Below, piece by piece: positions 1 through 64,000 of a stretch of 64,000 nt of DNA (its first letter is position 1; each line of letters starts with the position of its first letter). The stretch is from assembly GCA_000934665.2 (NCBI GenBank), contig KZ537985.1, positions 62,001-126,000 of the forward strand, read 5' to 3'. Position numbers and translations under genes: made by a program. The notes beneath the pieces were generated by a model, which saw only the letters and a program-made list of their open reading frames with translations, was not told the origin of the DNA and did not search any database. The stretch comes from Catajapyx aquilonaris (taxonomy: Eukaryota).

Positions 1-2
1 AG

Positions 3-1472
3 GTGTCCAATGCCCTTGTAATTGCAAAGCAGAAGTTTGGCCGCCTGGACATGGCCATCAACTGTGCTGGAGTAGGGGTAGCATTCAAGACGTACAACTT
101 CAACAAGAAGATGCCCCACAAGTTGGACGATTTTGAGCGTGTAGTAATGGTGAACACGGTTGGCACCTTCAACGTCATCCGCTTGGCTGTTGGCCTCATG
201 GGAGAAAATGAGCCAGATCATAATGGGCAGAGAGGAGTAGTGGTCAACACTGCCAGCGTGGCAGCGTTTGATGGGCAGATGGGGCAGGCCGCTTACTCTG
301 CCAGCAAGGGAGCCATTGTTGGAATGACCCTTCCCATAGCCAGGGATTTATCATCGCAAGGGATACGTGTCTGCACCATTGCACCAGGTATGAACCGTAC
401 TGATTTGCCCCTTTTTGAGGATGATGATGTAAGTCAGTTTAACTCAACAGACAATTTTTCACTGCTTATGGCTTAGGCCTACATAAAAGGAAACGACAAG
501 TTGCAGTTGGTGTGTTTATATTCTTAATTGCCAGATATTCCCAAGACATGGTCAGGATGATGTAGGTATGACTGGCTCATTGTCCCTACAGTGTTATCAA
601 TCATACATCATTGTGACCATCTCAAGCACATCTGGACCTCTAATATTGTAAATGCACCTACTGGCTTCTTCAGGGCAGTGCTTGTTTCCAGTGATAAAAT
701 AATCATTTTATTGGAGTAATAATAATACTTTCAATAATTGTGGGTGGTGCTGTCACTTCTTTACCACGATACATTGCACAAAGATTCTGCAAGATAATAG
801 CAATGCCACTGAATATTGAGGCACGGTAAAGAATATTGTGAAGTCACGTTGAATAGTCGTAAATCACCATAAGCATCAAGCAAAGTAGTACAAGTAGATA
901 AGGGGGCCGTTCACACCTGGCAAGCCACGGCCAGGCCACGGCTTACAAGGTAGGCCAACTTCCTGGAAGTTGGCCAGGGCCGCGGCCAGCCGCGGCTAAG
1001 CTTGGCCGGTCTGCACGGCCCCAAGGACAAATATGGCCAGCCAAATGAAGGTACATGAATGACATGAATATCAAATTCTTTATGTCATGATTTTAAGAAG
1101 GCTATATTTTATCACATGCTATGTCAGTTTTGGGTTTTAGAGGACTAAGTCCTGGGTCCACCTTTAGACATTGTTTTCCACCTCACTCATATCATGCCCA
1201 CCCAGCATCTGTAATCGAATCACACACATTCCATATCACAGGTATCTTTGGCTTACAGTAATTGACCTCTTGTTTAAACAGGCCTTTTTGATACTCCACT
1301 TCTTGGGCAACTTCCCGAAAAGGTCCGCGCCTTCTTGGCCCGGACCGTGCCGTTTCCTCAGCGCTTGGGAGATCCAGATGAATATGCGCAACTTGTTCAA
1401 CACATAGTTACGAATCCAATGCTCAATGGGGAAGTTATCAGATTGGATGGAGCATTACGCATGCAGCCTTGA
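3..1472 (+). CDS. HSD17B10: 3-hydroxyacyl-CoA dehydrogenase type 2 / 17-beta-HSD10 (scully), last two exons (5' part outside window)
   Basis: Exon 3-387 encodes ...[18 protein letters not shown]...[37 protein letters not shown], with the SDR YxxxK motif. A GT..AG intron spans 388-1281. Exon 1282-1472 encodes [63 protein letters not shown], the typical HSD17B10 C-terminus. Confidence 0.96.
902..1022. mobile_element. Small palindromic MITE-like element (PIF/Harbinger-type ends) in HSD17B10 intron
   Basis: Imperfect TIRs GGGGGCCGTTCACAC.../...GTCTGCACGGCCCC. Internal hairpin GGCCAACTTCC-T-GGAAGTTGGCC (~953-975). TAA precedes the left end; the right TSD is not intact. Confidence 0.55.
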
Positions 1473-1552
1473 GCAGGGACTGAACTTGAATCATGAATTG
1501 CAATGAAATCAATGAATGTGGATTATACATACTAGCTATTTTTTGGTAATGG

Positions 1553-1558
1553 AATAAA
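1553..1558 (+). terminator. Polyadenylation signal of HSD17B10
   Basis: AATAAA ~80 nt downstream of the stop codon. Confidence 0.6.
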
Positions 1559-1589
1559 TAGTATGGCATTTATAAGCTTCTTGCATATG

Positions 1590-2332
1590 TTACTCAAGGG
1601 GTGAAACCTCAACATGTATAAAGGCTAAGTGTCTGCTCAAAATGAAGTCATACCGGTCCACTACACTAATTGTGAGCTCCAAAGGGAATATGAGTGGACC
1701 AGTCACAGGGCGGATCAGTCTGACAGAACCTGTAAATGTTCATATGAAGCGTACTGTCACTATTACACCAGAAAGCAGTGAATTTCAACAACATACCACC
1801 CCTGTTGTTCACTATGCAGTCAAAATATCCACCTCCATTTCCAGACGTGATATCAAATCTTAGCCAGAACTGCCTGGATTGCGTTGCTACAGCCTGGATT
1901 TTAGTCACAACCTGTTCAATGAACAAAAAATTTATGGCACATAAAATGTAAACATTAGCCATCAATACAGTCCTTTAAGCCATAGAATGACATGACATCA
2001 GACCAGCTGTGTTTTCTGAGCATGTGCAGTAGTATGTTTGAAGAGCGATTCGGGGACATGGTAGGAGGGAAGAACTGGGTGGAGACTGGCCATGTCGTTC
2101 TTTGACTTAACGGACTGTAGCTTCCTGCAACCAGCTACATGTTCTTCCTGCTGACCAAGATCAACGCAAATAAATGATAAGATACATCCTTACCATTGGA
2201 TTAGGGAGTCGCCTCAGAGTAGGAAGTGATATGAACTGATAAGTGATGGTCTTCGTATTATCCAGGATACATGAGCGATCTGCATGACGACAAGACCTTT
2301 TACACACAACGCTGTTTTCTAATGCATGATAT
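1590..2332 (-). CDS. FBLN1: Alternative fibulin C-terminal domain (fibulin-1D-like), three exons
   Basis: Exons 2194-2332, 1797-1911 and 1590-1729 have canonical AG/GT sites and compatible phases (2,0,1). They translate to (K)YHALENSVVCKRSCRHADRSCILDNTKTITYQFISLPTLRRLPNPM|VVTKIQAVATQSRQFWLRFDITSGNGGGYFDCIVNNRG|GSVRLIRPVTGPLIFPLELTISVVDRYDFILSRHLAFIHVEVSPLE*. The phase-2 acceptor matches the phase-2 donor at 3569. Confidence 0.85.
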
Positions 2333-2427
2333 CTGAAACCAGGATAGAGCACATGCAATTAATATGCAGTGCACTTACACGTATTACAAAGAGCTGAAAA
2401 AGCAACACTTTGTCCTGTTTTCGTGTT

Positions 2428-2433
2428 TTTATT
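2428..2433 (-). terminator. Candidate polyadenylation signal of the fibulin C-isoform
   Basis: TTTATT (AATAAA on minus strand) lies downstream of the C-isoform stop (3056) and just upstream of the first D-specific exon. Confidence 0.5.
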
Positions 2434-3055
2434 AAAGCATATCTACAAATTTCTGACTAGACATGAAAACTAACCAATTCAAACCATATAAATACTGCCA
2501 TACAGTTTGGGATATATTTTATAAAGTATTACAAATTGAGTGTGCCAATATTGTATGAAACAACAACGTAGTGGTTCAGCAGGAAAAAATTGTCTTGGTG
2601 TGATTTTGCTGATGCGCAGAGGTTTATGTGAGTGCTGGAAATATTGGATGATGATGAACATCACATGCACCCAAGAATTTCTGATTGTTTTTATATGGTA
2701 GAAATCAGTTTCGCTAAATTTTTTGTACAACTATTGCAACCCATCGTGCAATTAAAATGCAAATTGAGTTAACTCGTTGCATTTTTAAATACATTTCCCA
2801 TACTTAGGTTTATAAATACAAGTGCAAAAAAGAGAGCCACTCTGCTCCTGCCACCAACAACCTTGTAACAGCATACAAGTTTACTTATAGCAATAATGCA
2901 AATACCAAAATAAAAAATCAGAGCTGGGACTTCTTGATGTTGTCACACTCAATTGTACATAATCATGAACATTAGTCAATCACCAATGAAACAAAAAATT
3001 GGCAGTGATTAACCCACATTGTCATGCATCCCTCCATCTTTTAAGGAACCCTGAG

Positions 3056-6000
3056 TTAGAACTCGTACTGCGACACATATATAAAAAGCGTGGCCACAGC
3101 GGACCCAGCGAAGGCATTATTGTGGTATAGCTTCATAGTGAGCCTGAGCTGGACCTCCTGAGGGCCCTGAAGTGTCCTGACTAGAGAGATAACGGCCTGG
3201 TTGAAACTGGTCCTCTGCAGCTGGAAGGTGTCTCTTGCGGCAGCTTTTATACCCGTTGGAGCCCTCGAGTCGACAAGCTCCAATTCAAACTCGACTGAGG
3301 CAGAGTTCCACAGAGGACCACGCATGGTGAACAGGTCCAGACGTCCTGAGGAGCGTGGTAAAGCCAGGTTGGACACGAAGGTTAGGAAGTTGTAGGAGTA
3401 GCTGAGCGGCATCCGGCCACATTCAGGATCACCATCGCGGCACGAGGAGGGACCGCGCTTGCAGCGGCTGAAGCCCCGGCAGGTAAGAAGCAGGGGTTGG
3501 TATTAGTTTGTGTCCAAAGCCATGCTAGGGTTAGTTCCCTGGGCTTGTAAAATAGAAGGGTGACTCACTTTTTGTGTTCACGGTCTCGAATGTAGTTGGC
3601 TGGGCAGTTTATGGAGTGGCAGCGGTGGCCACCTCGCACATTGAGGCAAATTTCATTCTCACCTTGGCACACTTGACCTGCAGCACACTCGTCTATGTCT
3701 GAAAGCAGCAAAAGTTGGGGTTTCTATTGGGAAGCTCCCTACCATGAAAGGGCAAACCTTGGCATGTTCGTTCATCTGAACCAAGCTTATAGCCTTCTGG
3801 ACATTGACAAGTGTAGCTGCCAGGCTGGTTCATGCAGAATCCGACACACAAATTCTGGTCCTTGAACTGCTCACATTCGTCAATATCTTGACATGACCTG
3901 CAATGAATATCAGATATAGAGCCTCGATGCACAATTGGATTTGAAGAGAAATCCGTAGCTCATATCCAAAAAAAATACCTCTTGTCTGGTGCCAGGAGAT
4001 AACCAGCATCACACGAGCAGCGGTATGACCCCCACATATTGATGCAGTTTTGTTGACAAATTCCAGGTGTCTGAGTGCACTCATCAATATCTGTGTTGTA
4101 AGAGAGGTAAGTCATCAGAGGCAACCATTTCATATTCTGCCAGAAGCTTCACATACCAATGCAACTTTTCCCGTCATCTCCTTGGATGAAACCATCCTTG
4201 CAGATGCATCTGTAGGACCCTGGCATGTTTTGGCACTCTGAGTTGATAGAACACACCTGGGGAAAAGAAATTAGTTTAATAACGCCTTGCATGAAAGTGA
4301 CACTGCGATCGCTAATTAATTGGGATAGTTTATAGCCTGCATTGGGCATTTGTCGCAATGAATTTATTTATACAGTACAAGATAAAACTTCTCTGACTTG
4401 TCCTGAGTATCTGGTGCATTCGTCCACATCTTCACACCCTTTTTCCTTGTGGAATATGTATCCAGTAGGACATTGGCACACATATCCTCCAGGTCTGTTC
4501 TGGCATGTTTGACCTCTTTGGCAGTCGTGGGTGCCACGAGCACATTCATCGACATCTAGAATCAGCAGAGAAATATTTCGAGTCGAGATATGTTGATATA
4601 TTATGAGATGATGTCCAACTTACCAAGACACTGTGTTCCATATTCATTGCTCTCAAATCCAGCCCCACACTGGATTCGATTTTGGCAAACATATGATCCT
4701 AATGTGTTGATACAACGTTGATGTCGTTTGCATGGGTTGGTTCTGTCACATTCATTTATGTCTGCAAAAATGCATTTTATACACATTACCAATCCTAACA
4801 GGTCACGACTCTGGACAAAGAGAAGAATCACGAAACTGTACCACTACAAACACCCTTTAGGTCAGGCTCATGACCCTGAGGACACCCGGGAGAGAAGCAG
4901 TTACCGTCTTCAGACAAAAACATTCCAGGTTCACAACGCTTCTTATCACATCGAAATGATCCAGGAGTATTCCTGCACTGCCAGTTTGGTCCCAATGTGT
5001 TGCAGTTGTCAGTTTTTAGAGCACACTCATCATCATCTAGCATTTAGTAGAGGATTAGTGGAAGCATCTCATATAGCCAAGTAAGCCATGGTTAGTACCT
5101 TCACAGAAACTAGTTTGAGCATTCAGAGTGTACCCAGTTCCACAGCTGGTAGTACGAATGCATTGGAAGGATCCGATTGTGTTGTCACATCTTTGAGTCG
5201 GAAGGCATGTGTGGGAGCCCAGCTGGCATTCATTTACGTCTGCAGGGCAATCAGTGTACCATGTTATTATCTATTTTCAAAGTGTGCATTTTTAAGCAGT
5301 GAAAATGAGTGGCCAAGCTTACCCATGCAGCCCTGAGTGTAAGAGTCGAGGTTGTAGCCCATCTTGCATTGACACAAGTAGCTGCCGACTGTGTTCTCAC
5401 AATTTTGAGTACTGTCACAGGGACCATCTTCCTCAGTTTCACATTCGTCAATGTCTGTTAGTTACGTGCACCAGTGTGTTAGATGAGCTATACAAACACA
5501 AGTCAAGAAGAGTGTTCTTATCCACTTACCCATACATCTCTTGTAGAAGTCATCATACTTATATCCGGTATGGCACGTGGTCGTGATGGTCGAGGGAGAT
5601 GTTTGTGGCTGAAGTGGATCGACTGGACCTTTAGGACCACACCTGTAACCACCTACTTCATTCAGGCATATCTCAGTGTCTGGATTGCACAAGTCCTGCT
5701 GCTCTTCACACTCATTCACATCTGAAAATCCAGGGTAGGAACAGTCAAACAGAACGGTTGTCCAGCAATCACAATAAACAGGCTCTTCGAATTCACAGGA
5801 GTTGATTGACACACTCAATGAACTTCTCTGAATATCGAGTTTGTTCTAACGTGGTAAAACTGAAGCATTGCATGAACATGGCCAGTAAGCAGTTATGTGT
5901 GTTAGGGGTTGCAACTCATGTCGCATGACAGATTAGGTGTTAGAGCAGGAAGAAATCGCGATTGTCGTGATAATAGTACCGTACGGCACGATCAAATATG

Positions 6001-9000
6001 CAAAGGAGCAGTCCTCAATGAAAATTGATCGTACCCAGACACCTCCTTCGCCAGTGGTCAAATCGGTAGCCCGAAGGACACCTGCCCTGCTTTTCCCACA
6101 TACGTAACACGTGCTCATTGCTCATTACAGAACTGGGACTGGCCCTGTCGCAGTGGTAACTGCCTCCAGTGTTCACGCACGATTCTGTGGAACTACATGT
6201 GTCCAGCCTCTCGTCACATTCGTCAATATCTGGGCGAGGAAATCCTAGTAGTGACCGTCCTCATTGCACAACAACAACTGAACAAAGAATTAGTCAATGT
6301 GGGAGGTGGCTGGACATGCTGGAACACACTATTCCTTCGGGCTTACCTTCACTCAACACCTGGAGGTTAACTTACACTTACCCTCGCAAATCTTGATCGT
6401 TTCGTTGAATCTGAATCCCAAACTGCATCGCTCACGATCTACGCACTCGAATCCTCCTACGCTGTTTACACATACCCGGCCATCCTCGCACTGGTGTAGT
6501 CCTTCCACACATTCGTCCACATCTGTAAGTACAAAATGTAGACATTGACATCAAGTAAGACAATGTTGCAGTGGATGTTTACCTTCACACCGTCTGGAGT
6601 CAAAGCTGAAATCGTAACCACGAGGACACGATGGCTTTTCCTGACATGCGTAACTCCCGTATGAGTTTATGCATATGGATATGCCGGCGGGACAGTCATG
6701 GATGTTTTCCCCACATTCATCTATATCTATAGCACACATTGGCAAAAGCAAAGCCTGCATTATTGAACGCACCAAGCACATGCATACACTCCCAAACACT
6801 GACGTGCGTAAATACACGGTGTATAATAAAAGTCGAACCTGATTGATAGTTTATTGGTCAGATTTTATATGAAAGACCTGTCTTACCCACACATCTTCCG
6901 TACGAATCTTTTTTGAATCCTGTTTGACACTCCGGATTATTTCGGCACCAATATGAGCCAAGACTGTTGACACATGTCTGTCTTCCAGAGACGCACCGGT
7001 GACTACCTTCATCGCACTCGTTGATATCTGTCAATTGCACATTGTAGGATATACCAACATCAGCAAGTGTGGATCAGCTCACCTTCACAATTGTCATGTG
7101 CTGTATTTCTAAATCCAACTCCACACTTGGCCACCATTTCGCAGGAGAAACTTCCGTCTCGGTTTTCACACCTATGTGAACATGGTCGGTTTTTGATCGT
7201 GTGTTTGGGAGAGAGAATTCCTCTCAAAATACCTTTCTCTTTGAGGGTCACAGTTGTGAAGACCTTCTCGACATTCGTCGATATCTACACATGATGATGG
7301 ATTGGATGCATCGGGACGATACCCTTGGCGGCATGGTTGGGCGCACCGGAATGAACCAGGAAGATTCACGCATCGTTCGTTTGTCCTACAAACTCGAGGA
7401 ACATCTTCACACTCGTTCACATCTGCGAAATTTTGTCACCAATCAGTACTTAGACATTTGTATATATTTTGTCGGTGGCACGACTAACCTTCACACTGAA
7501 GTTGCTCCGTGTTGTATCGATATCCAGGAGGACATCGAGGGGTCAATCGGCACACGAATCCTCCTGGAGTGTTCACACAATCTTCCTGGTCAAGCTTTGA
7601 GCAGTTATGAATTCCCATTTCACATTCGTTGATATCTGAAGACAAAAGACGTTACATGACCACTTCAGTGTTAAACTTCTCACACCTATCAACTACCTTT
7701 GCACTCCCTGGATGCGAAGTTGAACTTGTAGCCAGCAGGACAAGTTTCGGACACATGATCCTTACGCGATGAGATAGATTCGCATCTGTACTGTGCAACT
7801 TCGTTGATGCACACCTCATCCGTCTTGCATGTATGGAGACCTTCTGCACACTCATCCACATCTTCATTGAATAAAAGCATGGTTTTACTTCACGGCTTAT
7901 CTACCTTGGAGTCAATTCCATGTCTGATTCCGTACCTTCACACACCACTCCAGGCTTAGAGCTTACTTTGAAACCTGCGCTACAAACTATTTTAGGTCTG
8001 GTCATACAAATGTAGTTCCCAGCCGTGTTCACACAGTGTTCAGTGTCTTTGCAATCGTGTTTTCTCTCCCTACATTCGTCAATGTCTAGACGGAAGAGAG
8101 GCATGTCATTACTTTTTAGTATAACCAGCTCATTGTCATAACATGCATTATGCAAATGTGTAACACTAGACTATGTACTTGTAGTTAAATACTTCTGCAA
8201 TATCATTAATATTACTTATTAGAAAAAAGAGCAACACTTACCCCCATCATCCTCTTCTTTCCGCAAAAAGCATGATGTTTGGCAATCCAGGTCATGGGTG
8301 CAATAATAGTAGTATACAAAATATGACGTGATGTTGCTGAATTAGAGGCACTTACATGTTAAGTGGGCCATGCATCGCGCATTCCGTTCTTCAGATCCAC
8401 GCGAGAATAAACGCAAAAAAAGTGGGTATTGTTAAATCGCAAGCCCTATTGTTAGTCCAGCAATGAACTCGTCGAGTGTTAGCTTTTATATGTGTATTGT
8501 ATATGCGAGAGGCAGGGGCGGCAAGAAAGAGCGGCACATACACCTACCCACACACATTCGAAAGGCCAAACTGTACCGGAAGCCCCTGTCGCACTGCATG
8601 TCGCATTCGTACGCTCCAGCAGTGTTTCGACACGTCTCCATCGCCTCCTCGCAAGTGTGAAGGTTCTCCGCGCATTCATCCACATCTACGTCGAGAATCA
8701 TAAGAAGTAACAAACAACATGCCAACCAGCATCATTTTCGATGCATACCATTAGTTCCGTACTCAACTATAGACATTCACATAGCCCACTAACATTGCAA
8801 TGACAAATGGGGTACCTTCGCAAGTCCTGGTGGTCGGATTGTGTTTGTATCCTGCAGGACACGAGCTGCTCTCCTTCTTGTCCTGACACACGAATCCTCC
8901 TTGGGTGTTCAGGCAGTAGCTTTTCTCACGGTTGCAGTTGTCCAACCCTTCCGTACACTCGTCCACATCTGCAGTACAGGACAGTAGTCAGTGGCCCAAT

Positions 9001-10927
9001 TGTCGATGCAAATACATACCTAAGCATGTTTGCAACTCGGTATTGAAAGCATAACCAGGAGGACAGTCCTCGAGAAGTATTCTCACGCATGTGTATGATC
9101 CAAACGTGTTCAGGCATCGATGCGTCTCATTACACGCGTCCAATCCGAACAGGCACTCATTAACATCTGAAACAAGCTCATTAAGACTCCATACGCGAAT
9201 GTAAACTGAGGCAACACCCACCGTCGCAAACCTGCTTCTCAAAATTAAAGTGGTATCCCACAGGGCATTTCCCTTCGCTCGGGTTCGACGGAAACAACGT
9301 GTCCTGGTCGCTCTCCACGTGCTTTTCCGTCGATCCGTCTTGGTTCACACACGAGTATCCGCCCAGCTCATTCCGACACGTCTGTCGTCCTCGCTCGCAA
9401 AAATAGTCCAATCCCAACAAACACTCATTTATATCTGTACAAACATATTTATTAATATATTAATTTACGAAAATATTTTTAAAAAGACGTACCGACGCAA
9501 TTTCGTTCATCGGGCGCCAACTGGTATCCAGCACGACACGAACACTCCACAGCAACACCAGTGTCGAAACACTTATGTGAACACGGATTGCTTGTTTTAC
9601 ACCTGCAATAAGCGCTCTATTTATATGTTGTAACCTGTCAGGTTCGAAAAATTGCGACAAAAAAAACCAGACACTAAAATAAGCGTGGCAGACACCGGAA
9701 AGATATGCGGAAGACTGCCGTACCTATCAGGAGCGTCATCCTTCTGACAGGATTTTCCATCGGCCATTAGCCGGAATCCATCTCGACATTCGCAGCGGTA
9801 CGACCCAGGAATAGATACACAAATGTGGGCGCATAGTTGTCCTGGAAACAGCTCGCATATCTTGTCCATAGTGTGCGGTATGCTCGGGGAGGCTGCAACA
9901 ATAAGGAATTGTACAGTCCATTGTTGGAAGTTGGGAGGTACGCACCTGTTGGATCAGTGGATGAATCGGATGGGTTGTCTTCATCAGATGGAAGGCAGCA
10001 TTTTTTGAAGGCGGAGTCCCAAGGCTGACCTAGGTCAAAGTTCGCGAAGGTACATTTGGATGCCATCAGACCCAATTTGCAACCGTCGCAACAATCCTGA
10101 AAAATCATTTCAATAAGGTGTATACGTATAGTAAATTTGAAGAACGTACCTTATGGTACTCTCCGCCGTACTCGGTGGTGACCACGCAGTCACGTCCGGA
10201 TTTGGCTGCTTCAATACCCCGTTCGCACTGATGCTGCCTGGAATACGGATCACAGGGTGTTTATAAAATGACGCCACCGTCCTTGGCATAACCATAAATC
10301 TGACCATGACGTCTAATAATGGAAATCAAGTACAAGTCAATAGTCTCGAGTCCTGATAACAACTTATTTGCTGCATCACCCTATTAAAAACCGAGATTAC
10401 GTCTGTACGTTTGACCTTCACATTCAATACCTCTGTCTCCGTAAGCAACAAATCCCGATTGTTGTGTCGCAAACACTCTGCATTTCCGATCCAATCCCAG
10501 CAATAGGTCCAGGAAACTTTCGACAATTATGACCCTGCGACCCCCAGTTGATTCCAAGGGTACAACATTTCTGAAAGGTCGCCTCCAAGTCACCTGAAAA
10601 GAAAAGCGGTTCACCGATGTTTAATAAACATGTGTCGACAATGTATAGGTATGTTTAGATATGTACAGGTATGTTTAGATATGCATTGCTGTGGTTGGCT
10701 TAATTTATCACATTTTTGTGGGTACCGTTGTAGGTCGATGCCCGATGCTGATGACTCCTTAATGATGTTCCCGGGAGTCATCAAGTGACGTGAGAGCCAA
10801 CCAAAATGCCTATCTATCAAAATCAGTGTGACACAGTACCTTGCAAATTGGTAGCCAAACAAGTGACCATCATGACAACCAGGACCTGCACGCACTCACG
10901 CAGGTCAAACACACGGATCCGATTCAT
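3056..10927 (-). CDS. FBLN1: Fibulin-1-like extracellular matrix protein (signal peptide, anaphylatoxin-like modules, ~25 EGF/cbEGF modules, fibulin C-terminal domain; 1C-like isoform)
   Basis: Signal-peptide exon 10840-10927 ([29 protein letters not shown]). AT-like exons include [18 protein letters not shown]...ICCLRRQ and DCCDGCKLG...AFKKCC. ~25 EGF modules, most with D[IV][DN]EC...CxNxxGS[YF]xC and mostly one per exon, lie between ~9900 and 3569. The last exon 3056-3467 reads [30 protein letters not shown]...[10 protein letters not shown]. Confidence 0.93.
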
Positions 10928-11881
10928 CTTCACACATCAACAGTCACAAAGTTCAACCACACTCCACCGAAGCCCTCTGTACTCTGGGCCTCTGGGAAGA
11001 ATCGCTATGATAGGAGCAAAGTCACGTGCTCTTTGCGGTTCCTCACCCCCCTTCCACATACACCACACACCCTTAACGATAAGTTCGGTCAATTACAATG
11101 TGTCGGTATGGCAGTAGGAACGGAGCCATGAAAGCTAAAAACGGAGCTATAAAAACAACCACCCGCGGGGATTTACAAGGTTCAAATTGGAGTCGACGCA
11201 AATGGATTATGGGGGATTGGTGTTGACAAGACAGAAGTACGCAACTACGCCAGACCCAGACCATTGCTAATGAGTCGACGAGTGAGGCTGTGCGTCACTC
11301 CCACTTGGAATAACCAGAAAGTTCGGGTACTACGAATTGTTCGATGACAATCCTGACCTGTAGACGACAGGCATGTTTTTTAAAATGGTATTTCCAGGAT
11401 GTCCTTCTTCTGCGAAGTGACTTAAAAACAAATGATGAGATGACGGGTTGATGCGTTTTTGTCCGCATGTTTTGATTTCTTTTGGAGTTCCCTGGGAAAA
11501 CATGGTGATGATGGCGTCATTTTTTGTGGGCTGCGAGGGCGGTAAGCCAGAAAAGTTGAATCATGGCTAGAGTGGCTATATTGGTCAAAATATGATTTGG
11601 TACCGCGCCAGTGTACGTAACATGTCGGCTCTGCAACCAACAGCACTCTAGCAAGGTCCACTATCAGCAGGAAATATCCTGCATTTGTTTGTCCCTGTAT
11701 GATGCAACAAGTCCTGTTTTTCAGGCGCCTATCTGTTGAAGCATCACTACAAGCACTGTTATCAGCATGGTATATCCTTTAAGACAACACCGTGGTCCTT
11801 GATTGCACGTGCCACATCCATTCTGGCCTGATAATGCAATTGAAGGGGACCTGTATCCACAACACAACAATGCAATATGGC

Positions 11882-11895
11882 GTTACCTAAGCAAC
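11882..11895 (+). promoter_or_regulatory. RFX X-box upstream of ODF3-like gene copy 1
   Basis: GTTACC-TA-AGCAAC fits GTNRCC(N0-3)RGYAAC, ~58 bp before the ATG at 11953 of a cilium/flagellum-type gene. Confidence 0.6.
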
Positions 11896-11952
11896 TGACA
11901 TAATATAGGATTTTTGTCCACTAGAACTTGGAGGCTCTGGCCTCACTTGGCC

Positions 11953-14106
11953 ATGGACAGCCCTCACCAGGACGGCGGCAGGAAGGAGAATGAATCGAAC
12001 ACGGGTGTTAGCCTCACGTCCTCGAAGAGAAGGAAAGGAAAGCGCAGGTCTCATTTGTACCCACGTCCTCCTAGTGAAGAAGAAGCAGCACGACGTCTGC
12101 TGCTCAAGAAAATGTTGCATGATGCCAGGAATCCAAGTATAATTCTAGCAATTAATTTCTTGATCATCCCTAGTAACAATTTGTCTCTTCAGCACTATGG
12201 CGCACTCCGATGGGCGAGTTTATACCGGTGGCTGGAGGTGGTCCGCTGACTTCGCTTGGTAAGCCATGATGTCACAATGCAATGAATGTACCTAAAAGTC
12301 TTCTTTATATATACAGCTTTCCCATTACCTGCTGGTCTCAACTACAAGCCGAAAGTAAATTCATCCAAACCGGCTCCACCTGGCTTCATATTGACCGCAC
12401 GTGCAAAACAAACTGGTATGATAATGTCACCTTAAGCAGACATTCTCAGAAAATTTGTTGGCTTTCCAGACAGAACCGTCGGACCAGGTCCAGCTGCATA
12501 TGATACCATACAGTGGAAAAAAGAAATCAAAAAGCCACCACTAGCATTTGCAATGTCCTTGTCACGTCTTCCTGTACATATTGACAAAGACATACCTGGG
12601 CCAGGAAAATACAACCTTCAAGATTATAGGAATGTGGGAAAAGATGCACCAAAGTACACTATGGGTCTCAAGTATGTCTCCTACATATGAGCCAAAAGTC
12701 ACATTATCACATCATGCATTGTCTTCACTTCAGAGCGAAAACCGCTGGAGGCTGCCCAAGCATGCTTGTGAAACCTGTCGATTCCGTCGGGTTTCGCTCA
12801 CCGGATACGTTGCCTTATTCGCAGAAAGAGATGTGGAAGCGGACAGGGTTGTCATACTCAATTCGGTCGAAGCACAAGCCAATCGTGTTCACAACACCTG
12901 CACCCAATCGCTACTACGTGAATAAAGAAACTAAGAGGTAGGAGGTAGACTGTCACAAATACTTGACATTGTCTCCCATATCTTGCAGGCCGCCAAAATA
13001 CACTATGAGCATAAAGGCTATGAAGAGCTGCCTGGACCCACCATTTGACCAAAAAGTATTTCCAGCTCCAAATGCTTACAACGTACCTACCACTCTGAGA
13101 GGAAAGCCAGGTAAAAGTATATATTCTCGACGGTTCCCGCGAAAACTGGGAAAGCAGCCAGACTTCTTCACATACAAGTAAGTGATGCGCACTCGGTTGC
13201 ATCAACAATCATGTAACCCACCATTTGTTTCAACAGAATTGATAGGAGCATGCAGAAGGGTGGTTTTAGCATGACATTCAAACCCTTCGAGTTAACTCCA
13301 CAGCCTCTACCTCCTCCCAACCAGTACTTCCAGGTACCAATCCTGCCTCGAGGGACACACAAACCTGGAGTCTCAATACAGTCACGTCATCCGCCAGCAG
13401 AATCAAACAACATTTCCAACCCTCCACCAAACATGTAAGCACCTAAACTTTGACGCAAAATTGTACATCAATCAATGATACAATAATTAGAGTGCAGCAT
13501 TGCTGTGGTTATCTTGCCAATCTCTTTTCTGTTTGTCATTGCAGATACAGGATCCCACCAACCTTGGGTAAGCAAGGAGGATACATTGGGAAACCCATTG
13601 AAATACAGACAGCGCCAATCCCAGGCCCCAATGCATACAAGACGGGCAATTACATCAAGATCAATAAGAAGAGGAACCCTGCATACTCTATAGGGTCCGC
13701 CATTGCAACCAAGTACAGTGAGTACCTCTGTGAATATGGGCAGCTTATTGAAAATCAGCTTCGACATCAAGAAAAATCTGCTAGCCAGTTGCGTGATGAT
13801 TAGTCATTTTAATAATAATTACACTCTATATCCACAGTCACGTATGGTCCTGGCCCAGCAGCATACGACACGATTTCTCAACCAGGAGCTGATGTCCCCG
13901 CATTCACGATGAGGCCTAAGTTGCTACGTGAGAAGAAAGATCTCGGGAAGGATGAACAACCCAGTCCAGCTGTCTATGCATTGGATCCCAAATGTCTCAG
14001 GAGTGGACTAAACAAGCCAGATGGAGCTACACTGAAGTCTCGTGCCACTCCCTTCATCTATTCTGGCCTGATAAGCAAGGTGTATGAAGAGGAGAAGCCA
14101 GAATGA
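11953..14106 (+). CDS. ODF3/CIMAP1-like SHIPPO (PGP)-repeat protein, copy 1 (9 exons)
   Basis: The spliced ORF MDSPHQDGG...RNP|TLWRTPMGEF...|AFPLPAGLNYKP...|DRTVGPGPAAYDT...IPGPGKYNLQDYRNVGKDAPKYTMGLK|... has repeated PGP/PAP-x-x-Y and P-x-[YF][ST][MI] motifs and ends ...GATLKSRATPFIYSGLISKVYEEEKPE*. Exons: 11953-12136, 12193-12258, ~12317-12415, ~12470-12670, ~12734-12937, ~12989-13177, ~13237-13434, ~13544-13717, 13838-14106. Confidence 0.85.
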
Positions 14107-14712
14107 AGTGAACTGGCTGTAGCCATGTTCGGATAACATTATTGCTGTGGCTTCAAAGTGGTTCTATAATCACAGGCAGAAATTACCAGTACAATTAAAA
14201 TTTATTGCAGGAATATATCAATGACAAGTTTTGCATTATTTCTCTTGGTTCACCTTCTAGGACAACTGCAATCTATGAAATGCATAGAATAGTGAAGAGC
14301 AGCAGGTTATTATTTAAATACACAGTTCTTCATTATTTTGGTCTTGTAGGGAGAGCATGTTCAATACAGGCTTATTAATGTGTGTGACATCTCAGTCATT
14401 AAACATGAAACCCTTGTTTATAGAAGCGTAACTGTAAGTCAATACACAGTTTTACTTTCACTGCATGATGTTCTTCACATAATGGCACTCACAATAAATT
14501 TGCAATTCTCACACTTATTTACATGCCTATAGTTGTACAGTGCAGTTGTGCAGTGTCATGTAAAATGCAAGTCCGTAACTTCACCTACAGTTACACAAAG
14601 CGTATAAAATCTACGGTACAATGACCATTAGCAGAACATTTGAAGACTGCAAGCATTACCTGGAGTAGCATTGCATAATTCAGGTACATTTTTCTCAAGA
14701 ATCTAGCCTCCT

Positions 14713-16777
14713 CTATTCCAATATCCCTTGATGTTTGTGCTCTTCTCTGTGCTTTTCTGCATATTTTCTCACCGCTTCCCTCACAGCAGCAATGGTCACA
14801 TATGGATCCGTGTTAATGTTGTATGCCTGAAATACAAGATCAGCATACAAGTCATCTTCACTCACCTGTCAGTTATAAAATACTGTAATAACTTTCTAAC
14901 CGTGTACAACTCAAGTGCACCAACATCACTCCTGACGCTGCTGCAGTCTCCTCTGGTTCCAGCCCTAATCACAAAAGGCAACCCAGCTGCCTTCTTGTCA
15001 TCATTCATGCCCAACACTGGAAGGGCAACTCCAACACTGAAGCAGACTTTCTTCAAATTTTCGAAGTATGCCTTCAGGACGTAAAAGAATAGTCGGAATA
15101 TGTTTCCATCTGCTTCAGAACTCAGGATGAAGACTTCGTGATCTTTCACAGCATTCTGCAAAGGATATGAACATACACTGGAGGTGGCCATTGCAAACTA
15201 ACAATCAGCCTACCAGTGGTACCACGACCATGGCACTTCCAAATCTGCATGTCAACCCCAGGGTGTGATGGACAGCCACAAAATCATCCCAGTATGAACC
15301 CCCAGTTTTGGCAGCATAATCAGCAGCTGCGAGTCTCATCACTTCCAATCCACCTAAGTACCTGGCGTCATTCAAGAATCCGTGTAGGTGTGGATGGATC
15401 AGACTAGCACCAGCGTGAGGCAGGTTGTCCCACACCATTGTTGGGTACACCAGTGTGCTGTCCAGCTCTCGCACTTTGGCAAACCATTTCTTGGCAGTAT
15501 CGAAGGTGTCCAGAAATTCTTCCTCGGTCAATTCGACTGGGTTGTGCGTCTTTGGAAAGAACATGCCGTTATATCCATCTATCTTGAAGATATTTGCTGC
15601 ACTGACAGAATATTTCCCTCTGATCCTGAAATTTTTTGACAATGGTGAAGTACGTGATGGTGATTACTGCGCCATACTTCACATCAAATTCCTTACCTCC
15701 CGAAAGAATCAGTAGCAGTGTTGTTTTCGTAGTTGCAAAAATCGCATGTTTCTTTGGTTTGGGCAGCCAATGAATTAATGTAATCCAAGGGATCACGACC
15801 GTCAGTCTGCACAGGCCTTTTCGACCGCAGTGGGTTGTACAGTGTGTGCTCCTTTGTGAACTTGTTATACACATGAATAACGTGCTGTCATGAAAATATG
15901 AATTTATTATTATAGCATCTAACTCGGAATACTATACCACATGATCACTAACCTGATTCTTCACTTCCTCATAAAGCATCGAATTATTTCCAAGCCACAA
16001 TTTCACTCGGGGTTCTAATGGCTTAGGAAATACTAATTTTGCTGAGCGTACAGAGATATCAAAAATGCCAAGAAATCTGGCGTAAAGTTCAACGCATTCA
16101 GTCCGGTTTCCTTCCTTCCAGACTCTCATGTTTTCAGGCAGATGAGATATGCCTTCTCCCAATTTATCAGCAAGGCAGAGGTCATCTGGATGAACCTGTA
16201 TAAGAACATCATATAAACTGTACTATATAGGCTGGTTAGTTTCGGTAAGCATATTCACAAATGCAGTAATGTATAATCCCTATCGCGAATATTAACAAGG
16301 TCAAACGTCGTAAGTTGCCCCCCCAGAATATATCTTGCTCAAACAAAAATGTTTGCACGCGATAAGATCTTGCTGGTCACAGAAGACTTGCCAGATAAAA
16401 ACGGTTGACAAAACGTACAACGTATTAAATTTTTTCTAGAAATATCACAGTGACTTTGTGCCCCCGGAAAGCAGGGTGAGTTCTATGATAATTACCATAT
16501 CATCACAAAAATTTTAATTCCCCGTTTCGTTCATTATATAAATCACACTTACGTTGTAAGCCAGGTGGCCCTCGTGGTCACTGTATCCCTTGATGGGTTC
16601 TCTTCTGCTCTGACGATCTCTTGACCCGAAATACGCAAACTGGTAAGTCCATGATCCACTGTCAATTGACTCAATTCTATTTTCAAAAACTGTGAGCACC
16701 ACCAGAAGCAGTGCTGTGAAGCCAACAGCCGCGCAGATCCATCTCCTAAACACATATGTGCTTATCCATTTCCACAT
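14713..16777 (-). CDS. Uncharacterised type II membrane protein with HIT/GalT-like nucleotidyltransferase/hydrolase domain (6 exons)
   Basis: N-terminal signal-anchor MWKWISTYVFRRWICAAVGFTALLLVVLTVF. Motifs: YNPLRSKRP, CDFC, HNP and WDNLPHAGASLIHPHLHGF. C-terminus SDVGALELYT|AYNINTDPYVTIAAVREA...GILE*. Exons: 16553-16777, ~15953-16195, ~15697-15885, ~15214-15625, ~14901-15156, 14713-14827. Confidence 0.82.
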
Positions 16778-16891
16778 GCCTATAAAATAAATCTCCAACA
16801 GGCTACTTAACAGACCACAATTGGTTTTACCGGAATCAGAAATGTTATGGCCAGCTAGTAAGAAGCACTCTAATCATGATGTCGTCATGTC

Positions 16892-16930
16892 TGACGTCAT
16901 CACATGCCTTTCCAATGAGGGGCGGTCACT
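16892..16930. promoter_or_regulatory. Proximal promoter cluster (CRE, CCAAT, GC box) upstream of the HIT-like gene
   Basis: TGACGTCA at 16892-16899, CCAAT at 16912-16916 and GGGGCGG at ~16919-16925, all 115-150 bp from the ATG. Confidence 0.4.
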
Positions 16931-17272
16931 GATGTCAGATATTGAAACTTGGCAACTAACTCAGCAACGACAACCTCTCAAGCAGAATAGTAAATAACAC
17001 ATATCCGTCAAAGACACTCAGGTAAAACCGGAACTCAGTGGCTTGTGACTTACTTTGCAAAAAGTGGACCTCCAGATGAAGCTTTCACTTCTCAAGGCAC
17101 ATGGTGCAAGATTTGAGTCGTGACGAAGGGAATTGCATCCTTGCAGCAGAACGTAAGTGTGATTTAATCTTGACTCATCGTAAGCACGACTGGAGAAAGC
17201 GCTCAAGGTCTCCAGCATGTGATATGTGATTGCCTTAGCTGATTATTTTCCAATAAGACCCTTCCCGCGATG

Positions 17273-17318
17273 CGACTTCCAATAGACTACCGGTACGTTG
17301 GTAGTCTATTAGAAGTCG
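17273..17318. repeat. Inverted repeat / hairpin
   Basis: CGACTTCCAATAGACTACC-8nt-GGTAGTCTATTAGAAGTCG (19-bp arms, 1 mismatch). Confidence 0.75.
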
Positions 17319-17420
17319 ACAGCACCCAGCAGTGGGTTTACTCGTTTACAGCATTCCACGTATATTTATGCCAAAGTCGTCATGGTAATTCGAGAGCCTC
17401 TCTAATAATTGTAATGCGTA

Positions 17421-17768
17421 TAGGGATGTGCTATATTTCGATACATCGACTGTCGATACGATATTTCGATACATCGACTGTCCATACGATATTTCGATAC
17501 ATCGACTGTCGATACAATATTTCGATACATCGACTGTCCATACGATATTTCGATACATCGACTGTCGATACGATATTTTCCTAATATCGAAGTTGCGATA
17601 TCCGACGTTTGGCATGTGCGATGTATCGAATATCGCGATTTTTCGATACCGGTTCGATTTCGGTTTTCGCTTTTTTTCGGTATTTTCCGATGTCGGTTTT
17701 TCGATTTTCGATATCTCGACTTCGATTCGATATTTTTTCAGTATCGAAAGTCGAAGATCGGATATCGT
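17421..17768. mobile_element. hAT-type MITE copy (truncated at right end) with internal 28-bp tandem array
   Basis: Starts TAGGGATGTGC and is the reverse-complement homologue of 43400-43617. The unit ATATTTCGATACATCGACTGTC[CG]ATAC[GA] is repeated 5 times at 17433-17578. Confidence 0.8.
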
Positions 17769-18349
17769 GAATCAGTAACGGCGATTACTGCAGGAGGAGG
17801 AATAGCGCATAATCCCGTCCCGTCCTCCACTCTGGTACGGTGATAGGAACGCACCCTCATTTGCATAAAAATAAATCAAAGATGGCCGACTGATTGCCTT
17901 CAAGTGTCTCTTGTGAATGGAACAAATTTCCACACGTGTCATTAACTGGGTTTTGTTTGGTTGGAACAGAGTTGGAGGAACTCTTCCACCTTCCCCTCTC
18001 CACACATCATCCTTGACATCATCACTGGAGGAGGGGTGGACTGGCGTCAAGTGAGTGTGCATGGAAAGGGTGAGCGAAGGATGACCTGACCTGCCTTTCT
18101 TTGTGTTGCAGGGCCATGTCTTTGATCCTGAGGATAAAGAGGGAAGAGGGGCAGGAGGAAGATGGGAACATCGCAGTGGAGGAGACGTGGAGGTTCTAGT
18201 TGAAGGAGGAGACCCCACATATCTGCCCACATATCTTGCTTTGATGATGACTCGACTCTCATGGAAGACACCCCTGCGTGAGATCAAGTAGGAGCCAGCA
18301 GAGGAGGTGAAGGAGATGGAGGTGGCCATGCTGTGGAATATGACCTGAT

Positions 18350-18597
18350 TACTTTCAGTGGGGCTTAACATCGGCCTATTTCTGCCTCTAAGGCTCAACA
18401 CCGACGCCAGGGGGTGGTCCTCCTCCTGGAAATTTGGCCACTCTGGGGATCTTTAACGTGCACTCGCACAATGTCACAAGCACACGGGACCAACGGCTTT
18501 ACTTCCCCTCCGAAGGAAGGCGCACTCTCACTTTTCTACCACCCAGAGAAAAGTCACCGACCTCGGCGGGGTTCGAACCCACAACCGTGGGACCAGG
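18350..18597 (-). mobile_element. 5'-truncated tRNA-derived SINE with Nin/Deu-like core
   Basis: The minus strand has a B-box GGGTTCGAACCCC. It is followed by TCCTTCGGAGGGGAAGTAAAGCCGTTGGTCCCGTG...GTGCACGTTAAAGATCCCC, which resembles the Nin-domain core from memory, and a tail ...GATGTTAAGCCCC. No A-box is present. Confidence 0.7.
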
Positions 18598-19267
18598 TGG
18601 AATATGACCCTTTGGCAGTTGGTTCTGGAAGGATTAGTGGGGTATGTCATCTCACAAATATATGAAATGTAATTATTATTAGAGTCAAATCACACCACAA
18701 ATCAGATATCCAAATTAGACACCCAGGCTTGGAAGGTGTTTTGGAAATTTACAGATTGTATGTGTTCAGTGTACATTGCGATGTACAGGGTGTTTCTTAC
18801 TAGTATGGCCTGTAGCGTATTCCTTGGGCCAAAACAAGTCAAAAATGTAGGCAGGATGAATGTCGAGGGACCAACTGTTAAAGGGGTAGGCGACCAGAAA
18901 CATTGGCCAGTGTGGTTGTCTAAGGAGCAGGATATGAGTGGTGATAATAATTGGTTCTGTGAAATAGTAGCTTTATTTCCAATAAGGTATTACATCATAT
19001 GGAAAGACTTTCACCTCATTATAATATAGCCTAACGTTGCAAAAATTCAATTTTCTAATTACTAAACAAAAAAATTTATACAGACAGTGATAGCGAATTC
19101 ATTGAAGGCTATGATCATATACCTATAGATTTTTTGACACTGGTTGCCAGTTCCAAATTGAGGATTATCAAGTCAAAATTAGTCGAAAATGAGTGCATTT
19201 GACCAAGCCATAATATTCTATGCTAGTGAAACTATGCTAGTGAAACTATCTTCTGAGATATATGTAA

Positions 19268-19776
19268 AGGCCTGTTTCCGTCGGCATAATTTTTGTTGTG
19301 GAAAAAATTTATGCCAGAACAATAATTGTTCTTCGACTCTATTTCGATTCTATTTTTGCTGAACAACAATCGGGAAGGAAACATAATTTCAGCATAATGT
19401 TCAGCAAAAATAGACACCTGTTCCAACCAGGGCAATATTTTTGTTATTTTCACAAAAAAATAAATAAAATTGAGCTCTCGGAAGGGAGCACACGACTTGG
19501 CACACGACGTTCCGAATGTAATTTATTTAAACTGAACGACGGTCCGAAAATTGTTTAGCTTAATTTAACCGTCAATTGTGCTTGAATAATCGCAAAATAA
19601 CTCCGATAAGTCCACCGCGGTTGACCATCATGTATTTCCATTTTGTGCCGGGCACAATTATTTCGTTTCAAGTTCAAAATTTTGTACTCTAGAATAATTC
19701 CAGACTCTTTGATTTTGTGCTCAATTTTTGTTCTTTTCTTTTTGTGCTCAAAAATTATTCAGGTGGAAACAGGCCT
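19268..19776. mobile_element. PIF/Harbinger-type MITE
   Basis: TIRs AGGCCTGTTTCC...ATAATTTTTG / CAAAAATTAT...GGAAACAGGCCT. TAA flanks both sides (19265-19267, 19777-19779). Confidence 0.85.
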
Positions 19777-20028
19777 TAACTAATTTTTGACAAAAAGTGG
19801 ACCTTGATCGTTCTTCCACCGAGGTCTTCATAATATAAGTATGGAAAAGTGTTTGCAGTTTTGTCCTGCATACTGTTCCCATTAAAATGAATAACTGCTC
19901 AAGAGGCTACCGTCCTAGCATCCACATCCATGTTCTTATGTGATTAATAAAAGTGATGTCTGCATGTTTCATAATGCAGTATGTGTATGTATGCTTTAAT
20001 TACCTGCAAGTATCCCGTATCTTAAAAC

Positions 20029-20104
20029 ATTCACCGAACATTCACCGAACATTCAGAGTATGTGCTGAATGTTCTGTGCACATACTCTGAATGTTCACTG
20101 AATG
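20029..20104. repeat. Hairpin built of GAACATTCA-type units
   Basis: GAACATTCAGAGTATGTGC (20047-20065) is perfectly inverted at 20078-20096. Confidence 0.7.
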
Positions 20105-20405
20105 GTGCATGGCATAGGTAAAAGTTATAATTGCTGAGCTTATAACAGGGCAGAGACATAGCCTGCAGATGGCAATTCAGCCGATTGATTTGATTTGATT
20201 GATTGATTAAAATATTTTTCACTCTATGTCCACAAATAATGCCTCCCAGCTGTTTCGGCCCACTACATGAGGACTGGCCTGCTCCTCCTTGTCTGCGGCA
20301 ATAATTCACCACTGCCCCGCGAATGAATCCTCTATTTTTGCGCATTATTTCGTGCCTAATGCCTAGTGACCAGAAATGTAGTTCTGAAGCAATACAAATG
20401 GTGAC

Positions 20406-20673
20406 CAAAGAGTTCTGCTATAATATCCTAGAGGAAGTACTCCCTATCCTTTCCTATTAGCCAGGCTGAAGCAGCCACCAACTTTATTCAAGTAAATATT
20501 GTCGTTCAATTCTAACAGTTGTCTAGCAACTGGGACAACAACCAATAATGACAACACTGGGACAACAATTAGTCCAATAATGTCATCTTTACTCGGGTAA
20601 TATTGTTTCCTGCCTCACATTTCACCCAGAGTGCTCTCTCTAGGTAAATTATATATTATAGCAGAACTCTTTG
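20406..20673. mobile_element. MITE with 8-bp TSD (hAT or P superfamily)
   Basis: TIRs CAAAGAGTTCTGCTATAAT / ATTATAGCAGAACTCTTTG. Perfect TSD ATGGTGAC at 20398-20405 and 20674-20681. Confidence 0.9.
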
Positions 20674-20839
20674 ATGGTGACAGACAATCACTAATGGCAG
20701 TTACCAGGCTATTTATATTTTATACCAGGTCCACGCGCTTCCGTGGAGAAGCCAAGAAAAATGAATCGAGTTACTTCCTATTCATTCCAGTATGAGGAAG
20801 GTTTCCTGATGTCACGCACATGGCGAAATGTGTGGTTAT

Positions 20840-20889
20840 TTCACCCATGGCAACAAGAACAATAACAACAGCTGGTCTGCCAAGGTAAC
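20840..20889 (+). promoter_or_regulatory. Two X-box-like RFX sites upstream of ODF3-like copy 2
   Basis: TTCACCCATGGCAAC (20840-20854) and GTCTGCCAAGGTAAC (20875-20889), ~85-135 bp before the ATG at 20976. Confidence 0.45.
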
Positions 20890-20975
20890 CAAGTGTTGAT
20901 TTAAAAAACTTCATTGTCGAGTCACCCACTGTTCAGAAGAGAGGAAGCTCCAGATAGCTCCTTAATCGCGGCAAC

Positions 20976-23431
20976 ATGGAGAGGTTATTAGAAAGTGAAT
21001 TGTCACAGGCGGAGTTCAATCTGTGTGACCCCTCGGGCATGGGTCTGGGTCTCAAGAAGATCGCCCATCAGAAACCACCAAAGCCCAGGGGCAAGCTCTA
21101 CCCGGAACCATCCCAGGACCCAGTGGTAAAGCAGAGGAAGATAGTCATGAAAGCAGTTCTTGCTGGAAGGAATCCAAGTAAGAGGCAGTTCATTTACATT
21201 TGGTCATACATAAACAGATGCAGATTAAATCATTTACAACTGCATATGTTCACCAGCACTATGGCGCACTTCAATGGGCGAGTACATACCAGCAATTGGA
21301 TGTGGTCCCCTGACCTCGCTGGGTGAGTCCCTTAGTTTGTATATTTCCCAGAAAAAGCCTTGATTTCCCTTTCCACCGTTGCAGCCCTTCCACTACCAGC
21401 TCCCACCAATTACATGCCAAAATATCATTTGGTCAAGCCAAATCCACCAGGATTCACGATTCCAAATCGACCAAAACGAAACGGTACGAGAATCACACAC
21501 ATAAGCAAGAAGGAGTACCAGTACTCCAATATCCAAATGGCTTTGACTATTGTGCGAGGGTTCTTGCATATGTGCTAACAATTTTTTTTTTGCTAATCAG
21601 ACACAACCATAGGACCAGGTCCAGCAGGTTATGACATTCAATGGGGTAAGAAGAGTAAAAAGCCAGAACTGTTCACCATGCCCTTACATTGCTCCCATTA
21701 CCAAGCTGACCAAGTCAGTCCTGGCCCAAATGCCTACAATACACAGCAACACAAGGGTACAGGAAAGGATGGACCCAAATTCTCAATTGGTCTCAAGTCA
21801 GTTCCAGTTCAACACTATAATATTGTTTCTGCAAATTGAGTTGCCATCACCAGAAATCATCCATGCTTGCAAATTTTGATTTTTCTCCTATGTTCTTCCT
21901 TCCAGGGTTAAAGTTCCAGGAGGTCATCCCAGCCGACTCATAAAGCCAATTGATACACCTGGGTTTCGTGCCCAACCTAACCTGTATAAGCAGAATAACT
22001 ATTTATGGAAGCAACGAGGGGCGGAATTCTCATTCCAGGGAAAACATAAGGTGAATGTTTTCACGACACCTGCCCCCAATCGTTACCATGTGGAAAAAGA
22101 AACAAAAAGGTAGGTCTTGTAATTTTGTTGCATGATGTTGCATCAGCCTAATAAAAGGGAAGTGACAAAATATCTTCATTATCTCACAGGCCACCAAAAT
22201 ACACCATGAGTGTACGGCATTGTAAGAGCTACTTTGAACCAACATCCGACCAGACAAATCATCCAGCTCCAAACAATTATATTCTTCCTTCCACATTAAA
22301 ACTAGAGCCTGGGAAAAGTTTGTACTCTCGGCGGGAGGTACGCAGTCTGGAAGAGAGACCCGACGTGTTCTCCTACGTGTAAGACTCACATTCTTACCAG
22401 ATTACATAGTTTACAGTTTCAGTTCTCTTTGCAATCATGATACCATGTTTTCAACAGCATTCCTAGAGAAATAAAGGAAGGTGGTCACCAGATGACATAC
22501 AGACCCTTTGATCCGCTGAACCCTCCTCGACACCCAGCTCCCAACCAGTACTTCCTGAAACAAACTTCACTCTATGGCCATGTGACACACAAGCCTGGCT
22601 GTACGCTCAAGTCACGCCTTCCTAAGCCATACACCGAAATCACCCCTGCACCCGGGGAGTAAGTTCATTCAGATATACTTGGATTGAGTACTTGACTTCA
22701 AAGTAACCTGTCACAGTCGATAAATATAGCCTATTTCTTTAATTTGAAATAATTTTACTATTCTGTTCACTCCCTGGAAATCTTATCAACACAGTTATGA
22801 AATCCCACGACCAGTTGGTAATGAGCGTGCAGGATATATGGGACTACGGTCTGAGAAAGAGTCGCAAGATCTCCCAGGACCAGACGCTTACATGACGGAT
22901 AATTATAGCCAAATCAGAAAGAAGAAGGAACCTGCATACACTTTTGGATTAGCACACAAGAAGGCAATGCCCAGTGAGTAATTTGCAAAATCATGGTGTC
23001 AGTTAGATGCAGTGGGGTAGTGCTGATCTCTAATGTATGTTAAGTATGCAATGCAAGTTCAGTTTCAAAATCCCAATTTTCAATCACCTACCCAGACAGT
23101 CACATGATAATACACTGTGCCAAATACATTTTCAAATAAACTGTAGCCAGCCATGACAAGCATAGAACTTAGTTTAAATATTGTTTCTTCATCCCTAGCC
23201 ACACCTAGTCCTGGGCCAGCCACGTACACCACATATCGTACCGAACGTGGCCCTGCTTACACAATGAGAGTTAAGATCATGCCTAAGAAACCAACTGATA
23301 AGGTGCCTGGACCTGCATCCTATAAACTGAACCCTGCATGTAACAAGAATGGAGTCAAGAAGCCAGTTGGAGCCACTCTCAAGTCCCGGGCCACACCCTT
23401 CCTCTACACTGGCCTCACAGAACGACACTGA
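20976..23431 (+). CDS. ODF3/CIMAP1-like SHIPPO (PGP)-repeat protein, copy 2 (9 exons)
   Basis: Same exon layout as copy 1 (e.g. the 66-nt exon 2 at 21257-21322). Motifs GPGPAGYD, PGPNAYN, TPAPNRYH, PSPGPATY and VPGPASY. Ends GATLKSRATPFLYTGLTERH*. Confidence 0.85.
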
Positions 23432-24682
23432 GTAAGGAGCCAAGCCTCCAAGTTGCTAGCAGATGTTTTAAAGGACACATGTCGTAGAATCAGATTCATC
23501 CTCACACAGCTGGAGTGACATGTGTGATGTTAGGGTTTTCTTTTTTTTACATGATTTTATTTTATATTTACAATATAAGTTTATTTCAAAGTCGCAACTG
23601 GTGTTTTCATTCGTCCCCGTAATATTGCCATTTAGGTGTGAGTTACGACAGCAGAGTACGAGACTGTTGAATACTCAGTTGACCTGGTCGCAGGATACAG
23701 AAGGAATGTTAAAGAATACGTAAAACACATCCATTTTCATTTAAAGCTTCTGAACATTTTACTAACACTGGGTTGTTAAAAAAAGGGATTACCTTTTTCA
23801 TAACATGTCACTTGTACAGACCATTTTGTGCAACAGGTGTGTGTTGCCAACTGTTTTAGGACATGGTAACTGAAGAACACGTTCCAAAAATGCATTCATT
23901 TGAAGCAGAATAAAAACATTCCCAGGCAGTTCACAGACAAGTGTAACACCATGGAGCCACTGAAACTAGCTTTGTAATCAGCATTGAGTATTGCAGTATT
24001 TACACAAATCTATTAAAAGTCTCGCTGCATTGTACGTTGCCCCTGCCAGGCAAGCCAGAGCGACAACAGACCAGATTGCATTTTCTGAACGAGTTCCTCA
24101 ATTGGGAAATGCAATTAACAAGGAAACGAATCCCTTATAAATTCTACTGTAGGCATGCACGCTCACAAGCTCCCTATTGACTGTCACGCACCCGTATACA
24201 CACATGCTCTTTTAAAAAAATCTTCTTCTGAATAAAGCACAACTCCGCTCTTCCGGGAGGAACAAAACATGGGGAAGGAAAAGAACATTTTTGGCCCATT
24301 CCTTTGGAACAATTGGGAAGATTGCCAAGTCCTAGTGGGCACACGACTCTTTTTAAAATTGGCTAACATGAATATTATTGTCTGGATAATCCAAATTTGC
24401 TTTACAAGTCGGCACAATGCACCCACAAGAAATTGATAGTTCCTCCGTGTTTTAAGAACCCAAAATTTTCCAGTGATAAAAGAGTCTGAATATACACTTA
24501 AAAAAAGATGCAGTGTGATTGTTTGGGGCTCCTGTGGCTCTTTGGACTTAAATCGCACCTTGGCTTTCTTTCAATCGGCACACTGGGTTCAAATATATCC
24601 CCTTCACTGCCCAACTCACACATCACTAAGAGTCGTCGGAACTGTTTCAAAATCACGCATCACACTCACATCACATGTGCTG

Positions 24683-27600
24683 CTACCTGTGTTTCTCTTT
24701 CCCCTTCTGAGCTTCGAGGTAAATGGGAGTCACACTTGAAGGCTTGAATTTCCTGCAGATAGGAAAAATACACATTAGACAATTTGGTTTTACTTGGTTC
24801 TACCAAATGAAAACAATTTCACTCACGAGTATTCAGACTGAGGCACTCCAATGACCAGTAGAGGGTTTCCTTTCATGTGCAGGCGCCACATTCCTCTATG
24901 GTAGCCTCTTGCATCCAGGTCCCATATTTTGAAACACTGTCATCAAATGTACAGAATGAGTAGTTACACACCCAGTATAAAATTACGAGGTTATAAAACT
25001 AACCTTGGCCACCTGTAGCCACGTAGTGAAATCCTTGGGGTCATCCATCTTGATGTACATGACGTGCACCTCTCCGCTTTTCGACACATCGGGAACAAAG
25101 TTCTCCTCGCATGGAGACTTGCTGTGGTCCAGAACCACAGCCTTCTTCAGAAGTGAGGTCACTGCCTCTTCATACTTGTCCTTCTTCAGCCTGCAGGATT
25201 GAAAACCATGTAGTGTACTTTCATGCCTTGGAATCAGAGCCAGACTCACTCACTTTTCAATATCCCTGAGCTGCACATCTGGTTGGGTGTTGAAAGAGTG
25301 TTTCTTGAAGTACACATCTTGGAAGTAGGAGTTCATGTTCAGGCCCAAAGACCCAAAGTGGTAAGTACGGGAGACATCTGGCACGACGCATTCCCTGCCC
25401 TTTCGGACCTCTGGAAGACGCATCCACATGTCCCAGTCCCACATCTGAAAGGTGTCCCAGGAATGAGTGAAAGTTTCTGCTCTTATTTTCCTGACTCATC
25501 TTTACTGACCTTTTCTGGAGTGGGCCACTTGGGCTCCAGCTCGTCTTTGTAGAGTGACCTCTTCAGGATCCACCCCAGTCCAGGCATGGTCTCCACCCTG
25601 TAGAGCAAAGCAGGTTCCTGGCTGGTGTGGTCATAGCTCTGGTCATTCCAGGCTGAAATGCAGTAAAGTGATTCGTCCTCCTCCAGCAGGTGCACTGTCT
25701 GGCTGAAGTAGCTGAAGAAGTCTGGGGAAACATCCAGGTCCTCTTCAATGATAATGGCATACTTGGCCGAAGGGAAGATGTTGAAGGTGGCAGTCAGAGA
25801 TGCCTTGTAGTGTTGTGCTATTCGAGCATTGCGCATCCCAATGGGAGTGTGCTGGATGCCGCGTAGGCCAAACAGCTTGGCCACCTCTAAGGGCTCCTCA
25901 AAGTAGCCGTCAATAAATACTGTGATCATTTCAGGGTTGACGCCACGGGCAGTCAGCAGTGACCTCAGCATCCTTTTTGAAAGAAGAATTGTGTTATTAC
26001 CACGTTCATGCACAAAATATATTGTCGGAATAATTCACTGTACCTGTAGAGATAGTGTGGCCTGTTGCTGGCAATCACTGCTACTGGGACATCATGAACA
26101 CGGTTTGCTGAAAGCTAAACAATGTGATGGTGAGATATAGCTCTCATGCAAAACAATAATGCAAACGTAAAAAAAAAGTTAATTGCATTGCAATAATGGT
26201 GAAATGAAATCAAACAGAGAGTTGACATCTCTCCAATTACACCCATTTCTACAGTCATGGTAAAAGTGTAAAAGTCAGTTGCATTTGACCCTGCATATTT
26301 TAAAAAGTAAACTTCATTTTAATAAACCTAATACTTACAGGATCTGTGTTGAACTCAAGTGGTGCCGGATCAGTGCAGCTGCAGACGCTCCCGTACCCTT
26401 CGATATGGTTGCAAAACTCTCTCCGCCTCTTGTTCTCCTCCGTGTCTGGCCAGTCACACTCGCTCTCCTCCACTGGAACCAGGGGCACCTCCACCCTCAG
26501 CATAATTGGTGCTCCCCATGTGTTGAACTCTGTGCTCTTGCTGTACGACTCCCCAAACATCTTCCCACCCTTCTGGCTAACCATGGCCCACATGTCCCTC
26601 CAACCAATCACTTGCGTCCTCTTCGAGCCCAGCCTTTTTAAGAGATCACGTGCAGGCTGCTTCATCTGGAAGGTCCCTTCATCCTGGAATCATCGCAGCA
26701 ATTAGTGTTGGCACTTACACACCCTACTCTCTCCACCAACCTTGATGGTGAACACAATGATGCGTCCATCTGACACCATATTGAGGAAGAGTGCCATGGC
26801 TTCATCCTCATGAGGTGAGTAGGTGTCAAATAGCCGCTGTGCCATCACACTTCCTGTCGCCTGGTTGAGCACCATCACATGTATCCCTCTGCCCTTCCGC
26901 TCCTCCCCATCCTCCAGAATCTGAAATGCAATTTCCAAATCAGAATGTACGTTGAACACCCAAACCGAGACACTTGTGACCAAAAATTCCAGGACCATAA
27001 TGAAGTCCCATAAATTGTGAAAAAATGTGTAAGAGCTCAATAATTTAAATACTCCCCACCGTGCCCACCTGACCTCCCCGAGACACATCACCTCCACCGC
27101 AGCCAAGGAAGCCAGCCAACTTTGACAGGTTTTATACCCGGTATACATCATTTTTGGAACGTGGTGTACTTGGTCCAGGGCCGAATCACTCACTAGTTCC
27201 AAAGTCCCTTTTGGTTTTTCCACCTCCCCGATTTTCCCAGTAGTTGGTGCTGGCACATAGCCCGCGGATGAGACCAGAAATCCGGTGGAACATTTCCTAT
27301 TCGGGTCGCCTTTTCGTGGCCCTGGCTGTGCTGCATCCACGTGTCCATCCCCCCNCCTCACAGAAGGCCAATTTCAGACACGATTTATGGCATTTTTCAA
27401 CCAACCGGTAAATGAGAATTCGAGATGACGTGTGGCCCAGTTGTTCTTCGCCTGGTATGGGCCAAGTGGAAGTGGAGGAAGAAGAGAAAAATGGGCCAAC
27501 TCGACCATCCTCCACATTGCATTATAATGACCGGTTAAAACCTACAATACATTATCCCCCCTTTATGACACCCGGGGATCCATAACCAAAATGTCCACTA

Positions 27601-30600
27601 TTTCCCAGAATGATTCACTGGGCGTTGTTTGCTCACTATTTTATCGATTGCCACACAATTCATCTAGATTATCGATACTTTCCAAAACGAAATCAGGTTA
27701 TTTGACCGCTTTACAAGCCAACAGTGAGCTACTAAACCGAGCCCGAATACACACTGTCTCATTACTACAGCATACGCCCATGCATCAACCAGCATGGCTA
27801 CATGTTCAATAATAATTTTTAAACCCGACATGCCGGGGCAGAATGGCACTCCCTACTCTGCCCAGGGCCAGGAGAAAAGGCCTGGTGTAATGTCAGAAAT
27901 GACTATCGCACAGCGCCCTCCCTTGGAGTCTCGAGCCATATCATGGGGAATTACGAAAAAATAAAATAAATAAATAATAATAATGGGTGGAAGGAGCATA
28001 AATGATCCGAGCGCCAATCAGCGAACTACCCAGCGCCAGGCGCCACTGATGCATATCTATATAAATATCTACATAAATAAAGCCGTTTGTGAGTCTGTCT
28101 GTCTGTCTGTCTGTCCGCCTGCCAACCGTCATTTGCCTGACATCTGTGCTCCACCCCCAGGCCGGGAGAGGATAGAGGTGTTGGGGGTTGGCAGTCAAAT
28201 GACGGTTGCCGTTATACAGGCGGGGGAGGTTCAAGGTGTTGGACTAGCAGGACCACAGATGGCATTGGTGGCCGGACACACCGAAAGACAGACAGTTGAC
28301 GGGGCTACTGGCAGGTGTTTTCCCTTCATTCATTTCTTCCCGGGCAACGCCGGGTGCCGCAGCTAGTTAGGACATATGCGTCAGATGGCGCTGCGGACTT
28401 CCAGCAACTTCCAGTGTTCCTAATTCCACCGGAAGTGGGCTAGAATTACCGAACACAAACAACAGTAACCAAACTCCAGTATTTTCCTAGGAGTTGTCAC
28501 AATACTGCTAGGGTCAACAATCTTAAACCTGGCTGACTGTAGCTCGATCCTCCACTCGTCGGGTCGGCAGCACAAAATGATTGGGTTACACTAAACAAAG
28601 AGCGCCTCTACCTTTTCATGTGGCAAGAAGCCCAAACTCCCCAAGCTCTGTCTTGTTTTCGACTGGGTAGAGAGAGATTCCCCTGGAAATTTCTTGACGC
28701 TGATGGTCTCGCCTCTCCCCTTTTCAACCTTCCATTCTGCTGCTTCCCCCATCTCCTTTCCGAAGCAACAGACTGTAAAGGCTTTATCTCTATTTACTTT
28801 CCCTAACGAGTTGGGCCCAAACTTGTGCGAAGCTGCCACCAAAAACGGCTCCGGGCATTACCAGAATTTCCCACCTTGGAAAGCCCCGGATTTTCCTCAT
28901 ACTCACAGTGGTTCCGTCCACTGTGACGGCCACTTTGGACTGGCTGGAATAGACCTCGATGGTCAGGGTCTTTGGCTGGGTCTCCTGAAGCCGGAGACTG
29001 TTGTGACGGTCCTCCGCTTTGATACCTTCCTCTCCTTCTCCCGACCACGTCTCCTCCTCCTGCAGACGCTTGCTGGTGTCCACGATGAACATCACATTGA
29101 TACCGATGGTAATCAGCAACACAACCACCAGCAGACCCTGGAAATAACAAGCCATAGAATAACTACCCGTAATTCGCCACGGGGGCTCAGCACGCTACGC
29201 TCGGCGGTGCGGTGGGGGCGGAGCGTAGTGTCCTGAGCCGTTATTGGCTACAGCTAATAATTATTTAAAAAAAACAGCGTATCTTTCCCGAAAAGGAACC
29301 GGTTTTTGGTAGAGTAGCAAGAGAAAAGAGAGAATCGGTCTCTTCCTCTTCTCTCCGCCCTCTCAAGGGAGATGTTGATAGATGAGGCTGCTGTTCCCCG
29401 CTCCGATTCCTCCTCCTTCGCCCCGGGGCTAAAAAATGGGTCTGGGAACGCAGGGGAGGGGAAAACCCTTCTCCGCCCCCCCTACACCCTCCCATCTTGT
29501 AGGGAAATCAGTGACAATGGCCGAATCACGCTTGACAAATGCATCGCTTCCGGCGAACGTGTCAGGAATCGCGCACTTCACCTCAGGTAGATATATCCTG
29601 ACAGGTCTGCCACTAGTAACAGATAGGCCTATAGCCTCGGATTATAATGATGGAGCGAAACATAATTATTAGATCAATGAGCATAATAAATCAAGCTGAC
29701 AAAACACTGGTGTGTGGTGATAATTGCCCAGTGCAGTCCATACAGCCTAATTAATATGAGTGTAAGTACTGAATATACCGGGTGTCCCATATGTACAGGG
29801 TACACAAGCGGTCATCCTAAGATAAACTACAGTTCAGCAGTTTTTGCAGTGGATTAAATGGATTGGTGACAAATCCAATTGAGCTAGTGGAAATAGGGAT
29901 AGTGCCGGTGGGATCCTGTGGGGGGGGGGGGGTGTAAGAGGCGCTAGATCCATTAATGAAGAGCATCCACCGGCAAACTGATCAGTGATTAGCAAAGTGC
30001 CCGACCAATTAATTCTCTGGTTTACCGCTGTGTGTTCCCATACATACGTCATTTTGGTACCGATTCAATTGAAAGCTCCATATCCGGAAAGAATGTCAGT
30101 TCCGTACATTAAAAAAAAAAGTTGGCCACCTTTACATGTAACGTGAAATAGACAGATTTGGCATCAAATTTCCAGAGCGGTCCGCCGCATCTGGCAGCAC
30201 GTCAACCCGGACAATTATTCATCTTTCCCCAACACTAGTCAGATCGATACTATCGTATGGGCTCAAAACCTTCCCCGCCTTTCGAACCGTTAATAAAATA
30301 TCAGGGGTGGTAATGCCCGTTGCCGATTCAGGTCTTGGCCGCAAATCAAGTGCATGTCCCGGTAAATGTAATCAATTAGTGTTCAGCCGGTTTACCTCTG
30401 TACCTAGGACACTGATCCCCCTCCAGCCCCCGGAGAGAATCCTTCATACATTATTGAACAAAAATGGCCACAGATTCACGAACTTTGACCCGCGATAATC
30501 TCCTCGAATTACCGCGGGGTCGGTATACCCTATGTGTGATGTATCGAGAAATTGTCTTCCAGCAAAGCCGTTTGAATTTGTCACCCTTTTCCATATAGAA

Positions 30601-33600
30601 CGTCGCTTCCTCTCAAGGGCTGCATAAAAAGGTGGGTTCTCCGGAAAATACGGCGGTTGATACAGTCAATCGTAAGACATTGGGAAACTTCAAAAGAAAA
30701 CATGATGTCATGCTATATTTACTCCAATGTTACACCAGAAAATTGGATGTCTGAAAAGGTACACCAACAAAGTTATCGCCTGGACGATTGCATGTGTGGC
30801 AGGTAAAAAAAATCACGTACTATGATTCGACTGTTCAAAATGGATGCCCTACCATTCACTAAGTAAATTGAACCAATGTTTCCTCTTCGGAAAGCTGAGA
30901 AGGCACCTTTTTCTCTCTCTCTCTTTTTTGCCATCCCCTAGAGTCAACTAACCCGGATTATTGAACGCTCAAAATTGTTACCTCCGCGATTTTTTACCCC
31001 GTAAAAATGGCGGGTCCGGAACATATAATAGCAAGTTGACTTTCAATACATCCAATTAACCCAGTGTGCACCGGATTATTCATCTGAAAGCAACAGGGTC
31101 AATTGTCGAGGGTGGACGATCAGTTTTAATAAAAGCACATCGGCAAACACTTGCTGCTCAATTACTCCTGCCCTTCATTATTGTCAACCACTCCCACACA
31201 TTGTTGTGAGATGACCCCCGTCTATCAACCCATTGGCAATAATAAAAGCTATTAAAATTAATATAACAAATGAATTTAAAATAATTGCCATTTTTTTTGA
31301 ACATATGCTCTAGATAGGAATCGACAAGAAGTCAGTAAGTCCCAACTTCCCAAGGACCACTTATCACTAGTTGGTGGAAGGAAAAAAAAAGTGTATAGAC
31401 CAAAAAAACTTTTGCCACTTCTTAACTCCAGTCTGAACATGACAAAAAATAAAAGTAGAACCAAGTTTTGTGAAGGGTCTTTCGTGCGATAATTAGCACA
31501 GCAACTCATTTTCAGCTTCTTGTCCTCTTACCAAGTCCAAAAGCCTGACGGTTTTTCATGTGGTGCGACGGCCGGAAAATATTCCACATTCGTCTCAGTC
31601 CGGCTTATCTGACTTTGTTCCTTCTTGAACCGCTATCTTCATACGGACCTACTTTTTTTTAAAAGGGAGGTACTACAGGGGGGGGCTTTGTTTCAGGTTG
31701 ACGTTAAGCTAGAAATGCTGGAGAGGCAATTAAATTGTCAACCGCAAGTCCCATACGGTTGTCCCGACATTAGCTGGAACAATGTTCACTGACTGTACTT
31801 TTCAACAGGACGAAAAGTATTGTTACAATTGCCCAATTGTGGGACGAAATGTCTTTTGGCCAAATTCGGTGTTGTCCCAGCAGTTTACGACATCCCCAGC
31901 AATAATGAACCTCAGGACCCCTTTTGTTGACCCTCAGTTCCCTTATTGTAGGCTAATGTCTACAAATATGAACCGGAACGTTGTAATCCTCCCAGCTTGC
32001 AACCTGACCACAAACGATGTTCCAACCCCCCCTGTAATTAGAAGTCCCTATCTCCTAAAAGCACTAGCCATAAGTACCTCACTATATTACATGTTTTCTG
32101 ACCGCAACCGGTGATTGGCTCATTGATTCCCTTCCCACTACTTTTTTTTTTAAAAAAACGAAGAGACATCCAATATTCCAAGGGTCGTTTGGAAATGTTA
32201 TCGTTGGCACGTGGACCTCCCTGGAAAAAAGTTTTCCTGGTCGTGATTACGAAGCCAAAACGCTCTTTTCCACAAAGCGACACACCGAACTTTTTTATTC
32301 CTCGCCTCAGATTTGTTTTACGTGACTCTTGCATTAAACATGGCGGGCTTTTTATTCCCAAATCCTCGCTGCATCTGGACGTGTTGATCTCCCACGCCCT
32401 CTATACCAGCCTCTACTTTTTTTTTACAGGGTTGTTGAGCTAGAAGCGTGGTTCACTTGCATTGTTGAGCATAAATTGGAATTTGCGTGGGGCGTGATTT
32501 TGGGCGAGTGCGGGCTTCAATTATTTTTATCGCTAAGCACGTGTAGGTGGAGGTCGTAATTGTTGCCGCTCAGATGGTAATTATTTCCGCGGTTGTTTTA
32601 GTGCAATTTACTGCAAGCACTCTGGACCAGAATAAAGCTAACAAACACTAACGTAAATTCGCATGTTTCTGGCTTTACTATTAAACTTGGTTTTATTATA
32701 CACGGTAGACAAAACCTACAGTAAGTTATATTTAGTTGTAACTAGCAGGTTATGAAATACTTTGAATGAATCGATGTATCGATCCTACATCGCTGCGGCC
32801 AAGGATGACCTCGGAGGTCAAGTCCAAATGTGCTAAAAACCTTCCCCGTTAAAAACTACCCCTAATGATCACCCTGGGGCATACGTCGAGGAGTTGTTCC
32901 CGATGCAAATCAATACGGAGGCCTCGACGTATGACCCAGGGTGATCATTGGGGGTAGTTTTTAACGGGGAAGGTTTTTAGCCCATTTGGACTGGACCTCC
33001 GTTAAAAACTACCCCTAACGATCACCCTCCGTATTGATTTTTATCGGGAACAACTCCTTGATCCCGATTAAAATCAATACGGAGGCCTCGACGTATGCCC
33101 CAGGGTGATCATTAGGGGTAGTTTTTAACGGGGAAGGTTTTTAGCCCATTTGGACTGGACCTCCGTTAAAAACTACCCCTAACGATCACCCTCCATATTG
33201 ATTTTTATCGGGAACAACTTGTTCCCGATTAAAATCAATACGGAGGCCTCGACGTATGCCCCAGGGTGATCATTAGGGATAGTTTTTAACGGGGAAGGTT
33301 TTTAGCACATTATCCTCCCACTGTCCACTAGAACGAGTCATGCTGGACGTTATGAAAAATGTATTTTTTCATTGCATTCACTACATTCACTACATAAGAT
33401 AGTTGGAGAGTTGGTAGTTCCGCCAGGAGATGGCGTGGAGATGCGGCAATTTGTAACAAGTCGTGTTGCAGCCGGAGGCGAGGCTAGTCTGCAACCAGTG
33501 CAAAATGAGCATTTTTACGTATACAAGTTGGCACATTAAATATAATGCAAATTAACAAGTAAATGACAGTCCAACTAATTCCTGCCGCTGGCTGTCACCT

Positions 33601-35257
33601 CCCACTGTCCACTAGAACGAGTCATGCTGGACAGTTGTTGCCAACCAGAATAATGTAAACATGTTCAACTGTTCGTATATACATAGTAGTGGCTGCCGCA
33701 TGCAATATGCAATACATCCCCATGTAGTGGTGTATGTACTAAACTTTGCCGCAGTTTGAACAGTTAAAATGTTTATTTTCATTCTCATTACAGTAGCATT
33801 ATAACGCCCAATTAACCCCGACTATTTAACCTCATGTATTTATAACCCTCTACCCTCAAGGCCCTGCCACCACCACATTCCCTCTTCAGAAAATGAAATC
33901 TAAGCATATCCATAGTTTTCCTAGATCCAATTCACGAAGACATGGCCAATCAATAATTAATTAGTCTGTTTATTTTCCAGCTCGACGTGATCCGAATTGG
34001 TCTGAATTAAGAGTGTTTGTGAAGCGAAACCTTCTCCATACAACATTCACTTCTGGAGATGATTAGCGCCAAAGTTTGCGGTTTGGCATTTACTCGAAGC
34101 GCCCCCTTGGCTATACACCCACAGGGCAAGAACACAAAAGTTGGGCTCCAAAAATCGAGCTTTGGTTGAGTTGGGGACGACGTGACCGGAAAAGGTTATG
34201 ACCATCTATGGACAGTAACAAAAAAAAATGGGGAAAAACTGTTTAAAAACATGGGAAAATCATGTTTGAAAACGAAAATATGGAGAAAAATCGTTTAATA
34301 ACATTCCAAAACCGTTTGATAACACGCCCAAACCGTTTAAAACCGTTTAAAAACCGTTAAACCGTTAAAACCGTTAAAACCGTTTAAAAATTAAAAACCC
34401 GTTTACAAAACTGGCAATCCCTTCTTAGAACTGAAAAACCCTTTCGAAAAGAGCGAAACCCCCTTTAAAATAATAAAACCCAAAACGAATTCCTAGTTGT
34501 CAGGTTTTCTCCCTCTCCAGCAGAAGTTTGTCAAATGTAAAATTCGTTCTAACAATCTTGTCACCTCCAGAAAATCCGGTCGCATCGGGACACCTACTAT
34601 AAAAAAAAAAACGTGGCCGAAAAAAAGTTTCTCAAGAGTTTCAAGTGCACCAGAAGGCTTCCTTCTCAGGTCCTCCGGTAGTAAAAGAAGAGATCAAGTC
34701 TGAAAAGTTGGTGGGGGTTTGGGCGTCGGTGGCCAAAACCTTGTTAAAATTCATTCACGCCTTCTTCTGATTGGCAGGTTGGTGGGTCTCACCTGAGCCT
34801 CGAGTTTTTCCCCCCCAGAGGAGTACTTTTTTTCACGAAATCATTTGCATCCTAGGCGCCAGAGGGATTTTACCAAAAACTTTCTCTAATCCCATCTTGC
34901 AAGTGTGATGGTCCCCTAGGTCAGGTTTTTGTCAAGTTTTGCCAATTGGTTCAATCTACACCGTTTCTTAATTAATACACAGCTGCTTGGATCCGACAGA
35001 TCCCACGGTGCTTATTTTGTTCTGATTCGTTAACCGCTGTTTTGTTCCTTTGTTCTGATCCAGTAATTGGAAATGCACTTATATATCTTCAGCGAAGTGT
35101 TCATGCAAATTATTGGTATTACCTGGAAGAGCTTCTTCAGGAGACGGCGTCTTCTTCCGCCATGCTTGACATGCATGGCTGGAGGTGCGTAGGTTGCCCA
35201 TGGACGTCTGGACGCCAATGAGGGTGACCTGGACGTCGGACGACGCTGGTCCATCAT
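24683..35257 (-). CDS. POMGNT1: Protein O-linked-mannose beta-1,2-N-acetylglucosaminyltransferase 1 (GT13), 10 coding exons
   Basis: Exon 35123-35257 (MMDQRRP...[11 protein letters not shown]) splices in phase 0 to TM exon 28907-29137 ([21 protein letters not shown]...). Stem domain [25 protein letters not shown]. Catalytic motifs [38 protein letters not shown] and IWDLDARG. Stop at 24683-24685. Confidence 0.95.
28056..28366 (+). mobile_element. Non-autonomous Helitron in POMGNT1 intron
   Basis: 5' A|TCTATATAAAT, then a (GTCT)n microsatellite near the 5' end. The 3' hairpin CCCGGGCAACGCCGGG is followed by CTAG|T. Inserted in an AT dinucleotide with no TSD. Confidence 0.88.
32813..33310. repeat. 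Compound array of three related hairpins
   Basis: A palindrome at 32813-33000 is followed by two rearranged copies (33001-33164, 33165-33310). They share GTTAAAAACTACCCCTAA, AATCAATACGGAGGCCTCGACGTATG and TAGTTTTTAACGGGGAAGGTTTTTAGC. Confidence 0.9.
33314..33632. repeat. 35-bp perfect direct repeat pair
   Basis: CCTCCCACTGTCCACTAGAACGAGTCATGCTGGAC at 33314-33348 and 33598-33632. Confidence 0.85.
34305..34405. repeat. Degenerate AAACCGTT(T) tandem repeats
   Basis: Around eight copies of AAACCGTT(T)A separated by variable A tracts. Confidence 0.7.
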
Positions 35258-35341
35258 TGTACGGCAGTGCTGAATATCACCTGAAAGAAAAAAGCGTGAT
35301 TTGTAATCCCCCGGAAATGTGCTGGCCCCGGCATTGCAGTA

Positions 35342-35996
35342 CAGTGTTGAACATTAATCGCGTCATACTGCTTGCGACATTTTTTGATGCGGAAGACGTG
35401 CAAATCGAAGTGATAGAGTGTGAGCCGTGCGAATCAGAAGAGGTAGGCCTTGGGTGACGTCACCGGCTGGGGGACAAGCCAGCCCCCGGGCACTTCCCCT
35501 ACAATCTTATCTTATCGCCTGCCGGGGCGTGTTGCATGAGGTGCTCACCTGAGAGCGTCATGAGACCTTTCAACGCGCTATTATGTGGCGACCCTACCGG
35601 ACTACGCTGAACTTTATAGGTACAAAAAGGAAGCGCTACATTGGGGGACCCAACATGGTCGCCGGCGGTCATGCTGGGCCCGCATGTAGCGGCTTCTCTT
35701 CTACCTCAGTTCAGCGTAGTCCGGTAGGGTCGCCACAAAATACAGCAGTGAAAAGCTGTCTCATGGCGCTCTCAATTGAGCACCTCATGCAAACGATGCA
35801 GGAGATAAGAGGGAGTGTCCAGGCCTTAGTATTCTAAGACCATGGGACAAGCCTTTTCTCAATTGCCCCCCAGCCGGTGACGTCACCCAAGGCCTACCTC
35901 TTCTGATTCGCACGACTCACACTCTATCACTTCGATTTGCACGTCTGCCGCATCGGAAAATGTCGCTAGCAGTATGACGGAATTAATGTCCAGCAC
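35342..35996. mobile_element. ~650-bp foldback (long palindromic) element
   Basis: Outer arms of ~135 bp (35344-35478 vs 35862-35996). Nested inner arms GTTGCATGAGGTGCTC/GAGCACCTCATGCAA and TGTGGCGACCCTACCGGACTACGCTGAACT/AGTTCAGCGTAGTCCGGTAGGGTCGCCACA, with centre ~35663. Left end TA|CAGTG. Confidence 0.85.
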
Positions 35997-38900
35997 CGGC
36001 CCATCACACCAAACAAAAAATTCTGATCAGCAATCAAATATCAAAGGAAACGAGCAGAAAAGCAGATATGACCTAACACCCTCCAATTACCAGCCCGATC
36101 TGAAACATTTGGCGTGGTTCGATTTCTGACACAAGATGGCGTCTGGAGGGGACTTTGTTCGGAGGGGCTATAGTTGGGGGAAACTGAGCAGAAGTTATGA
36201 CGTGGATGGCTGCTGGCTGTGAAATTGGGAGAAGAGAGAAGTTTGGCTTGTGGCTGGGGTGGTTCGGAAGGCTTTCCGGACAAGGGAAGGATTTATAAGA
36301 GTCAGTGGCCTCTCATAAACTGTTCCGGCGGGGGAGCTCTTCTTATGATCGATCCTCCGTGTCTACCAATAAGTGACGTTTCCAAGTGTCACAGGGAAAA
36401 ACACTTTTCACCCGAATTTCCACAACTTAAGGAGCACCACTTGCGCACCCTATATTAGATTCTACTATCGGGCCCACTTTTTTAAAAAGAGATGGCGCCT
36501 GTGGCCCACTTTAGTATTACCACATTTTTCTAGAGGGCGTATTTACCTCCGGATTGGTAGGTGGGTCACGCCCGGATCTCTTAATCACAGCAATTTCTAG
36601 GAGAAAGGGGTTGCTTTCTTAGCAGTTCGTGGAGGTGTTTACAACCCCTTCCCAGGACCTGAGACCTATTCAGTGTAAAGCCTCTTGTTTTCACAGCATA
36701 ATTTGAGATACTCTGTAATTTTACGGCCGCCATATGTGGGACGAGGGTGCAGAGCCGCTCTGGCGGTGGCGTCCCTCAACTAATTTGGCCCTGAAGAAAA
36801 AGAACGCTGGGAAAAAAAACTTGGAAAAATGAAATGACATGGACAGAGTGCTACTAACTGCCTGGGTTACTACCTCACGTAAGGGCCGTAGAGGCTGCCT
36901 TTTATGAGGTGCCGTTTGGGGGCTACCGGAGGCAATAACACCCACGTGCTTGCCACCCACTAGAATTGGCCAGGGTCAAAGGGTGCATGTCAGGTGTGTC
37001 TTCTGCTTTAACGACCTGGTATCACCACGACCCCAATGTAATGGCCTGTTGGGGGGTCACGGGCCGGGACCTACCATAGGTGTTGGTAAAAAAACTAGGC
37101 CAATATGAACCCGAATTCTGAAACAGGCCAAGAAATAGTTCAAAGAGCAAGAGAAGATCCTATCCGGAGGCCTAAGGACATGGCAATCAATTCTTCGTTA
37201 GCCTTCGCTCGGCTTCCAGTTGACAAAGTTGCCTTTGATTTATCCCACCGTTTGAGCTTCGCCTTTTGGAATTGGTATTGGGCTCACTTTGATGCCAAGC
37301 ACTGCCTCTTTCTACGTTTCTCCTCGCGGCTACAAGACAAATGGAATCGTTGTCCTGAAAAGACAGCCATTCGGGGTCGTAAAGAGGATTTCATGACGTC
37401 TCTCCCAGGCCACTGGCAACTCGGGCAAATATTTCTGTCCAGAATCTGCCCCCCCCCCCCNCCCAAAATTCAATAATGTCAACTATTTGTGACGAAGAGT
37501 GGAGGGAACAAGACGTCACTGGAGGGTCATTGGCAGCCCTCGACAGGACCGGAGCCGGAAATCGGACAAACACTTCCGGACGAATTCAGGCCCGTTCAAG
37601 TTATCGGAAGTTGCGGGACACTGAGTGGTTTCGTCGTGAGAGGTCATCGGGCAATTGGGACCTCCTATGTCCCCATACTTCAAAGCCAAATTTCTAGCCA
37701 CCACCAACAGGAACAAACATTTATCTCAATAATTTCAGCACATCCAGTATGATGTCCCCCCTTATGGCGATAGCATCCTTTAATAGCAACTCGTATTTTT
37801 CAGCTAGTGCCAATAACCAGAACCCATAAAAATAAACGCGTCCTCCATAAATCTCGATACAGGTCCCCCAGGAAGAAAATAACAGTCAATTGGCAACATG
37901 GGACGCCAGAAGTCAAGCTAACAAGTGAGTCCCTTAATGAGACTCTTTTCCTTACAAAAAAAAAATGGCGTCTTTTTCTTTGTTCCAGACATCGCTTAAA
38001 AACAGTTTGGCGCCGTAATAACCGGAGCTAAGTGCGAAACAGTGCTCTCTGGACTAAATGAAGGAGGCTCTGAGTGTCATAAGGCAGGAGTCAGTGCGCA
38101 ATTAGACCCGGGGAATGATTTTCAAGGAAGGAGGACGGAGGAGGAGAAGGAGGGGGAGAATCAGTGCCTTCCATTGCTTCTGATTGGAGGTGGCAAAATG
38201 AGATGCGGGAAAGACAAATTGGAAATGAGGAAATGCAGAATTGGCCAGGGAAAAACGGTGCAGGGTGGAACTTAATTAACACTGGAGCGCTTAAGGCGTT
38301 TTGTTGCTGCCGAATGCGGAGATTGTCGCTGGATTAGGACCATTTTCTGTCGTAAGGACGGGAGGATTCTTCAAGTGGGCGAAAACTGAGGATCTTTCGG
38401 ATAACTGGTCAGCAGCCAAGTTATCTGGCAAAATTTAGATACATAAAGCTGAAAATTGACTGATGTCCCACAATATGCTAGAAAAGTCATATATCCCGAA
38501 TATCCTGCTTATTTAAAACCAATTATGAGCAGTATGTGCCCGATCAGAGAAAGATCCGAAAGGAGCGGTGACGTCAGTGGCAATATGGCCACAGAAGCAA
38601 CCTTTCAGGACATTTAGTTTCAAAACAGATCGAGAGAGCAATTGCAGCAAAACACTATCCCCCCCCCCCCTCCCCGTGCGTTTTCCATTCCTTCTTCCTA
38701 TCAGCTCCCAAAACTCAATTACACAGCTAATTCGATAACTGCAGATTACCTCCATTTATTAAGACTACTTGGCAATTAAGTTTCCTCATTCCCAGCTCGT
38801 TAAAACCTTATTATGGTCCCCCAGACTCAGTTCGCGCCGTTTCTTAGTCATACTTCAACTGTGGTCCTTTTAGCCAGCCCGTGCCATGTTTGCAAAGCTT

Positions 38901-39884
38901 GCAACAATGAGTTCAGATACAAGTAAATTAAACTCCGAGAGTACGAAACTACCGATAACGCATTGAGGTTCGAATGCGCTCACTAGATGGCATGGGTGTA
39001 TCCGGTTGTGTAGTCAGTCGTGAGACGGTCTCGGTGGAGGCTTGAATTAATACGTTGACCACGTTGACTGAACCATAATGTATGGAGGGATGACCTCTAT
39101 GCTAATATTATGCACTGCATCTAATTTGAAAATTTCAGTGGCACCACCTTAGACCAGCAGCCATTTCCATCCCCATATTCCACAAAACTGCGATTACATC
39201 TCATTACCCTTACTTATGAAAATGGCCTTTCCCCCCCCCCCCNNNNNNNNCCCCCCCCCCCCTCCCAAATCTCCAAGTTAAAACAAAAGGCGGTCCTCTG
39301 CTCCTCTACCATAAATATCAATCTGAAGCAAACCTGCTGGCAAGTGTTTAGTATCCATTTAGATGCAAAGAACCAAGGGAGGTAGAAGACGTTACGTAGC
39401 CTTTGGTGCTAGAAGGTCCCCCCTCCCTCCTACTATTACCATAATGGCCCCTCCCACTTGTCGGAAGGCAGGTCAGGATGAGGTCGACAGCCACCGGCCA
39501 TTTGTTTGTCTTGCCAGGAAAGGGGGGCAGATGGGAAATGGCTGCCAGCACTTCCCCATCATAAAGCCTAAGATATTCCCCTCCCTCCCCCCTCCCCCCC
39601 TCCTCCCTGAATTACGAGCTCCAGCGCATTAAGCCGCGGTTACCTCCATCCTCCCAAGCACCTCGGGTCACTTCGTTGCCCGCCCTTTCAAACCCCGACT
39701 GCTTTATCAACAGGGATATACAACTTTGTAACGAGAATTATACAACTTGGTGCTGGCTGGCACCGGGAGTGGGGAGAGGCGGAGGGGTGTGAAACGTCGA
39801 TGACAACCGCTTGCCACGAATTATGGGAGAGTGCAATGTGCATTATTTGGATGGAGATTACTTATTGTGTAACGGACGGCATAT

Positions 39885-40040
39885 TTCATTTGACGTAACG
39901 CATACCGTCACGCTTAAACGGATGATTCGATTAGACTTTTTCTCATTCATTTTTCATTTGACGTAACGCATACCGTCACGCTTAAACGGATACAGTCACG
40001 CTTAAACGGGTGATTCGATTAGACTTTTTTCCTCATTCTT
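39885..40040. repeat. Local ~68-bp tandem duplication
   Basis: TTTCATTTGACGTAACGCATACCGTCACGCTTAAACGG...GATTCGATTAGACTTTTT occurs twice. The second copy has an extra internal GTCACGCTTAAACGG. Confidence 0.8.
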
Positions 40041-40955
40041 TGAGAGAGAGAGAAAAATGCAATTAAATTTGTAGTTCCCGCAAAGTGACGGTGGCGACCT
40101 CTGTTGGTGGCTCAAAGGTTGGGTGTTGTTTTGTGTGAGTTACGACCACGTTCCTGTTCGGCTCACTGCTGTGGACTCAAAGTTATCGACGCGTTTCTGT
40201 CACATTAACTGTGGTTATTGCCGAGTCTGTTACGTTTCGCCTCGTGTCGGTATAGGATTAGACACGTTTTCCTTGGCGCCAAATACCTGGCGCTAACCGC
40301 CCATTACAAGTGTAACACGCCTTTTTTTTTAATTACAAAAAAAAGTGCTAATTACGACCCCGTTTTTTCCCCATCGCAAATTGCCCCTTTTTGGAAACAC
40401 CTCGCTGTCATTCCCGCCACATAACAAATTCTCTTTGAATTCGCATGACACATTTCTAGCATTTCACAGCTCTTAAAATTTTACAACAAACACACCAAAA
40501 AACAACATATTTTTGTTTTCCACCCCCCTACCCCCCCCCCTACCATTACTGTGTACACAACAAAGGCACTGTTTGTCATGCAGATTCCTGCCCTTTTCTC
40601 TTATCCAGTACTATGCAAGCCAAGTAACGATTTTAAATATTTTAAGCTTTGCAGGTTTCCAGACTCAAGCGGCACAATGCATTTCGTTTTTTTTTGGACA
40701 GAAAAAACTGGTTATAGGTCTAGATTTCCTTTCTTCTCCCTTGCCTTCTCCTTCCATATCCTTGCACAAAATCCCTTGGCCCTGGCTGGCCAAATCCAGC
40801 TCGTGTTCGTTCGAGTGTCCATTCTGTCGCTCGATATCCCCCAACTCCGTCCTGACCATAGGGATCTCACCAAACTGATTGAAACAGAGGGAGACACATT
40901 CCTCGCCCTTGTCTTCCCTATACACCTCCTGGGATCTTACAATAATAAAATTGAT

Positions 40956-40993
40956 GGGGGGGTCCAACTTAATTATTTAAGTTGGACCCCCCC
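40956..40993. repeat. Short palindrome
   Basis: GGGGGGGTCCAACTTAA-TTAT-TTAAGTTGGACCCCCCC. Confidence 0.7.
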
Positions 40994-41311
40994 TGAAAAC
41001 TGAAAAAAATAGCTGCTATGTTCCTAGCCAGATTGGAAAATAGTTTTGGTGTCCTCCAGATTAGTTTCTTGGAATACACTGGGGATGGACAACATCTAAT
41101 GGAAAATGAAGTTAATCTCAAGGGAGGAGAACAGTCCTGCCAAGAGTCTGATTCGTCTCGACAGTTACGGGCATGGACCTTTCCCCGACTGCAAATTGGG
41201 CTCGCGGCCCCCTGCCAGACAAACAAGGCAAAAACTGCAGGCTGTCACAAAAGCACCTGTAGAATCATCCTTGGTCGAGTGTGAAACATTGTGACAAGCT
41301 CAGCTCGTTAA

Positions 41312-41710
41312 AGGGACTGAGAGGGCTCTAAAAATCGGGCAAAAAATCCAGAATACGAAGGTGCAATCCGTATTTCGCTACGCGGAAAGGTAATCCCAGG
41401 GCGAGGGGTCAAAGTGGGGGAAATTCAAATAGTGCGCTAGAAGCTGGCCGTCCGCCAGCGACGCCCTCGGGACCTTGAGAACTTGAGGGCTGCTCCCGCC
41501 TGCCCGCGCGCTTAGGACAATCCCAGAGCGGTGCAGCCCTCCAGTTCCCCTGTTCCCCGCGTGGCGACGCCGCTCACTAACAGACGACACACTTTGACAC
41601 CTCGCCCTGGGATTACCGTTTCGCGTAGCGAAAAACGAATTGCACCGTCGCATTCAATATTTTTTGCCCGATTTTTAGAGCCAAATTTGTTTTTTGAGTG
41701 GAGTGTCCCT
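41312..41710. mobile_element. TTAA-flanked MITE (Kolobok-like ends)
   Basis: TTAA|AGGGAC...GTCCCT|TTAA. ~100-bp subterminal inverted repeats: GGCTCTAAAAATCGGGCAAAAAAT...GGTAATCCCAGGGCGAGG vs CCTCGCCCTGGGATTACC...ATTTTTTGCCCGATTTTTAGAGCC. Confidence 0.85.
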
Positions 41711-42883
41711 TTAAGAAAACAGCGAAGAACAGAGAGTGTCGGAATTTCGCCACAAAAAATTTCGACATCAAAATATTGCTGTTTGATTAACAAATATTCG
41801 TCTGACCCTAGGGTCTCTGCATAAAACAGGTTCCAATTCGCAGGCGTCAGTCACACGCGCTAATGTGGCAATTAGCCGGTTCTTAATAAAACATTGGCTC
41901 AATTTTGGAGTGGCTCAATTACGTCCATCAGCTAATAACTCTGACTGTAATCGACAACTAAACATCAATAACGAGGGGTCCAGATTATGCCCTGGCAAAT
42001 CTGACGCCGCATACCTGTATTACAGGCACGGAAACTGAATTCCAGCCGACTTGATCCACTTCATCCTGACCCCCCCATCCCCAACAATCATGATGGACGC
42101 TACAGGGCTCTACTCATATTTGCTGATCAGCCCAACACACCCATATCCATCAAGTGCTAATGATGATTGACACTTCGATTAAAGCCTCCTCGATCATGGA
42201 TCATAGCGTTACCACCCATTAAATGCAGCGTTTACTCAAATGTAAGATCATGGCTCAAAAATTGTGCCAACAATTAAAACACTGTATATTTTAAGCACGA
42301 TTTTACGATATGCAAATCATCATATTTTTTGATCGAAAGAAATACAATATCTCATCTATGTCAAGTTCTTCAAGATTTCGTTCCATCTTGATTGATCAAT
42401 AATGCGGAAGGAATCAAAAAAAGTGAACCTCTTGGATTCTGGAACACGCTCTATGATTACTTGAGACGGAGAGATGGAAGGGAAAAAACTGATCCGGATT
42501 TCCTCCAGATTATTACAGGCTGAATTTGCAAATCCTAGTTTAAATAAAGCACGGCCTGGAGGGCGATAACCTTGGACGCTCTTTTTTTCATCAATATGAG
42601 TATAGTAATATCTATAGTGCAATGTAATAATGTAACCCAATAAAATATGACTCACTATTTCTTAGGTTGGTAGCATCTCATAACCCTTCATGGTGTCTCC
42701 ACAGCAGCACCGTCCTCACCAGCAACCCTGCAAAAAAAACGGTCACTTACAGTAATCAACTGCTAAAAACTGGTTCCAAACCAACCCGGTTAATTCCTCA
42801 GATTACTGTCATCATCCTGGAGCAAATTCGCTAATGGAATGTGAATTAGACATCGCCCCAAAAACAGAACGGGGGGGGGGGGG

Positions 42884-43015
42884 NNNNNNNNNNNNNNNNN
42901 NNNNNNNNNNNNNNNNNNNNNNNNNNNNNNNNNNNNNNNNNNNNNNNNNNNNNNNNNNNNNNNNNNNNNNNNNNNNNNNNNNNNNNNNNNNNNNNNNNNN
43001 NNNNNNNNNNNNNNN
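42884..43015. other. Assembly gap flanked by poly-G
   Basis: Run of N between G homopolymers. Confidence 0.95.
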
Positions 43016-43399
43016 GGGGGGGGGGGAACCGATCTCAATTCACGCATGTATGGTGCAATCACCTCTGAAGATGGATTAGTCGACTCCCATTGGTTAGCCA
43101 AAGTTCTTCGGATCAAATCGGCATGACGCTCCATTGAAAATGGCCTGAGTATCCAAATGAGCAGCCTGAAGCTCTCTCGCTCTCTCGTATGGAGCCAATC
43201 ACATGAATCATTGCGTAATGAGGGGCTTCATCATGCAAACAACAACCACAATTAGTGGTATGATGCCCATAACCGGGATTATGATTCAAATCTGCCGCGC
43301 GTGCTTAGTGGCCCTCCAGACCCGGTGATTGGCTCACCACATCGTGGGCTTATCCACAACCAGGGACAATATTCATGTAACAATATGAACGTGTAAATT

Positions 43400-43617
43400 T
43401 AGGGCTGTGCGATACCCGAAATCACATATCGACTTTCGATACTTAAAAAATATCGAATCGAAGTCGATATATCGAAAATCGAAAAACCGACATCGAACCG
43501 ACATCGAAAAATCGCGATATTCGATACATCGAACATGCCAAGCGTCGGATATCGCAACTTCGATATTAGGAAAATATCGTATCGACAGTCGATATATCGA
43601 AATATCGCACATCCCTA
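43400..43617. mobile_element. Complete hAT-type MITE
   Basis: TIRs TAGGGCTGTGCGATA / TATCGCACATCCCTA. Near-perfect 8-bp TSD TGTAAATT / TGTAAACT. The interior is rich in TCGA/CGATA, and there is a second copy at 17421. Confidence 0.9.
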
Positions 43618-43686
43618 TGTAAACTCAAGTTTTACACGCTTAATTGTGACGTCCCCTCACTAGATGGCAGTGAGGGCCGTCTGTGC

Positions 43687-43852
43687 TGCCATCAGATGTA
43701 AGACGACCCTAACGCAAAAACTAGTAAGTGTGAAAGTCGCATGCACGCCCTGCACTAATCCCCTCTGACTCAGAGGGGATTAGTGCAGGGCGTGCATGCG
43801 ACTTTCACCCTTACTAGTTTTTGAGTTAGGGTCTTCTTGCATATGACGACAG
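43687..43852. repeat. ~165-bp near-perfect palindrome (MITE-like)
   Basis: ~82-bp arms around a single-base centre at 43769 (...GCACTAATCCCCTCTGA-C-TCAGAGGGGATTAGTGC...). Confidence 0.9.
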
Positions 43853-46800
43853 TGTGGACCTGCGAAGAGCCATTTTGTGGAAGTCAGTCGTGAATCGGCC
43901 TGGTTGCAGGTAATTTCAATTATTTTTCAGTTTTCACACCGTATGAACACCGTATGAACGTTGCTATGGCCACAATCGAACCCAATATCGATTCGCGATG
44001 AATATCAGGTGCCATAAGTGAACAATCACGCTACATTACCTAACACAAGGCTAATAATGGAGGGTAAGCTTGAAAAAGGCATCAGCATAATCATCATCAT
44101 CATTATGGCTTACAAGCTTCATTTCCTGGATCCCGTACGGAGATCATCGGTGGGTTGGAGGGTAACCTTTTATAGGCCATCCTAGAAATTTTCGGAAGGG
44201 TATATGCTGGGCAAATGGTTTGTGATCGAGCAAGAAAAAGGAGTAGAGGGGGGGACCCAAGCTCGTTTCCGTCACGACACCAATTTGCGGCCGAGAAAGA
44301 TAAGGAAAATGAGGTTTCGCATCCGTTGCTCCTTTTTGCTTATGGCCTCTTCCGCTTCTGAACCCCACCCCAATAATGCAACTCGCCATTTTGCAAATAA
44401 ATTTAAACGCCGTGGATCTAACTCCAGGTCCGGATTTGTCTGGGATAAAAAAAATCCGGGAAGCTTGTGTTCTTTATACATAACGGTGCGGGTTAGTACA
44501 TCTTGGCAGCACCCTCTTGGCCCGTAAACCAGGAGACTTCCAATCTATTTTTACGGCCGGAAAACGCTACCAGAGGGGATGGGAAACAAGCGAGTAAACC
44601 CGTGAAGACGACTACCATCTTGGGGAGAGGCTGGGCTGGGCAATACATCCATCGACCCCTTTGTGCAGCCTCTAGGCATCGAAAATCTGACAGGTATGGC
44701 TCAAATCGTATCGAAATCGCTCAATAGTCCAAAAAGTTGGGTTATATGAATTTTCCCATACTCATCAGCACACAAGCTATCAGTATGCCAATTTCCAGCA
44801 CTCTCTGTAGTCTAGTAGTGTGTTAGCAGCCTAAACAAACCGGTACAAACAGTTTCTGCAATGCGCGCCATCTCTCGCTAAACTTTCTCCTTACTCTAGA
44901 GATGAATAGTTGTGGGTGCCGTCATTTGGCCGCAAAACTCGCCCAAAATGTCGTATCTCGACCCCTTTCTATAACCCCCATCCAACAGCCGCTTCTTTCA
45001 GGGGGCGGTAGACAAGCACAACGGTGGCCTCCCGGCTATAAATCCCGACAGGGGGGGGNGGGGGGGGCTTGGCACAGGCAAAGGCACGCTGCCGCCCAGC
45101 ATCACTTGTCACGCTGTCACTTCCAGGTGACACTGCAGGGGGAAGGGGGAGGGAATATGGAGAGGGGGAGGTGGCTCTATATTCCCTATTGTGATGCTTG
45201 GCTTCTCCCATATGTACCTAACGTCCTATATATAGGACACTTGCTTATTTTAGGCATGTGTACCAAATATTAGTGTTCCACAAATTACAATTCCTGAAGG
45301 CACCCATTGTTCTGCTTTTAGTGGCGCATGTCTGTTCCCGCCCATCAACATCTATTTCTAGCCTGCGACAAGATGGGTGACAAAAAAAACTGCCGCAGCC
45401 ACGTGTCATCAGAATTCTAGGCAAGAGCAAAGACTTAAAAGGTGAGGTCGACGCCATTTTTGATCCAGGGGATGTAGACTTTGGACGCCCGTGGAATTTG
45501 CACACCTTGTTAGTTCAAATTAATCATGCTAATTCGCTCGGAACCATGAACACCGATTTGCCATTTCTCCGGTGTCACCAAAATTTACGACAACGATTAT
45601 TTAGTTAGAGCACGATCTGAATATTAGATGGCAGCACAAGTCGCCTGATATAAGCCTAAATATTTATCCTTCCGAAAAGTGGCCTAGTCGCACTAAAAAT
45701 ACGGATGAATAATTGATGGGATCCAAATGATGAGGGAGGATTACATGATTTGAGCCGGAGTGGGTGGCATGAGGGGTGCAAATCTTTCCGATTCGTTGGG
45801 CCGCTCATCAGTTTTTTGGAAAGGGGTTGGTGGGGCGTCAGGATGAGATCCAGCAGAGGGGAGGGGAGGGGGGATCGGAATCAATAATATGCTAATACGC
45901 TAGGAATTACAGATCACGGACATGGGTACTTTTTTCAACGAATATTCGTCAGGTTTGGGAATTACAGATCATTGAAAAGGATTTGGACACCCCGTACTAC
46001 CCACAAAATGTCCCAACAATCGAAATTGCATGAAATAAACCAGAACTGACCTTATTCGGAAGCCGAATCGATACGCTTATTCTACCTAAATGCAAGGCAG
46101 ATACAGTCACTTCCCTCCCAAAAAAAATCGACAGAGCACACCAGTTGCATACACGCAACCAGACCTGACCTACATGCACATTTGAGTCACAAACCATCTG
46201 GACGAGTCTGCAAAACTCAGGACTGACATGCATGCCAACTATGGGTCGAATTTGTACAAAAATCAAGCAAATATTGTGCTACATATATGAGATATAATCA
46301 AAATTTTGAATATTATTTGTATGAAGTGTAAACGAAAATGTGAATATTTTTGACATAATTTCACGATATTTTCTATTAATTTGAAACATGTGCCTGATTG
46401 AATATTTGCATGTTGGCCCCCCTTGTAATATCACATTTCGCACATTCCTGTCAACAGATGAAACGAAACAGTCCATTACCCGCCCCTCTGTACATCTCCT
46501 GGGTGACACCGATACCTCAAGGCAAAACAGCGTTGTCACAGTTGAACCACGCCCTAGTGAGATACCCCCAGACAAGAACCTAGGCTAACAACCTCATAAG
46601 CCTGCGATCGGTAGTGAACATTTTGGGCGAGTGGAGGAAACTGCCGATAATCCCCTCGGCAGCCCAGCTCTCGGCTGAAGGATTTTCTCCTGGAAACGAG
46701 CTAAAAATGGCGTTGATTTGGGCGATTAGCCAGCACGCATGCGATGGTTAATTCGCCGGGAATAATTCACGCCCAATCGCATCCAATTTCCCCGCAATCT

Positions 46801-46958
46801 AATTGCAACCCCGCATGAAAGATCGCCGAGGGAAAGTCACATGCACCCAAAATCAAACTACCCATGGATGGATAACCAATTCCCTCAAAATAATCCCAAA
46901 AAAATATATTTGAAAAAAGACCGAAACATTGACACTAAATTAAAAACAATAAAAAATA

Positions 46959-47105
46959 ACCGTTCAAAAATTCGCGTATGGGGACCACCGTTCGAAAATC
47001 CGTGTATGGGGACCACCGTTCGGAAATCCGTGTATGGGGACCACCGTTCGAAAATTCGCGTATGGGGACTACCGTTCGAAAATCCGTGTATGGGGACCAC
47101 CGTTT
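46959..47105. repeat. 28-bp minisatellite, ~5.2 copies
   Basis: Unit ACCGTTCGAAAATCCGTGTATGGGGACC with minor variants and no spacers. Confidence 0.92.
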
Positions 47106-50100
47106 GACAATTCAATTTTTAAGCATAAATCCGCTGAGTATGGTTAGCGAAGTTGGTAATTCGGGCGATAACGAGTTGGAGACCTAATTATCCGGGGGAA
47201 AGGAGCCGTATTGGGGAAGTACCCTCTTGGGTAGTACCCTCAGGGAATTTTTTCTGAACCCACCCTGTACTTTCATACCCTTGATTTATATTTTTCCAAT
47301 GCCCCCATCACACGTCTGCCGCAAGGCACGATTCCCGCAGCCATGTTTGTCTATGGAAAGTGTTAATATAGGGCAACTGGGCATGATCCGGGTTTAATGG
47401 GGCCTTAGTCCGGACTGGCGAGGTATTAGCGGGGAATTACATCATTAACACTGCTGCCTGAGTATAATTGTGTTATGGGTCCGTGGCAGCTGCTAAATGT
47501 TCCTCCGTTGCTAATTTACGACGGGTTGAGTTAAGTTGTCGTTCTCAGTAGGCCCGTCTTATGTATGGCACAGCCTCTCTTGGGTATGTATCAGTCGGAG
47601 ACAAATCTGGAACAGGCCAGGTTGTTTTGAGGCCCAGAGTTCGTGGCATTAACTCAACGCAGACGGAGATGAGTACTGGAGGTGTTCAAGAAGAAAGCTC
47701 AGTTCACGCAAGGAAGAGCTCAGTTTGCCTTCAATTGTTCCGCACACAAGGCGCCAGATGTCTCTTTACCACCAACTCCAGAGATCCTTCCTCTTACTTG
47801 ATGGCCTTGTTTCTTTTCCCTTATTCCATCACCACGAACCACCGTTTTACTTAAGCAAAAATGGGTAAATTACATAATGTAATTAAGGGCGTTGGGTACT
47901 GTCATCAGGCTGACGACACGACACCGTGATGTAGCGGCCAAACCTCATCATTACGGTGCTTTCTGGACATAAATGCGACTTTAATGGGTGTAACAAATGT
48001 CCCTTACACTAATCAAAATATTTGTACAAAAATAATTCTACAGAGTCTATAGTGTCTTAGGTAGCCTAATGGAATCATCGAATCCGAAAGCGGCACAGTG
48101 TAGTAGCTTGCGGGAGAAGCTATCCTGAATGGCAAATGAAGATCCTAGAAATCCTATAGAACTCTGCTAAGCCTATAGTCACTTATTTTTTGAGACCCGT
48201 TGAAGCAACTGGTTGTGTTTGTGGCTGGGATCAACCATGCCTTCAGGGGCCCAGGATCGCATTTGTCAAACGGAACTTTCCAGAAGACTGATGTTCAGGT
48301 ACTTTTTTTTCTTGTTTCGTCTTCGCAACACACCTGGCCCAAAGCCAAACCTACCTGTTGCGACCGTCTTATGAATTAAGAAACTTCCTCAACGTCAGTC
48401 CCCCGCTAATGGTCAGTGACTTAGACTCGTATCACGCTATGTGTTGGAAACAATGCGACATGTCAACCGATTGACTGATGAACATGTGAGGCTCGTTAGA
48501 CGACTTAATGGACCTCCATTTTTTATACAAGTACATTCTGCGGATGACAGCGCATCACAGGGTGTCACAAAAATTCAGTAAGTACTTGCTGCAATTTTAA
48601 AAAATTAGCATATATCGAGTTTAGCCAATAATGTGGTAGGGAAATGTCAGTCTCAGTGGTGGGGTATAAACAAAGGAAAAGTGTCCGGTGTTTTTTTGGA
48701 GCCCAAAAGAGGGCGCAGTATCCTGTGCAGGATATTGATTGTCCCTAGCTAGGAAGAGGCCGAATTAACATTTTAACTGGTAGTTAGCACGCTGTTGCTG
48801 ACAGAGAGAGCTACAGGGTAGGGTTAAAAAAAACTGAAAGGGAGGGTCTGTGTCAGCCGCACTTTACTTCAGAAGCTAGGAAAATAAGCTTGCATTCTGC
48901 ATGAAAAGAGGTAGAAAAAAAAACATTGACTAGCTTTCCATCTGCAAAAGCTCGACCACTGTGTAATTGCAAGGCCCACAAAAGTTTGGACATTATAGAA
49001 AAAAAAAATGTTTCGAAAACTAAAGAGACGACGCGTGTAATATAAGCAAGAAGTTCTTCCATTTGAAAGTCATATTCAAATTTTGAATAGGGGGCGGAAT
49101 ATCAAGAGGCATGTAATTCATTCAGATCTGTATCCGCCGAAAATCATTTTCTATAGTGTGTATGAATATGCATGTTCAAAATTTATTACCTGAAAAATAA
49201 GTTTAGGACGAAAAAAATACACTTCTGACTATGTTGTGAGCCATTTTTGTTTAAAAAAAAGTGGTCCATAGATGGCGTGGGCTGGCACTTATTCGGCCAG
49301 AAAAGTGTAACGGACCAGGGGCAAAGGCAGATCTACTGTAACTATCTACTTTTCTCAGTAAATTCGATCCAAACATGCATCGTGCCTTAAAACGACACTA
49401 ATACAAACGACTCTCAAACTTCCTACTCTCCCATCAAAAACTTCCGGAAACTTCGGAGGTCTCGAAATGGGAAAAAAGAGCACCCGGTCCTTTTGAAAAA
49501 CGACATAAAGGGAATAACTAGTTTGCATGGAAGCAAATTACCGGATAAAAAAAAAAATCTTTTCCATCTCTTCCAATCGGAATGGAAAGAGTTAAAAGCC
49601 GTGTCTAGCAGCCACAAAAGGACAAAAGAAGTTCAGGCAAGGGTGGTGACTCTGTAAGATCTTAAGAGAGAGAGAAAAAAAAGATGGCGCATCTCTTGAA
49701 AATTGCTAGCAATTTCGGGGGGGCGGGGGTCGCAAAAGCCTTGCATTATTTACACCCGCGTGGAAAGTATCCCAGGCCACTCATTGGCGATAGAAACACC
49801 GCTCTTTATAGCGAAGTTTCCCAGCCCGTGAAGAGCTTTTTGCCGAAACTAAATGAGACGAAAAAGTGTGCCAGCGTGGATGTTAAAATTTTTATAAAGG
49901 CAATACCTGGATGCAAATCTACCGTTGATTTAATGGGGGTGCATTTGCTCCAATCTGTCCCTCCAGAAGTGATACACCTGGAGGATTACTTGGGGGAGAA
50001 TTAGCACTTCTGAACATTCGCACCGGATTACGTTCGAGTTAGTTTGGGAAAGGGGTTTGCGTCGCTGAAACTGCAAAGTGCTGAACAGAATTGCGATGAC

Positions 50101-50295
50101 ATTCCGTCGAGCCGAGATAATTTATCACATTGTGCAAGGGAGGAGATGATATAGGAAATTGCTGGGGTTGCCGCAAATGTGTCTAGATATCGTTTGTTCA
50201 TTTACATAAGAGTTGATGGTGCTGTCTGTGATGATCGTCTTCAAATTAATTTTTTTAAAGAGTATGACCCCACAGCAGCCACTTCTTGCGAATAG

Positions 50296-50366
50296 GTGGT
50301 GGCCTAGAACCCTAGATGACGCTGCGACAGGTTCTCACAACGCCATCTTGGGTTCTAGGCCACCAC
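50296..50366. repeat. 71-nt hairpin
   Basis: GTGGTGGCCTAGAACCC.../...GGGTTCTAGGCCACCAC forms a 17-bp perfect outer stem that continues imperfectly to ~30 bp. Confidence 0.75.
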
Positions 50367-52991
50367 GAATCGACCGCTCTTCGGATATTAATTACAACCT
50401 ATCCGTAAACGAATCAATTGAGTGTCTTCCGTGTGGCGCATCACGCAATATTCTTACTACCAACCGGCCATAAATCGCTATTTGCATCACAAAGCGCTTT
50501 CATTTCCCTAAACATTGGCTATTCCGGAACAATAACTCAGCCTGCACCGTTACAAAAACGTCATCCTCAGATAACAAAGTGCTAGTGCCTGATGAAGGTG
50601 CAGAAGAAGAAGTCCATTAGTCAGTTGATCCCCTCTTGTCAGCCAGGTTATAGAGAGGTGAGGGGGTAGTATACCGAAGGGAGGGTATGGCGGATTGGTC
50701 GACTATATATCCATCCCTGAAAAGCAAGGGATATGATGCTCAAACTGCGGCCTGGCTCCGGTTTACGAGACGCTGGCTCGGCCTTTTTACAGCAGGCAAT
50801 AACACTTGGAGGACGGGCGTAAATCTTTTTAACCCCGGCAAAGGGGGGAAATTACCATGGCTCCTTTGACTAGCAGCGTGTAAGCTTAATCCTGCCCGTG
50901 ATGGACTTATGGAAAAGGAGCTCCACTACCTCATACGCAGGCCAAGTGACACCATCCGCTAGATGGGGTTGGCCAGTTAGGAGTGTCGCCAGAAGATGGC
51001 GTGGGTTTGTAGCCAGTCGTGTGGCAGCATATACAGACGATATAGTCCTGTTCATGGAGCGTGGGATATAATTATTGAGGGACTGTGCCAGGCGTTCTCA
51101 GGGGAATCTCTCGCAACTCCAGGCCGATTATCGGTGGTAAGCAAATTCGCTTGGCTAAATTCTAGCCTAGCCAACTTCTAGTTCCAATCAGGCACTTTAT
51201 TACCAAGGGTTTCCGGAGATATTGCCACCGCATAACCGATGACCGTTAAGTATCCGGCCACACGTGCACGTGATATACCTGGCCTCGGGACAAGACCCTC
51301 CCCCAGATCATCAAAAACACGAGAGTTCTAAAATCGTCTCCATCTTGTGTGGTCCATTTTGCTCCTCCATTTGCAGCTCCCTAACGAAGCCATTCAAGTC
51401 GGATGCCACTTTTGGATCCGTTGTGAGGGCGGGCGGGGGAAAGGCTTCTAAATTCACCATTTGTCAAAAGAGAAGTTGCCTTTAGAGGCAACACTGGGGA
51501 CCATCTGAATTCACCTCGGGTGCAGCTTTGCAGCGGTTTCAACTCGGGGAAAAGAGAAGAGACGGCAGCGAATTAGATGAGAAGGGCTTGTTCAACTGTT
51601 CATCGACCGATGAATCCTGGATCTTTCGCCAGGTCTCTTCTGACCTCTCACTCGGACCTATCTGCTGAAATCCAAGCTACACGTGTATTTCCAGTAGCGG
51701 CTACACGCACTGCATAGTTCATGAATAAATATATGAATCGCAAAAAGCATGGGAGCGCCCACAGGTTCGCGGTGAGACTGTACGCTCCCGGATATTGTGG
51801 TTCGTACCCCCATGGACACCTCTGTCATATTCAAGCATCAAATTAAATTACCTGCGAGTATGACTTGCTCCTTCTTATAGGTTAACGCTCCTGATTATTA
51901 ATTCACGCTCATGCAACACGTGCAATGTAATGTACACCACAGGACCCCCAAGAAGCCATAACTTAGAGTACCTGTCAGCCTCATTACTCTCTAGCCATGC
52001 CTGCGATTAACCCCAAGTAGATTTCCTTGACCAATAGTCCAGTCAGCAAAACCGCTCGCATTTGCTTCCTTGGCATCCCCCCCTCTGGTATCTCCTGAGC
52101 TGCAGCGAGTGTGGCGAGATGAATGGGTCGGCCATATTGAGCGTGCTGACTTGGCGCAGGGTGGGCAACTTGACCCCTTCCCGCCACACAATCTAATTCC
52201 CTGCTTGACCGGAACCTCCTTCAGGGACTAGGATCCTCTGAAGAAAAGGAGGCCCTTTCCTATCCCAAGAGGAAGCTTCCCAATGCATGCATTATGCAAA
52301 TCGTCTGCTTCTATTTGCAGTGGGAGGAGTGCTTTCTGCACTGTTTGTGTAGCTAACTCGCGCTGAGCCTCAGGCTGAATCCAGCGCAGCTCTCTGAAGA
52401 AGCCGTCCGAATGACTATGTTTGCCTCCCTGCCGTGAGGATGATGAGTTTAAAAGGCATAACATCCGAGTGCTGGCCGGACCTCTTGCCCTTTATGCTGG
52501 CCAAAATTTATGGCCAGGCAAACTAGCCTCCAACAAAGCTATCACACGACTGGCTACAAAGCGCGCTAGATGGCGCTGATGCAGGCCCAGCGCCATAGCG
52601 GCTGAGAGGCGTTTCAGGCCCACCCTGTACACAGATCTCTCCCTAGAGAGCCTAAAAATTAATGGTCGCCTAGAAATGCAGCATTTATGCCTATGCGTTC
52701 GTGCTCCGCTTTTAAAGCGGATATGTGCCTGCAAGATGGTGATTGGCCAGACGTACCGGAACCACAATTATGGGGGGGGGGGGGGGGGNGGGGGGCATTA
52801 TCGAAGAAAAAGGGACCTCTAGAGGCCTACCCTCCCGAATGCAAGAGTCCGGTTGACGATTACGACCACAGAGGCGCGCGTTTTATCCGCGATTAGGCAA
52901 ATGAGCGGTAGCATCCAACAATAAAACGTCTATTAATTCGGAGTACTATCTAGGCCTATGCTCCACTTTCCTTGCGGACATCTATACTCAC

Positions 52992-53032
52992 CAGTACTCT
53001 CCGGACCAGTCGTTCTTCACACACTGCCACAT
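52992..53032 (-). other. Candidate 41-nt non-coding/5'UTR exon (possibly POMGNT1)
   Basis: The minus strand reads cttctttcatttcag|ATGTGGCAGTGTGTGAAGAACGACTGGTCCGGAGAGTACTG|gtgagt, with a strong acceptor and donor. Confidence 0.45.
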
Positions 53033-56000
53033 CTGAAATGAAAGAAGTATGTGTAGACACATGTCTGGCAACACACCAGCAAAAAAGTTGACAGGAAACA
53101 CTATCTGCGTACAAAAACAACGCAATTGCTTACGATAACCTCCAGCAGACACCAGATAAAACTACAGTAAACAAACTGGCGATACACTATTTCGGCTCAG
53201 TTTTAGGGTGAAAAGGTACGGCGTAGTATCGATTTAAAATGACAGACACGCGAGGTAATTTATTCAAAGCCTGTTTTTTTTTTAGCATTACTTTTTCAAA
53301 AACTTTGCATGCACCCTCGACTGATGTATACAATCTCCGTTTGATGTGCGCTCCTTTTTAAAACCCGCGTAAACATCATACCGGATTCATCTGCTACATA
53401 TAATTAACTTAGCATACAGTAATGCGGGATCACACACATCCTCTTCATCTATATGGTGCATACGTATACGACACATGCTGGCTACGAATTTCAAACAGGT
53501 CGCATAGTTTAAAAATAGTGCAGATACAACAAAAGGTGCTACTCAATAATACACCGACCACGGTACCGGCTTCATTGTCCTGCAGGTCAACCCCCATGTG
53601 TATATACAACCTCGTTTACACCCAAATATACATCGAATGAGAGGCGGGGGAATGAAATGAAGCTCCGTCCATACACAACATTATCACAGCATCCGCGTTA
53701 ACATTACGACCCCGTAAAGCCATTTCCGGGCAGTAAAAACTAGCAGAGCGGCAATTTATCTCGCATATCTCCGACTTAACAGTAATATTAGCGTGCAATA
53801 ATAGTCACGCGACGTTCCCCCTAAAATGCAATCCGACACCCGATATATATACGGTCCGAAGGGGCCCACTTTTCTATCAGTAAGCGATTCAGGAAGAACT
53901 TTGCGAAAAAATGGCCGACCCCCACTTTTTATCAATGCACCTGTTGATACGGCTCTTCCTAGCCATCGCTTGGGCTTGAAATTTGGCAATGATTGCCAAT
54001 AGATGGCGCTATTTTCAGCCACAAACCACCTATAGACATGCCCTCCCTCTAGCGGATGTCAAAATGTGAAGAAATATTCAGTAAATAATCCAGATTGCAG
54101 TCTGGTATATCTTGCAGCTTATCCGGGGCTAGAAGCTGGAAATAACTAATGGGCCCGGAGCCTCGGCCGGAAGAAAAAGACGGGCCCACGCTTTACAACC
54201 AGGTCCCATTTCCACTACAAAGTGCGACTAACAATTACAGCTGCGAATTCCCCCCGCGCCCATAAACATCCATCTCATTCCGAATAAGGTCAAAGGGAAA
54301 CAAATTGCTGGTTGCCGTCGAGAGGGGAGGGCTCAAGTCCGGAGTTTGGACTAACAAAGTTGGGTTTTAGGAGGGGGCAAGTTTTTAGAGGTTCGCACAT
54401 TGTCCGTGAGAGCGTTGATCCATCAGTTAGGCCTGGAGTAGCCTGGAGTCAGGCCGTCACACGACACACTCCAGCAAGACACCTCCTGCCATCTACCGGT
54501 AAATTCAAGAGTGTATGAACGCCGTATGTTAAAAAGCTTTGAAGTTAAGCAAACGTGTTGGCCAAGTTGTTTCAGCATCTGCAAAAATTGCAAACTCCGG
54601 CGTGAAATGCCAGGTGTCGCCAGCATCAACCGCAGGTTTACCAGGGCGAGAGAAAATGAGCTCGGCGGCAAAAGTCTCCGCACCCGGACGCTAATGTTGG
54701 CATTGTGGGGACCTCGCTTATCACGCGACAAGGAGGCGACGGCTCGGAAAACAGAAAATGTCTGGCCAGACTTTTTGGAAGCTGGAGGGAAAAGCGTTGC
54801 CAGGGGGGTTTTTCACCTGGTTCCTCTGGAGATTCGCCCAAAAAAGTTTCACTACACACTGTTTACACTTCATCCTTGTGGAGTTCCACGCGTTTAACTA
54901 ATTAGCGTGGTGTGTCTTTTAGCGTATAATGGCCACCGCGTGTTTATTCTACAGCTGTCAAACAGATGACGATGATAGAAAACCGCTCAAAGTGCTGAAG
55001 CTGAGACATCAACAGTTTTATAGTGAACTCTCACTGCAGAGTCGGGGTCCAACTAGCCTCAACAGGACATGACAAACATCGTAGCCTCCACCTCAAATGG
55101 GCCGAATCCGGACAGTGCGGTGCGAAGCCCCCCCCGCCGAGCGTAGCGACAGGCGAAAATCCAAATATTTCACGTCAAATCAGAACATGAGTTACACCTC
55201 ACCGATCTCAAATCTTCCATGATCGATCTCATCTTTAGAAGGGGAGGTCAGGACGGGTCATTTGTCAAGAAGATTCCAGAAGTAATGACGAGCCGGCTTC
55301 CCCTGCAACGAGTGAACAATGCGGTCCGTAGGGGGACCCCACAAAAGTCTAGGTGATAAAGTGTCCCTGCCTGTGGCTTATCCCAAATCTAACAGATGAT
55401 CCGCCATGTATAATCTGCAGCGTCTCAGGCTACACACATGCTGGCCTCAGCATCTGTAATTCAAAGTGTGTGGTTACATCTCATTTGTAGGTCCGTTTCG
55501 GGTTATGAAACCGTGCGCCCATGCATTAATTCACGGTTCCTTGAGGGCAACCCGTGATTTGCGACCTCTATATCTCAGGTATGGCGCAATGTGTGTGCAC
55601 CACACCCATACTCACCCCGAGATATATCCGCAATTATAAGCCTGTTAGAGGATATTTTTCCAGCCCATTCTGTCGGCATATAAATCGTCGAGCCAAGCTG
55701 TTTCAGAAAACCCCGCACATGTTTTCATATGCGCTTCCTCCATTATAGCCTCCCCACACACCCTGACAAGAGGATGGTGAAAAGTGGCTCCCTCTTTTGT
55801 AGATGTTTCTGGTGGCCCGTGCGTTTGGGAAGCCCGTGATGAATCGGCTGCCAGTCGGAATTACAATTTGACAGCGGGGGAGGCAAGTTCGGCTCCTACT
55901 GCAGCTGGCATTTCTACAGGGAATTATTCCAACGAAATAATTCACCATCATGAACTCCTTGGATGGGCGTTGTGCTTGACACGGGGCCAGCTGCAAGTCT

Positions 56001-56087
56001 TCTATCTCATTAGTCACGCTCTGGGCAACCTAGGAGTCTATCCGCACCTCAGATGTACAAAACGGCCACAATTTGGACGCCCAGTGT

Positions 56088-56147
56088 GCGGCGCAGGAGC
56101 CCATCGCAGGAGCCCGGCGCAGGAGCCCGGCGCAGGAGCCCGGCGCA
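56088..56147. repeat. 13-bp GC-rich tandem repeat
   Basis: CGGCGCAGGAGCC repeated ~4.5 times. Confidence 0.8.
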
Positions 56148-58661
56148 TCCTAATGCGCTGCCATGTTGGTTTCCTCACTGGTCTCAATTACGATGCCATC
56201 GTTGGTGTTTAGTGTACCGTGGACGGACCCTCTTAATCCCGCAAATTAATTCTAAATGCAAGAGGATGGCGACTGGGGGACGTTTACAGTTCCCCCTTGA
56301 CAAGAGTGCTAACCGCCAAAGCCCCCTTTGATCTTCTTATTAACTGGCCTTTTACAGCCGTCGTATTTTGGGCGTAACATGACGTTAACGATATTCCATG
56401 GCCCGAATATGCACCTTTATAACGCACGTCAGGAGATAAGAATGTGCTGGACAGGCGATACTGAGTGGGTGGCCAACAATGGGGTTTGAAAATCGCAATT
56501 TGGGCTGGAAGTGAGATGTAAGAACCTCTTTGTTAGTGGTAAACTTTCTAACGAGGCCGAGTGGAAGTCTTGCCTCTAGATGGCGTAGAGGGCCTGGGGG
56601 AAGGCTTATTTGCAACCAGTCGTGTGAAAGCCTGAGTGGCGGCTGGTCCTAAATTATATCAACAAGTGGGTCCAATTTGAAGTGCTAACTCCGTGTATTT
56701 GGCAACCAATATGGCCGCCAGATACCGGCTGCCCCCCCTGTAATAACGCAATATCAACAAAGCGCATTTTGTCATTACAGTGCGGCACGTGAATTACAGC
56801 CCAACGCAGATGAAAATGGTCGGTCCGGTAATGGAAACTAACACCCTCAAAGAGAATTTGTGCACCCCGGTTATTGTGTACTCCATTGATTTAAACAGAT
56901 TCGCGGATTAATCGACCAAACACCGACTCGAACAACCATTGAGCTAATGGAATTTAGGCCTGGAATTCCCCCCATGGGTTCTGGGCATGCAAGGCTTGAC
57001 TTGAATGATCCATTTGACAAAAGCATAAGATCTGGAAGTAAGGTCCATTAGGTGGCTGGAAAAGGCAGGGACGTGACTAGTCCAAAATCCCGTTACCCTG
57101 CTAATCTTCCTCCTTGTCGCGAAAATGCTGCGGAGAAAATCACTGCTGTAGAACACCACTGCTGGAGAACACCGAAAAGAAAGTTCGGTTGTTTCAATCG
57201 GGAGGGAGATAGTCTCCGATCGGGTAGTCCGATTGTGCTTGCAAATCCTTCCCAACCTCGCCGTTACCGTCTTCCTCTTGGTAGGCACTCACCTTTTACG
57301 GAAAATACGTGTTTTCGTCCCAACTGTTTGCTCGGTTTCGAAGCTCCCGGGGCAAATAGTGCTTCAAACTGTTGTAAAAACACCCGCAATCCTCCAACCC
57401 TAGTCGAGATAAGGGAGGGGAAATGGCGAAGTGATGTTCCAATGTCGTACCTGGTATGTGAAAATATTTGTAGAACCAGTTCCTACCCTTCAAACCGCTT
57501 CAAACGACAAGAAAATAGGGATAAGCTGGTATAAAATATTATTTAAAAAAATTAATTGGCACCATATGTTAACAGATGGCGTTGATGCTGGGATACCGCG
57601 AGACGAAACTAGCAGGCTGCGTATCTCTCTACGAAAGCCAAGCTAACTTGTCAGCTCATCATGACACATTATAGAAGTCCCCCAGTTTCCTTAATTTAGG
57701 CCCCGGCGCCATTGCTGCTTAATTAATCCCAGGGCTGAGTGTGCAAGGGGCTTGATCAGAAGGCAAACAGGTGAAGAGAGGAAGCGGAACGGACACTGGG
57801 GAAGCCTCATTTCCCTTCCGCCACGCCCTACCACCGCCAGATGCTAATTAGAAGAGGAACTCCGAGGTGTTGCCCGCCTGCTTCATTCTGCCTCAACTAG
57901 GCACTTCCACTCATTAACTGCATCATATGTGCCACTAAACAGACTCTTGATACCAATAGTCACTGTGATGCCATCGCTCTAATCATTTTATATTCGGGGG
58001 GTCCAGCAGGTTCCTGGAAAGTCTTCCTGGGCGCGAATTTCAATAAACAGAAGCATTATTTCGTGACAATTCCTGCTAAACTGAAAGTTAGTGGGGTTGG
58101 AGAAAATCCATTATTTGAGTCTTCTCTTGTAACCAATTGATTAGCACGGATGGCAGGACCGGAAAGAGGAGACAGTTGGTCGGAAAATGTCGGTTGGGCA
58201 TTGATCTGGGCCTGGTTATCCGAAACGATTTAACGATTTCTCGCCCAGTCTGCTGCTAGTACCGTGTGTATATATATTGTATACACCCGCGACTCTCCCG
58301 GAACCATAATCCCTCTCGGAATCCCTCCTTCCACTTTCCAGAAATCCCGGAAGAGGAATTTGCTCTGCTTCCTCCCTCAGGATGCCACCGACCGTAAATA
58401 ATACTTAGTGGGATCCGATATTTACACCCTTGCACAAAAGCGGGACACTACTATCGCAAATTCTAATTACAGCGAAAGGGATACAAGAAACGTTTGTGTT
58501 AAACAACACATGTAATAAAAGTGCTAGTTTCAATTAAGTATGAGTAGCCTACATATCAGACGTTGTTTCATTCAGAGCAAATCAAATTATTTGAATGCAC
58601 TTAATGTACGTTTCTAAGTCTGAATTAAATTATGTACACTGTAAACAGCAAAACGTTAAAA

Positions 58662-58809
58662 GAGCATCACTGGTGAGTCTCTCATCGAATATCAATTTTC
58701 AATGCTCTACTAATGCTCTTGTGATGCTTTTAGCAACAAAAAAGCATCACAAGAGCATTAGAAGAGCATTAAAAATTGATGTTTCATGAGAAACTCACCA
58801 GTGATGCTC
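58662..58809. mobile_element. Palindromic MITE-like element
   Basis: GAGCATCACTGGTGAGT...TAATGCTCTTGTGATGCTTTT / AAAAGCATCACAAGAGCATTA...ACTCACCAGTGATGCTC, with ~70-bp arms. Confidence 0.8.
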
Positions 58810-60877
58810 CTTGCGGTTTACAGGTACAGCGCCACCAATTTCCACGCAGCATTGCATATTTCATACCCGCTCCGGTAGATGGCGCTGAGAAACTCCACCG
58901 ATACGGTATCGGCCAGAATGCGCGCCAATGTGAACCTGCTAATTTGATTTCCATGTCTGCCAGATTAGATCACTGCCATGTCGTTAGAAGTTTATAGTAT
59001 GTTAAGTGGGCCGGGTCGAAGGTAAGTCAGTGATAAAACCCGGCCCTAGTCACGGAAGAACTGTTTGCCTTTCCACTCTATACATTCGCAATGGGAAATG
59101 CGTGAGGACATCAAAAGAAGTTGGGAGTGAAAAAATAATTTAGACGTCTCGCTGTACGGAGCGTTGATACCAGGTTTCATCAGTAATTCAGTATACGTTT
59201 GCCTAATCAGCACAATTTGCTGCAAAATCCGGGCCTTTTCTTCCGTTTCAATGTAAATGAGACGTTAAAAAAAAGCGAACCCGTGTTCCATAGAAGCTCC
59301 TTTGTCCCTTTGATAATCTTCACGTAAAAAAAAACCGTTCTCCAGTCCGGTTATACAACTAGTACCGAACATAATCCTTTGATGCAATAACTTTGAGGCT
59401 TCCGTCCCTTCACATGCCCCACGAAAAGGCAGGTACCGGACATCATCATCAAAGAAGGACGAAAAGAATGCGTGCAGCAGGCCTCTTGGTATAACGAGCC
59501 GTATCATCATGAAGAATGATTAGGAGCACACCTCTCAGGCATCACACGGACCTCTTTTTAGGCTCACGAAAGGGGGCCCAAACCCAATTTGTACCCCCGG
59601 CCACTAATTAGCCTAATGAGACATTAAGGCGTCACGTGAGTCGGTGCTCCCCAGGTGCAACTCCGCTGAACTGAGGAACATTTACATAATCCAAATTTTC
59701 TGAGGGGTAGTCATTACAAAAGTTCTTCACTGTTGAAAATTATACGCAACAATTTTCGTCGATAGATGGCGTTTGAGGCTGCCAGGTTTGTAGTCAGTCG
59801 TGTTGAGGCCCAATGGTTATCCAACAACAACAACAAAAAACTACTTCAATGGAGTATCCCATGGTTCAGTTTCCTCCTGAGAGACACATCGACAAAAGCT
59901 TCCCCTGAAAAAACATGGGTGGAACATCAGGTCCTGACAGGTTGGGAAAAGGTGGCCGTGGACAGGGTCTCTAATCCAGGTCCGGCTCTAAAACGCTTAT
60001 CCCTGGGCGAAGAAGCAGCAAATCGGATCCCCAAACATGGAGTTCGTCATCGGATCCGTCTGGCTGCTAAATCACCGGGGCCTCTGTCGCCTTGGGACAA
60101 AAAGCCTGCTGAATTATTCATGCCACTTGTCTTCCAATCCCTCCCCGTGAAAAACCTCCTCCTTCCCCTACCATAGCTCCCTCTGCATTATGAGGATCCT
60201 TGGAGAAAAAGGAAGGAGAAAAAGTCTTGAGAAATTCCTATATATACCGAATTCTAGAAATCACTCCTGCGAATTCGCTAAATTTTGGGGGGTTCCAAAT
60301 GAAACAAGTAGGGCCTGATGTTAATTACAGCTGACGATAGGTGTAACTCGGTTTATCAAAGAGCGCAATAGCAGAGAGGGTTAAAACCCGAACGGGTTGT
60401 CGAGGCCAAAAACCGGCTATAAATTACTAGCAGGGGGGCGAGAGGCAGCATGGTAATCACCCCAACCCCTAGCCTACAACTCAGCCAACGAAATTGAAAC
60501 AGTTCAATTCAATGCTCCACAATCATCAAGCAGTCCTCTACAAAAAGTGGGGGTAAATCCTATCTATCTCCCTGTTTAAAAAAAAACTCAGACATGATTT
60601 TCCATGATAATTAAACACCTCCGGATTTTATTTGCAGGCGGTGCTAATGTTCCGGGATGGACCTGCCCCGGAATATGACAGAACCGAGTTTCGCCATGCG
60701 TTCAAAACCAGCAAATGGACAAAAACTTTTTTTCCACAGCCGATAATGTTTTTAATGCGCTGTTGAATAGCTGGGAAAATTTCTGGATGTCGTATAGTAC
60801 CTGCTGCGTATAGTTGCCACGGTAACGTTATTGAGTAAGCTGACGATAAGACCAGTTCTATATGGAAAAGCCATCAT

Positions 60878-60982
60878 GGAGCTGCGCGGCTGCACTGGAC
60901 TGGGTGGCTGCACTGGAGCTGCGCGGCTGCACAGGACTGCGCGGCTGCACAGGGCTGCGCGGCTGCACTGGAGCTGCGCAGC
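60878..60982. repeat. 18-19-bp GC-rich minisatellite
   Basis: GCTGCGCGGCTGCAC[TA]GG[AG] repeated ~5.5 times. Confidence 0.8.
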
Positions 60983-63900
60983 TACACATGCAGCTGCAGT
61001 GGCTCCACCTGACTGGTTCCACCGTTGATTCGGGCTTAGCCAGGATGAATCTACCAGAAATTCGTCCCAAGTTGACGCTTTTTTATCGAACTTCCTTTGT
61101 GATCAGCTGACAAGTCTTAAAAGCCGTTTGGCTCGACCGTATTGTGTGGGTCCCATTATCAGGCGAGCAAGGCTCAATTGGTTGTTTGGGCTAGGCCCTG
61201 TTGGGGAGGAAGACTCGAGCACGTTATATCCGACAGGTCACGTGACGGGCCATTGTTGTCAGTGCGTGATTCTTCCATCATTTTTCACCAGGTTTGGTAT
61301 ATATGGACTCGATTTGACGCACTGTCGAAAATAATTTACGTCAGTTCCGTTTCCAACTAATTGCCTGGGGAGTCGCTGGGCTTGGCACATGCAATTTTAG
61401 GAACACCCCGAAGTTACCGCTGCCGGTCATGACGTCACGCGCAAACTCTCAAAATTTGCATATGTTTCCCAAGCCACCGGTTCCCAGCGTCACGCAGCGG
61501 TAACCATGCAGGAGGCTGTGAAAAAAGTTGTAAATGACTCAAACCCGATGTCATTTGTCACCGTCGATTCCTTTAAGCCAGCCACTTTGTGAGTGCGAAA
61601 CAAAGGAATTGAAAACGATTCGGGGAAAAAACTGTTTCCGATGAATCGATAATATTGGGTAACCACCCTCTTTTTTTTTGGATTATTCAGTCCCTTTGGC
61701 ATAGCCAAAGGGACCTCCGATTAATTTGAGCTAGCCTTAAAGCGTGTGCGCCCAGATTAAGCCAGCCCCGAGCGTTAATGACTCGCAGCAAGGGGTCAGA
61801 TGGCCCTTTATTGAGGTCACTAGGTGATGATGGGAGGCTCTCGGCACTTCGGGGTCTAGAGGCCAATCAGCATGGAATCCGTGCTCAAACTTCCAGCTCG
61901 ATTAGCCCACCAAGCGCTATGAGAAATCCTCAATATCAAAATCACGCTCATAATAATAATTGTTAAAAAAATTAATTAAAAATTTGTCATACATTCCACA
62001 TATACGTATAGCTGCTCATTTAATGAACCACACTGAATCAAGCATACCCATGGCGTGCTGGCGAAATGTTAAGCCCAAAAGTGTCCAGTGGGGTGGGGTT
62101 GTCCGGAGAGGGTTGTCCTCGTTAAATGATTCACAGCAGAATAGCAGGTAAGCAAATTGAATCCATCCTGGTGGCAGGACACGTGTGTCCCATGTTGGGG
62201 GGTTGCCGCACGTGAGAGAATCAGCCCATGGCTAATACACGGTCTCACGCCCTGCACATTCATCAACCGGTTCTAAAAACAGGACCAAAAACTGGTCAAA
62301 AATCTATAAAAAAAAATTCCATCGTCCATCAAATAAAAAAGCACGCGTGATATAGACTTCGTGCGATAAGTATGAGCAAAACCGCGAACAAGTGGTTAAC
62401 GGTATCAAAATGTCACATGCACGGAACATTATTCCAGCAGTCCGGGTGATCCCAGGAAGCTATAACTCACCTTAGATTTTGCACCCCGCTGTGGAGATAT
62501 TTCACCAACTTGCAGGTAGGCTAACAAATGCCCCAAAATGTCAGCGGGTTGGTAAAAATGTCGGTAGGAAAAAAAAAACGGGTTGCACGAAAAGGGAGAG
62601 GGCAAAGTGTGGCGTTGCGGTCGTCGTTCAAATGGCGTCCTGGAATACTAACGAGCAGAAGTCTCACTACAAATTTACACGCTCTTAATTGCACCTGTAT
62701 TTAATCACCGAGCCCGAAATAGAGCTAAATTGGGCAGTTTTTTTCCAACCCGGTGCTATTTATCTTGATCAATTAGCTAGAGCCGTTTCGAAAAATATGC
62801 GGGCGTTGCTTCATTAAGTAACTTCAGGGCATAGTGGTTGGACAAAGCCTCGCAACCGGCTGTCACACGACTGTTTACAAACCAAGCGTACCCCCGATCC
62901 CTCGCTGTCCCCTCCAAACCAAGCGTCCCCCCGGTCCCTCGCTGCCTGTTCCACGCCATCTCCCGGCCAAAATCCCAACTAGTGACTAGTGGCGTATCAC
63001 AATTTTTAAAACCAAGCCCAATTCCGAGTTCAGCCAAGCCCGAGTAGCATATGCGCCAAAGTTCCGCAACGTTGCTTCCCTAAACTGTCCTAAAATAAGC
63101 CAGGCAAGCTTACTTGCGACGCCAGTCCCCATCATGCTATTATGCTATGAAATAATTGGCTACATGGCTACAAACTTGTGTGTAATGGAGTCGAGCCGGG
63201 TCTGCAGTGCAGGGAGGAAACCTATTACGTAGATTCAACGTGTCATGTTGAATTAGCCCTTGTTACATCCAGCTTGCAATTCTCTTGATGATACTAGACA
63301 TCAACTCTATATAAAAAAAAGTGGGTCAAGTAAGTAAAAATAAGAACCTGCAAAAAAAATTGCCGATAAGTCGATCGATTTGTTGCACTATTTTCGGCAC
63401 ACCTTGCACCTTTGAATAATGAAAAGGCAATTTTGTTGTTGTAACCATCGGTGTTATACGAGTACACTTTGCACTTTCGCCTGATTAAATTTCCATGTTA
63501 GTTAGCCTTAATGAATATAAGGACATGTTCTGGTTTTCATACACTTGCTAATTATCAACACCAGTCCTATTTTCTAATGTTAATGCGCCTCCCCTCCGGG
63601 TAAACCATTGTAATATGCAAACCTTGGGGAGTGTCTAGGCCTCTAAATATTTTGCAGCTAATTAGGCCTACCTTGCTTACATAACAAAGAAGTTTCGCCC
63701 ATACAAAAAAGTATATAAACCAGATTGTTGGAACCCAGCCTATGTCAGCACATATGTTTAATGAACCGTTTCACACCGACCGACCGTGTCGTAAACGACA
63801 AGTTGATTAAGCTATCCATCTCTTGAGCTAACCTAAGAACTAAACATTTGGTCGAAAAACTCACGGCCGAAAAAAAAAACTCTGAAGCACTTCATAATTG

Positions 63901-64000
63901 GGAAGCTCTCAGGGCTTCTGTCAACATTTGGAATACGCCAACCAAGCATTTGGTCCGTCTAACTGCTCCCAGCCTCTAATGAAGAGCCAGGGATGGCCAA

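Follow-up and report, generated by a model that had tools for sequence, protein, structure and literature searches.

Alternatively spliced C and D FIB domains are common to mammals and nematodes according to PMC1747532, in which C. elegans fbl-1 (FBL-1C and FBL-1D) and mammalian FBLN1 both have a cbEGF array followed by alternative C and D tails; the original prediction had invoked these C/D isoforms as background, correctly, as they are published there. In both systems the C/D switch lies directly after the last EGF module, as it would at the locus described here. The mouse and human genes encode the C end in a single exon and the D end in three, and the same 1 + 3 layout is found in the window (the whole stretch of 64,000 nucleotides that was analyzed). 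Our literature search for the C/D exon layout of FBLN1 found no paper giving that layout; the human gene is described as having 20 exons and four variants (PMC6714394). For arthropods, insect 'fibrillin-1' records have been argued to be fibulin homologues with EGF and fibulin_C domains (PMC13525746), the available part of that text containing neither 'alternative' nor 'splic', and a literature search for arthropod fibulin C/D splicing or isoforms gave nothing relevant among the matches listed.

The window contains a fibulin-1-like gene on the minus strand, running from about 10600 to 3056 and including both a cbEGF array and a fibulin-type tail. Its N-terminal cysteine-rich exons (10597-9995) align in order with the N-termini of the proteins P0013, P0001 and P0061; at E ≤ 0.01, Pfam assigns these exons no family and, in a difference from fbl-1 and FBLN1, no anaphylatoxin domain. 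The EGF array is also far longer than in those two genes, with exons that span about 7 kb (the named relatives are 1000-1860 aa long). The features at the 3' end of the gene are as follows.

3569-3698, minus strand: last cbEGF exon (Pfam EGF_CA, 38.6 bits), ending in the shared phase-2 donor
3056-3467, minus strand: proximal terminal exon, C-type fibulin C-terminal domain, 412 nt, acceptor AG/3467, stop codon TAA at 3056-3058
2414-3055, minus strand: 3' UTR of the C form, AATAAA at 2433-2428, transcript end near 2414
2194-2332, minus strand: d1, linker and three-cysteine start of the D-type domain, 139 nt, acceptor AG/2332, donor GTAAGG
1797-1911, minus strand: d2, middle of the D-type domain, AG acceptor, donor GTATGT
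1590-1729, minus strand: d3, end of the D-type domain, AG acceptor, stop codon TAA at 1590-1592
1569-1574, minus strand: TATAAA, candidate weak poly(A) signal, 15 nt past the D stop codon

An RNA contig with a joint at 3698/3758 confirms the acceptor of the last cbEGF exon. This exon ends at 3569 after the second base of a codon; GTGAGT follows, its donor GT lying at 3568-3567. Two in-phase acceptors are available to this donor, at 3467 and 2332, each of which supplies the third codon base, and both routes are free of stops until their own stop codon, at 3056-3058 on the proximal route and at 1590-1592 on the distal one. On re-reading of the sequence, the coordinates, splice sites and phases of the original prediction were thus borne out base for base, as was its proposal that the phase-2 donor can be used with either 3056-3467 or 2194-2332, the reading frames and AG acceptors fitting both.

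The proximal exon matches Pfam PF22914 (Fibulin_C, the fibulin C-terminal Ig-like domain) with 96.6 bits over positions 2-99 of the 99-position profile, the gathering cutoff being 24.6 bits. It shares 47-64% identity with the tails of 56 pancrustacean proteins recorded as 'fibulin-1', 'fibrillin-like' or 'fibrillin-1-like' (Penaeus, Timema, Zootermopsis, Schistocerca, Hyalella and others). None of these 56 retrieved proteins has a D-type end, which follows by construction from the use of the C exon as the query.

RNA data came from one small run (X1, 0.46 of the words), which is not on record as RNA; its contigs are spliced when aligned, indicating that X1 is RNA-derived. One contig covers the proximal exon over 3023-3434, and 2414-3042 is covered without a mismatch by a contig that ends 14 nt past AATAAA. 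Both the proximal exon and the 3' UTR behind it are therefore transcribed. Within 1201-3060, the only AATAAA or ATTAAA on the minus strand is that at 2433-2428, and since the RNA contigs end directly behind it, at 2414, there is a working poly(A) site between the two tail options, in agreement with the signal originally placed there. Around the shared donor, the X1 contigs stop at 3434 and 3604, short of the 3569/3467 junction, and are uninformative on D expression. No X1 contig spans 3569/2332, 2194/1911 or 1797/1729, and it is from the sequence that we infer splicing and production of the D end. In the d1-d3 region there is a single 37-nt X1 piece (2009-2045) with two mismatches and a loose end, which is probably unrelated.

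When the distal exons were scored singly against Fibulin_C, d2 gave 12.9 bits (profile positions 27-50) and d3 20.6 bits (59-99), in the right profile order and each below the cutoff, and d1 gave no match. Against a D-type profile built from six database D-type fibulin tails without names, the joined d1-d2-d3 peptide scores 129.5 bits (E = 4e-39; best of 1000 shuffles, 7.9 bits), compared with at most 30.4 bits for 39 arthropod C tails, and it scores 10.9 bits against an arthropod C-type profile, which is in the range of shuffled sequences (best 7.6 and 11.6). In a tree of C (17 rows) and D (5 rows) tails, the two groups are split with 100/100 support and the distal cassette lies on the D side, and so groups with these database D-type tails, in line with the original prediction; the D rows sit on long branches (1.41 for the window D tail, against a median of 0.24). 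Fifteen of the 16 invariant columns of the D-type alignment (A1) are retained in the window D tail. Together, the Pfam order, the D-profile score and the tree support the proposal that 2194-2332, 1797-1911 and 1590-1729 encode a second complete fibulin C-terminal domain, which differs in type from that of the proximal exon. Both tails have the Fibulin_C fold and are distantly homologous; the global pairwise alignment of window C with window D (score 30, z 4.3, best shuffle 31) is by itself too weak to establish homology. Searches of solved structures returned only adaptin and TLR7 for the C exon (E ≥ 0.11) and only protocadherins for profile A1 (E = 0.047 and 0.074), so that, as far as sequence can detect, there appears to be no fibulin tail among them.

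A phmmer search with d1 against 1.84 billion representatives yielded 11 matches at E ≤ 0.001, eight of which are fibulin D-type tails. In tblastn, the HSPs of six of these eight relatives end at 2191, one codon beyond the end of d1; d2 is matched by P0058, P0059, P0060, P0064 and P0066; and the d3 HSPs of P0058, P0059 and P0066 span 1730/1739 to 1593/1602. Because the relatives were found with d1 alone, their match to d2 and d3 provides an independent test of the cassette. Five of them (P0058, P0059, P0061, P0064 and P0066) pass Fibulin_C with 31-60 bits. The truncated relatives lose their likeness at the d1/d2 border (P0063 and P0065) or at the d2/d3 border (P0060 and P0064), that is, at exon borders, as expected if other species have introns at these positions. 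By comparison, a word-index search of 5.8 billion proteins gave one candidate for d1 and six for d3, none at E ≤ 10, which is weak evidence. In the ESM Atlas, P0058 and P0066 led to Fibulin_C and fibulin-1 clusters, most of them from chordates but including an arthropod and a nematode cluster, and these serve as leads only.

Among the relatives, P0061 (1373 aa) and P0066 (655 aa) are long proteins with cbEGF modules, the last of which corresponds to the last module of the window gene and is directly joined to a D-type tail. In P0061 this module is 73% identical to that of the window and the tail 33% identical to window D (Fibulin_C, 31.1 bits); the corresponding values for P0066 are 56% and 37% (37.4 bits). 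P0066 is 45-47% identical to insect fibulin-1 over about 650 residues; for P0061, identity to fibulin-1 of crustaceans and insects is 33-37%. We identify the gene in the window as a crustacean- or insect-type (pancrustacean) fibulin-1 gene, whose three intact extra exons are predicted to encode a second, D-type tail. A lead towards possible orthology with human FBLN1-D and C. elegans FBL-1D is the 69-aa fragment P0065, a putative vertebrate 1D sequence that shares 42% identity with d1 across 43 columns.

All five distal splice sites are canonical (AG/GT), the frame is open through to TAA for 130 residues after the split codon, and shuffling the 390 distal coding bases gave a sequence free of stops in only 12 of 20000 cases. 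These 130 codons without a stop or frameshift, the five intact splice sites, the 15 retained invariant columns and the 129.5 bits against the D profile all argue against the best-surviving alternative, that an ancestral D end is no longer spliced in this lineage and has stayed intact by luck or because its disuse is recent. Composition speaks for such a relic: GC3 is 0.37, 0.45 and 0.49 in the distal exons, low and near the non-coding level, against 0.65 in the C exon and 0.51 in the last EGF exon, and overall GC in the distal exons (0.42-0.47) is slightly above that of the flanking non-coding DNA (0.34-0.42). So does the 3' flank, where no AATAAA or ATTAAA lies behind the D stop on the minus strand scanned down to 1201 and there is little space before a convergent dehydrogenase gene, which ends about 120 nt away. 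A scan of 1300-1589 on the minus strand for 13 hexamer variants found a single poly(A)-like hexamer past the D stop, TATAAA (1569-1574), which may serve the D end as a weak signal. The window D tail is also one residue short, which distinguishes it from fbl-1 and FBLN1 as well, and it lacks the aromatic pair that closes the tail of every relative (P0058, P0059, P0061 and P0066); the word-index searches, too, gave no close relative. Weighing both sides, we consider a relic unlikely.

Were d1-d3 the 3' end of a separate gene, as a remnant or nested paralogue, their place beyond a working poly(A) site and a composition unlike that of the rest of the gene would fit, but the first base of d1 completes the split codon of the 3569 phase-2 donor exactly, and a single RNA contig covers the 3' UTR of the C exon, which takes up the 724 nt before d1. 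No match to C-type fibulin homologues lies below 3059, and in P0061 and P0066 the orthologous EGF module is joined directly to the D tail, making this explanation very improbable. Open frames and splice-like dinucleotides that arose by chance, a reading for which the shortness of each exon might speak, are refuted by the tblastn matches of the relatives and by a D-profile score whose E value of 4e-39 stands against 7.9 bits for the best of 1000 shuffles, with the Pfam matches in the right order.

We therefore favor, with good confidence, an arthropod fibulin-1 gene whose two 3' ends, one C-type and one D-type, are mutually exclusive. On the C route, the 3569 donor would be spliced to 3056-3467 and the mRNA cleaved after the AATAAA at 2433-2428, giving the C-type tail. 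On the D route, a 1236-nt intron containing the proximal exon with its poly(A) site would be removed, and 3569 would be joined to d1, d2 and d3, giving the D-type tail. Only 81 nt separate the acceptor AG of d1 from the C poly(A) site upstream of it, and the choice may be a race between proximal splicing followed by cleavage and splicing to this distal acceptor past the cleavage site. By analogy with mammals and C. elegans, each tail might confer its own binding partners or location on the matrix protein: in mammals, the binding of nidogen-1 by 1C is about 30-fold better than that by 1D, and in C. elegans FBL-1C and FBL-1D are found in different tissues, with some defects rescued by C only (PMC1747532).

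More tentatively, and at slightly less than an even chance in our estimation, the layout as a whole (phase-2 donor, C exon with its poly(A) site, three-exon D end and introns at the same codons) could be ancestral to bilaterians, more than half a billion years old and retained in arthropods, vertebrates and nematodes alike, with the D form systematically missing from arthropod gene models. On this proposal, the reasons for its absence would be its position past a working poly(A) site, an evolution several-fold faster than that of the C form and a probably narrow expression.

The two-tail design is already known from vertebrate and nematode fibulin-1, so the arthropod case is an expected retention, and the finding leaves knowledge of how fibulins work unchanged. 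For annotation, it offers a concrete example of a functional poly(A) site that hides the coding exons lying beyond it. If the reading is true, the C/D switch would be among the older conserved alternative-splicing events, and if arthropods retain both tails, basement-membrane work on the annotated C form alone would miss half of the output of the gene.

A minus-strand gene with many cbEGF exons occupies the low end of the window, and named arthropod proteins ('fibulin-1', 'fibrillin-2-like') align collinearly with it from ~10600 down to 3059. Its N-terminal cysteine-rich exons (10654-9995, minus strand) are collinear with the N-termini of arthropod relatives; at E<=0.01 they match no Pfam family, the anaphylatoxin domain included, and P0061, a long relative described below, has no anaphylatoxin match in Pfam either. 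Assembly gaps total 144 N (longest run 132, at 42884-43015, plus five shorter sites), none of them near the 3'-end exons, which are:

3569-3698, minus strand: last cbEGF exon of the fibulin-1-like gene (Pfam EGF_CA, 38.6 bits)
3056-3467, minus strand: C exon, 412 nt (acceptor AG/3467, TAA at 3056-3058)
2194-2332, minus strand: d1, first distal exon, 139 nt (acceptor AG/2332, donor GTAAGG)
1797-1911, minus strand: d2, second distal exon (AG acceptor, donor GTATGT)
1590-1729, minus strand: d3, third distal exon (AG acceptor, TAA at 1590-1592)

At the 3' border of the last cbEGF exon, two codon bases are followed by GTGAGT, and this donor at 3569 fits two acceptors in phase, AG/3467 and AG/2332. 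The frame is open along both the proximal and the distal route, the latter contributing 130 residues. When splice sites, phases and stops were rechecked on the sequence, all coordinates of the original prediction proved correct, as did its placement of an AATAAA between the two options: the motif at 2433-2428 is the sole minus-strand copy in 1201-3060. In the mouse and human genes, the C end is one exon and the D end is three.

When the 390 bases of distal coding sequence were shuffled 20000 times, only 12 of the shuffles were stop-free. Pfam was run on unspliced window sequence, such that the distal exons were scored one by one and not as a joined peptide; Fibulin_C gave 96.6 bits on the C exon and, for single exons, 12.9 bits on d2 (profile 27-50), 20.6 bits on d3 (profile 59-99), both under the cutoff of 24.6, and no match on d1. 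The d2 and d3 matches fall in the correct order along the profile.

A word-index protein search with the C exon gave 621 candidates, of which 56 reached E<=0.001; all 56 are crustacean or insect proteins, 47-64% identical, from taxa including Penaeus, Macrobrachium, Homarus, Hyalella, Timema, termites, Schistocerca and Hymenoptera. These relatives mark the host of the window as a pancrustacean. None has a D-type tail, as expected for a search made with the C exon: 54 have a C-type tail, P0033 is truncated and P0056 is divergent. Neither d1 nor d3 retrieved a relative by word index. When d1 (46 aa) was searched with HMMER against the full set of 1.84 billion representatives, 11 proteins reached E<=0.001, eight of them fibulin tails (P0058-P0061, P0063-P0066). 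The other three were rejected as repetitive and lacking a fibulin domain, P0057 and P0062 after a Pfam check and P0067 by eye, from the same repeat.

Fibulin_C is passed at 31-60 bits by P0058, P0059, P0061, P0064 and P0066. In two long cbEGF proteins, P0061 (1373 aa) and P0066 (655 aa), a domain like the distal cassette directly follows the ortholog of the window's last EGF module (73% and 56% identical, respectively). P0066 shares 45-47% identity with insect fibulin-1 over ~650 residues, and the identity of P0061 to proteins from crustaceans and insects is 33-37%. An arthropod-like fibulin-1 ending in a D-type tail is already represented by at least two database proteins. Since the relatives were recovered with d1 only, d2 and d3 offer an independent test of the match, and tblastn placed HSPs on all three distal exons, those on d1 ending at 2191 for six of eight relatives and those on d3 beginning at 1730/1739 for three. 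In four truncated relatives, similarity ends precisely where the window has an exon border (P0063 and P0065 after d1, P0060 and P0064 after d2); most simply, these sequences would run into introns at codons matching the window's.

The proximal and distal domains had been predicted to be of C and D type, and profiles built from 40 C tails and six D-type tails agree, as does the 100/100 tree split, with D references that are unnamed proteins. The D profile scores the joined distal peptide at 129.5 bits (E 4e-39), against at most 30.4 bits for 39 distinct arthropod C tails and 7.9 for 1000 shuffles; the C profile gives it 10.9 bits, no better than shuffles (best 7.6 and 11.6). The window's D keeps 15 of the 16 invariant columns of A1, an alignment of four D-type tails (P0058, P0059, P0064, P0060), and in a maximum-likelihood tree of 22 tails the 17 C tails separate from the five D tails. 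The window therefore holds one tail from each of two old fibulin-tail subfamilies. Branches leading to the D tails are long, that of the window's D among them (1.41 versus a median of 0.24), and identities to relatives of 33-42% for D versus 47-64% for C indicate that the D subfamily evolves faster.

Searched against PDB sequences, the D-tail profile (A1, positions 61-111) hit only cadherin repeats (protocadherin-10, E 0.047; Fat4, E 0.074), on the G-N-E..F-D stretch, and cadherin clusters are also listed for P0058 in the ESM Atlas, at 0.82-0.84. Nothing more than a common strand pattern, Ig-like or cadherin-like, may underlie this weak likeness.

Contigs from X1, the single sequencing run found to contain this DNA, are spliced (joints 3698/3758 and 4090/4157, CT..AC), and X1 thus derives from RNA. 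Two of them bear on the C end:

3023-3434: RNA contig over the C exon
2414-3042: RNA contig over the C 3' UTR, stopping 14 nt after AATAAA

These contigs show transcription of the C exon and a ~640-nt 3' UTR, with a real poly(A) site between the two options. X1 contigs reach neither the joint 3569/3467 nor d1-d3, which counts neither for nor against the D end. Within the d1-d2 intron, 2009-2045 is matched by 37 nt of a 331-nt RNA contig; this alignment has 2 mismatches and leaves a 255-nt end loose, and it probably comes from a repeat or some unrelated transcript.

The exon-level facts of an alternative-end model are in place, and the mechanism would be alternative last-exon choice. Splicing 3569>3467 would commit the transcript to cleavage at ~2414, and splicing 3569>2332 would excise a 1236-nt intron containing both the C exon and its poly(A) site. 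Because just 81 nt separate the C cleavage site from the distal acceptor behind it, which end is made should hinge on how fast proximal splicing and cleavage proceed relative to transcription and recognition of the distal acceptor; such kinetics and regulation we infer.

Also noted in the window, where 13 of 15 long open frames scanned with Pfam had no match, are:

3-473 and 1278-1472, plus strand: convergent short-chain dehydrogenase gene (Pfam adh_short, 96.1 bits)
25486-26034, minus strand: exon-sized open frame (GNT-I family, 112.8 bits), probably part of an N-acetylglucosaminyltransferase gene

The last dehydrogenase exon has its stop at 1470-1472, just ~120 nt away from the stop of the D end. 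One RNA contig (depth 52.5) extends to 1480, and a plus-strand AATAAA follows at 1553-1558. With these positions, use of the D end would make the 3' ends of the two genes abut or overlap, a crowding that would suit a distal cassette that is a recently disused relic. So would the GC3 of d1, d2 and d3 (0.37, 0.45 and 0.49, versus 0.65 in the C exon and 0.51 in the last EGF exon), the presence behind the D stop of TATAAA (1574-1569) only, with no AATAAA or ATTAAA, and a window D that is one residue short and without the aromatic pair closing the four full-length relatives. However, the intact distal frame, the five canonical distal splice sites and the retained invariant D residues all argue for constraint, and we regard disuse as improbable and favor a working D end.

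Mammalian fibulin-1C binds nidogen-1 ~30-fold better than 1D, and FBL-1C and FBL-1D differ in localisation (PMC1747532). Insect 'fibrillin-1' records have been identified as fibulin homologues in a 2026 paper (PMC13525746), which does not contain the terms 'alternative' or 'splic', and our literature search found no publication on C/D ends in arthropods. The central proposal, fibulin-1C/1D-type alternative 3' ends, is supported at the genome level by exons, splice sites and D-type grouping, and the D form is a predicted transcript. The fibulin-1 C/D switch has apparently been retained in a pancrustacean, as would be expected, and appears to be under-annotated.
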